Assembly (NCBI RefSeq): GCF_963921235.1
Contig: NC_086097.1
Coordinates: 11,842,001-11,906,000 of the forward strand
Source: Mobula hypostoma
Lineage: Eukaryota
Direction of reading: 5' to 3'
Length of the DNA: 64,000 nt
The translations under genes were made by a program, and so were the position numbers. The notes under the pieces were generated by a model that saw only the letters and a program-made list of their open reading frames with translations, had not been told where the DNA came from and ran no database searches. Shown here piece after piece: positions 1-64,000 of the stretch (within the stretch, counting starts at the first letter, position 1; every line of letters starts with the position of its first letter).

Positions 1-211
1 CAATGGTGCAACTGGAAGAGGCATTGATAAGGAAAGTAGAGTAGAGTTACCCAGCAAAAAGCAAAAGCACAGACTATAAAATTTTCCATGATACTTAATG
101 AGGAAAAGATTAGCTCAAACTAATGAAGGCCCTAACAGTAGAAAATATATTCTGGGGTGAGCAAATGGCAAAGATATTGACCAATTTTTTTATTTGCCTA
201 TCTCTACAGAA

Positions 212-590
212 GATGCTGTCATGGTTTGGAGTCTTGCGTGCCTCAATGACCCAGAGAACTATGCTGGTTGAAGTCAGGGCTTTATGCTTTGGCTCTTAGT
301 AGGATCACCTATACAAGCAGGACAAAAGGTAGAGGCCAGATTAAGGGTGTCCACTGGTCCTCCAGTTTGGGAGCATTAGCTCAGGCTGAAAAACCCTGAC
401 TGGTAAAACAAAATTGTTACTGAAACATGACGAACAATCCGTCTACATCTGAGTGTGATGGTATTCCTGAGTCTCTACCCAGGAATTGCATGACTGACAT
501 AGTGAAAACCAAGAGGAAGCTGCTGACATGATGGTGGATGCCCTGAGCAGAGATGGTGGACCTTCATTATTGCCCTAAACACCAGTGGAT
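212..590 (+). mobile_element. RTE-derived bipartite non-autonomous element (Expander/BovB-like 5'UTR joined to an RTE 3' end)
   Basis: gtcatggtttggagtcttgcgtgcctcaatgacccagagaactatg...gtaggatcacc resembles RTE 5'UTRs; ends tggtggaccttcattattgccctaaacacc, like RTE C-terminal/tail sequence; no ORF. Confidence 0.55.
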
Positions 591-789
591 GAAAATGGAA
601 CCCCAGGAAATTAGCACCAGGAAAATGGCACTGGAGAAGTTAATGGGACTGAGATGATGTCCATGCAACATCTGAGGAATGGATTTCCAAAGTTCTCTCA
701 GAACATTTTGAATTTTTCTTTAAATATTAGTGGAATATGGACATTACTGGCAAGGCTGACATTTAGTAAGTGATTAATAATTAACTTGC

Positions 790-901
790 TAGAGAACTCA
801 GCAGGTTGAGCAGCATCTGTGGGAGGAAAGAAATTGCCAACATTTTAGGTCAAAACCTTGCATCAATTGCTCCAGACTTCAACATCTACAGTCTCTTGTG
901 C
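790..901. repeat. Penelope-derived (pLTR) repeat fragment
   Basis: gaactcagcaggttgagcagcatctgtg... shared with copies at 9985, 19942, 21361, 42352, 59411. Confidence 0.55.
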
Positions 902-1929
902 CTCCATTGATTAAGTGACGACTTTTAAATAAAGTAAGCTGTCAGAACAGTTGGTAGAGTTTGATTTAAGACTGCATGGTTATAAGAATAATTTTGAAGG
1001 CACAGATTTTAAATCATAAAGCATTCACATCACGACAAAACAACTGAACGATTCCTGAACTGCCAGGGATGTGTTGTTGTAAAATTATACCATTCCTTCA
1101 TATTGCATGGAAATCTCCTTTTCTGGAAATGTATCCCCAGTCAATTGTGCTAAATCTATTATAAGGCGAGTCAATGTGCTGTAATCTGTCTTGTATATCT
1201 GGCCTCCATAGAGTCACAGAGCATAAAAAAACGGCCACTCAACCCATCATGTCCATACTGACCAGAGGGCCCCACTGATTTTAATTCATTCCATAGTGAT
1301 GTATGCCTTGATACTACTTTTGAGACTTTCATTCTCTACGTCACTTATGTGGAATAGCAAGTTTTGACAGAGATCCTGCTTCAGGGTTCTTTACAGGGGA
1401 CCTGCCTGTCTCCGTCTTGTGTTGAGAACCCACCTCAGTTAATGATGAGGGTTCCCAACACTATTCTCCCTCAGGCCATATATTCATCCTGATAGTGTTC
1501 CTTAACCCACTTTCCAACCCTTGATCAATGCAGCTCCCCCGCCTCAGCTACTGACCTGTGGGCTCAGTTACTGAACGCACTCACTTATCTACTGACCATA
1601 TCTACATTCTCCCCTCTCTGTCGTTGACCGCCGGACATCCACAACCCCACGACCAACTTACACTGGCTGCCAGCTCACCCCAATGCCACAACCAACCCTT
1701 ATCCATGCCTCTCTATCAATCTCATCCTGTTCTCAGTTCACAGTGATCATTGTGGTCTGAATCCCTAACATTTGATTCAGGCTGAAACCCTTCATCGGGA
1801 CTCAAAACGGAGATCAAAATGAGGGAGCAATGAGAGGGGGTCTCACTGAATTCCCATCGAAGAGAAGGCTTAAGCTTCTTCAATGTAGACGTACCTCAAA
1901 GAGATTTTGTAGTGAAGCAGTAAGTCATA

Positions 1930-2810
1930 GACACAAGAGGCAGATGCTAGAAATCTGATGAAGTGTCTCGGCCCGAGACCATAAGACCTTATGATATAGG
2001 AGCAGAATTAGTCCACTTAGCCCATCAAGTCTGCTCCACCAGTTCATCATGGCTGATTCATTTTCACTTTCAGCCCCAAACTCCTGCTTTCTCCCTGTAT
2101 CCCTTCATGCCCTGTCCAAGCAAGGATCTATTAACTTCAACCTTCACTCTTAAATTTTCATAAAGACAGCCTTCACAGCTGACTGTTGCAAAGAATTCCA
2201 CAGGTTCACCACTCTCTGGCTAAAGAAATCCCTCCTTATCACCATTCTCAAAGGATGCCCCTATATTCTGATGCTGTGTCCTCTGGTCTTAGACCCTTAA
2301 ACACCCCCACCATAGGGAACATCCTCTCCACATCCACTCTATCAAGGCCTTTCACCATTTGATAGTTTTCAATTCGGTCACCCCTCATTCTTCTGAATTC
2401 TAGTGAATACAGGCCCAGAGCCGTCCAACACTCTTCATATGATAGGCCATTCAACCCTGGAATAATTTTCATGAACCTCCTTTGAACCCTCTCCAGTTTC
2501 AGCACATCCTTTCTAAGATAAGGGACCCAAAACAGTTCACAATACTATAAATGAGGCCTCATCAGTGCTTTATAAAGTCTCAACATTACATCCTTGGTTT
2601 TATATTCCAGTCCCCTTGAAACGAATGCTAACATTGCATTTGCCTTCCTCACCACAGACTCAACCTGCAAATTAACCTTTAGGAATTCCTGCACAAGGAC
2701 TCCCAAGTCCCTTCGCATTTCAGTTTCTTGCATTTTCTCTCCAAAATGTCGACTGTTTATTCCAATCTATAGATGCTGCCTGACCAGCTAATCTCCTCCA
2801 ACACATTGGT
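1930..2810 (+). repeat. Penelope-derived repeat with hammerhead motif, split by a CR1 insertion
   Basis: ctgatgaagtgtctcggcccga (1955-1976) resumes as ccaaaatgtcgactg...atagatgctgcctgacc at 2741. Confidence 0.7.
1977..2740 (-). mobile_element. CR1 LINE 3' fragment
   Basis: ORFs 2545-2733 and 2248-2505 (RDLGVLV..KANAMLAF..YKALMRPHL; LERVQRRF..LYSLEFRRMRGD); repeat tail at the left end. Confidence 0.9.
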
Positions 2811-3066
2811 GCAGAATATAGTGTCACAGTTCCAAAGAAAATGCTGCAGAGATGCAAGGGCCACTCTGAGGTAAATTGTGAGGCCAAGAGTTCACCTGTT
2901 TTGTACAAGAGTCCCATTCAAGGTTCTTATACCAGTGGGCTAGAAGATGATAATTTAATTAACCATAGAGCTCTTATACCCTTGAGCTTGGCGTTGCACA
3001 TTTTCAAGCTTTGGTATCTTCTATCCAATGAAAGTGAATGTCCAGATTGGGAAGGGTCTTTGATTA

Positions 3067-3892
3067 CACTGGACAGCAAATTGTTTTGAAAGGGTTGCTT
3101 CATCAGAACTTTTCTTCGTTTATGATAGACCACTTGAAGCTGAACAAAAATATAATTTCAGACTACTTTCATCACGTAGGAACTAGGAGAAACAAGAAAT
3201 TAACTTCTCTTGAATATAATGCATTTAATTGCATAGCGGTGCGGATGTTTTCCAATAGTTCAACTAAGCTAGAAATGTTTTGCTGATGATTTTAATTTGT
3301 TCTCAGTGTCTGAGGCTTCTCGCTTAAGTGTCCAACAATTATCAACCAGCATTGATGCATTCCAGTTGCCCCGATACCGTTTCTCCATGACTGCAATGTT
3401 CTCCATGACACGTGAAACCTTTCACCATGCTCATCATTTCACCATGCTCGTCACTGACAATGCAACGATTTGCAGGGAAGAAGTCTAAATGGGAATGCAG
3501 AAATAAATCCTTTGCTGCACTTCATGGTTTTGTATACTTGAAGCATGTTGTCAACCAGCTGCACATAGTTTCATGTTCTTTTGTTGTCAAAAAAAAACTT
3601 TCAACAACATACCTCTATGCCTTCCACGCAATTTTCTCCAGTCCCACTAGAAGTTCTTCAAATTGTCTGTCATTGGTGTCCTTTTTGATATGTGGATCAA
3701 CAAAAATGCCCTCCTTAATCTTGGCGTCAGTTACTCTGACTTGATTTATGAATTGAAAATACAACTATAGGTAATTTCAGAATAAAAAGACACATGATGG
3801 GAAAATTCCATGGTGACTTTCATGAAAAGCAGCCCAAAATCTGTAAGATATACCCAAAAGTATACAGGAACCAAAATCATTGTTGTCCAGTG
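3067..3892 (-). mobile_element. Chapaev3-type (CMC superfamily) DNA transposon, internally deleted, transposase C-terminus pseudogenised
   Basis: TIRs CACTGGACAGCAA / TTGTTGTCCAGTG; flanks TTA/TAA (TWA target); minus strand translates AKIKEGIFV..AWKA..NYVQLVDNML..FLHSHLDFFPAN..VSDEHGE..MEKRYRGNW..ML.DNCWTLKR with frameshifts. Confidence 0.8.
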
Positions 3893-4261
3893 TAATGTTG
3901 GCTGTTTTCCTGAGGTATGAGGATGTAGACAGACTACAAGAAAAGTCTTGCCCTGTTGCAAAGTGATGAATAAGCACTCAGTGGAAATATTCTGCAGAGG
4001 ACTTGTTTAATATGCATTTGCTCAATCCTGAGCAAAGGGGATAGTATACTAAAGCAAATTATTACTTTTCATGTCTTGGATGGAGGGAGGGAAGGAGATG
4101 AAGGGTCAGGGGCACATTTCTGGTTGTGTATGGGGTGGGGAAATAGGCATTAATGGAGATGAGAGGTAGATATTGTGCATGCTGGAGGGTATAGTCCCTT
4201 TGAAATGCTGAAGAAGATATATCTGGTGTTGGCTACAATTCAGAGTGGTCAGAAATTATAG

Positions 4262-4762
4262 GACATAGAAGATTTCTATGTTCTACAGCATATTACAGGC
4301 CCTTCGGCCCATAATGTTGTGCTGACCACGTAACCTACCCTAGAAGCTGCCTTCATTTACCCTACTACATCGTCCTCTAATTTTTTAAGCTCCATGTACC
4401 TATCTAAGAGTCTTTTAAAAGACCCTATTGTATCTGTCTCCACCACCATTGCTGGCAGTGCATTCCACACACCTACCACTGTCTGTGTGAAAAACTTACC
4501 CCTGACATCCCCTTTGTACCTTCTTCCAAGCACCTTAAAACTATGCCCCCTCAGGTTAGCTATCTCAGCCCTGGGAAAAAGCCTCTGACTATCCACAAAA
4601 TCAATGCCTCCCATCAGCTTATCCACCTCTTCAGATCACCTCACATCCTTTGTTTCTCCAAGGAGAAAAGGCCAAGTTGACTCAACTTATTCTCATAAAG
4701 CACACTCTCCAATCCAGACAACGTCCTTGTAAATCTCCTCTGCACACGTTCTATAGTATTTC
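4262..4762 (-). mobile_element. CR1 LINE 3' fragment
   Basis: ORF 4357-4626 RGHSFKV..GKFFTQTVVGVWNALP..SFKRLLDRYM. Confidence 0.88.
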
Positions 4763-4886
4763 TATAGAAGGCAATCCATTGAATATAGGGGTCACTTGGT
4801 GCAAGTCAAAGGAACCCTATTCTGTTTTCTGTTAAGGGAAGAAAGGACAGTAGAGATATAATAAGTAGAAGAAATATGTTTTAGAT

Positions 4887-4965
4887 CAGGAGTTCCCAAC
4901 CTTTGTTATGCCGTGGACCAATACCATCAAGCAAGGGATCCATGGACACCAAGTTGCAAACCCTA
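4887..4965. mobile_element. hAT-Charlie-type MITE (~80 bp)
   Basis: ends caggagttcccaacc / agttgcaaacccta; flanks ttttagat / atctagag resemble the NTCTAGAN target. Confidence 0.6.
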
Positions 4966-6449
4966 ATCTAGAGCCTTGTTGACTGCTGCTATAGGGTGAG
5001 ACAGGAAATCTTTGTTTGTGGATGAAGGAGGAGAGATTGAAAGCACTGGTATAAAAAGTGCTATTGTCAGAACTAAACAACAAGGCAGAGAAACTAGGTC
5101 ACATTTTATAGATCCCTGAGGGCAAAGCAACAGTGATTACTGCATAAAAACACAGAGACGAGCCATTTCTTCCTGCACACATCGAAGCTAACATTGGCCT
5201 GTCTCTTGCCTCCATATTAGAATATTGAATTTCAAGTTCAAGTTCAAGTTTATTGCTATCTGACTGTGCAGATATACAACTAAACGAAACAACGGTCCTT
5301 CCTCCAGACTATGATGCACCCACAAAACATATATCACATACTAAATCAATATATCACGTAATAAATCAAAGTATTACCATAAATAGGTTAATAACTCAAA
5401 CCTATACGCCAAACCGATGTATCAAAGAAGCATTGAAGGATTGCAGCTTAGGCAGAAGAAATGATAAACGCAGTGCTCCCAGCTGGATGTAAAAAGATCT
5501 GATGGTACTATTAATGATGCAAGCATTTTTGGCTTTGTGATCTTTGAAAAATTAGACTCATCTCATTCTCTGTTCTGGGGAATGGCTTTATACAATTTGG
5601 CCATAATAGTTGCCCACGTGAAAGTGGCTGCAATTCAGATTAGAAATCACTGGCGGCGTTGTTCTTTGTAATATTCTGAAATGCTACATAAATGCATGTT
5701 CTTCCCCCTTTATACATCTATATCTATCAACTTTAAAAAAGCTTGTTTGAAAATTTCTTTTCATCCAAAAAGAGTGCTGATAAAGAAATCAAATCAGAGA
5801 AGTTAGACCTCTACTGGAACAGAATTCTGCTTAATCACAGCAGGAGTTACAGCCAAGCCAAGCAGTACAAGTGCATTTCTGACAAGAACTTTAAATCTGC
5901 ATCAACCATGAAAGGATCAGATTCTATATCATGTGTGCTGCAAACCCAATCTCCATGACGACTATGCCAGTGCTTAAGGAATTGGTATTTATTACAGTGC
6001 TATGTTTAGATATTATGGACTGTGAACAGCACTCAAATAATGTAATGTGGCCCTAGCTATACATGCCTGAAGCTGCCATTTTATTACCTCCACCAGGAAG
6101 GAATGGCTTCATTGAGTAAGAAAAGTGTTTGAATATTTTTTATTTTATCCTGGAGTGATTTTCCTTTGCAGATGTTTTATAGGAACTTTCTGAAATAGGT
6201 TTTATGGGAATAGATTATTGCAGTTCCAAGAGTCCCGCGTGGTATATTGTTATTTTTGGCACCTTGAGCACAAAAGTGCGATGCCTTAATGGAGGATTTT
6301 TAATTGAGAATCAAAGCGAAGAACCAAGACCAGAGGCACAGTGCTAAACACTGCCAGCATTAAGGAAAATGGAAGAAAGAAAAAAAAGTCAGTCGAGAAG
6401 AAGTGATTTAGTGAAGCCAAGACTCGCTCTTAAAGGGCTGTGTAGGAAG

Positions 6450-6836
6450 ATTCGAGATTCAAGATTGTTTAATGTAATTTCCAGTACACAAGTGTAAAGG
6501 AGAACAAAATAATTGTTATTCTGGACCCAAGGCAACACAAAAGAAAAAAAACAATAAGATAAAGAACATAATAATTAAAAACACGCCATCTATAAATACA
6601 TAACTTATATAAATACATTGACTGGATGTATGTGAACTGATGCTAGGTACAAGAGTATCTATACATAAGGTGACTCTGACCGGAAATGATAAATTTGTGA
6701 TGGTGGAGGGATGTGGAGGGGTGGGTTAGTGGGTGGAAGTGTTGATCACTCTTACTGCTTGGGAAAGTAACTGTTTTTGAGTCTGGTGGTACCAGCGTAG
6801 ACACTGCATAGCCTCTTCCCTGATGGGAGTGTGACA
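6450..6836 (-). mobile_element. Rex1/Babar LINE 3' end
   Basis: gggaaagtaactgtttttgagtctggtggt (KNSYFP, antisense), 3'UTR and (aagattc)n tail; homologous to 21870-22400. Confidence 0.7.
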
Positions 6837-7027
6837 AGGAATAAGGAACGAAGATCAAAGGAGGCAATGAGTCTTCCTGCATTCTTGTCTGCGAGGAGAC
6901 CAAATTCAAAATGATGCTATCAATGACCTTGTGTTTCTTACAATTGGAAATATCACTGTACATGCACTGGCCTTTCACACCATCAAATCTGTGCTCATTG
7001 TTTGCCCAGTAGGTAAACTAGTTGCAC

Positions 7028-7325
7028 TTTCAAAGTTCAAAGTATATATTAATTTTCTTGCAGGCATTCACAATAAATAGAAAGAAACACGATAGACTCA
7101 ACTGAATAAAACAGACAGACAAACAAACAAAAGGCAACAAACTGTGCAAATAAAAAGTGAATAATATAGTCATAACAAATAAATAAGCAATAAATATCAA
7201 AAACACATATTGTAGAATTGTAGTGCGTAAGTTGTGGAATCAGTTGAGTGTTGGGGTGAGTGAAGTTAAGCCCTCTGGTTCTAGAGTTTTGGGGTAGTAA
7301 GTGTTCCTTAACCTGGTGGTGGACT
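7028..7325 (-). mobile_element. Rex1/Babar LINE 3'UTR fragment
   Basis: ttcaaagttcaaag tail plus cttgcaggcattcac...aactgtgcaaa; homologous to 35810-36225 and 40325-40550. Confidence 0.6.
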
Positions 7326-9389
7326 GACCTCTCATCTTCACTGTTAAGTTAAATACATTGAAGCCATGAATAACATATGAGCAAACCTATCTTAAAGAGT
7401 TGGTGGTGTGCTTAATAATCTATTTATGCAAGTGATGGTACTGTATCGCTGCACAGAATGCATTGTGTGAATTTGTATCTGTGATTTCTAGCAAGCATGT
7501 AGCCAATCTGGATGTCCACTGTCAGATAGGAAAACCAATTGTTCTGACTGAAATAAGGAGAGACAATAGAAAAGTGAATGTCTGATGCACCATCTTCTAG
7601 GGTAAGTGTGGGTAATTCATAAAAGGTTCAGAACTGGCTTGCTGAGGTGAAGAGTTTGAAAAGTGGACACAATAAATGAATAACCATATATTTAAATTAA
7701 AATATAAAAAATAAGTCCCCAGATTTGTTGGAGTGGGTAAAAATTCAGTTTATGGCATTTGGTGCTCACAGAGCGCAAAATAAGATAAAAAGTTGCGTAT
7801 GTCCTAGCTTCAAGATTACACATAAATTCTGTGAATTATTTTTGCATTTATCTATAATATACAAAATAACTTGCATTAAAATGTCTCATTCCACAGATTC
7901 CTATTAATTCTTATTACATTATAGCTATAATTTAATAAATAGGATTTGCAAAATAAAGACCCCCTTTTCCCACGAAATCCTTAAGGTTAGAGATTTTTTG
8001 CCACAGAAATGGTTTCCTTTTCAGTCAGCTTCCTTTATTTTTTTTTGAAAAATGGCTCTTCTTATCTCTGGCCTGCGTGTGTTCTGCAATATGCTTTCGA
8101 TCAATCAGATTAGCATAGCTAAACTATGTGCAGGCTTGCTTAGTTGCCCAGGTGCAGCTAGATTTGCATATAGAAGCACAGTTTGGTCCCCAGGGTCGAA
8201 TACTGACTCTGGTGCTTGATGAGCACACAGAGCAGAGCACAGGATTGAAATTGGAATAAAAAATACAATGACTGGCCTGGAGAGGTTCAATTACACAGCC
8301 AGCAAATCCCCTGCAATCTTTAGACCATATTTTAGAATGTTCTCCGGCAGTGAAGGATATCTATTGTTCTGTCATGTGCACTGATGATTGTTTTACATTG
8401 CAGCTTATATTAAATAACCTATTCCACATTTTTTTTTTGTTGCTAACTTTGTCACCCTGATCTTTGTTGCTTTATTCCCATTTCACTTCCCAAAATTTAT
8501 TTTTTTGCTTTGAGTGTGATTTGGATTTTCAATGATTTCCCAGTATCAACAGAATTTTTTTTTGAACCCCATTATAAAAATTGGAAGTGTTACATGCAAT
8601 GCAATCTGAAATATAGCTTATTATGTTATATAATTTCTGCTGCATTGTTTTGCCTGTATCGCTCTGAAGTGTTTTATGGATATTAATTGTCAATGTATTA
8701 TGACATCTGTGACTAATAGATATTCATATGCATAAAGCAGATATCTTATCATATATATTATGTCATTTAACTCTAAAAACTGGCAGCTTTTATTTGAAAC
8801 AATAACACTATTCCCCCTAAGACTTTCAGATTAAAATATCAAAAAGCAAATGTTTTGATGCTGGAATCTTTGCAGTCTTTCCATAGTCCTGTGTCTATCT
8901 TTTTACACCAAAGGCTGACAATGAGAAGGTGGCGGCTCTTTGCAATTTCAGGAGAAGGATGCAAGCAAAAGGGAGCAGGAGGAAAACCTGGAGAACTGGT
9001 GACTGATTGTACAAAAGTCCAAAAGTGTAATACATTGATCCAATTCTCAGCTCCAGCCATTACAGTTCAAGTCAGAAAATGTGGCAGATGAGGAGGCAAG
9101 TATTCTTACATAATTTGAAAGTGGCATCAATTTTCTAGTGCATTAGGTGTGCTGTAATTGTTGAAGGTTTTTTTCAAAGAAAGGACTGTTATCATCATAA
9201 GACAACAAAATGAACTTTATTATATTTCACAGAAGGAATTTTGGTTTATATTTTGTGATGTACGTGGCATTGCCAGTGCCAGTATATATTATCTCTCCCT
9301 ATTTGCCCTTCAAAAGGTGGTGGCGAGTTGTCTTCACGAACCACTTCAGTTCTTCCCACAGTGCTGCTGAACAAAGAGTTCCAGAATTT

Positions 9390-9672
9390 GGGACGCCACG
9401 GTAGTGCAGTGGTCAGTGCAATAGTGCAATACTGATACAGTTCGGAGTGTTCTGGAGCTTGGAGTTCAGTTCTGGTGCCTTCTGTAAGGCTTTTTTACGT
9501 TCTCCCCGTGACTGCATGGGTCTCCTCTGGGTGCTCTGGTTTCCTCCCACGGACCAAAGACTTACCGATTAGTAGGGTAATTGGTAATTGTAAATTGTCC
9601 TGTGAGTAGGCTAGGGTTAAATAGATGGGTCGCGGGGCAGTGTGGCTGATTGGGCCGTTAGAGCCTGTATGA
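9390..9672 (+). mobile_element. HE1-like V-SINE
   Basis: tRNA-like head ggacgccacggtagtgcagtggt; V-domain gggtctcctctgggtgctctggtttcctcccac; CR1-like tail. Confidence 0.8.
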
Positions 9673-9984
9673 CTAACATAACATTTAAAAAAAAATTAGA
9701 AATAGTGACAATGAGGGCCTGTAATATATTTCCCAGTCATGAAGATGTGTGACTTTAAGGGGAAACTCCAGGTTATGAAGTTCCCATTGAACCTGCTGCT
9801 CTTGTCTTTTTGGTGGTGGAGGTCATGGGTTTGAGATGTTTTGTTGGTGTAGACTAGTGGAGGAAACCACAGTACACTTTATAGAGAGTGCACACTGCAA
9901 GTACAGAACTCTGCTGGAGTGAGTACTTATTTACGGTGGTAGATGGTGTCCCAGTCTAGTAAGCCACTTTGACCTGCTGATCTT

Positions 9985-10172
9985 AAACACAAGAGATTCT
10001 ACAGACACTGAAATTCCAGAGTAACACACACAAAATGCTGGAAGAACTCAGCAGGTCAAGCAACATCTGTGAAAAGGAATAAAGAGTTGATATTTCAGGG
10101 TCTAAGGTTTATTCTTTCTATAGGTACTGCCTAACCTACTGGTTCTTTCAGCATTTTCTGTGTGTTACTCTT
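9985..10172. repeat. Penelope-derived fold-back (inverted-arm) element
   Basis: arm gagtaacacacacaaaatgctggaagaac..ggaataaa is inverted as tttattct..gttctttcagcattttctgtgtgttactc. Confidence 0.7.
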
Positions 10173-10519
10173 GACCTGGAGATGTTCACTTTCATATTGG
10201 AGTTACAGTCATCTGGCCAAGTAGGGCGTATACTATCGAACTCCTGACTTGTACCTTATAGATTCACAGAAAACATTTAGGACATCAGGAAATGAGTCAT
10301 TTACCACAGGATATAGAGCCAAACAAGTTGTTTCAGAGTGCAATGAATTCCAGGGAAGCTGAAGTAGGATAAATTCATATCAATAGCTATTAACTACATG
10401 TAAATAATTTTGATGGTATGTTTTCAATGAAAAAAACTTATTTTTATAAATAAAAAGCTAATATTTTACATGAAGAAATTATGCATTTTCTGACCAATGG
10501 TAGCTTGTTAGTGATAAGA

Positions 10520-10722
10520 CTCAATGTCCCTGTCCTGGGACAGTCTTTCAAGTTGTCCCCAGGTACAGCCACCTTCTTAGATCCTTCCTCTCCCAGGGAA
10601 GAGGTATTTGCAGTTTCTGTTGATGTTGCTGTAGCTCTGGTTTTTATGGGATGGGTTTGCCACTCCATGCTCTACCCTCTTCCTTTGATAGCCAGGCTTG
10701 GGTCCATCCACGGTGGAGTTAA
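10520..10722 (-). mobile_element. RTE-derived bipartite element (family 2)
   Basis: reverse complement matches 51192-51405; 3' part encodes TWGQLERLSQDR, an RTE C-terminal motif. Confidence 0.6.
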
Positions 10723-10885
10723 GAGTCAATATAGCAGAATGCAAGTTTTTCTTTTTGCAATCTTTCGCAGGATATTTACCGTGGAACTGATAAACCATCT
10801 ACCCTCCCACTTCTCCCTCTTCCCTCTTAGTCCAAGTGAACAGCCACTTATCAATGAGGCAAAGTGAAATTTCTTCTTTCCAAAG

Positions 10886-10928
10886 TGCCATTTGTTGGAA
10901 ATATCTTTGTGGAAGATCCACTGAATAG
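10886..10928 (+). other. Candidate 43-nt exon
   Basis: tttcttctttccaaag| ... AATAG|gtaagt; one open frame PFVGNIFVEDPLN; no protein recognised. Confidence 0.25.
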
Positions 10929-11316
10929 GTAAGTATAGAAGCATTTGCATCATCTCCTTCTGTGCTCTGCAATTTCTGCAGTAAAAATACGGGAACGAGT
11001 AAAAACCATCCAATGTCCACCACAATATTTTCAGTGCTGTTCACCCAAAAAACTTTTCTGAAGTCTTCTATACCTTCAGACAGTCAAACTGGATCAGGAG
11101 CAACTTAAGAAGTATATTTCAAAACAATTTAGAATAGAAAATTTAATGAGTGCATAGAACATAGAACATACTATAGAACAGAACAGGCAGAGCAGACTCG
11201 ATGGTCCGAATGGCCTAGTTCTGCTCCTTTGTCTTATGGTCTTACAGAATGTGACCCATAAAGTTGTACTATCTTAATGCCAATTTATACTAAATATCCC
11301 CTTCTTGTCTATCATC

Positions 11317-11946
11317 GGGAGGAGAAGATGGTGGCGCGACGCAATGCGCGCAGCTCTCCGGTGAAATGATATCGTCTCTGTTAAATAGGGGCCATGGACA
11401 ATTCTGATTTGATGGAGACAGACGTGAAAGCACAGAGGAACATCTGGAGAAATTTCTGAAATGCCCCGTTCGCTGCCGCTGTTACTGGGAGATCGAGAAT
11501 CTTCCGGAGGGAAGGCCCCAATATCCTTGGCTTTGTCTGCTGCTGGCGACCAAGGCTGAGGTCAAATCGTTCGGATAGAGATGGTGCTCGGTACTCGGTG
11601 TCGGAGGGCTGATCGGAGGCTCGAAGTTTTCGGACGACTCAGAGTCGGACTGTGGTCGGGCATGGCAGGGAGAGTTTTCTTCCTTCTCCCGTCTGCATGA
11701 GATGTGGGACATTCGCGGGACTTTGAACTTTTTTTACTGTGGCCATGGCCTGTTCTTCATCAAGTCATGGTATTGTTGCACTGTTGTAACTATATGTTAT
11801 AATTATGTGGTTTTTGTTAGTTTTTTTGGTCTCGGTCTGTCCTGTGTTTTTGTGATATCACACCGGAGGAATATTGTATCATTTCCTCATGCATGCATTA
11901 CTAAATGACAATAAAAGAGGACTGCGTGTCCTCATAATCTAATCTA
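11317..11946 (+). mobile_element. Non-autonomous Rex/Babar-type retroposon (CpG-rich 5' part plus LINE tail)
   Basis: starts gggaggagaagatggtggcgcg; ends aataaaagaggactgcgtgtcctcataatctaatcta; related copy inverted at 54694-55378. Confidence 0.7.
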
Positions 11947-12551
11947 AATCTCTCCATTCCCTTCATATACATGGGTCTATCTAAAAGCCTCTACATTTCT
12001 CCCAAACTGAACGCTTCCACTACTACCTCAGTAACTCAATCCAGGCAGTTACTACTCTCTGCTAAAAAGCACTTGCATTTCATGTCACCTTTAAGCTTTC
12101 CATCTGGGGAAAAGATTCTCACTGCCCATGCCTCTCATAGGTTTATAAAATCCTCTATCAAATGTCACCTCAGCCTCCAATGCTCTGGAGCGAATGATCC
12201 AAGGGCTTCCAACCTTTCATTATACTGTAGTTTATAACTCCTCATCCAGGCAGCATCCTTGTAAATGTTTTCTGCATGCTCTGTACGGTCTGTGCTCCCT
12301 TCCTACAGTGAATCGACCAGAAATGCATGCAGTTCTCCAAGTGTGGTCTGATGTCTGACTAAAGTTATATGTAGCTGCAATATGTCTCCCTTACTCTTGT
12401 ACTCAACACCACTGCCAATGAAGGCAATCATGTTATACACCTTCATTACCATCTTATCCACTTGTGCAGCCATTTGTGAATTACAGTATGCACCTCAACC
12501 CAAGATCCCTCTGTACCTCGATGCTATTAAAGGGTCTGCCATTAACTATTT

Positions 12552-12876
12552 GGGTTGTGGGTGGAGATGTATCTCTACCAAAGGAGGTGTAAGGTGCTCC
12601 TTCCCTCCACTAGTCTACAGGTCATCCTTGGGCAAGGCGTAGCACCTGCTTAGTGCCCCCGCCATTCAGGGTCACATGAAGCCAAGGGAGCAGCTGGTGT
12701 ATATCTAAGCTCCTGGTTATGCGACCACTGATGCCAGGCAGACAATCTCTGAAGGGATGATGGCTGGGGTCACCCGTCTTGTAAGGACACTACCCAGGAG
12801 AAGGCAATGGCAAACCATTTTTGTAGAAAAAGTTGTCAAGAACAATCACGGGGCATGACACATAATGATGATGATA
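12552..12876 (+). mobile_element. RTE/BovB-derived SINE (family 1)
   Basis: gagaaggcaatggcaaaccat (BovB 5'UTR-like) plus (atg)n tail; six copies in the window. Confidence 0.8.
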
Positions 12877-12962
12877 ACCATTAATTGTCGAGTTTCTTCT
12901 TCTATTTGGCCTTCTAAGATGCTACACCCTACACAAGTCTGGATTAAATTCCATCTACCAAT

Positions 12963-14654
12963 CGGAAATAGTAAGGGACCGAGGGTCTAGTGAGATGGAG
13001 GAACTGAGGGAAATACATGTTAGTAGGGAAGTGGTGTTAGGTAAATTGAAGGGATTAAAGGCAGATAAATCCCCAGGGCCAGATGGTCTGCATCCCAGAG
13101 TGCTTAAAGAAGTAGCCCAAGAAATAGTGGATGCATTAGTGATAATTTTTCAAAACTCTTTAGATTCTGGATTAGTTCCAGAGGATTGGAAGGTGGCTAA
13201 TGTAACCCCACTTTTTAAAAAAGGAGTGAGAGAGAAAACGGGGAGTTATAGACCGGTTAGCCTGACATCAGTGGTGGGGAAAATGCTAGAGTCAGTTATC
13301 AAAGATGTGATAACAGCACATTTGGAAAGTGGTGAAATCATCGGGCAAAGTCAGCATGGATTTGTGAAAGGAAAATCATGTCTGATGAATCTCATAGAAT
13401 TTTTTGAGGATATACCTAGTAGAGTGGATAGGGGAGAACCAGTGGATGTGGTATATTTGGATTTTCAAAAGGCTTTTGACAAGGTCCCACAGAGGAGATT
13501 AGTGTGCAAACTTAAAGCACGAAGTACTGGGGGTATAGTATTGGTGTGGATAGAGAATTGGTTGGCAGACAGGAAGCAAAGTGTGGGAATAAAAGGGACC
13601 TTTTCAGAATGGCAGGCAGTGACTAGTGGGGTACCGCAAGGCTCAGTGCTGGGACCCCAGTTGTTTACAATATATATTAGTGACTTAGGCGAGGGAATTA
13701 AATACAGCATCTCCAAGTTTGCGGATGACACGAAGCTGGGCGGCAGTGTTAGCTGTGGGGAGGATGCTAAGAGGAAGCAGGGTGACTTGGATAGGTTAGG
13801 TGAGTGGGCAAATTCATGGCAGATGCAATTTAATGTGGATAAATGTAAGGTTATCCACTTTGGTGGCAAGAACAGGAAAACAAATTATTATCTGAATGGT
13901 GGCCGATTAGGAAAAGGGGAAGTGCAACGAGACCTGGGTGTCATTGTACACCAGTCATTGAAAGTGGGCATGCAGGTACAGCAGACGGTGAAAAAGGAGA
14001 ATGGTATGCTGGCATTCATAGCAAGAGAATTTGAGTACAGGAGCGGGGAGGTTCTACTGCAGTTGTACAAGGCCTTAGTGAGACCACACCTGGAGTATTG
14101 TGTGCAGTTTTGGTCCCCTAATCTGAGGAAAGGCATGCTTGCCATAGAGGGAGTACAAAGAAGGTTCACCAGATTGATTCCTGGGATGGCAGGACTTTCA
14201 TATGATGAAAGACTGGATCAACTAGGCTTATACTCGCTGGAATTAAGAAGATTAAGTTGGGATCTTATTGAAACGTATAAAATTCTAAAGGGATTGGACA
14301 GGCTAGATGCAGAAAGATTGTTCCCGATGTTGGGGAAGTCCAGAATGAGGGGTCACAGTCTAAGGATAAAAGGGAAGCCTTTTGGGACCGAGATGAGGAA
14401 AAACTTCTTCACACAGAGAGTGGTGAATCTGTGGAATTCTCTGCCACAGGAAACAACTGAGGCCAGTTCATTGGCTATATTTAAGAGGGAGTTAGATATG
14501 GTCCTTGTGGCTAAAAGGATCAGGGGGTATGGAGGGAAGGCAGGTACAGGGTTCTGAGTTGGATGATCAGCCATGATCATACTGAATGGCGGTGCAGGCT
14601 TGAAGGGCCAAATGGCCTACTCCTGCACCTATTTTCTTTGTTTCTATGTTTCTA
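12963..14654 (+). mobile_element. Young CR1 LINE, 5'-truncated
   Basis: uninterrupted RT ORF, 3'UTR hairpin, ttctatgtttcta tail; flanking tctacca at 12954-12960 and 14651-14657. Confidence 0.95.
12995..14557 (+). CDS. CR1 ORF2 reverse transcriptase region (5'-truncated, 520 aa open)
   Basis: KSPGPDGLHPRVLKE, YRPVSLTS, QHGF, YLDFQKAFDKVP, SGVPQGSVLGP, KFADDTKL. Confidence 0.9.
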   Translation: MEELREIHVSREVVLGKLKGLKADKSPGPDGLHPRVLKEVAQEIVDALVIIFQNSLDSGLVPEDWKVANVTPLFKKGVREKTGSYRPVSLTSVVGKMLESVIKDVITAHLESGEIIGQSQHGFVKGKSCLMNLIEFFEDIPSRVDRGEPVDVVYLDFQKAFDKVPQRRLVCKLKARSTGGIVLVWIENWLADRKQSVGIKGTFSEWQAVTSGVPQGSVLGPQLFTIYISDLGEGIKYSISKFADDTKLGGSVSCGEDAKRKQGDLDRLGEWANSWQMQFNVDKCKVIHFGGKNRKTNYYLNGGRLGKGEVQRDLGVIVHQSLKVGMQVQQTVKKENGMLAFIAREFEYRSGEVLLQLYKALVRPHLEYCVQFWSPNLRKGMLAIEGVQRRFTRLIPGMAGLSYDERLDQLGLYSLELRRLSWDLIETYKILKGLDRLDAERLFPMLGKSRMRGHSLRIKGKPFGTEMRKNFFTQRVVNLWNSLPQETTEASSLAIFKRELDMVLVAKRIRGYGGKAGTGF

Positions 14655-16099
14655 CCAGTTCGCTGCCCATGTTTGTAACTGATCCATCCCACTATACTCT
14701 TTGATAGTCCTTTCCACTGCTTGCAACACCACCAGTCTGGGTGTAATCTGCAAAGTGCTCATCCATCCATCTACATTTTGTTCCAAATCATTGAAATATA
14801 ATCGCAAACAACGGAGGTCCCAGCACCAGTCCCTGGTGAACACCACTGAAAATAGACCTCCACCCAGAAAAACAGCCTTATCCTTCTGCTCTCTACTCTA
14901 CAGGCAAGCCAGTTCTGAATCCAAAACATGCAATTCCCCTGGATCCCATGCACCTTAATCTTCTGAATCAACCTACCATAAGGGATATTTTCAACTGCCT
15001 TATCAAAGTCCATGCAGGGAACATTACTGCCTTACCCTCATCAAGTTCCTTTGTCATTTTCTCAGTAAACTCGAACAAGTTCATAAAGCATGCACAAATA
15101 CATGCTAACTGTCCCTAAGTAGGCTATGCCTTTTCAAATGTGTATAAATCCTATCCCTCAGTATCTTCACCAATAGCTTCTCTACCAATGATGTGAGGCC
15201 CACTGGCCAATAATTACCAGGAAACTTAAAAATAAAAACTAATCATAAATTGCATTTAGTTAAGCCACATAAAAGATGTAAGCAGGCAGTCTGGAAGCAG
15301 ACTGCAGATCATTCACTCCGAGAAGGGTACAGAATAGTTACAGCATTCCAGAGACATAATCTTTCATCAGAACTGAAGCCTTGTGCCCTGATGAAGGCTT
15401 ACAAACAATGGATTGCACTAACTCGTCAGTTCACTCCAGAGTGCTGTATTTACAGCATATGCTATTTTTACCCCAGATGCCATCATTTGACATGAGCAGT
15501 TCAGTCTCTCCATCATGTCTTGTCAGTGGCTCCTCAGCCATTGTGTATCACATGAAGCTGGGCCATAACCTGTTCTTTTTTTCTTCAGCCTGCTGTGTTT
15601 TAAGAAACAAGTGTGTCAAAAATAATGAAATATTATAAAGGAAACTGAAGTATGTTCATTGGTTTTAATGAAATCATGAATTCTGATCATACATGAATCA
15701 AACCTACCTTCTTTACTATACCTGATCACATAAAAATGCCATTTCTTTGGTTTCTTTTACTGTTCAGTACACATATAATCAGAAAAGGAAAGGTTGACAT
15801 CATATCATCAGAGATAAAGAGCTAAGTAACAAAAATGCTTCTTCTGTCCCCTGTGGTTTTTCCATTATCTTGCCTTTCACTTCGGGATTGGGGTGACATG
15901 TGGGTGAGTACATGGCTGGGGTAATTGCAATAAAGGATTATACAGGGACACCACTTATACATTTCCACTAGTCAGTGAAATAGGATGAGTGTTATGTGAG
16001 GACACAAAATGTTGTCCATACAAGAAGACTATTTCAACATGGTAAAACTCCTTTGTCAGTACCTCCCAAATCTAAAGCATCTACCTAAAAATTTGTTGG

Positions 16100-16830
16100 T
16101 GCCGCACATAAGTGCGATTTTGAAGAAAGCACGGCAGTACATCTATTTCCTTAGAAGTCTGTGAAGATTCGGCATGATATCCAAGATTTTGACAGACTTC
16201 TATAGATTTGTAATGGAGAGTATATTGACTGGCTGCATCACAGTCTAGTATTGAAACACCATTGCCCTTGAATGGAAAATCTTACAAAAAGTACTGGATA
16301 CTTCCCAGCCCATCATAGGTAAAACTCACCCCACAACTGAGCACATCTACATGCAGTGCTGTCACAGGAAAGCAGCATCCATCAACACAGACCTCCACCA
16401 CTCAGGTCATGTTCTGTTCTCACTGCTGCCATCAGGAAGAGGGTCCTGTGTGCCTTAGGACTCACACCACCAGGATCAGGAACAGTTATTACTCCTGAAC
16501 CATCAGGCTCTTGAACCAGACGGGTAACTTCACTCATCCCATCACCGAACTGTTCCCATAACCTAAAGACTCACAGTTAGGTGCTCTTCATATCATGTTA
16601 TCGATATTTATTGCTTATTCATTATTATTATCATTATTTCTTCTTTGTCTTTCTTTTTATATTTGCACAGTTTGTCATCCTTTGCACACTGGTTGTCTGC
16701 TCTATTGGGTCTAGTCTTTCGTTGACATGGGATGGTTATTGGATTTATAGAGTCTGCCCTCACGAAAATGAATCTCAGGACTGTATACGGTAGCGTATAT
16801 ATACTATGAAAATAACTTTATTTGAACTTT
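16100..16830 (+). mobile_element. Rex1/Babar LINE 3' fragment
   Basis: decayed KKARQ..FYR..ESILTGCIT..HVLFSLLPSG..RNSYY plus 3'UTR and (tttgaac) tail. Confidence 0.8.
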
Positions 16831-17227
16831 CAACTATTCAAAATGGGGCAGAGACAGAAAGCAGTAAAGTGGAGGCCATGTCATTGGGTAAATTTAAAGT
16901 GGAGGTTGATAGTTTCTTGGTCACAGGGAAAGTGAAATATTGATATTACTAAAGTCATTGCAGCAGGACACTTAGGTAATCAGATGAAGTCAACATGATT
17001 TTATGAAAGAAGATCATGTTTGATCCCTCACCTCTGCCTTGTTACGATCCTGCACCTTATTGTCTATCTGCACTGCACTCTATCAGCTGCTCACATTTGA
17101 TCTGTATGTACAGTATTCAAGACAAGATTTTCACTGTACCTTGGTACAGACAACAATAATAAACCAATTCCAATTATAGTTCCAATAACTATTGGAATTA
17201 TTTGAAGAAGTACTATGTGTTGTATAT

Positions 17228-17715
17228 CATTTTTGGGCCACTTATCTAAGAAAGGATGTGCTGGTATTGGAGAAAGTCTAGAGAAGGTTCACGAGAACGA
17301 TTTCAGGAACGAAAGGGATAATGTATGGGGAGCATTTGAAAGTTCTGGTCCTGTACTTACTGGAGTTTAGAAGAATGTGGGGGGTGAGCACATTGAAACC
17401 TATCAAATATTGATAGACCTAGATAGAGAGCCAAAGGATTCCTCCTACATTGGGGGATTGTAGTCCCTTTACAACAGAGGCGAGGTGGAATATCTTTAGT
17501 CAGAGGATGGTGAGTCTGTGGAATTCATTGCCACAAATTATTTTATCATTGTTTATACTTAAAGCAGAGATTGATAGTTTCTTGGTTAATAAGGGCATCA
17601 AAGGTTATGGAGAGCTAGCAGGAGAATGGGGTTGAAAGGGGTAATGAAGCAGCCATGATTGAACAGCAGAGCAAACTCGATGGGCTGAATGGCCTAATTC
17701 TGCTCCAATGTCTTG
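17228..17715 (+). mobile_element. CR1 LINE 3' fragment
   Basis: FSQRMVSLWNSLP..KAEIDSFL..KGIKGYGE plus 3'UTR. Confidence 0.8.
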
Positions 17716-18194
17716 TCTCCAAGAGTCATTTGGTGAGATGCTAAATCAAAGATTATTGTCAAGAATAATTGCTTATGGTGTAGGAGGTAGCACTTTGCGG
17801 TGGATAAAATGTTGTTTGGCTTGTAGAAAACAGACAGTTGGTATCAATGAGTCTTTTTTATGGTTGGCAAGATGTAACACAGGAGATGCCACAGGTACTG
17901 GGGTTGCAGCTTCAGTTAATTACAATTTGCTGGAGGAATTCAGTGGGTTAGGCAGCACTAGTGGTGAGGAGAGGTGGGAAAGGAACTGATGAGATTTTGA
18001 GTCAAAGCCCTGCATATGTCTTGACAGATCGTTCCTCCCCACCCCTCCCACCCTCCTCCACAGACGGAGTTTCACCTAAAAATGCTACATCGACAGGACC
18101 CACCAGATTGTTTGCTGCTGCAGATTTCAGCCTCTGTCACCTCTTGTGCCCCACGGCAAATTGTAGAATTTAAATTCAGTTAATAATCTGGGAT

Positions 18195-19639
18195 AATTCC
18201 GCTATTTAAGAAAGGAAGGAGGCAGCAAAAAGAAAATTACAGACCTATTAGTCTGACATCGGTGGTTGGAAAGATATTGGAGTCAATCCTCAAGGACGAG
18301 GTTATGAAATACCTCGAGGTGCATGATAAGATAGGCCGAAGCCAGCATGGTTTCATAAAGGGAAGATCCTGTCTCACCAATTTATTGGAATTTTTTGAGG
18401 TAATCTCGAATAAAATTGACAAGGGAAAGGCTGTGGATGTTGTGTATTTGGATTTACAAAAGGCCTTCGATAAGGTGCCGCATATGAGGCTGCTTAATAA
18501 GATGAGAGCCCATGGAATTATAGGAAAGGTATTGAAATGGGTGAAGCATTGGCTGATAGGCAGAAAGCAAAGGGTGGGAATAAAGGGATCCTATTCTGAT
18601 TGGTTGCCGGTTACTAGTGGTGTTCTGCAGGGGTCGGTGTTGGGGCCGCTACTTTTTACGATGTATATGGATGATTTGGATTATGGATTAAATGGTTTTG
18701 TGGCAAAATTTGCAGATGACACCAAGATAGGTGGAGGAGCAGGAAATGTTGAATTAACGGAAAGGTTGCAGAGAGACTTAGTCAGTTTAGGAGAGTGGGC
18801 AAAGAAATGGCAGATGAGATACAACGTTGACAAATGTACGGTTGTACATTTCGGAAGAAGAAATAATCAGGCAGATTATTATTTAGAAAGGGAGAAAATT
18901 CAAAAATCAGAAGTGCAAAGGGACTTGGGGGTCCGCGTGCAGGATACCCTAAAGGTTAACCACCAAGTTGGATTGGCGGTAAGGAAAGCAAATGCTATGT
19001 TGGCACTCATTTCAAGAGGAGCAGTGTATAAGAGTAAGGAGGTGTTGATGAGGCTCTATGGGGCATCAGTGAGACCTCATTTGGAATACTGTGTGCAGTT
19101 TTGGGCCCCTATCTTAGAAAGGATATACTGATGTTGGAGAGAGTTCAGAGAAGATTTACGAGGATGATTCCTGGAATGCAGGGGCTAACATATGAGGAGC
19201 GTCTGTTGGCTCTTGGACTGTATTCATTAGAGTATAGAAGAATGAGAGGGGATCTCATAGAAATGTTTCTAATGTTGAAAGGGTTGGACAGAGTAGGTGT
19301 GGAAAGGCTGTTTCCCTTGGTGGGTGAGTCCAGGACAAGGGGCCATAGTCTTAGAATTAGAGGGTACCCAGTTAAAACAGAGATGAGGAGAAATTTTTTT
19401 AGCCAGAGGGTCGTGGATTTCTGGAATTCGTTGCCACATATGGCTGTGGAGGCCCGATCATTGAGCGTGTTTAAGGAGGAGATTGACAGGTATCTAATTA
19501 GTCAGGGTATCAAGGGATATGGGGAAAAAGCCGGAAATTGGAACTAGATGAGTGAATTGTTTAGCTCATGGGGGAGCTGTGGAGCAGACTCGATGGGCCG
19601 AATGGCCTACTTCTGCTCCTTTGTCTTGTGATCTTGTGA
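18195..19639 (+). mobile_element. CR1 LINE, 5'-truncated, one frameshift near 19110
   Basis: ORFs 18262-19131 (KFADDTKI) and 19101-19547; cttgtgatcttgtga tail. Confidence 0.93.
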
Positions 19640-19799
19640 ATTTAAAATTGAAAACAAGGTGGTTAAAAAATCTGGCTTCGTTCGCCAATAAGAAACAACT
19701 TCAATGCCTTTTGACCAAGATTGGGACTCCAGACTGACCAAGGTGGTTCACTCTTAAATGGCTTGGCAAAATACCCTAGGGTGATTGGAGATGGGCAAT

Positions 19800-20216
19800 G
19801 GCAGCATGCTATTTAGGCTTTTAGTGCAACCAGCGGTGACCCAGACTCAATTCCTGTCGCTATCTGTAAGGAGTTTGTACATCCTCCCAGTGACCACGGG
19901 GTTTCTTTCAGGTCCTCCCAAAGACGTTAAAATTAGGTTCTAGACACAGGAGATTCTGCCAGTGCTGGAAATCCGGAGCAACAGACGCAAAATTCGGAGG
20001 AACTCAGCAAGACAGGGAGCATTTATGGAGAGGAATAAACAGTCAAAGTCAATGTTTGGAGCTTGAAACGTCGAATGATTATTCATGTTTGTAGATGCAG
20101 CCTGATCGGCATATTGTATGGGATAGAAGGTTAATTGGTCACATGGGTGTAATTGGGCAGCGCGGGATCGGGGCCGAAAGGGTTTGTTACCGTACTGTAC
20201 TGTATCTCTAAATAAA
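19800..20216 (+). mobile_element. V-SINE interrupted by a Penelope-derived fold-back (19942-20108)
   Basis: tctgtaaggagtttgtacatcctccc...; resumes aggttaattggtcac...ctgtatctctaaataaa. Confidence 0.7.
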
Positions 20217-20339
20217 GTAAATGTTGGCTTTGCCCGATCTTGAAACAAAAAAATATAAAATAATACCAATAATTGGCATTAGCTTCACACAGCTGAACAT
20301 AAATATTTAGAAAACTGGAAGAAAAGAAGAAGAATGAAA

Positions 20340-21340
20340 GAGCTAATCAGATTTTTGTTCTGCCGTGAATCAAAGCGCTTGATCTGAAGCGGAATCCGGA
20401 TCGCATCGCCCTCATTTCAAACTCTCCAGGCAATGAGCGCAGTGGCCGATTACCATGTCCGCAACGCCGCAGCGGCGCTTTGTAACGGCTAATGGATTCA
20501 AGTGGAAGAGTCGTGGGCGCATATCTCCGGAAAACCGAGCCGCAGCAGCTAGGCAATTTGCGAGATTTTTTGTTTGCCCGTGGAATGTGAATTATTCCTC
20601 TGGGACACCTTCTCGGTCACAGCGACTCGGTCAGAAACCGTGACCAGGCTGCGACCACAGCTTCGCTGAAAATACTCATCTTGAAGAGAAGTTTGCGTCA
20701 GCCTTTTCCATTAATTCGCGGTGAGGATTTTTACCTTGTCTGTGATAAATATTTTCACAAGTTCTCCCCGGTATGTTCCTGCTGAAAATGGACCGGACTC
20801 TCTCTCTCTGCTTTCTTCCTGCTTTTCACCTTAACAAGCAAAAAAAAAGGGATCAGTGCATTGCTCCCACGAACAGAGTTCTATATTTTTGATTGATACT
20901 TTTCAATTAAATTCCTCTCATGCTCTGACAGTTTGTAATGCTATTTTTCTCCCCGATAACACGCAACATTACAGGAACAACAGCACCGGTGACCCTGCTT
21001 AACTGTAGGAGTAAATAGCTTCCTTGTACAATGCGATTGTGGTGACAGTTTCTTGCTGGGGAAATCAGTTCTGTGAAGGGACAGGGCAATGATAAGCCAT
21101 CTGGATTTGAAATTCTATTTCTTCGTATCGGAATTAGATCTGGACTTTATAAATCCTCGCTGCCATCTCATTGCCGCTTCTTATATGCAGCACGATTACA
21201 GTGTGACAACTCATAGCTATACTGGACCCCCTCTTGACAACAGTTGGATTGTTGCTTTCACGCTGCTCAACTACTAACTATTAAAACTCTCGGAAAGGAT
21301 TGTTGGAGAAAAAGAAATCCAGCTTGCATTGACCGCAACG
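20340..21340. promoter_or_regulatory. CpG-rich unique island; putative promoter/first-exon region
   Basis: dense CpG in non-repetitive DNA against a CpG-poor background; donor-like sites on both strands. Confidence 0.55.
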
Positions 21341-21360
21341 GATCCAAACTTTTTCATCAT

Positions 21361-21465
21361 AGCAACACACACACAATGCTGGAGGAACTCAGCAGGTCAG
21401 GCAGCATCTACGGAAGGAAACGAGTCAACAATCGATGTTTCTGGCTGAGACCTTTCATCAGGATT
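21361..21465 (-). repeat. Penelope-derived repeat with minimal hammerhead motif
   Basis: minus strand AAUC CUGAUGA AAGGUCUCAGCCA GAAA CA UC GAUU. Confidence 0.7.
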
Positions 21466-21492
21466 CATATATATTCATGATGTATGTATAGT

Positions 21493-21799
21493 ATAGGCAT
21501 CCGTTCGTCTCATGAGACCATGGATTTGCACCTTGGAAGGTTTCCAGGGTGCAGGCCTGGGCAAGGTTGTATGGAAGACTGGCAGTTGCCCATGCTGCAA
21601 GTCTCCCCTCTCCACACCACCGATGTTGTCCAAGGAAAGGGCATTAGGACCCATACAGCTTGGCACCGGTGTCGTCGCAGAGCAATGGGTGGTTAAGTGC
21701 CTTGCTCAAGGACACAGCACGCTGCCTCAGCTAGGGCTTGAACTAGCGACCTTCAGATCACTAGACCGACACCTTAACCACTTGGCCACAAGCCAACAC
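21493..21799 (-). mobile_element. tRNA-head SINE with RTE-type tail
   Basis: A box tggccaagtgg, B box gttcaagcc, gtgtccttgagcaaggcacttaacc; TSD tcatgatgtat (21475-21485 / 21811-21821). Confidence 0.85.
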
Positions 21800-21869
21800 T
21801 CAAAACAACATCATGATGTATATTTTCATCTTATATCTTGCTTTATTTAAAGTTTTTTTTTCAAATTTA

Positions 21870-22400
21870 GTCTTATCAAGATTGTTTAATGTAATTTCCA
21901 GTGTGCCAACGTAAAGGAGAACAAAATAATTTTTACTTTGCATCACAAATACCTCAATGAGATGAAGAACATAATAATACATACATACATACATAATACA
22001 TTTATATGCTTATATACATAGTATGTCCATAAAGTGACACTAGGCACAGGAGTGTCTGTACATAAGGTGACTCCAACAGGAAATGATAAAGTAGTGATGC
22101 TGGGGGTGTGGAGGGGTGGGTTAGTGGGTGAAGGTGTTGATCAGCCTGACTGATTGGGGGAAGTAACTGCTTTTGAGTCTGATGTTCCTGGCCTCCTCCT
22201 TAACGAGTGTGGGATAAACAGTCCATGAGCAGGTTGGGTGGGATCCTTCGTGATGTTGCTGGCCGTCTTCCAGCAGCTTTCTGTATATACCTCCCTGGTG
22301 GCAGATAGGTTGGTGCCAGTGATGAGTTGGGAAGTTTTGACTTCCTGTCCAACACAGTGCAGTTTCTGTACGATGCGACAATGCAGCATGTTGGGATGCT
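21870..22400 (-). mobile_element. Rex1/Babar LINE 3' fragment
   Basis: ASNITKDPTQPAHGLF..RLKSSYFPQSVRLIN. Confidence 0.8.
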
Positions 22401-22402
22401 CT

Positions 22403-22530
22403 GTCCTGCTGAAGGGTCTCGGTTTGAAACATCGACTGTATTCTTTTCCATAGATGCTGCCTGGCCTGCTGAGCTCCTCCAGCACTTTCTGTGTGTTGCT
22501 CGGATTTCCAGAATCTGCAGATTTTCTCCT
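22403..22530 (+). repeat. Penelope-derived repeat with variant hammerhead core
   Basis: gtc ctgctga agggtctcggttt gaaa ca tc gactg. Confidence 0.7.
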
Positions 22531-23122
22531 CTTAATGTAGCCATATCGTTTCTGTTATTTGGGAGGCTAAATAATCTGCATATTAGTCCTCTCCCTAATT
22601 TAAATTATTACCACTGTCCATAATGAATGGACTTTGTCTAGCTCCTTTCCAACCTTCAGTTATCACAAAGGTCTACAATATTCAGTTAAGTGTTTTGGAA
22701 ATGTAAGTATTATTTTGCTATTGTCAGTGTAAGATTCTGAAAGCAAGCCTACATTACTGATTGCTGATTGAGATGTGGGGTGGGGGAGTTGGTGCTGATG
22801 CTATGGGGGTTACAGTTACAAAGTCAAAGAGCACTACAGGACAGAAACAGCTCTCGGCCAGTCTGGCCCCAACTATTATTTTGCCTAGTCCCATTGACCT
22901 GCACCCAGACCATAGCTCTCCTTACCCCTCCCATCCATGTACTTACCCAAACTGAAATGTTACAATTGAACCCGCATCCATCTTTTCCACTGGCAGCTCA
23001 TTCCACTCTCTCTGCGTGAAGAAAATTCCCCCTCATGTTTTTCTTAGATATGCCACCTTTGGCCCTTAACTTACTCACCTAACCTCAGTGGAAAAAGCCA
23101 GCTTGCCTTTGCCCTATGTATA

Positions 23123-23784
23123 TGGTGGAGGATTACAAATACTTGGGGATATGAATTGACAATAAACTGGACTGGTCAAAGAACACTGAGGCTGTCTACA
23201 AGAAGGGTCAGAGCCATCTCTATTTCCTGAGGAGACTGAGGTCCTTTAACATCTGCCGGACGATGCTGAGGATGTTCTACGAGTCTGTGGTGGCCAGTTC
23301 TATCACGTTTGCTGTTGTGTGCTGGGGCAGCAGGCTGAGGGTAGCAGACACCAACAGAATCAACAAACTCATTCGTAAGGCCAGTGATGTTGTGGGGATG
23401 GAACTGGACTCTCTGACGGTGGTGTCTGAAAAGAGGATGCTGTCTAAGTTGCATGCCATCTTGGTCAATGTCTCCCATCCACTACATAATGGACTGGGTG
23501 GGCACAAGAGTACATTCAACCAGAGACTCATTCCACTGAGATGCAGCACAGAGCGTCATAGGAAGTCATTCCTGCCTGTGGCCATCAAACTTTACAAGTC
23601 CTCCCTTGGAGGGTCAGACACCTTGAGCCAATAGGCTGGTCCTGGACTTATTTCATAATTTACTGGCATAATTTACATATTACTATTTAACTATTCATGG
23701 TTCTATTACTATTTATTATTTATGGTGCAACTGTAATGAAAACCAATCTCCCCCGGGCTCAATAAAATATGACTATGACTATGA
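23123..23784 (+). mobile_element. Rex1/Babar LINE 3' fragment, inserted in an old CR1 tail
   Basis: YKYLG..LYFLRRLRSFN, ORF 23263-23634 (SHPLH..RKSFLPVAIKLY); (tatgac)n tail. Confidence 0.85.
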
Positions 23785-23790
23785 TTTCAT

Positions 23791-24174
23791 ATCATCATCA
23801 TCATTATGTGCCGCATCATATGACATAGGCAATCATAGTCTTTCCATGACCATGATTGTTCTTGGCAAACTTTTCTTCAGAAGTAGTTTGCCATTACCTG
23901 ATCTGGACAGAGTATTTACAAGACAGTTGACCTCAGTCATCGTCAATACTCTTCAGAGGTTGTCTGCCTGGCATCAGTGGCCGCATAGCCTGCACTTGTG
24001 ATATGCACCAGCAGCTCATACGACCATCCATCGCCTGCTGCCATGGCTTCACGTGACCCGGATTGTGGGGTTAAACAAGTGCTACACCTTGCCCAAGGGT
24101 GACCTGCAGACTAGCAGAGTAAAGGAGCACTTTACACCTCCTTTGGGAGAGATGTATCTCCACCTTGCTACCCG
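23791..24174 (-). mobile_element. RTE/BovB-derived SINE (family 1)
   Basis: reverse complement of the 12552 and 27048 copies. Confidence 0.8.
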
Positions 24175-25527
24175 TATAATTTTATATGACCCATCAAATC
24201 TCCCCTCATGCTCCTACAGTCCAGAATCTCTGCTTATTCTCCTGCGCTCCAGTTGATATCCTCTTTCTAAAATGGGATGGGTGGATCTCACAGCAGGGTT
24301 TCATGGACTGCAGTGTGGAAGATCTGTGGTTGAAGGGTCAAAGTGGTCCAAGAGAGTTCAGGTGAAAGGGCGTTTGGTTAAAAGCAAACTTTAGAAACTG
24401 CAACACAAAGAGTTGAAGTCCGAGCACTGATATTGTCCTCGAGTCTGTGGAATAGGCTGAAACCTGCAAATTACTGATTTAGAAATGACAGGGCTATCAC
24501 TGAGCCAGCAGAATTAGATGATCACATAGTTCTTCTTTCTTTGGCCTTGTCCCAATCTGAAGCATTAATCCACAGGGCCAGTTGAGAACTGATGGAGCGT
24601 GCTGCCCAATCATTAGTACGTTCTCCTGTCTTCTGAATTGCCAAATTGGCTTTTCAACAACTAACAGCATCAACACATTCTTGGCAGTTTAACGTTGCAA
24701 CTTCACACTGCAACGACCAGTAAATGAATTCTGCTCATTGTCATTAAGCGAACTGAGTTCTGATCGTAAGTAGTTCCTCACTGCAGAAACAGTGCAATAA
24801 ATAATCCTCGCTTTTAATCAGTTTTATATTTGTGGGATTTACATCTGCGAACCACTGATAGCATTAGACTCTTCAAGTTAGTACTTTAGATATCACAGGG
24901 TTAAGTTACAGTGAGACCCGACAAGTTGTTGGTGCGCTAGCCATTGGTGAACCTAAAAGACAACTGTCCTTGGAGAAAATTTCCACTTTATTAAGCGAAC
25001 AGATAAGCAAAAATATTGGCATTAAATCTGTAAAATTGCTGTACTTGGTTGGTTGCTTCTCAAATGATTCCAAGATGAAATGAAACTATGGCATAGGATT
25101 CCTCTCTTCATGCTATGAATAATGTTTCTCATGTTTGTGCCATTTTATGAACAAAGTACTCATTGTCCAGCAGCTCCAGTGACAGGGCACCAGAATTACA
25201 ACCCAGGCACTGGGATGGAACATTGTGGGAGTTAATTGTACTCCTATCATATTGTGTTCTGCCAGCAGCTCATTTTCTTAAGTTCCCTGCTGATGAGTCC
25301 ATTTGATGTGAAGATAAAAGTAATTACTGTTGGATTACTGTTGGTGACATCAGAGGAGAACACTTAACACAGCAGCATGTTATTTCTCTCTCTGCTATTT
25401 TATCAGAGGTGGTAGCCCATTTAAAATAAACGGATTAATCCTGTTTAGGTAATGGACATGGGGGTGTCAGAAGGACACATTAAGTCTTCAACCACTGTCT
25501 TTGCCATGTTTAATTTCCAAGATTATG

Positions 25528-25795
25528 AGGCACCATGTAGCAGTTAGCTCGTGGCTATCCACAGTTCAGAGTTCAATTCTGCCACCGTCTGTAAGGAGTT
25601 TGTCCATTCTCCCTGTGAACCGCACGGGTGCTCTGGTTTCCTCCCACGTTCCAAAGACGTACTGGTTTGTAGGTTAATTGGTCATTGTAAATTGTCCTGT
25701 GGTTAGACTGGTGTTACACAAGTGTGTTGCTCTGTGGTGCAGCTCTTAGCCCCTAGAAGGGTCTGTCCACACTGTATCTCTAAATAAATAAACAA
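25528..25795 (+). mobile_element. V-SINE
   Basis: gggtgctctggtttcctcccac V-domain; ctgtatctctaaataaa tail. Confidence 0.8.
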
Positions 25796-26269
25796 ACAAA
25801 CTGATCTATATTTTGATTTAGCACACAAGTTGTTTTCTTCAGTTGTGTCCCAAGGCTGGGGAACACTAGAACATTGTCAGTCAGCAAACTATTCATCATT
25901 AAACGGAAAATTGGAAGGATAAAATCTTGTTTCAGATACCCTTATCATTCATATATACTGTGCCTCAAGCTAGAAAATTCATAGCCTATTGTACTGTTCA
26001 TCATATTACATATTATCCATGTTAATATTAGAGGAGGAAGATGAGACTTGAAAAAAGTATTGCTCGTTCTCATGAAAAATTAAAGGAATTTCTGTATTCA
26101 AAGCAAGCTCAAAAGAAACAGTTCACCCCAAGTAGCTTCCAGCTGCCACGCCCAAGCTGTCCAATTAGACGGCAGAGTGCTGACTGGGATATTGTTTTCT
26201 ACTGATTGTTTCCGGCTCTATCTCCTACAGCTTCTACAAAGCAAAGCCACTAAACTCACAGATGTGTGC

Positions 26270-26850
26270 TGGGGAGTGTATTGACTGGTTGCATCACAGC
26301 CTGGTACAGAAACACCAACGCCCTTGAACAGAAAGTCATACAAAGAGTAATGGATACGGCCCAGTCCATCACGGGTAAAGTTCTCCCTATCATTCAGCAC
26401 ATCTACTCAAAACATTGTCGCAGGAAAGCATCGTCCAGAGTCAGTGATCTCCACCATCTAGGCTGTACTCTCTTCTTGCTGCTGCCATCAGGAAAAAGGT
26501 ACAGGGGTCTCAGGACTCACACCATCTGGTTCAGGAACAGTTCCTACCCCTCAACCATCAGGCTCTTGAGCCAGAGGGGACCATTGAAATGTTCCCACTG
26601 CCTAAGGACTCACTTTCAAAGACTCTTCATCTTCTGCTCTCTATATTTATTACTTACTTATTTATTATTTATTATTTCTTTTTTTCAAGTGTATTTACAC
26701 AGTTTGTTCTCTTTTGCACACTGGATGAATGCCCAAGTTGGCGCAGTCTTTCATTGATTCTATTATGGCTATTTTTCTATTATGGCTCTCAGGGTTGTAT
26801 GTGGTGACATGTATGTACCTTGTTAATAAATTTACTTTAAACTTTGAACT
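26270..26850 (+). mobile_element. Rex1/Babar LINE 3' fragment
   Basis: ORF 26266-26757 SVLTGCITAWY..LLPSGKRYR..FRNSSYPSTIRLL; (tttgaac) tail. Confidence 0.85.
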
Positions 26851-27047
26851 TTATCTTGTATAAAAGCAAAGCAACTATTAAGAATTTATGGTCAATCTCC
26901 TCAAAAGGTAATGGTCCTCTGGAAGATAATATAGCTAATTGACAATTAGTTACTCTTATGATGGCAAGTGAGAGGCCTCATCTTTTCAGATAAATGCAGT
27001 AACTCCCAGTAGAGAACACCACTATCTTTTGAGCTCCTATCACTCTT

Positions 27048-27400
27048 GGGTGGCGGGGTGGAGATATGAGTCTGACAAAGGAGGTGTGAGGTGTTCCTTC
27101 CCTCTGCAAGCATGCAGGTAACCCTTGGGCAAGTTGTAGCACTTACTTAGCCCCCCAATCAGGGTCATGTGAAGCCATGGGAACAGGTGGTGGGTGGTCA
27201 TATGAGCAACTGGTGCATATCATAAAGTCCTGTTATGCGACCACTGACACCAAACAATCTATGAAGAGTATTGATAATGTTACCCATCTTGTAAAGACAC
27301 TGCCCAGAAGAAGGCAATGGAAAGCCACTTCTGTAGAAAAATTTGCCAAGAACAATCATGGTCATGATCACCCATGTCACACAACATGGCACATGATGAA
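27048..27400 (+). mobile_element. RTE/BovB-derived SINE (family 1), followed by a short tandem repeat (27401-27452)
   Basis: same sequence as the other copies; taatactctgttca repeated about 3.5 times. Confidence 0.8.
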
Positions 27401-27887
27401 CATAATACTCTGTTCATTACTCTGTTCATAATACTCTGTTTATAATACTCTGAAAACCCTGGGAACTATAGACCAGGAGTTTTACGAGCGTTGCAAGGAA
27501 ATTGCTGGAGAAAATTCTTAGGGATAGGATATATGATCATTTGGAAACCCTTTGCTTAATTAGAGAAAGACAGCATGGCTTTGGGTGTGGCATGTTGTGC
27601 CTTACCAACTTGACTGAGTTTTTTGACAAGGTGATGAGAAAGATTGATGAAGGTAGGGCAGTAGATGCTGTCTATATGAATTCTAGTAGGGTGTTTGTCA
27701 AAGTCCTTTATGGGAGACTAGGCCAGAGGATTAAGATGCATGGGATTCATGGTGAATTGGTTGTTTGGATTCAGGACTGGCTTGCACGTAGATGACAGAG
27801 GGTAGTGTTTGGAGGCACTTATTTGAGCTAGAGGTCTATACTTAGTGGAGTTCCACAGGGATCTGTGCTGGGTCCTCTGCTGCTTGT

Positions 27888-28793
27888 AAAGTAAAGAATT
27901 GAAAATACACGTGGTCTAAGATGTTAACTGTCCTGTGCTATCACCAGTGGGATCATCAGTTGATCTGCCACCTGTCTTCAGGAGTTTCGGCCCGCTTATG
28001 ACCAAGACTCCCTCGAGGTGGTGGGCCAGCAGTGCTAAAGCACCGCCTCCCACTGGTGAGCTTAAAAACTTGGCATCTGCCTCTATCAGAGTTGTTGGTC
28101 GCTTCCATCCAACAGATAGCCTACTCTTCAGGTGTTTATGCAAATACTGAAGGGTTTGCAAAAGATGTCTAACTATCTGCCCCTCTGGACGTACTTGGTC
28201 CACACCCATGCTGATCCTGTCTCTGCTGCCTCAGCTACAGTCCTGCTGGTTGACTTGATCTCTCTTCTAGTGAAGCCAAGGTCACGCAGCCACTTCTGGA
28301 AAGTGAACATAATAAACCCACGGCAACCAGCTTCGAATGGATAGCATGAGACCTTCCAGCCTCTGTCTCTGCACTCTGATCTTAATTCTGCATACTTGAT
28401 TAACTTGTGCTCATGGGCTTCATCAATGTTGTCTTTCCAGGGGACCGTGTGTTCACCAATAACCACTTCTCTACTGGTGTCAGACCATACGATTATATCT
28501 AGGCGCAATGTGGTGAAAGCTATTTGCTCCGGGAAACTGCCTTTCCCAACTAGGTAGGCCTAGACACACCAATAATTGGCTGAAGAAAGTATGCCTGATC
28601 GTGGGCCTGCGCTGTACACCCTTGACTTGGACCCTTCTTTCACAAATGGTATGCGATGTTCTGTGCAGCATGGGGCATGAGATAAGTTGTGCTGCAGTAT
28701 CTCTGCTCAACAGCTTCTGTTACATGTTTGAGAACATTGTTACGTCTCCAAGTGTACATGTCGCTGGAAAGATTGACTTTGCATGCACTCGAG
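27888..28793 (-). mobile_element. HERO-clade (R2 group) non-LTR retrotransposon 3' fragment with restriction-like endonuclease
   Basis: ACKVNLSSDMYTWRRNNVL (zinc-knuckle/RHN region), then ORF 28173-28508 RLDIIVWS..GEHTVPW..AHEHK..KY..GW..PFEAGCRGF..AE..S.WVW.K; 3'UTR follows. Confidence 0.85.
27947..28021 (-). ncRNA. Candidate permuted (pseudoknotted) hammerhead-like ribozyme with kink-turn in the HERO 3'UTR
   Basis: CCACCU C GA GGGAGU C UUGGUC AUAA GCGGG CC GAA ACUCCU GAA GA C AGGUGG CA GAUCAA CUGAUGA U CCCAC; stems I and III and the k-turn pair by eye, stem II imperfect. Confidence 0.5.
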
Positions 28794-30069
28794 GTATATA
28801 AATGACTTGGATAAAAATGTAGATGGGTAGGTTGGTAAGTTTGTGGATGATATCAAGATCAGTGGAGTTGTGGATAGTGTAGAAGACTAGCAAAGAGTAT
28901 AGCATGATATAGACCAGATGTGGATATGGACTGAGAAATGGGAGATGGAACTTAACCCAGATAAATGTGAGGTGTTGCACCTCAGCAGGGAAATGCAAGG
29001 AGACGGTACACTGTTAAGGGCAAAATCCTTAACAGTGTTGTTGAGCAGAGATATCTTGGGATTGAAATTCATAGCTCCTTGTAAGTGGTTACACAGGTCG
29101 ATAAAGTGGTTAAGAAGGCTTATGGAATACTTGTTTTTATTAGTCAAGGCGTTGAGTTGAAAAGTCAGGAGGCTATGTTCCAACTTTATAAAACTCTGGT
29201 TAGGTCATATCTGGAGTATAACCTACAGTTCTGGTTGCCCCACCATAGGAAGTATGTTGAGTCTTTGGACAATGTGCAGAGGACGTTCCAGAAGGTTGCT
29301 GCCTGGTTTAGAGGGCATGTGCTATCACGAGAGGCTGGATAAACTTGAGTTGTTTTCTCTGGAGCATCAGGGGCTGAGGGGAGATCTGATAGAGGTTTAC
29401 AAGATCATGAGAGGCAGAGATAGAGTGGGCAAAGAGTATCTGTTCCCAGTGTTGATATGTCTAATACCATAGGGCATGCATTGAAGGTGAGAGGGGGTAG
29501 GTTCAAGATGGATGAGAAAGGTAAGTTTTTTTACTCAAAGAGTGGTGGATGCCTAGAATGTGCTGCCTGGTATGGTGGTAGAGGCAAATACATGAGAGGC
29601 TTTTAAGAGTTATCTAGATAGGCAATGAATATAAGAAAGATGGAGGGATCTGGGCATGGTATATGTAGAAGGGATTAGCAATTGGGATGTTTTTGATTTG
29701 CTTTTAGCTGGTTCAGCACAACATTGTGGGCCGAATGGTCTGTTCCTGTGTTGTAATATTCTATGGTCTATGTTCTACGTCTATGCATTGTGTCAGTCTG
29801 CATGTAGTGCACATTCTTAATTCCCAATGAAGAATCTACCCTTGTTACTGGATAAAAAGATCTTGTATACTTTCAGTCTATCTTTGAATAATACTGAAAG
29901 ATTCTGAATGAAAATAAGATGTAAAAATTGCAATTAAATTTGACATAAAACACAGAAGTGCTGGATGACCCAAAGAGGTCATGAAATATTGGTGGCAGAA
30001 ACTGATGTCTCTAGCAGACATAGTAGCATTTACAAATAATAACTATGCTCAGTTTGGTAATGGTTATTT

Positions 30070-30410
30070 TAAGACCAGACTCAAAAACAGTTACTTTCCC
30101 CAAGCAATGTCTAATCAACACCTCCATCCACTGAACAACCCCTCCACAATCCACACCACCACTACTTTATCACTTCCTGCTAAAGTCACTTTATGTACAG
30201 ACACTGCTGTACCTAACATCGCTTTATGTATAGAATCAGTCTATGTATATAAGCTACCTTATGAATTTATATTAATTGTGATTTTTAATTATTGTGTTCT
30301 TTATCTTATTGTGTTTCTGTGCTGCATCAGAACTGACGTAACAACTATTTCATTCTACTTTGCACTTGTGTACTGGAAATTAAAATAAACAATACTAAAC
30401 TTTAGATCTT
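30070..30410 (+). mobile_element. Rex1/Babar 3' end
   Basis: KTRLKNSYFPQA plus 3'UTR. Confidence 0.7.
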
Positions 30411-30549
30411 AGAAGTTTACTTTTGGATATTTCTGTCAAGGCTGGCAATTAATGACCATGTTTAATTGCTTTGGAGAAGGTAGGGTGAGCTTCCCTTTTG
30501 AACAGATACAGCCCTTCCAGTCACTGTACTTCAGTAAAATTATTTCTAG

Positions 30550-31075
30550 TTCAAGTTAAAGTTTATCGTCATCTGACTGTACATACGCACAACCAAACAG
30601 AACAACGTTCCGCTGGACCTCAGTGCACCCACAGTACATTTATCACATAGAGCAAATGAAACAAAATATTGCCAAGTTAATAAAATAGAACTCAAAATGC
30701 ACGTGAAGTGTGCAGCACAGGTAAACAGTAAACAGCCCAGTAAACTGTAAGCAGCTCACTGGCCCAGTGACGAGACCTTGTTGGTGGCAGGGTATTCTTT
30801 AGTCTTATGGCCTGAGGGAAGAAGCTGTTTTCTCCTCTGGCACTCTTAGTCTTGATGCTCCTGTCCCTCCTTTGTGATTGATAGAGGGTTAAAGAGATAG
30901 CGGGATGGTTGATAGGCATCTTCAACAATGCTTCAGGTCTTTCGTATCCAACATTTCGGTAAAACTCAGAAACATGGGGTAGAAAGGCCGCAGTGATCCT
31001 CTTGGTGGTTTGTACTATCCTCTGTAGGGTCTTGTAGTCCGATGCCCTGTGGCTTCCATACCACGCAATGATTTA
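30550..31075 (-). mobile_element. Rex1/Babar 3' fragment
   Basis: ORF 30692-30928 ..ENSFFPQAIRL. Confidence 0.7.
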
Positions 31076-32074
31076 GTAGAGCGTCTGGACCTACACAGAG
31101 TGACAACAAAGGAAAAAGCAACCTACTTCTGAATCAGAATTGTATTCAGCTTGGAAGAGACTTATCCAAGTGTTGTTGGTTTTGTTTATCTGCTCTCCTT
31201 GTCCTTGTTGATGGTAGTCCTCTCCATTTCTCTCTGTATGTTTGCTGCCTGACCTGCTGTATCTTTGCAAGGTTTTCTGTTCGTACTTGAGGCCTTCATT
31301 TTTGTATTAAATCCTGAGGCTTTCATACATATAAATCCAAAAAGTACAATCCGACTGATCTAAAGATGATAAATGAGCCTTTGAGCTTTGAGTAAATGCC
31401 TTCATTGCCTGGTGTACTGTGTACAGTTCTGGTTTCCTTACTTGAAGAACGTCATACTGGCATTGGAGGCAGTGCAGAGGAGGTTCACCAGATTGCTTCC
31501 AGAAATGAGAGATTGAATCACCTGGGACTGTGAATAAACTCACTGGAGAGACACTGAAGCTGGTGGATATAGAAGTCATTATTCAGCACACAAGCAGGCA
31601 TTTTACTCTTGGAAGAAGAGGCTTCCTGAACTCAAAGTACACCACATTTTATACCCTTAAGATCAATGGTAACTCAATGCAGTTTCAATGGTTACAATTA
31701 TATCATTTACTTCAATAATTTGGGTTGACAATGCTTCATTTAAGCTACTGGTACACATAATTTTAAAACATATAAATCTTCACACCAACACTCCAGACAC
31801 CCCAGATTGAATGTTTATCACCATTGTCTCTCTAGCTGCATTTATGCATATGCAGAAATCTCAGTTGAGTGGGTGTTTCCTGGTTTACAATCCACATCCG
31901 TCTGCAGCTCCAGGAAGACCATGGTTCAGAGCTGCATTTTAAATTCATCCTACAGGTCCACATTCAGAGCTGAAAGCTGGTAGCTGTTGAAGTTAATCTT
32001 GCTAGACACCATAACTCCAGAATACGCCCTAACATTCAATACAAGTCAGGCGGGTGGTTGGGGGAGGTTCTTCT

Positions 32075-32455
32075 GGAAATATATAATACTATGAAAGGTA
32101 TAGATAAGATAGAGGCAGGAAAGTTGTTTCCACTGGTAAATGAGACTAGAACTAGGAGATATAGCCTCAAGATTTGGAGGTGGGGGGCTGGATAGATTTA
32201 GGACAGGGATAAGTAGAAACATTTTTCCCAGAGAGTAGAGAATCTGTGGAATGTTCTGCCCAGGGAAGCTGTAGAGGCTACTACATTAAATGTATTTAAG
32301 ACACTGTTTTTGCATAGCAGGGGATTTAAGGGTTAAGGAGAAATGCTAGCTCGATCTGAGTCCACACACGGATCAGGCACGATCTTATTGATTGGCAGAG
32401 CTAGCTCAATGGGCCAGATGGCTGACTCATACTCCTATTTCTCATACTCTTATGA
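32075..32455 (+). mobile_element. CR1 3' fragment
   Basis: ETRTRRYSLK..FSQRVENLWNVLP plus 3'UTR. Confidence 0.75.
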
Positions 32456-32849
32456 TCTGCTATTAAGTTGACAAGGTAGCCCAGTGACACAAAGGGTGTG
32501 TTACATAAAAGGAAACTATGTCAGGTCATTAAATGTATTTAATATTCTAGTATGAATAGATTTGCTATTTCATGTCCATTAGGGGAAATGTCTGCTAAAT
32601 CCATCACAACATGTATCCTTTCAAAGAAGCATCACATAGTAACATACACAAATGAGATGCTAATACATTAATGCATTCTACAGAGCTGTTCAAATAATAT
32701 GGAGGAAACTTAAGCAATTTAATTCTTTAGAAGTGATTTTTGTGCCAATCTGTATCATTTTTCGAACGTTGCTCTTGCTTATCTGCCAAGGATAGGCAAG
32801 AGGTGGAGAAACTCAGAATAATGTGTTCAGTCATTTATTTTTATTTTAT

Positions 32850-33140
32850 TTTATTTAGAGATACAGTACAGAACCGACCCTTCTGGCTCAATGAGATACA
32901 CCCCCCAGCAAACCCACCTATTTAACCCTAGCCTAATCACAGGACAATGTACAATGACCAATTAACCTACTAACCGGTACGCCTTTGGGCTTTGGGAGGA
33001 AACCAGAGCACCCAAAGGAAACCCACGTGTTCATGGGGAGGACGTACAAACTCCATACCGATGTCGCTAGAATCAACCTCTGAACTCTAACGTCCTGAGC
33101 TGTGATAGTGTCATGCTAACCGTTCTGCTCCGGTGGTGCG
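32850..33140 (-). mobile_element. V-SINE
   Basis: tttatttagagatacag...gggaggaaaccagagcaccc. Confidence 0.8.
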
Positions 33141-33142
33141 CC

Positions 33143-33660
33143 CAAGTTCTGGTTGCCTCATTATGGGAAGGATGAGGATGATTTAGAGAGGGTGTAGAGG
33201 AGATTTACCAGGATGCTGCTTGGATTAGAAAGCATGTCTTCTGAGAATAGGCTGAGCAAGCTAGGGCTTCTCTCTTTAGAGTGAAGGAGGATGAGGCATG
33301 GCTTGATAGAGGTGTACAGAATGATAAGAGGCACAGGTTAAGTAGATAGCCTGAGACTTTTACCCAGGACTGAAGTGGCTAATACAAAGAGGCATAACTT
33401 TAAGGTGTTGAGAGAAAAGTCTAGGGGAATATCATAGATGGTTCTTTTACACAGAGAGTGGTAGATGTGTGGACCATGCTGCCAGCAGTGGTGGTAGAGG
33501 CAGATTCAGTAGGGAGATTTAAGAAACTTAGTTAGGCACCTGGATGAAAGAAGAATGGAGGGATATGTGGAAACAAAGAGTTAGATTGATCTTAGAGTTG
33601 GTTAAAAGATTGGAACAACTTTGTGGGCCAAAGGGCATGTTCTGTACTGTAATGTTCTAA
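33143..33660 (+). mobile_element. CR1 3' fragment
   Basis: ttctggttgcctcattatgggaaggatg...ttttacacagagagtggtagatgtgtgg. Confidence 0.8.
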
Positions 33661-33944
33661 CTTGTGGGAGAAATGAAATTGTGCCTTACCTTTGTCCAGG
33701 TCCTGTCGCCTCAGTACTCATGTGTGTTTTTCATTGATGTTGGTTCCCAAAGTTCTGATAGTATGGGATCTGGTGGTAATGCCAGAGTTTAGTAATCCAG
33801 TTCTCTCTTGCAGACGATCATTATCTAACATTTGTGTGAGAAAACGTTTCTTCTCGCTTATCAGTTTATGCTTAAATGTTGTTGTGATCTTGATGCATAT
33901 ATTTTTTTTATGAACAATCATTTAATCTGGATGAGTATGTTTAT

Positions 33945-35757
33945 TTTAGGGGCAAAGAGACAAGTTCAAGTGAGGTTGGAAGGGACATTAGATGCACAAC
34001 TATTCTGGCAGGGTTTGCAAGACATTACTTCCTACAAAGCGAAACCCAATAGCATGAGTGGCAGTGATGCTTCACTACCAGATAAACTCAACTCTTTCTA
34101 TGCCTGCTTTGAAAGGGAGAATATAACTACAGCTGTGAAGACCCCTGCTGCACCTGGTGACCCTGTGGTCTCTGTCTAGGAAGCTAATGTTAGGCTGTCT
34201 TTAAAGAGGGTGAACCCTCACAAGGTGGAAGGCCACGATGGAGTACCTGGTAAGGCTTTAAAAACTTGTGCCAACCAACTGGCGGGAGTATTCAAGGACA
34301 TTTTCAACCTTTCACTGCTATGGGCAGAAGTTCCCACTTGCTTCAAATAGGCAACAATTATACCAGTGCCTTAGAAGAATAGTGTGAGCTGTCTTAATGA
34401 CTATTGCCCAGTAGTACTCACATCTACGGTGATGAAATGCTTTGAGAGGCTGATCATGACTAGACTGAACTCCTGCCTCAGCAAGGATCCACTGCAATTT
34501 GCCAATTGCCACAATAGGTCAACAGCAGACGCAATCTCAATTGCTCTCCACACAGCCTTAGACCACCTGGACAATACAAGCACCCATGTCAGGGTGCTGT
34601 TCATCGACTATAGCTCAGAATTTAATACAATCGTTCCCACAATCCTGATTAATAAGTTACAGAATGTGGGCCTTTGTACCTCCTTTTTCAATTGGATCCT
34701 CGACTTCCTAACCGGAAGACCACGGTCTGTTCTGATTACTGATAATATCTCCTCCTCGCTGATGATCAGCACTGACCTCAGGGGTGTGTGCTTAGCCCAC
34801 TGCTCTACTCTCTCGATACCCATGACGGTGTGGCTAGGCATAGCTGAAATACCATCCATAAATCTGCTGATGATACAACCGTTGTTGGTAGAATCTCAGA
34901 TGGAAATGAGAGGGTGTACATAAACGAAATATATCAACTAGTAGAGTGGAGCTGCAGAAACAAATTGCACTCAACGTCAGTACAGCAAAAGAGCTGACTG
35001 TGGACTTCAAGAATGGTCAGACAAAGGAACACATACCAATCCTCATGGAGGGAACAGAAGTGGAGAACAGGAGCAATTTCAAGTTCCTGGATGTCAAGAT
35101 CTCTGAGGACCTAACCTGGTCCCAACATATTGATGCAGCTATAAAGAAGGCAAGACAGCGAATACGCTTCATTAGGAGTTTGAAGAGATTTGGCATGTCA
35201 ACAAGAACAGTCAAAAACTTCTATAGATGTACTGTGAGGAGTGTTCTGACAGGCTGCATCACTGTCTGCTATGTGGGGGCAACTGCACAGGACCGAAAGA
35301 AGCTGCAGAAGATTGTAAATCTAGTCAGCTCCATCTTGGGCACTAGCCTACAAAGTACCCAGGACATCTTCAGGGTGCAGTGTCTCAGAAAGGCAGTATC
35401 CATTATTAAGGACCTCCAGCACCCAGGGCATGTCCTTTTCTCACTGTTACCATCAAGTGGGAGGTACAGAAACCTGAAGGCACACGCTCAGCGATTCAGG
35501 TACAGCTTCTTCCCCTCTGCCATCCATTTTCTAAATGGGCATTAAACACATGAACACTACTTCACATTTTAATATACATTATTTCTGTTTTTTCATGATT
35601 TTTAATCTATTCACTATACATATACTGTAATTTATTTACTTATATATTTATTTTTACTTTTTTTCTTCCATATTATGTATGCATTGAACTGCTGCTCGTA
35701 AGTTAACAAATTTCATGACACGTGCTGATGATAATAAACCTGTTTCTGAATTTGATC
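33945..35757 (+). mobile_element. Rex1/Babar LINE, RT region to 3' end, disrupted
   Basis: ORFs 34384-34923 (CLNDYCPVVLTS..DPLQFA..RSTADAI..LFIDYSSEFNTI..WILDFLT) and 34946-35545. Confidence 0.9.
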
Positions 35758-35809
35758 CTGAGTGAACTAGGGCTTTTCTCTTTGAAGCAAGGGTGGATGA
35801 GCGGTTTAA

Positions 35810-36225
35810 AGTTCAAAGTTCAAAGTAAGTTTATTATCAAAGTACATATACATCACCTGAGATTAATTTTATTGCAGGCATACTCAATAAATCTAATCAA
35901 GTAACTAATAGAATCAATGAAGGACCGTACCAACAGGGCAGACAACCCCAGTGTGCAAAAGACAACAAATTGTGTGAATACAAAAAGGAAGAAATAATAA
36001 TAATGAATAAATAAGCAATAAATGTCAAGAACGTGAGATGAAGAGTCCTTGAAAACCAGTTCATAGTTTGTGGGAAGACAGCAAGTGAAATCGAATGAAG
36101 TTATTCCATCTTTTTCAAGAGCCTGATTGTTGACGGGGTAATAACTGCTCTTAAACCATGTGGTGTGAGTCCTGAGGCTCCTGTACCTTCTTCCAGATGG
36201 CAGCTGTGAGAAGAGCGCATGACAT
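35810..36225 (-). mobile_element. Rex1/Babar 3' end inserted in a CR1 remnant
   Basis: aagttcaaagttcaaag tail; gtacctt cttccagatggcagc (LPSGRRY, antisense). Confidence 0.7.
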
Positions 36226-36787
36226 TAGGGCAACAGTGACTAATACCAGAGGACATCCTTTATAGGGTGGGTGGAGGAACATTCCGGGAAGATTTTAGAG
36301 TCGTGTTTTTTTTATATATGCAGAGAGTGGAGGTTCTTGGAATGTGCTGCCAGAGTTCGTAGTAGAGGCTGACATTAGGGACATTAGTGCACAGATGAAA
36401 GAAAAATGGAGGGTTATGGGTTACGTAGAAGAGAAGGGTTAGATTGATTGTAATTTAGTTTCAAATGTTGGCAGAACATCTTGGGCCAATGGGCCTGTAC
36501 TGTACTGTAGTGTTTGATGTTTTCTGAGGAATTATACATTAGAATTGCACATTTTGCTATCATCAACAAATATTCCCACTCTGGTCTGATGCTGTAAAGA
36601 AGATCTTCGATGAAGTAGTTGAGCATATCTGTGTCCCAGACACCGCCTACTCAGAATTGTTCTGGGATTGAGATGATTGACCTCCAACCTGCATAAAGAT
36701 CTTGCTTTGCAGAAAGAATGACTAAATCATTTATTAGTTAGTGCAAAAAGACGTTTTGCAGGATTGAAGACTTCTTTAGCACTCATA

Positions 36788-37953
36788 CAGTGCCTTGAAA
36801 AGGTATTCAGCCCTGACCTTCTGTTCACACAAATGAGGATTACAACCAGGTATTTTCATCAATTTAACTGAGAATTTTTATTTGTGAATCACATACTCCT
36901 TTTTTCACAGTAAAGTTCAAAAACAGGGGAACATTGTAAAGCATGAGAAACTAAAAATTCAAAACCTGTATTGTCAGCAGTTCAAAAGTATTCATCCCTG
37001 CTTGCTCAGTACTTCGTTGAACCACCACTCACAGCTAATATAGCGAGTAGTCTTTTTGGATAAGCCTCTATTAGTTTTGCACAGTATGATGGAGCAGGAT
37101 TTGCCCATTCCTCCTTGCAAAATTGCTCAAGCTGTACCAGGTTAGTTGGGGAGCAGTGGTGGACAGCAATCTTGAGGTCTTGCCAGAGATGCGCAATCAG
37201 GTGAAGGTCAGGATTCTGACTGGGCCACTCAAAGACATTGCTTTTCCTCATTTGAAGCCACTCCATGGTTTTTTCTGCCAACGTGCTTTGAGTTACTTCT
37301 TCCCCAGAGGCCTTAGAGATTGTGGACCATGAACTTCATCTCCTGCAGCTCACTCAAAGTGACTGTTGGTGTCACAGTATCCTCTTTTACAAGTGCCATT
37401 CTTCTCCGGTAACTAAGTTTTGAGGGTGGCCTGACCTAAGCAGTGTTGCTGTGGTTTCATATTTTTTTCCATGTTTTCATGATGGACTCTACTGAGCTCC
37501 GAGGTATGTTCTGTGCCTTTGATATAGTCTTGTACCTTCCCCAGATTTGTGCTTCTGTATGATCATTTGCCTGACTTGTCTTCTGTCTCCATTTGGTTTG
37601 ATCCATCCTACTGTTGGACCTTACAAAGAGAGGGGGGGGTCTTTATTCTTACAAATTCATTGAGAACAGGTGATCCTCCAATTTTCTACATCAACAAATT
37701 GGGTGAGTTGTTAAGGAAGTAGTATATTGCACCTGAGGAAAATTAGCATAGTAAATACAAAAGGGATGAATACTTTTTTCAGTCCCATTTTTTAAAAAAA
37801 ATTTTAGTAAGTAGTGGACTGGTCTTGGATCTTTTCTTTTGATTTGACATTTTTTGTAGATTAGCTCAAAAACCTCCTACTTCAACATATTTCAAGATTA
37901 GAAAATGAGACGGTAGAATAATTGTGGGGGCTGAAAACTTTTTCAAGGCACTG
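36788..37953 (-). mobile_element. Tc1/mariner (IR/DR type) transposon, internally deleted
   Basis: TA|cagtgccttgaaaag ... tttttcaaggcactg|TG; inner repeats aaaagtattcatccc / gggatgaatactttt; ORF 37006-37281 EWPSQNPDL..HLWQDLK..EEW..PKRL..GGSTKY. Confidence 0.9.
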
Positions 37954-38116
37954 TGTAAGTGATCGTGTCATTCCTAAAGGACTAAAAATTTGCTAGTTTA
38001 AATAGAAAACAAGATAATAAGTTATTCAAATAAAATTGTAGCAAAGTATTAAACAATTGTAATGTGGAAACTGTGTCGAGAAATCATACAAGTCAAAAAA
38101 ACTTTTATTTTTACCT

Positions 38117-38345
38117 TTATTTAGAGATACTGCCCAGTTACAGGCCCTTCCAGCCCACTGACCCCGTTCCACCCATCTACATCCATGTGACCAACTAACC
38201 TACCGACCTGTACATCTTGAGAATGTGGGAGAAAACTGGAGCACCTGGGAGGAACTTGCAAACTCCCTACATGCAGTGGCGGGAATTGAGCCCAGATTTC
38301 TAGTGTTGTAATATTATACTAACCGCTACACTACCATGCTACACC
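38117..38345 (-). mobile_element. V-SINE
   Basis: tttatttagagatac...gtgggagaaaactggagcacctgg. Confidence 0.75.
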
Positions 38346-38670
38346 CATTTAACAATATGTTCAAGAATTTAGTGTTGTATGTGTAATGCAAGTATTAATA
38401 ATGCATCTAAAGCTACAAGAGAGATTTTAATGGTGGAAGAAAGCTCTTTAAGACTGCAGAATTGCTACACTCCATTTGTGATCCTTTGGCTCCCTACCCT
38501 CTGCAGAATATGGATGCTGTACTTGCTGAAAGTTGAACCTACAGGGGAACAAAATTGGCATGAAAATGATCTTACAATTCAATTTTCTAGATGGTCACAT
38601 ACAGTTGAATATGTACTGAACTCATATTCATCTAAAGTAATTGGCAAATAGATTTTTTTTCCCCCTACAG

Positions 38671-38676
38671 CTTCAG
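38671..38676 (+). other. Candidate 6-nt microexon (CTTCAG) or recursive splice site
   Basis: ttttttttccccctacag|CTTCAG|gtgagt in unique sequence. Confidence 0.45.
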
Positions 38677-39645
38677 GTGAGTGAATATGCAAAATGTTCC
38701 ATTTTAGCAGTCGATTGATTCTGGACACTATGTAGCTCACAGGAGTGATTCATGAGTGTCAGCCCATTATTGACAGACAGAAACTCGTGCTGCAACTCTC
38801 AAAAGGTTCCTGATGGCTAAGCTGCCATTGTGTTGGTCTTAGGAGGGTAATATTAACCACCTGCACGCACAGGTTATTTCCCCAAGAAAATTTCGGTGAA
38901 AAATGGGAGAATGTGAAGAATTTCAGTGAGCTCCAACTTCTCCCTGACTATGCAAACAGGGGTTTATATTGCCCTGAGCTCGAAGAGTTTGACATATTAA
39001 AAACATTTAAGGGGAGCAGGTTTAAAACTTCAAAAAGTTGTAAAAAAATCTTCACTCAACTTCACTCACCCCAGCACTGAATGGTTCTCACAATCTATGG
39101 ACTCACTTTCAAGGACCATACATTTCATGTTTTGGAGTTCTTACGTTTTTCTCTCATCCATCCTTTGGAGTTTTCCTTCTGTTTCGTGGATATCTGTGAA
39201 GACTAAGAATTTCAGGTAATGTACTATATACATTCTCTGATATTGAAATATTGATTATTATTATTTTGTTGTTTTCTTCTCTTTTTGTACTTGCACAGTT
39301 CGTTGTCCTTTGCACACTGCTTGTTTGACTGTCTTTGTTGTATGTGGTTGTCCATTGATTCTATTGGGCTTTATTGTACTTACAGTGAATGCCTGCAAGA
39401 TAATGAATCTCAGGGTAGATTCATACATGTTGAATGGTGACATACATGTACTTTGATAATTCCTTTACTTTGAAATTTGAAGAAAAAATCATCCGACGAT
39501 GGAAAAGACCGGGGAGTTGGGGAACAAGGACTGGGCTGGGTGATTGTAAAAGAGACGAAAGAAAACAAATGGTTTAGAGCTGACACTAAAGACGAAACCA
39601 GTGAACAGTTCAAAGAGGTCAAATATCAGCAAATCTGTTCAAGTG

Positions 39646-39649
<4 letters not shown>

Positions 39650-39690
<41 letters not shown>
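39650..39690. repeat. (TA)n(CA)n microsatellite
   Basis: direct reading. Confidence 0.95.
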
Positions 39691-39691
<1 letters not shown>

Positions 39692-40554
39692 TATAAGTTT
39701 AAATGAGTTTAGAATGCGGTCACACTGTGAGAAATGACCACAGTTGATAGGAATCGAGAGGGTTAATGTAATCATTGTATGTTTCTGACAAAACAAAGCA
39801 AAGACCCTGAAAAACAAATCAATGATATCAATGCTGTTTGCAACCAGTTTAAAGCCGTGGTAAATCACCATATGCACTCATCGATTTCTCACGGCTGTGT
39901 GCTTCCAAATAGTATTAACATGCATGCGTGTTTTCTTTTGTTGAGCTTGGAATGCCTCCCGACAGTGATTGACCCAACCTACACTTGTTGGTGGGATCAC
40001 TTACAGACAGTAAAATCTTTATGAGAATGTTTGATTGCTGCTGTTATTAAACTGACATAAATTTTATCATGTTATTTTTCCTGAATTAAAATTAAACCAT
40101 CTCCCTCCAAAGGTAATTGGCAGGTCAGCTTTTTTGAACTACACTCCTAAACTGTGGAATTGAATACCCAAAACTATAAGGGATACAGACTCAGTTGTCA
40201 ATTATAGCTGATTAGTTCTACAGGATGGCTACAGCCAGCTTATCAAATAAATATTAAAATTGACTTGGTGTTGTAGAAGATGCTTGCATTGTCTCTGAGG
40301 TGTTGTCTGAGAAGAACTGTCTTCAAAGCTCAAAGTACATTTATTCTCAAGGTAGGTATACTGTATGTCACCATATACTACCTTGAGATTCCTTTTGTTG
40401 CAGGCATTTGCAGTAAGAGAATGAAATGTGATAGAATCAATGAAAAACTCGCACAAAGTCTGACGAGCAACCAATGTGCAAAAGAAGACAAGGCGTGCAA
40501 GCAAGCAAATAAATAAATAAATAATCCTGAGAACATGAGTTGTAGTGGAAAAAG

Positions 40555-41548
40555 TTTCAAAGTTGTAAACTCAGCCAGCTACACCATGGGTATTAGCCTC
40601 TTCAGCATCGAGGAACATAGAACATAGAACAGTACAGCACAGTACAGGCCCTTCGGCCCACAATGTTGTGCCGACCCTCAAGCCCTGCCTCCCATATAAG
40701 CCCCCACCTTAAATTCCTCCATATACCTGTCTAGTAGTCTCTTAAACTTCATTAGTGTATCTGACTCCACCACTGACTCAGGCAGTGCACTCCACGCACC
40801 AAACACTCTCTGAATAAAAAACCTTCCTCTAATATCCCCCTTGAACTTCCCACCCCTTACCTTAAAGCCATGTATTGAGCAGTGGTGCTCTGGGGAAGAG
40901 ACACTGGCTATCCACTCTATCTATTCCTCTTAATATCTTGTACACCTCTATCATGTCTCCTCTCATCCTCCTTCTCTCCAGAGAGTAAAGCCCTAGCTCC
41001 CTTAATCTCTGATCATAATGCATACTCTCTAAACCAGGCAGCATCCTGGTAAATCTCCTCTGAACCCTTTCCAATGCTTCCACATCCTTCCTATAGTGAG
41101 GTGACCAGAAATGGACACAATTCTCCAAGTGTGGCCGAACCAGAGTTTTATAGAGCTGCATCATCAAAAGAGGACATCTTCAAAAGGCGCTCCCTCAAAA
41201 AGGATGGTATCCAACATGAAGGACCCCCATCACCTGACATGCTCTCTTCCCATTGCTACTATCAAGGATGAGGTACAGGAGCATGATACACACTCACCTT
41301 TTTAGGAACAGCATCTTCCTTTACCATCAGATTCCTGAATGGACAATGAACCCATGTACACTACCTCACTATTTGTTTTTTACTCTCTTTTAACATTACT
41401 TACTTAATTTAATTTTAATACTGTATATATATATATATCTTATTGCAATTTATAATTGTTTATTATGTATTGCACTGTACTGCTGCCGCAAAACAACACA
41501 TTTCATAATACGCTGTATACCAGTGATATTAAACCTGATTCTGATTAT
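40555..41548 (+). mobile_element. Rex1/Babar 3' fragment interrupted by CR1
   Basis: aactcagccagctacaccatgg..agcatcgagga resumes gaggacatcttcaaaagg..; ctgattctgat tail. Confidence 0.7.
40614..41163 (-). mobile_element. CR1 3' fragment
   Basis: ORF 40862-41167 LYKTLVRPHLE..LERRRMRGD; (aacatag)n tail. Confidence 0.9.
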
Positions 41549-41624
41549 GTCCTTGAAAGTGATTAATTGTGAGTCTTTGACACCTTACACATCGATTTTC
41601 TGGAATATATTCATGACTTTTGGT

Positions 41625-41935
41625 GTTGGCGCGTGGCCAAGTGGTTAAGGCGTTTGTCTAGTGATCTGAAGGTTGCTAGTTCAAGCCTTGGCTGAGGCAG
41701 CATGTTGTGTCCTTGAGCAAGGCACTTAACCACACATTGCTCTGCGACGACACCGGTGCCAAGCTGTATGGGTCCTAATGCCCTTCCCTTGGACAATGCG
41801 GTGGCGTGGAGAGGGAAGACTTGCAACATGGACAACTGCCAGTCTTCCATACAACCTTGTCCAAGCCTGCGCCTTGGAAACCTTCCAAGGCGCAAATCCA
41901 TGGTCTCACAAGACTAACAGATACCTATTATTATT
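41625..41935 (+). mobile_element. tRNA-head SINE with RTE-type tail
   Basis: same family as 21493 and 50412. Confidence 0.85.
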
Positions 41936-42199
41936 TTGGTGATAAGAGAGAAGTATACTCGAGGTGGAAATCAGGCATCATCAGGTGCTATGGGATCGTG
42001 TATTCTTCTCTGTGACTAAGCAAGGAGTTGATTGTCTCCAATATATTCCAAACATATTTGTCAGGAGGATGACTGTTGGAATTTGCTTTCCTCATCCTTC
42101 CTTGTGGATCACACCTTCCCAGAGGGTTGTATCTTTTCCCATCCTGGCAGGAGAATCAGCTCTTCCTCTTCTCAGAAGTGGGCCATCTTCCTGGCCTGG

Positions 42200-43445
42200 C
42201 CATAGATGCTGCATGACCTGCTGAGTTCCTCCAGCACATTGTGTGTGTTGCTTGGATTTTCAGCATCTGCAGATTTTCTCTTGTTTGTGAAGGGAATAGC
42301 CTTGTTGAGACAGAAAATATGTTGCAAAGTACTGCCTTTTTTTTTTATCCCAAACAAGATAAAATCTGCAGATGCTGGAAATCCAAGCAACACACGCAAA
42401 ATGCTGGAGAAACACAGCAGACCAGGCAACATCTATGGAAAAAAAAGTACAGTCGATGTTTTGGGCCGAGACCCTTCAGCAGGACTGGAGAAAAAAAAGA
42501 TGAGCAGTAGATTTAAAAGGTGGGAGAGGGGAGGGAAAAACTGGGAGGGGAAGGGGTGAAGTAAAGTGCTGAGAAGTTCATTGGTGAAAGAGATACAGGG
42601 CTGGAGAAGGGGGAGTTCAATTGGAGAAAACAGAAGGCCATGGAAGAAAGAGAAAGGGAGAAGCACACCAGTTGGAGGCGAAGAACAGGCAAGGAGATAA
42701 GGTGAGAGAGAGGAAAAGGGATGGGGAATGGTGAAGGAGGGGTGGGCAATTACCATTTTGTTGGACAAATGTTAGATTTTGATCCAGATTCTGAGACATG
42801 GATCATTATTTTTAACTCTTTCACATTTGAAATGGGCAGGGAGATAGAGACATCAGCTGAGAGATTAAATTTTTAAATTCTTGTTTTATTCCATATCATG
42901 CATGGGGTATATGCAGTGGGAAACACCTCTGTGGGCCAACAAGACTATGGAGGCACATTTTAGCATAGAATGTGTGAAATATATCATAGAACAGATAGAG
43001 ATCCTTCAGCTCACAATGTCTGTGATGGACAATGGTCGCCATCTTGTCTAGCCCTGTTTGCACAATAGACAAAGTTTACAGTAACTTCATACGAAATCAT
43101 CCACTGTCCTCTCCTATCAGATTTTGTCTTCTTCAGCCTTTTATCTCTTCCATCAATCACCTCCCAGTTTCTCACATCATGCCCCCTCTGCCACCCACCC
43201 CACCTCTCTCCTCATCTGGTCTCACCTGCCAACATGTACTCCTCTGCCTTCCCTCCCCCCACTTTCCCACTTTCTTACTTTGCTTCTGCCCCTTTCCATT
43301 CCGGTCCCGATGAAGGGTGTCAGTCCAAAATGTTGAAAATGTTGACTGTTTATTTCCCTCCAAAGATGTTGCCTGACTTGCTGAGTGTGAGTGTGTGTGT
43401 GTGTGTGTTGCTCAAGATTTCCAGCATCTGCAGGATCTCCTGTGT
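42200..43445. repeat. Cluster of Penelope pLTR fragments in alternating orientation
   Basis: 42200-42285 (+), 42352-42750 (-), 43105-43445 (+); hammerhead relics at 42450-42487 and ~43300-43350. Confidence 0.75.
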
Positions 43446-44297
43446 CATCCCTTAAATATACTTTTTTTTTCACATTTTCATTTTCAGTGGCTTTGGAAGT
43501 GTTACCTGTTTTTCATCCTTTATGGGGAGAGAGAGCTCACTGGTAAGAATGGGTAGATCATAATAAATTAGAAGGAATTATCTATTAGAATAAGATTGTT
43601 GCCTGCTAGTTTTGAGATTATATGTACACTGATGGAATATAGCAGAGAACTCTGCATGTTCTCATCCTGAAAATGATAACTACAGTAATTTATGCAAAGC
43701 GATGATTCTGGATATATACTTTGAAGGGCCTGCATAAATATTAGTACAGCACATATCATTTAACTTGAAATGAGAATGTGAAACTGCAGTTTATGAAATA
43801 GTAAAAATCAATTTCTTAAAATAATGCAGTTACTCACTAGAATAAACCAGTGAGAGATGGAATGTAGAAAGATATAGGATGGAAGAAACACCAGGAGCAG
43901 GATAAACAATAACCACCCACTTACATGAATCTTCATTGGGCGCCGTGGTAACGTAACGGTTAGCACATCGCATTGGAGTCTGGAGTTCATTTCCGGTGCC
44001 CTCTGTAAGGAGTTTGTACGTTCTCTCCGTGACCACATGGTGCTTCCTCCATGTGCTCCCGTTTCCTCCTACAGTCCAAAGGCATACCAGTTAATATATC
44101 AAGAATACCATATTGTTTTGATGTCATTTCCTGTACACAAGTGTAAAGGAGAATGAAATTATTGTTACTCCAGATCCAATGCGACACAAAAAAACCATAA
44201 TAGCACAATAATAACAATAAAACAATATAAATATCAATACATAAGACAGCTTGTATACATAGATTATCTTATGTACAGACACTCCTGTGCCTAGCAT

Positions 44298-45877
44298 AAA
44301 CATAGAAACATAGAAAATAGGTGCAGGAGTAGGCCATTCGGCCCTTCGAGCCTGCACCACCATTTATTATGATCATGGCTGATCATCCAACTCAGAACCC
44401 CGCCCCAGCCTTCCCTCCATACCCCCTGACCCCGTAGCCACAAGGGCCATATCTAACTCCCTCTTAAATATAGCCAATGAACTGGCCTCAACAGTTTCCT
44501 GTGGCAGAGAATTCCACAGATTCACCACTCTCTGTGTGAAGAAGTTTTTCCTAATCTCGGTCCTAAAAGGCTTCCCCTCTATCCTCAAACTGTGACCCCT
44601 CATTCTGGACTTCCCCAACCTCGGGAACAATCTTCCTGCATCTAGCCTGTCCAATCCCTTTAGGATCTTATACGTTTCAATCAGATCCTCCCTCAATCTT
44701 CTAAATTCCAACGAGTACAAGCCCAATTCATCCAGTCTTTCTTCATATGAAAGTCCTGCCATCCCAGGAATCAATCTGGTAAACCTTCTTTGTACTCCCT
44801 CTATGGCAAAGATGTCTTTCCTCAGATTAGGGGACCAAAACTGCACACAATACTCCAGGTGTGGTCTCACCAAGGCCTTGTACAACTGCAGTAGTACCTC
44901 CCTGCTCCTGTACTCGAATCCTCTCGCTATAAATGCCAGCATACCATTCGCCTTTTTCACCGCCTGCTGTACCTGCATGCCCACTTTCAATGACTGGTGT
45001 ATAATGACACCCAGGTCTCGTTGCACCTCCCCTTTTCCTAATCGGCCACCATTCAGATAATAATCTGTTTTCCTATTTTTGCCACCAAAGTGGATAACTT
45101 CACATTTATCCACATTAAATTGCATCTGCCATGAATTTGCCCACTCACCCAACCTATCCAAGTCACCCTGCATCCTCTTAGCATCCTCCTCACTGCTAAC
45201 ACTGCCACCCAGCTTCGTGTCATCCGCAAACTTGGAGATGCTGCATTTAATTCCCTCATCCAAGTCATTAATATATATTGTAAACAACTGGGGTCCCAGC
45301 ACTGAGCCTTGCGGTACCCTACTAGTCACCGCCTGCCATTCTGAAAAGGTCCCGTTTATTCCCAGTCTTTGCTTCCTGTCTGATAACCAATTCTCCACCC
45401 ACACCAATACCTTACCCCCAATACCGTGTGCTTTAAGTTTGCACACTAATCTCCTGTGTGGGACCTTGTCAAAAGCCTTTTGAAAATCCAAATATACCAC
45501 ATCCACTGGTTCTCCCCTATCCACTCTACTAGTTACATCCTCAAAAAATTCTATGAGATTCGTCAGACATGATTTTCCTTTCACAAATCCATGCTGACTT
45601 TGTCCGATCATTTCACCGCTTTCCAAATGTGCTGTTATCACATCCTTGATAACTGACTCCAGCAGTTTCCCCACCACCGACGTTAGGCTAACCGGTCTAT
45701 AATTCCCCGGTTTCTCTCTCCCTCCTTTTTTAAAAAGTGGGGTTACATTAGCCACCCTCCAATCCTCAGGAACTAGTCCAGAATCTAACGAGTTTTGAAA
45801 AATTATCACTAATGCATCCACTATTTCTTGGGCTACTTCCTTAAGCACTCTGGGATGCAGACCATCTGGCCCTGGGG
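44298..45877 (-). mobile_element. Young CR1 LINE, 5'-truncated
   Basis: RT ORF; (atagaaac)n tail; ataaa at both junctions. Confidence 0.95.
44373..45848 (-). CDS. CR1 ORF2 RT region (491 aa open; frameshift near the C-terminus)
   Basis: YLDFQKAFDKVPH, PQGSVLGP, KFADDTKL. Confidence 0.88.
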   Translation of the reverse strand: MLKEVAQEIVDALVIIFQNSLDSGLVPEDWRVANVTPLFKKGGREKPGNYRPVSLTSVVGKLLESVIKDVITAHLESGEMIGQSQHGFVKGKSCLTNLIEFFEDVTSRVDRGEPVDVVYLDFQKAFDKVPHRRLVCKLKAHGIGGKVLVWVENWLSDRKQRLGINGTFSEWQAVTSRVPQGSVLGPQLFTIYINDLDEGIKCSISKFADDTKLGGSVSSEEDAKRMQGDLDRLGEWANSWQMQFNVDKCEVIHFGGKNRKTDYYLNGGRLGKGEVQRDLGVIIHQSLKVGMQVQQAVKKANGMLAFIARGFEYRSREVLLQLYKALVRPHLEYCVQFWSPNLRKDIFAIEGVQRRFTRLIPGMAGLSYEERLDELGLYSLEFRRLREDLIETYKILKGLDRLDAGRLFPRLGKSRMRGHSLRIEGKPFRTEIRKNFFTQRVVNLWNSLPQETVEASSLAIFKRELDMALVATGSGGMEGRLGRGSELDDQP

Positions 45878-46092
45878 ATAAAGTGTCTGTACATAAGGTG
45901 ACTGACAGGTTAATTGTCCTCTGATGAGGATTGAGTTAAATAGATGGGTTGCTGGGTGGAGCAGCTCACTGGGCTGGGAGTGCTTTTCTGCGTTGTATCT
46001 CTAAATAAATAAAAGGCCAATCTAATTGAAGAATTTCATTCATTTGACTAATTGATTCACTAATTAATTTGACTTTCAGATTAATCATGGGC

Positions 46093-46492
46093 TGTAGTGT
46101 GGGGGTGTGGCTTATTTGCCAATTGAATGCCGCCTCCGCCACGTCGATAGTGATTGGTGCGTTTGAAAACTGCAGCTGCTCTTCCCATTGGTGGGCTTGT
46201 ATGCCACGGCACATAGTGTCTGGTGTCAAACAGCCTGGGTATAAAGAATAGCAATGTGGGACGTTTTCTCTTTCTAAAGCATGCTACATAGAATCTGTGG
46301 GGAGGTATGCTCCACACGTACTTTTAACTAGGTGCCTGTTTGTTGAATATTTAGTTCTGTAGTTTATGTAAAGAATTTTTTTACTGCTTGTAAATAAATG
46401 ATTAATGTGCTTATTGTGTTTTCTGTCTTATTCACTAAACTTGCGAATCTACTTCAACGTTACGTGGGCCATCTCCTCAACACCACTTTACA
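46093..46492 (+). mobile_element. Putative solo LTR
   Basis: TGTAGTG ... CACTTTACA ends; two ATTGG boxes, gtataaag, aataaa in U3-R-U5 order; no clear TSD. Confidence 0.45.
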
Positions 46493-46584
46493 CTATTCAA
46501 AGGATTCCCAAAGCAGCCAAAAAATTCCTAATGTAATATCATGCAGAGGAGATCTAACTTTGAAACTGAAACTTTTGAAAGTTG

Positions 46585-47455
46585 GGGCACCGCGGTAGCA
46601 TAGTGATTAGTGCGATGCTGTTGCAGGTTGGGGTGTCAGAGTTCAGAGATCAATCCTGGCATCCTCCGTAAGGGGTCTATATGTCTTCCCTGTGGAATGT
46701 GTGGGTTTTCTCTGTATGCTGTGGTTTCTTCCCACAGTCCAAAGATGTACCAGGTAGGTTAATTGGTCATTGCAAATCGTCCCTGGTGAGGGCCCTGGTG
46801 AGACCACACCTGGAGTACTGTGTGCAGTTTTGGTCTCCAAATTTGAGGAAGGATATTCTTGCTATTGAAGGAGTGCAGCATATGTTCAGAAGGTTAATTC
46901 CCGGGATGGCGGGACTGACATATGTCGAAAGATTGGAGCGACTGGGCTTGTATACGCTGGAATTTAGAAGGCTGAGAGGGGATCTTATTGAAACATATAA
47001 GGTTATTAAGGGATTGGACACACTGGAGGCAGGAAGCATGTTCCCGCTGATGGGTGAGTCCAGAACTAGAGGCTACAGATTAAGAATAAGGGGTAGGCCA
47101 TTTAGAACGGAGTTGAGGAAAAACTTTTTCACCCAGAGAATGGTGGATGTATGGAATGCTCTGCCCCAGAAGGCTGTGGAGGCCAAGTCTCTGGATGCTT
47201 TCAAGAAAGAGATGGATAGAGCTCTTAAAGATAGTGGAATCAAAGGTTATGGGGATAAAGCAGGAACTGGATACTGATCGTGGATGATCAGCCATGATCA
47301 CAGTGAATGGTGGTGCTGGCTCGAAGGGCCGAATGGCCTACTCCTGTGCCTATTGCCTATTGTTCTGTGATTAGGCTAGGGTTAAATAGATGGGTTGCTA
47401 GGCAGCATGGCTCAGTGGGTTGGTAGGGCCTGTTCTGCGCTGTATCTCTCAATAA
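46585..47455 (+). mobile_element. V-SINE with inserted CR1 3' fragment (~46781-47363)
   Basis: SINE head and V-domain, then RALVRPHLEYC..GIKGYGDKAGTGY, then SINE tail. Confidence 0.85.
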
Positions 47456-47499
47456 GTATGTTAATCAATCCCATTTTCTATTCCCTCTATATTGTCATC

Positions 47500-48030
47500 C
47501 GCACCCCTCAGATTTAACCACATACCTACACACTAGGGGATGTTGAGGCCAATGACCTACTATCCTTTGTTTCTCAGGAATGTGGGAGGAAACCAGAACA
47601 TCTGAAGGAAACCCATGTGGAGAGCATGCAAACTCCACACAGACAGCATTGAACCTGTGTCACTGGCATTATAACATCCGTTAGCTATGCCACTGTAACA
47701 CCTATTCATGCTTGATCTTTAGTCTGCAATGTGGGAGCATAGTGGTTACCATGACACTATTATAGCTCAGGGTGTTTCAGAGTTCAGAGTTCAATTCCAG
47801 TGCTGTTCTGTAAAGAGTCACTCTATGTCCTTCCCATTGAATGTGTGGATTTTCTAAGGGTCTTCTGGTTTCCTCCCACAATCCAAAGATGTACTGGGTA
47901 GGTTAATTGGTCATTGTAAATTGTCCTGTGGTTAGATTAGGGTTAATCAGATTTGTCGCGGGTTGCTCAGGTGGCATTGCCCAAAGGGCCAAAAGGGCCT
48001 ACTCTACATTCCATCACAAAATAAAATAAA
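47500..48030. mobile_element. Two head-to-head V-SINEs (47500-47697 minus; 47732-48030 plus)
   Basis: gtgggaggaaaccagaaca and ggtttcctcccacaatccaaagatg. Confidence 0.7.
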
Positions 48031-48042
48031 TATCATGTCTAT

Positions 48043-50279
48043 CTTCAAGGATTGACGGTGGATATGCAATGGCAGGCATTGACACTTCAAGGATTGACGG
48101 TGGATATGCAATGGCAGGCATTGACACTTCAAGGATTGACGGTGGATATGCAATGGCAGGCATTTAAAGGTTGCATGGATGAACTACAACAATTGTTCAT
48201 CCCAGTTTGGCAAAAGAATAAATCAAGGAAGGTAGTGCACCCGTGGCTGACAAGAGAAATTAGGGATAGTATCAATTCCAAAGAAGTAGCATACAAATTA
48301 GCCAGAGAAAGTGGCTCACCTGAGGACTGGGAGAAATTCAGAGTTCAGCAGAGGAGGACAAAGGGCTTAATTAGGAAGGGGAAAAAAGATTATGAGAGAA
48401 AACTGGCAGAGAACATAAAAACAGACTGTAAAAGCTTTTATAGATATGTAAAAAGGAAAAGACTGATAAAGACAAATGTAGGTCCCCTGCAAACAGAAAC
48501 AGGTGAATTGATTATGGGGAGCAAGGACATGGCAGACCAATTGAATAATTACTTTGGTTCTGTCTTCACTAAGGAGGACATAAATAATCTTCCAGAAATA
48601 GTAAGGGACAGAGGGTCCAGTGAGATGGAGGAACTGAGCGAAATACATGTTAGTAGGGAAGTGGTGTTAGGTAAATTGAAGGGATTGAAGGCAGATAAAT
48701 CCCCAGGGCCAGATGGTCTGCATCCCAGAGTGCTTAAGGAAGTGGCCCAAGAAATAGTGGATGCATTAGTGATAATTTTTCAAAACTCGTTAGATTCTGG
48801 ACTAGTTCCTGAGGATTGGAGGGTGGCTAATGTAACCCCACTTTTTAAAAAAGGAGGGAGAGAGAAACCGGGGAATTATAGGCCGGTTAGCCTAATGTCA
48901 GTGGTGGGGAAACTGCTGGAGTCAGTTATCAAGGATGTGATAACAGCACATTTGGAAAGCGGTGAAATGATCGGACAAAGTCAGCATGGATTTGTGAAAG
49001 GAAAATCATGTCTGACGAATCTCATAGAATTTTTTGAGGATGTAACTAGTAGAGTGGATAGGGGAGAACCAGTGGATGTGGTATATTTGGATTTTCAAAA
49101 GGCTTTTGACAAGGTCCCACACAGGAGATTAGTGTGCAAACTTAAAGCACACGGTATTGGGGGTAAGGTATTGGTGTGGGTGGAGAATTGGTTAGCAGAC
49201 AGGAAGCAAAGAGTGGGAATAAATGGGACCTTTTCAGAATGGCAGGCGGTGACTAGTGGGGTACCGCAAGGCTCAGTGCTGGGACCCCAGTTGTTTACAA
49301 TATATATTAATGACTTGGATGAGGGAATTAAATGCAGCATCTCCAAGTTTGCGGATGACACAAAGCTGGGTGGCAGTGTTAGCAGTGAGGAGGATGCTAA
49401 GAGGATGCAGGGTGACTTGGATAGGTTGGGTGAGTGGGCAAACTCATGGCAGATGCAATTTAATGTGGATAAATGTGAAGTTATCCACTTTGGTGGCAAA
49501 AATAGGAAAACAGATTATTATCTGAATGGTGGCCGATTAGGAAAAGGGGAGGTGCAACGAGACCTGGGTGTCATTATACACCAGTCATTGAAAGTGGGCA
49601 TGCAGGTACAGCAGGCGGTGAAAAAGGCGAACGGTATGCTGGCATTTATAGCGAGAGGATTCGAGTACAGGAGCAGGGAGGTACTACTGCAGTTGTACAA
49701 GGCCTTGGTGAGACCACACCTGGAGTATTGTGTGCAGTTTTGGTCCCCTAATCTGAGGAAAGACATCTTTGCCATAGAGGGAGTACAAAGAAGGTTCACC
49801 AGATTGATTCCTGGGATGGCAGGTCTTTCATATGAAGAAAGACTGGATGAACTGGGCTTGTACTCGTTGGAATTTAGAAGATTGAGGGGGGATCTGATTG
49901 AAACGTATAAGATCCTAAAGGGATTGGACAGGCTAGATGCGGGAAGATTGTTCCCGATGTTGGGGAGGTCTAGAACGAGGGGTCACAGTTTGAGGATAGA
50001 GGGGAAGCCTTTTAGGACCGAGGTTAGGAAAAACTTCTTCACACAGAGAGTGGTGAATCTGTGGAATTCTCTGCCACAGCAAACTGTTGAGGCCAGTTCA
50101 TTAGCTATGTTTAAAAGGAAGTTAGATATGGCCCTTGTGGCTACAGGGGTCAGGGGGTATGGAGGGAAGGCTGGGTTCTGAGTTGGATGATCAGCCATGA
50201 TCATAATAAATGGCGGTGCAGGCTCGAAGGGTCAAATGGCCTACTCCTGCACCTATTTTCTATGTTTCTATGTTTCTAT
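48043..50279 (+). mobile_element. Young CR1 LINE, 5'-truncated, with a triplicated 42-nt 5' end
   Basis: uninterrupted ORF; (ttctatgt)n tail; tctatc at both junctions. Confidence 0.95.
48052..50181 (+). CDS. CR1 ORF2 (tether plus RT plus C-terminus, 709 aa; endonuclease absent)
   Basis: HPWLT, KSFYRYV, NNYFGSVFTKE, KSPGPDG, KFADDTKL, FFTQRVVNLWNSLP. Confidence 0.9.
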   Translation: MTVDMQWQALTLQGLTVDMQWQALTLQGLTVDMQWQAFKGCMDELQQLFIPVWQKNKSRKVVHPWLTREIRDSINSKEVAYKLARESGSPEDWEKFRVQQRRTKGLIRKGKKDYERKLAENIKTDCKSFYRYVKRKRLIKTNVGPLQTETGELIMGSKDMADQLNNYFGSVFTKEDINNLPEIVRDRGSSEMEELSEIHVSREVVLGKLKGLKADKSPGPDGLHPRVLKEVAQEIVDALVIIFQNSLDSGLVPEDWRVANVTPLFKKGGREKPGNYRPVSLMSVVGKLLESVIKDVITAHLESGEMIGQSQHGFVKGKSCLTNLIEFFEDVTSRVDRGEPVDVVYLDFQKAFDKVPHRRLVCKLKAHGIGGKVLVWVENWLADRKQRVGINGTFSEWQAVTSGVPQGSVLGPQLFTIYINDLDEGIKCSISKFADDTKLGGSVSSEEDAKRMQGDLDRLGEWANSWQMQFNVDKCEVIHFGGKNRKTDYYLNGGRLGKGEVQRDLGVIIHQSLKVGMQVQQAVKKANGMLAFIARGFEYRSREVLLQLYKALVRPHLEYCVQFWSPNLRKDIFAIEGVQRRFTRLIPGMAGLSYEERLDELGLYSLEFRRLRGDLIETYKILKGLDRLDAGRLFPMLGRSRTRGHSLRIEGKPFRTEVRKNFFTQRVVNLWNSLPQQTVEASSLAMFKRKLDMALVATGVRGYGGKAGF

Positions 50280-50411
50280 CCTTTTCTCTCTTAACATACA
50301 AATGTTTTAATCTGTTTCCATACGTTGCACTGTAGACAACAGAGAATCATGAGACATTTTACACTGATATTGAAGTCGTATAAAACTTTAGTTAGGTTGT
50401 ATTGTAGGCAC

Positions 50412-50722
50412 GTATTGGCATGTGGCCAAGTGGTTAAAGTGTTCGTCTAGTGTTCTGAAGGTCGCTAGTTCGAGCCTTGGCTGAGGCAGCGTGTTGTGTC
50501 CTTGAGCAAGGCACTTAACCACACATTGCTCTGCGTCGACACTGGTGCCAAGCTGTATGGGTCCTAATGCCCTTCCCTTGGACAGCATTGGTGTTGTGGA
50601 GAGGGGAGTCTTGCAGCATGGGCAACTGCCGGTCTTCCATACATCCTTGCCCAGGCCTGCGCCCTGGAAACCTTCCATGCTGCAAATCCATGGTCTCATG
50701 AGACTAATGGGATGCCTATAGA
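50412..50722 (+). mobile_element. tRNA-head SINE with RTE-type tail
   Basis: A/B boxes; 11-bp TSD attgtaggcac (50401-50411 / 50723-50733). Confidence 0.88.
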
Positions 50723-50957
50723 ATTGTAGGCACCTTTGGTAAACATTACATTAGTATTAATATGGAGAAAGGTGGCAAGTTTGATTCATATAATAATGAT
50801 AATGAGATACAAATATATTGAAAGCTATTGCTCTACTGACCTGAATGAATCCCAAAAAGCAACATCATTGAAATATCCAGACCATTGTTGTACAAAAAGG
50901 TAATATTGAAATAAAGTAGGTAAAACTGGTTGGTCAGCATCTGTGGCAGATTTAAAT

Positions 50958-51175
50958 ATTTATTTATTGAGATACCAGTGTGGAACAGGCCCTTACAGTC
51001 CTTCAGACCACACCACTTAGCAACCCCGGTTTAACCCTAGCCTAACCATGGGATAATAGACAATGACTAATTAACCTATCAACAATATGAACTGTGGGAG
51101 GAAACAGGAGCACCTGGAGGAAACCCATACAGTCATGAGGAGAACATACAAATTACAGACGGTGATGGGAATCGG
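50958..51175 (-). mobile_element. V-SINE
   Basis: gtgggaggaaacaggagcacctggaggaaaccca. Confidence 0.75.
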
Positions 51176-51191
51176 ACATTTCAAGCTTATA

Positions 51192-51405
51192 ACTCTACCG
51201 TGGATGGTCCCAAGCCTGGCTGAGAAAGGAGGAGGGTTGGGCATGGGGCTAGTAACCTTATATGGTAAAAACCCAGAGCTATAGAAGCACCAGCAGAAGC
51301 TCCAAAGACCTCATTCCTGGGAGAGGAAGGGTACATCAAGAATATGGGCTACATCTGGAGACAACTGTCCCAGAACAGATGACCCTGGCAAGCTACTGTC
51401 AATAG
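51192..51405 (+). mobile_element. RTE-derived bipartite element (family 2)
   Basis: gggttgggcatggggctagtaacc..gtaaaaac 5'UTR motif; matches 10520-10722. Confidence 0.6.
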
Positions 51406-51414
51406 CATATGTTG

Positions 51415-51982
51415 TGTGGCCTTCATTTGTTGGGACATTGAGTTCAACAGGCACAAGGTAACTATGCAGATCTATAAAACTCTGATTAGATCAGTCTTGG
51501 AGTATTGTGTTCAATTCTGATCGCTCATTATAGGAGGGATGTGAAAGCTGTAGAGAGGCTGCAGAAGAGATTTACCAGGGTGCTGCCTGGATTAGAGAGC
51601 GTATCTTATAAGGAAAAGTTGGGCACGCTAGGGCTTTTCTCTTAGGAGCAAAGGAGGATGATAGGAGACTTTACAGAGGATTGTAGAGCCAAAACCTTTT
51701 CTCGGGTGGCAATAGGAAGGCATATATACATTTAATGTGATTGGAGGAAAGTACAGGGGAGATGTCTGTGTGAAGTTTTTTACACTGAGAGTAATAAATG
51801 CACAAAGTACACTACCAGGGGTGGTGGTAGAGGCAGATACATTAAGAGACTCTTAGTTAGGCACAAGGATGAAAAATAACTGTTGGCCTATGCAGGAGGA
51901 AAAGATTCGATTGATCTTCGAGTAGGTTAAAATTCAGCACAGCTTCATGATTTCAGCCTCGACTGTGCTGTGCTGATCTATA
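51415..51982 (+). mobile_element. Decayed CR1 3' fragment
   Basis: tataaaactctgattagatcagtcttggagtattgtgttcaattc. Confidence 0.75.
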
Positions 51983-52797
51983 TAACAATAAACTTGACAT
52001 TTTCATTGAAAATATAAGTCCAAGTAAATGTTTGAATTTAATTTTATATTGTGTTTATACTTAATGCTTCATTGGCAAGTAGTTCAAAGGCAAGGTCTCA
52101 AGTAAGAGCAGGAATGGTGCTTCAGGATCCATTATCTGAGGGCTAATCACCACAGATGGGCCATCCTTCTTCATGCCTGGCATGTATCTAGGACAACTGG
52201 AACCTGTGGGGTCGTATAACACAGTTGGAAGAAGCAAGTGCAGGGATTGGCAGGATTGATGAAATCATTGTTAGGGAGTATTCTGGAGTTTTGTGAGTAT
52301 GAGGAATGTTAATTCAAACAAGAACCAGTGCTCAGTTCTTAATGCACATCATAAATTGCAAGCAGTAATGCAAAGATAAAAGCACATCTTTGCAAATAAA
52401 CATTACTGTCTATAAGAGATCTGGTTTACAAAATGGCGATCATGAGGCATTTGCCAGTCGTTAAGACAATGTGTTCATTGGTCTGCCTCAATCCAGGGTT
52501 TGCATAATGAGTTTAAGTAGCCTGCATCATTATAAACAAATTCAGAAACTTACAGACCGGACTGACCACCCTGTCACGAGTTGGATGTCTGGCTGTCTGT
52601 TATCAGAGTTTTTTAGAATATTTGTGTTAATTACAGTTTCTCCCAGAAAAGACGTTTGAACCTTCAGAGATGTCTTTTCAACTACAATGTGCCTCCACTG
52701 TAAATATGTACCTAAAGGAACCATTTGTCAAACCAAAGTATTGAAATAAACAATGTCATTGTAAATATTGAAACTGCATCACATACTGTTAACTGTT

Positions 52798-53231
52798 GGG
52801 TGGTGTGAGGAGTTACGTCTCTACCAAAGGAGGTGTAAGTCACTCTTTCCCTCCGCTGCCCTGCATGTCACCCTTGGGCAAGGTGTAGCACCTGTTTAGC
52901 CCCCTGAGCAGGGTCACATGAGGCCATAGGAGCAGGTGTTATATGGTTGTACGAGCAGCTGGTGCATATTACAAGTCCTGGTTATGCGACCACTGAAACC
53001 GGGCAGACAATCTCTGAAACGTATTGATAATGGCTGGGGTCACCCATCTTGTAAAGACACAGCCCAGAAGAAGGCAATGGCAAACCACTTCTGGAGAAAA
53101 ATTTGCCAAGGATAATCATGGTCATGGACTAATGAGAACAACAGCGTGAAGGGGGTCTTCCCCACTGGCAATGACAGATGGAAGACCATGATCGCCCATG
53201 TCATATGACACGGCACATAAAGAAGATGATG
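52798..53231 (+). mobile_element. RTE/BovB-derived SINE (family 1), long variant
   Basis: about 55 extra nt before gaagaccatgatcgccc. Confidence 0.8.
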
Positions 53232-53518
53232 TTGATTACTGCTAACTTTGATCTTAATGGTATAAAAATGTGATGTACTTTTGGATTTGTGAGACTCTAC
53301 CAAGAGAGTCTCTGCAAGAATGCCTGCTTCTTATGATGATCGAAGATTTGTATATCACCAGCTTCAGTGTCTCTCGGGTGACTTTGATCACAGTCACAAC
53401 AGCCATGACTTTTATCTGATAGGTATGTGGCTGTTATGTGATCCATAAAGGCATAGCCATGAAGGAAATAATTGGTGTGGTGTTAGAGGCTGATACAACA
53501 GGGGCTTTAATAGACTCT

Positions 53519-53884
53519 TTGTCATCATCACTCATTATGTACAATATCATATGATGTGGACGATCATGGTCTTCATGACCACGATTGTTCTTGGCAAATT
53601 TTTCTAGAGAAGTGATTTGCTATTGCCTTTTTCTGGGCAGTGTCATTACAAGGCAGGTGACCCCAGCCATTAATAATACTCCTCAGAATTTGTCTGCTTT
53701 GCGTCAGTGGTCACATAACCAGGACTTGTGATGTGCACCAGCTGCTCATACGACCATCCACCACATTCTCCCTGATCAGGTGGCTAAGCAGGTGCTACAC
53801 CTTACCAAGGGTGACCTGCAGCCTGGCAGAGGAAAAGAGCATGTTATACTTCCTTTGGTAGAGACGTATCTCCAGTCTGCCAGC
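53519..53884 (-). mobile_element. RTE/BovB-derived SINE (family 1)
   Basis: 12-bp TSD ttaatagactct (53507-53518 / 53885-53896). Confidence 0.85.
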
Positions 53885-54693
53885 TTAATAGACTCTGACA
53901 TGTGTGAAAAATGTAGGTTTATAGGCTACATAGGAGTCAATGGTTACTTGGATCGTGGTTTATTTAGGATGGAATGACATTATCGACCAAGGGACCTGTA
54001 CTGCGGTGAACTGTTCTATATTCGATGTTCTTGATATGGCATGCTTTGTTGTATATATCATATTTTTTTACAATGTCTAGCATGTGATAGAACCCATCAT
54101 TTTTTCTAAAACAGGATGCTGTTATTTCTAGTAATAACAAAATATAATGGAAGAACTCAGCAGGTTAGGCCTCACCTGTGGAGAGAACCAACATTAACAT
54201 GTCAGGTTGGTGACGTTTCATGACAAAAAAGAATATTCTATTTCAGATTTTGAACATCTGCAGTTTTATTTTTGTTCTTTGATCTTCAGCTTGGTTGATT
54301 TGCTCTGTGACTCTTTCCCTCCCGAGGAATATATTGATAACGTGGAGGAAGATGAGCCCAGAGACTCAATGTATGTTCTGGGGTAATGTTGGTGCTTGTC
54401 TGATATGGTCACTGCAGTTCACTAGCATATAACATGGCTGGCTCAATCAAGCCCGGACTACTAATTAGAGTACTGACTTGTAACCTTATTAACTGAATTC
54501 AATAAAAAGAGTTCCACCCTCTTCTACATTAATGAGCAGGCATTATTCTAACAATGGCTCAGTTATTCCAGCCAGCACTGGAGCGGTTTGACTTTATTCC
54601 AGTCCAGCATTAACAGTAGTAGTCTGGTCATTGATCTGAACCGTCATCATTAGTAGATTGGGGACTGGTTGGTTAAAATGTCATTGATATGAT

Positions 54694-55378
54694 TGGATTA
54701 TGAGAACACTCAGTCCTCTTTTATTGTTATTTAGAAATGCATGCATGCATTAAGAAATGATACAATGTTTCTCCGGAGTGATATCACAGAAAACAGGACA
54801 GACCAAAGACTAACACTGACAGAACCACATAATTATAATGTATAGTTACAGCAGTGCAAAGCAATACCATAATTTGATAAAGAACAGACCATGGGCACAG
54901 TAAAAAAAAGTCTCAAAGTCCCGAGTTGATTGACTCCCGAGTCCCCGATAGCAGGCGGCAAAAGGGAGAAACCCCCTGCCATAAACCTCCAGGCACCGTC
55001 AACTTGCCGATGCCTTGGAAGCAGCCAACCACAGCCGACACTGAGTCCATCCGTCCAAAAACTTCGAGCTTCCGACCAGCTTCTCCGATACAGCCTCCTG
55101 AGCGCCATCCTCTGCCTAGTGCCTTCGACCTCTCCCCGGCCGCTGAAACACACAAAGCTGAGGATTTCGGGGCTTTCAGCTCCAGAGATTCCGGTTACCA
55201 CACAGTAGCAGTGGCAGCAAAGCAGGCATTTCAGAAGTTTTCCAGATGTTCTGCTGTGCTCTCACGTCTGCCTCCATCAAATCAGAATTGTGCACGGTCC
55301 CCTACTTGACAGATAACAGATATCATCACCGAAGTGGCCGCGTGCGCTGCCGTCGCGCCGCCATCTTCTCCCCCCTCC
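54694..55378 (-). mobile_element. Non-autonomous Rex/Babar-type retroposon
   Basis: reverse complement starts gggagaagatggcggcgcg, ends aataaaagaggactgagtgttctcataatcc; related to 11317-11946. Confidence 0.7.
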
Positions 55379-55522
55379 CGGGATATGGTAGCTGATTGCC
55401 ACTTTCTTAATGTCTTCTTAACACACACTTAATGTTTTAAAATAAAAAAATATATAAACCACCATGGAGAAGAAATCCATGTACACTACCTCACTATTTT
55501 ATTTATTTTTGTTCTCTTCTTG

Positions 55523-56318
55523 CATCATCATCATTGCGTGCTATGTCATATGATGAGGACGATCATTGTCTTCCGTCTGTACCATGGTTATTCTTGGGAA
55601 GTTTTTCTGCAGAAATTGCTTTCCAATGCCTTCTTCTGGGAAGTGTCTTTACAAGACGGGTGACCGCAGCCATTATCAACACTCTCCAGAGACTGCCTGC
55701 CTGGTGTAAACGGTCACATAGCCAGGACTTGTGATATGCACCACCTGCTCCCATGGCTTCAGGTGACCCTGATTCAGTGTGGGTGGGGGGGAGGGCTCAG
55801 CAGGTGCTACACCTTGCCCAAGGGTAACCTGCAGGCTGGCAGAAGGTAGGAGCACCTTACATCTCCTTTGGTCGAGATATATCTACACCCTGCCAAATCA
55901 ATAGACTCTTAGATGTAAGAAAAATGTTGGTGTATAGGCTATTTAGGAGTTAATGGTTACTTGGATCATGGAGTAGGTTTACACAGGATGGAATGACATG
56001 TTAACCAAAGGAGCTCCACTGTGGTGAACTGTTCTACAGTCGATATTTTAGATATGGCATGCTTTATTGCAGATATCATTATTTTTCTAACAACGTCTAG
56101 CATGTGATAGAAGCCATCATTGTTTCTAAGTAAGGATGCTGTTATTTCTAGTAATAACAGAATATGATGGAAGAACTCAGCAGGCAAGGCCTCGCCTGTG
56201 GAGAGAACCAACATTAATATGTCATGTTGGTGGCACTTCATCACAAAAAGTTGCTACACCTTGCCCAAGGGTGACCTGCAGTCTACCGGAGGGAAGGAGC
56301 GCTTTACAACTTCCACCC
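55523..56318 (-). mobile_element. RTE-SINE (family 1) containing a duplicated flank segment
   Basis: SINE 55523-55895, copy of 53887-54231 at 55900-56250, SINE 5' piece 56252-56318. Confidence 0.7.
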
Positions 56319-57387
56319 AATTTGCACTACTAATTGATTTTTTAAAAAATTTAGTCTATTAAATTAAAATTGTAAATTAAATGTTCTATACTGTATATAC
56401 TTTATAAATGAAATTAAACTAGCAGTGCAAATATATGTATATATATTTCTTATAGTAATTTATATATTTTTAGTAGGTTTGGAATGTACACTTACCACAA
56501 AATAAATTTCATGACATATGCCAGTGATATTAAACCTGATTCTGATTCTGATTCCAATGCATGGGTTGGAGACTGTTAATAGGAATGAGTGTACAATTAA
56601 AATTGACATGAGTGTAACTGTTCAGTTGATGGTCAGAGCATACCGGATACTGTCTGACTCAGTGGCAGTGTGGATGCTAGGATGCTGAAACCACTGATAA
56701 TTTTCAGCAACCAAGAGACTTAAACCTTGCATTGTAAGAGTTTAAATCCATGCTAATAATTGACTGATCTCCAGATTTGTGTTATTGCCTGGAGTGAACT
56801 GGAAGTTTCAAGCTCTTTAAAAGTTAATTATCAAGAACTCCTTTAGTAAAAGTCTGGGTGAAAAATTTCACCAGTCGTAACTTTAAAGTCTCCTGCCGTA
56901 ACTGATGAACTGCCCAACATCAATCTGCAGTCAAACGAAACTTCATCAGATTTGCATGTAAAGTGAATGTAAAGAGCATGCTAGCTCTTTTACATGTCTG
57001 CCAGCTTTGTACAGTTTGTCACAAAACAACCTGAGCAAGAACTGAAAATGTAAAGAGATCTTCATAGAGCTAATGCAAAATGATGGTTTTCAATTTAAGT
57101 CATTAATGTTCATTGCAGTGATCAGCAGTTATCAAGCAGTTAAATCTTTGTAATAATGTCCTACACAAAAATTCTTATCTTTAGAACTGGCTGAAATGTG
57201 TTAAATTGGCCATTAAGTTAAAATTACTGTCTTCTGGTCATCACTGATTTAAAACTATATGGGACGCTGGAGACAAGTTTTGCACGTAATCTTTGAAATT
57301 TCAGCTTTCGATGGTGAGACAGTCCTTGGGCAGTCTGACAATCACAACAGCTTGAAGGTTCAGTGAGCATGAACTGAGACCAGACAA

Positions 57388-57697
57388 AGGGTGCCATGGT
57401 TGCGAAGTGATTAGCACAAAGGAATTACAGCTTGGGGTTTTGGAGTTTGGAGTTCAGTTATGACGTATTCTGTAAGAAAGTTTGTACGCCCTTCCTGTGT
57501 GGGTGGGGGTTTCCTGTGAGTGCTCTGATTTCCTCCCATAGTCCAAAGATGTACTGGTTAGAATGCTTAGTGGGTTAATTGGTTATTGCCAATTGTCCTT
57601 TAATTAGGCTATGGTTAAATTGGTAGGCTGCTGGGCTGCACGGCTTGGTGTGCCAGAGGGCCTATTTGCATTGCATCTCCAAATAAATAAAATAAAT
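57388..57697 (+). mobile_element. V-SINE
   Basis: tgctctgatttcctcccatagtccaaagatg; catctccaaataaa tail. Confidence 0.75.
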
Positions 57698-58304
57698 TCA
57701 AGGAAAGAAAGGGTACAATAAAGTTATCTCATGTGGGATCCAATCACAAGTCACACTGAGTACTAGGTGTGATGGATCAAGATTCAAGGTCAAGATTCAG
57801 ATTTATTTATCACATTTATATTGAAACGTAGAGAGAAATGCATTGTTTGCATGAACAAGTAATACACCCGAGGATGCGCTGGGGGCTGTTCACGAGTGTT
57901 ACCACATGATCCAGTGCCAGCATAGCAGACCCAGCATGCTTAGCAAAACAACACAGAACACAACAAGCAACAGATAACAACCACAAAGCAAGCCCCAGTC
58001 CTTCCCCAACAACCCACCCATGCACGTAGACTGCCCTCCAACTCCAGGACAGGCTGTCTTCAGTCTCCAACCTTCAATGGTCTCGGACTCTGGCTAACAG
58101 ACATTCGACCTTTGACTTTCTCAACGGATTCGCACAGATTTGCAGACTTGGGGCTCCGGGCATCGGGTGATTGTGGACCATAAAGTGGAAGGAGTCCGCT
58201 GTGGTAGTAGGGGGAGCAGTGGACTGAAGCTGCCAGTAAAGTGTTTGATCTAATTGATCTAATCGAATTGTGGATCCATGAGCATAAAGGAAGATCACTC
58301 GAAC

Positions 58305-58920
58305 TGTAACCTTCAGGTTTGGCTGGTGACGTCACCCTAGGGGAAGACGGTCTCTGGCCCCGCCAAACTTGTGAAATCTCATTTGTGTGGATACTGCATG
58401 ATGTGTTACCCTGTAACAACTCAGTACCATGTACCAAGAACCAACTTCCCCCGGGATCAATAAAGTATGACTATGACTATGACCATGAACTATCAGACAG
58501 TACACCATATACAATTAAATGATTGAGCTTTATAATTCTTAATTTGACTAGAGGGTTAGTAAAGAAAACAGAAAGAAAAAGGGCTCATTTTAATGAAATA
58601 ATCTGATGTACACTTTGGATCTCACGGTTTTCCATCCATTAATTCCCCATCGATTTCCTTCGAGTGTCGTTGACTCCCGGCCGCATTCCGAGTCCACTCC
58701 ATGCAGTCTATGACCTTTCCGTCCCGACATCTTCCCCCTCCATTTTCTGCCGAACAAAAGACCTAGAACAACTCACTCTCAGGCACACAGCAAGAATAAA
58801 AACTCTCCCTTCATTGGACATGCACATTCCAAAGCCCCCGTTATCTCTAGTCATAACCCAAACACTGCTGCTACAGAACAACCATTTCATTAGCAGTGAA
58901 ACCTTTCCCAGAGCATTGCA
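58305..58920. mobile_element. Putative solo LTR with a 50-nt Rex tail insertion (58432-58481)
   Basis: TGTAAC ... ATTGCA ends, flanks GAAC/CAAC; insert bounded by ACCATG duplication. Confidence 0.4.
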
Positions 58921-59410
58921 CAACCATTTTACTAGTGCTGACTTTCTGCACTTTAAATCTAATTAGACTTGTCCCCTGTTCTCATTTAAGCGTTTAATTG
59001 TGTTCATTTTCTCCTCAAAATCTATAATGGGTTTAACATTTCCCAATATATTGGAGAGAGTATTCTATGTTTTAGCAACTTCCTCCTGTATTTTTAATGT
59101 ACAGTTAGCAAATCTGCTTACTCGAAATTGATTTTCCTGATATATCTTATAAGCACAATTTTGAACACCATTATCAGTTTGAATGAACAGAGCTTCAAAT
59201 TCTCTAACCTTGCCTCAGAACAAAAGCATCTCATCCACCCAAGGGAACATCTCCTGAGCTGATCAAATGCCAAATAAAGTTCAAGGCAGATAAGTGTGCA
59301 GTTAGAATTTGGTAGCAAAATAAAAGGCAGGGCAAGTTTTTGATGGGAGTAATAAAAGTCACTAAGATTAAATTGAGAAAGGTTTCCATTTATATGCTAT
59401 GTTTTAAAGC

Positions 59411-59692
59411 TAAAAGAAATTCTGCAGATGCTGAAAATCCAGAGCAAAACATAAAATGCTGGAGGAAAACATACAAAATGCTGAAAAACTCCTCAAGTCG
59501 AGCAGCATCAATGGAAATAAATAAACGGTCAACATTTTGGGCTGAGGTCCTGCACCAAGGCTCACAAATGGCATTGACCAGAAACAGGAGAGTTTATTCA
59601 TTTCCATAGATTCTGCTTGATCTGTTTAGTTCATCCAGCATTTTGTACGTGTTACTCTGGATTTACAGCATTTGTAGAATCTTTTGCGTTTA
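59411..59692. repeat. Penelope-derived fold-back element
   Basis: attctgcagatgctgaaaatccagag.. inverted as ..ctctggatttacagcatttgtagaat. Confidence 0.75.
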
Positions 59693-59729
59693 TGAAATGC
59701 TGGCAGAACTCAGCAGGTCAGGTAGCATC

Positions 59730-60915
59730 CTGGACTTTCAGAAAGCCTTTGATAAAGTCCCACATAGGAAATTAGTGGGCTAAATTAGGGCACATGGTAT
59801 TGGGGGCAGAGTACTGGATTGAAAATTGGCTGGCTGACAGAAAACAAAGAGTAGTGATTAACGGGTCCCTTTTGGAATGGCAGGCGGTGACCAGTGGGGT
59901 ACCGCAGGGTTCAGTGCTGGCACCGCAGCTGTTTACAATATATATTAATGATTTAGATGAGGGAATTAAAAGTAACATTAGCAAATTTGCCGATGACACA
60001 AAGCTGGATGGCAGTGTGAAATGTGAGGAGGATGTTATGAGAATGCAGGGTGACTTGGACAGGCTGGGTGAGTGGGCAGATGCATGGCAGATGCAGTTTA
60101 ATGTGGATAAATGTGAGGTTATCCACTTTGGTGGTAAGAACAGGAAGGCAGATTATTATCTAAATGGAGTCAAGTTAGGAAAAGGGAAAGCACAATGAGA
60201 TCGAGGTGTTCTTGTACATCAGTCACTGAAAGCAAGCATGCAAGTACAGCAGGCAGTGAAGAAAGCTAATGGCATGCTGGCCGTCATAACAAGGGGAATT
60301 GAGTATAAGAACAAAGAGGTCCTTCTGCAGCTGTACAGGGCCCTGGTGAGACCACACCTGGAGTACTGTGTGCAGTTTTGGTCTCCAAATTTGAGGGAGG
60401 ACATTCTTGCTATTGAGGGAGTGCAGCGTAGGTTCGCAAGGTTAATTCCCGGGATGGCGGGACTGTCATATGTCGAAAGATTGGAATAGCTGGGCTTGTA
60501 TATTCTGGAATTTAGAAGGCTGAGAGGGAATCTTATTGAAACATATAAGATTATTAAGGGATTGGACACGCTGCAGGCAGGAAGCATGTTCCCGCTGATG
60601 GGTGAGTCCAGAACCAGAGGCCACAGTTTAAGAATTAGGGGTAGGCCATTTAGAACGGAGTTGAGGAAAAACTTTTTCACCCAGAGAGTGGTGGATATAT
60701 GGAATGCTCTGCCCCAGAAGGCTGTGGAGGCCAAGTCTCTGGATGCTTTCAAAAAAGAGATGGATAGAGCTCTTAAAGATAGCAGAATCAAAGGTTATGG
60801 GGAAAAGGCAGGAACTGGATACTGATTGTGGATGATCAGCCATGATCACAGTGAATGGCGGTGCTGGCTCAAAGGGCCGAATGGCCTACTCCAGCACCTA
60901 TTGTCTATTGTCTAT
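59730..60915 (+). mobile_element. CR1 LINE fragment (stops and frameshift)
   Basis: ORFs 59794-60198, 60238-60489, 60496-60825; (attgtct)n tail; same subfamily as 46781-47363. Confidence 0.92.
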
Positions 60916-61439
60916 TATCAATGGAGAGGAACATTTTGGGTTAAGACCTTTCCTCAGGACCTTTCATCCCAGAGCATCTTCTAGCCAATGAAATATCTTT
61001 CAAGTATAGTTTTGATTTGGAAATGACCGCTACAGGTTTGCTCATGGAAAGCTCTGATGAACAGCATGATGGCTTGATGTTAACTTTTGGAAATGCTGTC
61101 TGAAAAACAAATGCTGGGCTTGATTGAACAAAGTGCCGCATTATTCTTTACAATTGCTCCTTGAATCTTGTGCCTTCAAAGTCAAAGTCAAAGATGAGTT
61201 TGTTGCCCTAATATGCTGCAGCATTGCATGGTGCAGAAACTGCACTGTCCTACCTACCATCAAGGACATATATATATATAGAAAGGTGCCATAAAAAAGA
61301 CCGTACCTTTATGAACGATCCCATACATTCTGCTCATAGACTGTTTGCTCCACTCTCATCAAGGAGTAGACCAGGTAGAATCCACGCCAAGACCAGCAAA
61401 CTCAAAAACAGTTGTTCTCCCCAAGCCGTAAGGCTGATG

Positions 61440-61820
61440 ATCAGGCAGATGGGGCTCATCATCATCAGCCATAGTTGGTAGCGCATCCAGGAGAAGGGAA
61501 ACTCTGATCTCAAACTTCCACTGCCTTGCGGTTATACCTACTCATGGGGAAAGCTTCTGGAGTAAACCCTAAGGAAAATACTGGTGCTGGAGTCCCTAAG
61601 GCCGTTGTACATTGAGCTCAACATTGACTGGCAACATCTGTGATGCCACTGATGCAGAACTGTATTGGTCTCTGCCATTCCTTTACAATTGTCAGATACA
61701 TAGAGAGAGGCAGCTTGCTACATCGGCAACAGCTTGCTCTCCATATCATACTGCCCTGGCTTGTGTACTGCGTATCTCGTAGACAGCTAGGACCCAACAT
61801 TCATGGTTGACTTCGACCAT
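61440..61820 (+). mobile_element. RTE 5'UTR-derived non-autonomous element inside a Rex tail
   Basis: catccaggagaagggaaactctgatctcaaacttccactgccttgcggttatacc; Rex KNSCSPQAVRL upstream resumes at ~61830. Confidence 0.55.
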
Positions 61821-61901
61821 TCACAAAGCTGATCAACTACTCAACTCACTAATCCACCCCTCCACCACTACTTTATCATTTTCTGTCAGCGTCATTTTAT
61901 G

Positions 61902-64000
61902 TAGAAACATAGAAACATCGAAAACGTACAACACAATACAGGCCCTTCCCCCCACAATGCTGTGCCAAACATGTACTTACTTTAGAAATTACCTAGGGTT
62001 ACACATAGCCCTCTACTTTTCTAAGCTCCATGTACCTAACCAGGAGTCTGTTAAAAGACCCTATCCACCACCGTTGGCGACAATCTGTTCCATGCACTCA
62101 CCACTGTCTGCATAAAAATACTTACCCCTGACATCTCCTCTGTACCTACTTCCAAGCACCTAAAAACTGTGCCCTCTCATGTTAGCCAGTTCAGCACTGG
62201 GGAAAAACCTCTGACTATCCACACAATCAATGTCTTTCATCGTCTTATATACCTCTGTCAGGTCACCTCTCATCCTCCGTCACTCCAAGGAGAAAAGGCC
62301 AAGTTCACTCAACCTATTCTCATAAGTCATGCTCCCCAATCCAGGCAACATCCTTGTAAATCTCCTCTGCACTCTATAGTTTCAACATCCTTTCTGTAGT
62401 GAGGTGACCAGAACTGAGAACAGTACTCCAAGTAGGGTTTGACTAGGGTCTTATATAGCTGTAACTTTACCTCTCAGCTCTTAAACTCAATCCCACAGTT
62501 GATGTAGGCCAACAGACTGCATGTCTTCTGAGCCACAGAGTCAACCTGCGTAGCAGCTTTAAGTGTCCTATGGATTTGGACCCCAAGGTCCCTCTGATCC
62601 TCCACACTGCCAAGAGTTTTACCATTAATACTATATTCTGCCATCATATTTGATCTACCAAAATGAACCACCTCACACTTATCTGGGTTGAACTCTATCC
62701 CAGCCCAGTTTTGCTGTAACCTCTGACAGCCCTCCACACTATCCACAACAACCCTAACCTTTGTGTCATCAGCAAATTTACTAACCCATCCCTTCACTTC
62801 CACATGCAGGTTATTTATAAAAATCATGCAGAGTAGGGGTCCCAGAACATTTCCCTGAGGCACACTGCTGACCACGAACTCCATGCAGAATATGACCCAT
62901 CTACAACCACTCTTTGCCTTCTGTGGGCAAGCCATTTCTGGATCCACAAAGCAATGTCCCCGTGGATCACATGCCTACTTACTTTCTCAATAAGCCTTGC
63001 ATGGGATACTTTTATCAAATGCCTTTCTGAAATCCATATATACTACATCTACTGCTCTACCTTCATCAATGTGTTTAGTCACATCCTCATAAAATTCAAT
63101 TAGGCTCGTAAGGCATGACCTGCCTTTGACAAAGCCATGCTGGCTATTCTTAATCATATTATGCCTCTCCAAATGTTCATAAACCCTGCCTCTCAGGATC
63201 TTCTCTATCAACTTACCAACCACTGAAGTAAGACTCACTGGTCTATAATTTCCCGGGCTATCTCTACTCCTTTTCTTGAATAAGGGAACAACATTCTCAA
63301 CCGTCCAATACTCCGGAACCTCTCCCGTCCCCATTGATGATGCAAAGATCATTGCTAGAGGCTCAGCAATCTCCTCCCTTGCTTCCCACAGTAGCCTGTG
63401 GTATATCTCATCCAGTCCCAGAAACTTATCTAACTTGATGCTTTTCAAAAGCTCCAGCACATCCCCTTTCTTAATGTCTATATGCTCAAGCTTTTCACTA
63501 CACTGTAAGTCATCCCTACAATCACCAAGGTCCTTTTCTGCAGTGAATACTGAAGCAAAGTATTCATTAAGTACCTCCAATACCTCCTCCAGTTCCATAC
63601 ACACTTTTGCACTGTAACACTTGATTGGTCCTTTTCTCTCATGCCTTATCCTCTTGCTCTTCACATACTTGTAGAATGCCTTGGGGTTTTCCTTAATCCT
63701 GCTTGCCAAGGACTTCTCATGGCCACTTCTGGCTCTCCTAATTTCATTCTTAAGCTCCTTCCTACTAGCCTTATATTTTTCTAGATCTCTATCATTACTT
63801 AGTTTTTTGAACCTTTCGTAAACTTTTCTTTTCTTCTTGACCAGATTTTTTTCAACAGCCTTTGTGCACCACAGTTCCTGTAACCTACCAACTTATTCCT
63901 GTCTCACTGGAATGTGCCTGTTCAAAATGCCACAGAAATATCCCCTGAACATTTGCCACATTTCTGCTGTACATTTCCCTGAGAACATCCGTTCCCAATT
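61902..64000 (-). mobile_element. CR1 LINE (decayed), runs off the window end
   Basis: ORFs 62987-63709 (NPKAFYKYV..NEYFASVFT..YRPVSLTS..MDFRKAFD) and 62474-62947 (KFADDTKV). Confidence 0.92.

What the first reader, a model, noticed from the sequence alone, without database searches (positions are those of the whole stretch)
27947..28021. Hammerhead core in reversed strand order with a built-in kink-turn, in a HERO LINE 3'UTR
Seen on the element's sense (minus) strand: CCACCU-C-GA-GGGAGU-C^UUGGUC-AUAA-GCGGG-CC-GAA-ACUCCU-GAA-GA-C-AGGUGG-CA-GAUCAA-CUGAUGA-U-CCCAC. Stem III is GGGAGU/ACUCCU, giving a GUC cleavage triplet (predicted cut between 28006 and 28005) opposite GAAA. Stem I is UUGGUC/GAUCAA, directly 5' of the invariant CUGAUGA. 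Stem II is CCCAC/GCGGG but is imperfect, with U and CC unpaired next to the core. Stem III continues through a canonical kink-turn (3-nt bulge GAA, tandem G.A pairs) into CCACCU/AGGUGG. Established: type I/II/III hammerheads all use the cyclic strand order [UH]->[CUGANGA]->[GAAA]. Here the order is [UH]->[GAAA]->[CUGANGA], which requires a pseudoknot and would be missed by standard descriptors. Inference: the 4-nt linker joins the ends of stems I and II, which lie side by side in active hammerheads, and the k-turn would bend the chain back to stem I. The motif could be a new hammerhead topology that processes the 3' end of HERO RNA, or a non-cleaving fold that ORF protein recognises. My unverified recollection is that teleost HERO 3'UTRs carry similar GAAAC...CUGAUGA motifs.
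Basis: partly seen in the sequence, partly recalled or inferred. Interest (0 to 1): 0.9.

Follow-up and report, generated by a model that had tools for sequence, protein, structure and literature searches.

The report
Rewired hammerhead core in LINE tails
The 3' untranslated tail of this jumping gene, and of dozens of distant relatives, carries every conserved nucleotide of the hammerhead self-cutting RNA wired together in a strand order not met in the databases and papers searched, though whether it actually cuts is still untested.

Summary
The motif is not chance. A strict scan finds it once in the 64-kb window. It finds 34 hits on the sense strand of 67 distantly related elements, 0 on the antisense strand and 0-1 per shuffle.

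Across 44 distinct sequences, four helices are 89.4% paired, against 61.7% in shuffles and 37-47% with slid partners. These are stem I, stem III, the helix beyond the k-turn, and a new helix X.

In 31 distinct instances the hammerhead core is kept:
- N7 takes all four bases within the searched CUGANGA.
- H17 is C, A or U and never G.
- 16.2-15.2 is G-C in 28 and A-U in 3.

The strand before GAAA pairs with upstream strand X, which supplies a G10.1-C11.1 pair. The strand after CUGAUGA forms a closing helix P1.

Rfam finds nothing and six paper searches found no description.

Cleavage is untested. No genomic copy starts at the predicted cut (0 of 45).

Verdict: a new strand topology of the hammerhead core, probably catalytic, in RLE-type (HERO-like) LINE 3' UTRs.

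The parts
28048..28059 (-). P1, 5' strand (UCACCAGUGGGA)
   Evidence: In this family it pairs over 12 bp with 27952-27941, directly after CUGAUGA. A helix starting at that position is at least 9 bp in 10 of 17 testable relatives, each reached by at most 0.5% of shuffles; one more has 7 bp at 1.5%.
28028..28047 (-). P2 hairpin (8 bp, UUUA loop)
   Evidence: It exactly fills the gap between P1 and X in the MFE fold. Gaps of 14-27 nt at the same place in relatives hold hairpins, as read in L044 and L070. Not tested by covariation.
28023..28027 (-). Helix X, 5' strand (GGCCC); its first G acts as G10.1
   Evidence: It pairs with 27993-27989. The helix is 78-79% paired with changes on both sides at 4 of 5 pairs. 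The first base is G in 29 of 31 instances. The one A is opposite one of the two U11.1; the other U11.1 is opposite G.
28016..28021 (-). NC helix, 5' strand (CCACCU)
   Evidence: It pairs with 27973-27968. The helix is 86-90% paired and all 6 pairs change on both sides.
28013..28015 (-). K-turn, unbulged strand (C-GA)
   Evidence: GA lies directly 5' of stem III in 20 of 24 distinct instances.
28007..28012 (-). Stem III, 5' strand (GGGAGU = 16.x)
   Evidence: It pairs with 27985-27980. The helix is 90-93% paired. A15.1-U16.1 holds in 41 of 43 sequences with letters at both positions, of 44 distinct.
28006..28006 (-). H17 (C); the predicted cut is between 28006 and 28005
   Evidence: H17 is C in 12, A in 11, U in 8 and G in 0 of 31 instances, in a scan that allowed G. 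Cleavage itself was not tested.
28000..28005 (-). Stem I, 5' strand (UUGGUC; UUGAUC in 28 of 30 sister copies)
   Evidence: It pairs with 27965-27960. The helix is 91-94% paired and all 6 pairs change on both sides. It was not part of the covariance model's structure.
27989..27993 (-). Helix X, 3' strand (GGGCC = 11.x); the A/U-rich linker 27999-27994 precedes it
   Evidence: C11.1 is present in 29 of 31 instances.
27986..27988 (-). G12 A13 A14
   Evidence: Invariant columns in alignment A2. These letters were required by the scan.
27980..27985 (-). Stem III, 3' strand (ACUCCU = 15.x)
   Evidence: C15.2-G16.2 occurs in 28 of 31 instances and A-U in 3.
27974..27979 (-). K-turn, bulged strand (GAA bulge, GA, C)
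   Evidence: A three-base bulge followed by GA occurs in 18 of 24 instances. Two more have AA in place of GA.
27968..27973 (-). NC helix, 3' strand (AGGUGG)
27960..27965 (-). Stem I, 3' strand (GAUCAA = 2.x)
27953..27959 (-). C3 U4 G5 A6 U7 G8 A9
   Evidence: N7 is U in 16, A in 9, C in 4 and G in 2 of 31 instances. The other six letters were required by the scan. The covariance model also finds a few decayed variants such as CUUGAAGA.
27941..27952 (-). P1, 3' strand (UCCCACUGGUGA)
27913..27933 (-). Terminal stem-loop (GGAC...UAACAUC...GUCC in sister copies) before the tail
   Evidence: Conserved in 30 copies. Look-alikes appear near the 3' ends of L034, L036, L049, L081, L052 and L039, read by eye.
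27896..28797 (-). The whole 5'-truncated LINE copy (C-terminal ORF, 3' UTR, CAATTC tail)
   Evidence: It is 92.2% identical to copy L006 over 912 aligned columns. The ORF stop is at 28173-28175. The copy lies inside a plus-strand LINE.

Best explanation
The motif is the centre of a 119-nt RNA domain (28059-27941, minus strand). The domain is conserved in the 3' UTRs of a widespread clade of RLE-type (HERO-like) LINEs.

Shown by comparison: it carries the full hammerhead core, namely C3-A9 with N7 free, G12-A14, A15.1-U16.1, C15.2-G16.2 and H17 never G. The three core strands are joined in the non-canonical order substrate strand > GAAA strand > CUGANGA strand.

'Stem II' is helix X. Its 11.x strand lies before GAAA. 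Its 10.x strand, beginning with G10.1, comes from upstream and is not joined to A9.

Inferred geometry: A9 runs instead into closing helix P1. In this family, and in L044 as read by eye, P1, hairpin P2, X and the core meet with no unpaired bases, as a four-way junction. Stem III passes through a k-turn into helix NC. The far end of NC meets the outer ends of stems I and X. The three arms therefore form a closed cage that would hold stems I and II side by side.

Inferred function: I think it most likely that this is a catalytically competent hammerhead that cuts, and can re-seal, after C28006. It would act on transcripts longer than one unit, from head-to-tail or terminally redundant copies. 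The same fold would probably also serve as the platform that the element's protein recognises.
For: 1. Letters and positions are as written.

2. Specificity. There is one hit in the window, 34 sense and 0 antisense hits in 229 kb of relatives, and 0-1 hits per shuffle. The covariance model gives 48 matches at E <= 0.01. Of these, 47 lie in 43 of 67 loci, all on the sense strand, and 21 were not used to build the model.

3. Covariation. On 28 sequences the helices are 86.6% paired against 61.2% in shuffles, with 151 double-change cells against 46. On 44 distinct sequences the figures are 89.4% against 61.7%, and 240 against 67; 0 of 500 shuffles reach either value and slid controls give 37-47%. 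Stems I and X were not in the model's structure yet are 94.4% and 79.1% paired.

4. Hammerhead-specific signs in 31 instances:
- N7 takes all four bases.
- H17 is C 12, A 11, U 8, G 0.
- 16.2-15.2 is G-C in 28 and A-U in 3.
- X1-11.1 is G-C in 28 instances, with one A-U and one G-U.
- The GAAA-to-CUGA spacing is 26-30 nt in 28 of 31.
Perreault et al. 2011.1-11.1 the most conserved pair after 15.1-16.1 (PMC3088659, passages).

5. K-turn signature in 18 of 24 instances. P1 starts directly after A9 with at least 9 bp in 10 of 17, plus one of 7 bp.

6. Context that fits processing of multimeric RNA:
- The motif lies between consecutive ORF copies or upstream of an ORF in L033, L038, L039, L040, L050, L054, L068, L069, L086 and L089.
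- Neighbouring units are 70-93% identical in L086, L069 and L033, so these are real genomic tandems.
- In this genome, 7 of 7 copies that reach the 5' UTR start continue into a preceding 3'-terminal piece through the same junction word, the upstream tail unit varying slightly.
Against: Nothing here shows cleavage.
- None of 45 sampled genomic copies (29, 16) starts at 28005.
- None of the 7 leaders has the roughly 115-nt length that a cut would give. Their lengths are 12, 26, 59, 174, 235, 260 and 281 nt, and the 4 longest span the predicted cut site uncut.
- Every inserted copy reads through the site, so template RNAs were intact when copied.
- The backbone is broken between A9 and G10.1 and replaced by a junction. 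This has not been shown to support catalysis.
- Hammerhead models in Rfam do not score the motif.
- A few instances lack the k-turn (L044, L046, L070, L090) or have a decayed core (L038/L039, L043/L045, L052).
- Many of the compared sequences are related, so cell counts overstate the number of independent events.
Confidence: 0.6

Rival explanations
1. A hammerhead-derived or hammerhead-like fold that no longer cuts. In this reading it is a rigid, knotted platform in the 3' UTR. The element's RT/RLE protein, perhaps with a k-turn-binding host protein, recognises it to start target-primed reverse transcription. This would parallel the pseudoknotted 3' UTR of R2.
For: - Its position in the 3' UTR of an RLE LINE, upstream of a conserved terminal stem-loop and tail.
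- All copies read through the site, and no copy or leader starts at the cut.
- The R2 protein binds a pseudoknotted 3' UTR (PMC12222951, abstract start in the listings).
- The A9/G10.1 break could disable catalysis.
Against: A binding platform alone does not explain why exactly the hammerhead's catalytic set is kept. Nor does it explain why N7 alone is free and why H17 is never G in 31 instances. With equal base use, about one in 7,500 samples of 31 would lack G.
Confidence: 0.3
2. Another kind of structured 3' UTR element, for example an exonuclease-resistant or stabilising knot, whose likeness to the hammerhead core is convergent.
For: Three mutually crossing helices form a closed cage. No family matches it.
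Against: Convergence on all core letters, their exact juxtaposition to three helices, and the N7 and H17 pattern is improbable. No test here speaks for exonuclease resistance.
Confidence: 0.07
3. A chance assembly of CUGAUGA, GAAA and short complementary words in one decayed repeat copy.
For: CUGANGA occurs 58 times in the window.
Against: One hit among those 58 words. There are 34 sense against 0 antisense hits in relatives that share only about 32-59% protein identity. Shuffles give 0-1 hits. Covariation is strong.
Confidence: 0.01

Closest known systems
Hammerhead ribozymes, types I, II and III (Rfam hammerhead clan; Perreault et al. 2011, PMC3088659)
   Same: The full conserved core is present: CUGANGA, GAAA, A15.1-U16.1, G10.1-C11.1 and a GUH cleavage triplet. 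Three helices abut the core in the canonical register. A device holds stems I and II side by side.
   Different: The strand order is not one of the three circular permutations. The 10.x strand is detached from A9 and comes from upstream. A four-way junction (P1, P2) sits at that break. Stem III returns to stems I and II through a k-turn and helix NC, giving three mutually crossing helices. Rfam models do not detect it. Cleavage is untested.
Hammerheads of Penelope-like elements and animal retrozymes (PMC4209133, PMC7229834, bioRxiv 10.64898/2026.07.22.740005; search listings and abstract starts only)
   Same: A hammerhead core carried by a retroelement that is often found head to tail or with terminal repeats. 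Processing of multimeric transcripts is the suspected role.
   Different: Those are canonical type I motifs in elements with a different RT and endonuclease. Here the carrier is an autonomous RLE LINE and the topology is new.
R2 elements: 5' HDV-like ribozyme and pseudoknotted 3' UTR (PMC3774820 and PMC12222951, abstract starts only)
   Same: A sister group of RLE LINEs. One RNA end bears a self-cleaving ribozyme, and the 3' UTR is a pseudoknotted fold bound by the element's protein.
   Different: In R2 the ribozyme is HDV-like, lies at the 5' end and cuts at the element's edge. Here a hammerhead-type core lies inside the 3' UTR, about 110 nt from the end.
Kink-turns (Kt-7, box C/D; consensus recalled, not taken from a call)
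   Same: A C helix, a three-base bulge, tandem G.A/A.G pairs and an NC helix. Both helices covary.
   Different: The -1b/-1n pair is U.G in this copy. I recall no natural hammerhead with a built-in k-turn. Kinking and protein binding are untested.

Membership tests
Hammerhead ribozyme | Conserved core letters C3 U4 G5 A6 N7 G8 A9 and G12 A13 A14, with N7 free | tested here: met
   These are invariant columns in A2. N7 is U 16, A 9, C 4 and G 2 in 31 instances. The scan required the fixed letters. The covariance model also finds a few decayed cores.
Hammerhead ribozyme | A15.1-U16.1 pair and an NUH triplet with H17 not G | tested here: met
   U-A holds in 41 of 43 sequences with letters at both positions, of 44 distinct. 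H17 is C 12, A 11, U 8 and G 0, with G allowed by the scan.
Hammerhead ribozyme | G10.1-C11.1 pair at the base of stem II | tested here: met
   X1 is G in 29 of 31 instances and 11.1 is C in 29 of 31. One A-U and one G-U occur. The G is supplied by a strand that is not joined to A9.
Hammerhead ribozyme | Three helices abutting the core in fixed register, supported by covariation | tested here: met
Stem I is 94.4% paired, stem III 93.0% and X 79.1%.
Hammerhead ribozyme | Strand order UH > CUGANGA > GAAA, up to circular permutation (types I-III) | tested here: not met
   The order is UH > GAAA > CUGANGA in all 48 matches.
Hammerhead ribozyme | Match to the curated hammerhead covariance models | tested here: not met
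   No match at gathering score in the window, none at E <= 10 in 27500-28500, and none at E <= 1 in ten related loci.
Hammerhead ribozyme | Site-specific self-cleavage 3' of H17 | not testable with these tools
   Only assembled contigs of uncertain kind were available. Indirect genomic footprints are negative: 0 of 45 copies and 0 of 7 leaders.
Kink-turn | Three-base bulge followed by tandem G.A/A.G pairs between two helices | tested here: met
   Present in 18 of 24 distinct instances, with 2 more as AA variants. Four lack it.
Kink-turn | Tight kink, and binding by L7Ae-family proteins | not testable with these tools
   No structure or binding data.
HERO clade of RLE LINEs | Single ORF with RT, a CCHC knuckle and a C-terminal restriction-like endonuclease | tested here: met
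   CX2C...H...C followed by RPDIV...ELTVPWE...KY...VEVGCRGF. Precomputed Pfam RT domain PF00078 in relatives.
HERO clade of RLE LINEs | Grouping with reference HERO elements in an RT tree | not testable with these tools
   No Repbase sequences were held. The nearest named proteins are from Branchiostoma at 65-67%. Repbase lists HERO-1_BF and HERO-3_BF for that genus (PMC7650587, passages).

The most novel reading that the evidence does not exclude
This is a fourth natural hammerhead architecture and the first that is not a circular permutation. It is locked by a k-turn cage into the active, parallel arrangement of stems I and II, and it is active in both cutting and re-sealing. An autonomous LINE would use it to carve unit-length, possibly circular, RNAs out of transcripts of head-to-tail copies. 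That would explain why these elements so often sit in tandem or carry a leader made of their own 3' end.
Probability: 0.25. Interest if true: 0.95.

Novelty: new variant of a known kind. Interest (0 to 1): 0.88.

Why it matters
Since type II was found in nature, the hammerhead has been held to occur in three circularly permuted forms (PMC3088659, passages). All search descriptors assume that order.

A conserved, covarying core in the opposite order would show that the fold tolerates a quite different wiring. It includes a detached 10.x strand, a four-way junction at A9/G10.1 and a built-in k-turn. It would also mean that earlier surveys were blind to a whole class.

It would add a ribozyme-type RNA to the 3' UTR of RLE LINEs, a group now being engineered for gene insertion. 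It also gives a directly testable link between ribozyme processing, tandem copies and LINE replication. A 119-nt transcript and a gel would settle the main question.

Tried and rejected
Rejected in favour of helix X and P1.
- The ORF 27916-28230 that overlaps the motif is not coding. It has no Pfam match, and the homologous ORF of sister copies stops at the point corresponding to 28173-28175.
- Rfam gave nothing at gathering score, at E <= 10 around the site, or at E <= 1 in ten relatives.
- RNA evidence: no RNA holder was listed. All 24 runs are Logan contigs of guessed kind. Laying four of them showed no place where molecules begin or end, and contigs cannot show that. The 20-40-fold depth rise over L013 1714-1803 in runs X1 and X2 does not start at the cut site and stays unexplained. 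In this genome, 16 of 16 sampled matches to that stretch are ordinary LINE copies.
- A footprint of cleaved templates was sought in 5' ends: 0 of 29, 0 of 16 and 0 of 7.
- T-arm-like words (GGTTCGAATCC and similar) lie upstream of the motif in L056, L066 and L084, but ARAGORN calls no tRNA in ten loci.
- Earlier notes of this scan held nothing on this motif or sequence.
- Paper searches found no description of a hammerhead in HERO, R4, NeSL or other LINE 3' UTRs, nor of a non-permuted topology. The library lacks most subscription journals and Repbase/Dfam notes. No supplements were read.
- Contig starts close to the motif (L040, L068, L089) were set aside as assembly breaks at repeats.

Full report
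**What is in the window**

The stretch lies in a 5'-truncated LINE copy spanning 28797-27896, 92.2% identical to a sister copy. The copy has inserted into a plus-strand LINE.

The copy's ORF ends at 28173-28175. Upstream it encodes a CCHC knuckle and a restriction-like endonuclease motif (RPDI..WS, ELTVPWE, KY, VEVGCRGF). The element ends near 27896 with GTGTATTTT followed by CAATTC.

So the motif is in the 3' UTR, 167 nt after the stop and about 110 nt before the 3' end.

The family is abundant in this 3.48-Gb genome. At least 1,676 first-look candidates were found, and the 40 that were scored are 93-100% identical to the query.

**Is it chance?**

No. I scanned for GAAA lying 12-70 nt before CUGANGA, a stem III of at least 4 bp starting at A15.1, one free base, and a stem I of at least 4 bp ending at C3.
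- In the window, one of 58 CUGANGA words passes, and it is this one.
- On the sense strand of 67 related loci (229 kb), 34 pass.
- On their antisense strand, 0 pass.
- In each of ten shuffles, 0-1 pass.

**Relatives**

A protein search with the C-terminal 366 residues of a sister copy found 288 proteins. Branchiostoma proteins came first at 65-67% identity and fish and invertebrate proteins near 40-49%.

A scan of metagenome contigs with an alignment of these proteins returned 67 loci at about 32-59% identity.

Reading their 3' UTRs showed the same layout again and again: [stem III 5'] H [stem I 5'] linker [strand] CGAAAC [stem III 3'] ... [stem I 3'] CUGANGA.

The strict parse succeeded in 26 of 39 UTRs, counting this copy and one sister copy. 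I then built a covariance model from 28 sequences, with only the nested helices as its structure. It found 48 matches at E <= 0.01.
- One is the window hit at 27947-28027 on the minus strand.
- The other 47 lie in 43 of 67 loci.
- Every one is on the sense strand.
- 21 of them were not used to build the model.

**Helices**

On the MAFFT alignment of 28 sequences, the four helices are 86.6% paired against 61.2 +/- 1.4% in shuffles. There are 151 cells changed on both sides against 46, a value reached by 0 of 500 shuffles. Slid partners give 37-50%.

On the model-based alignment (44 distinct rows), the figures are 89.4% against 61.7%, and 240 against 67. Slid partners give 37-47%. Per helix the pairing is:
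- X: 79.1%
- NC: 90.4%
- III: 93.0%
- I: 94.4%

Stems I and X were not in the model's structure, so the alignment was not fitted to them. Several rows are close kin, so cells are not independent events. Even so, some twenty different stem I sequences can be read.

**Stem II**

Instead, the strand just before GAAA (GGGCC, 27993-27989) pairs with GGCCC (28027-28023), which lies directly 5' of the NC strand. I call this helix X. Relatives show GAUGA/UCAUC, GGGCUC/GAGCCC, GGCGC/GCGCC, GACCC/GGGUC and others.

The strand just after CUGAUGA (27952-27941) pairs over 12 bp with 28059-28048. This is helix P1, and it appears in the minimum-energy fold.

A helix beginning exactly after A9 is at least 9 bp in 10 of 17 testable relatives, each reached by at most 0.5% of shuffles. 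One more has 7 bp at 1.5%. In the other relatives P1 follows a spacer of about 10 nt.

Between P1 and X lies a hairpin, P2 (28047-28028). In this family, and in L044 as read by eye, P1, P2, X and the core abut without unpaired bases.

**Hammerhead signature**

In 31 distinct instances:
- N7 is U 16, A 9, C 4, G 2. The other six letters of CUGANGA were required by the scan.
- 16.2-15.2 is G-C in 28 and A-U in 3.
- 11.1 is C in 29 and U in 2.
- The first base of X is G in 29. The single A is opposite one of the two U11.1. The other U11.1 is opposite G.
- The GAAA-to-CUGA spacing is 26-30 nt in 28 of 31.

According to Perreault et al. 2011, 10.1-11.1 is the most conserved pair of the consensus after A15.1-U16.1. 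[quoted passage not shown]

Here every core feature is present, but the order of the three core strands is reversed. The G10.1 strand is not joined to A9.

The k-turn signature is GA next to stem III on one strand, and a three-base bulge plus GA on the other. It is present in 18 of 24 instances. Two more have AA. L044, L046, L070 and L090 lack it, and L044 and L090 have a 6-7-nt bulge on the opposite strand instead.

**How the fold would close (inference)**

Tracing the chain, each of the three core helices is joined at its outer end to a different helix.
- Stem I joins X through an A/U-rich linker of a few bases.
- X joins NC with 0-1 base between them.
- NC joins stem I with 0-3 bases between them.

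So stems I and X and the kinked arm III-NC all run between the core and a second junction. With helices of 5-6 bp and a k-turn's sharp bend, the lengths fit by rough helix geometry. This is my estimate, not a computation here.

This arrangement would hold stems I and II parallel. In canonical hammerheads that is the job of loop-loop contacts or a pseudoknot (PMC3088659, passages).

The gap between A9 and G10.1 would be bridged by a stacked four-way junction. Whether catalysis survives that is the key unknown.

**Does it cut?**

No call shows it.

Only assembled contigs of uncertain kind were available, and they cannot show RNA ends.

Genomic footprints are negative.
- Of 29 copies sampled by their last 113 nt, and 16 sampled by 76 nt, none begins at 28005.
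- All copies read through the site.

So template RNAs were uncut or re-sealed when copied.

**Context**

In the metagenome contigs the motif often lies between consecutive ORF copies or shortly upstream of an ORF. The cases are L033, L038, L039, L040, L050, L054, L068, L069, L086 and L089.
- Neighbouring units in L086, L069 and L033 are 70%, 90% and 93% identical, so these are true head-to-tail arrays.
- L050 and L089 have terminally redundant ends.
- L068 has the motif on both sides of one ORF.

In this genome I examined 14 near-full-length copies. All 7 that reach the first base of the 5' UTR continue into the 3'-terminal part of a preceding unit. The same junction word follows the tail in all of them, and the upstream tail unit varies slightly. 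The leader lengths are 12, 26, 59, 174, 235, 260 and 281 nt.

None has the roughly 115 nt expected from a cut, and the four longest span the predicted cut site uncut.

Transcripts longer than one unit therefore exist or existed. That is the setting in which hammerheads of viroids, retrozymes and Penelope-like elements act (abstract starts). The data do not show that this motif processes them.

**Known or new?**

Rfam 15 has no match at any threshold tried.

Six full-text searches found no hammerhead in HERO, NeSL, R4 or other LINE 3' UTRs and no such topology. A 2026 review of R2-group elements mentions Hero only in a list and no hammerhead (PMC13580325, passages).

The library misses most subscription journals, so an earlier description cannot be excluded.

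I file it as a new variant of a known kind. It works like a hammerhead by every sequence criterion. It fails the family's strand-order criterion and its covariance models, and its activity is untested.

**Verdict**
- Observation: confirmed except for stem II.
- Interpretation: largely right about the topology and the k-turn, wrong about stem II and about 3'-end trimming.
- That the fold is a conserved hammerhead-type core in a new wiring: about 0.9.
- That it is catalytically competent: about 0.6.
- That it makes unit-length or circular LINE RNA: about 0.25.

Noticed in passing
window 27913-27933 (-); L034, L036, L049, L081, L052, L039 near their 3' ends: A second conserved element sits just before the tail repeats. 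It is a short stem-loop (GGAC...GUCC) with a UAACAUC-like loop. It is probably the 3'-end recognition hairpin of these LINEs.
   Followed up: partly
L128, L132, L135, L137, L139 (sense coordinates about 900-1000); L033, L066, L067, L069, L086, L091, L094 downstream of the motif: The 5' UTRs carry repeated small hairpins of the form CCAG(U)GAC...GGAA(A/U)AG(A/U)C...CUGG. They are recognisable from this vertebrate-size genome to distant metagenome elements. Their function is unknown.
   Followed up: no
L128-L141 (this genome): All 7 copies that reach the 5' UTR start are preceded by 12-281 nt of a preceding unit's 3' end. The same junction word follows the tail in all of them. None of these leaders extends beyond the 3' UTR into the ORF. 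This suggests templates with a leader made of the element's own 3' UTR, in the manner of a terminal repeat.
   Followed up: partly
table: The nearest named proteins are from Branchiostoma at 65-67% identity. All other listed proteins, fish included, are at or below about 51%. The distribution is patchy for an element in a 3.5-Gb genome.
   Followed up: no
L013 1714-1803, runs X1 and X2: Contig word depth rises 20-40-fold over the last 90 nt of the element in runs of two coded organisms. One contig joins ...CUGAUGAUCCCAC directly to the terminal hairpin. This suggests an abundant shorter relative there, perhaps a SINE-like element. In this genome 16 of 16 sampled matches are ordinary LINE copies.
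   Followed up: partly
L056, L066, L084: 3' UTR between the stop codon and the motif: T-arm-like words (GGTTCGAATCC, GGTTCAAATCC, GGTTCGAGTC) and D-arm-like words occur here. ARAGORN calls no tRNA.
   Followed up: partly
window 27472-27795 and 28903-29600 (+): The host of the insertion is another LINE on the plus strand. It has reverse-transcriptase-like ORF fragments and is split by the 902-bp copy.
   Followed up: no
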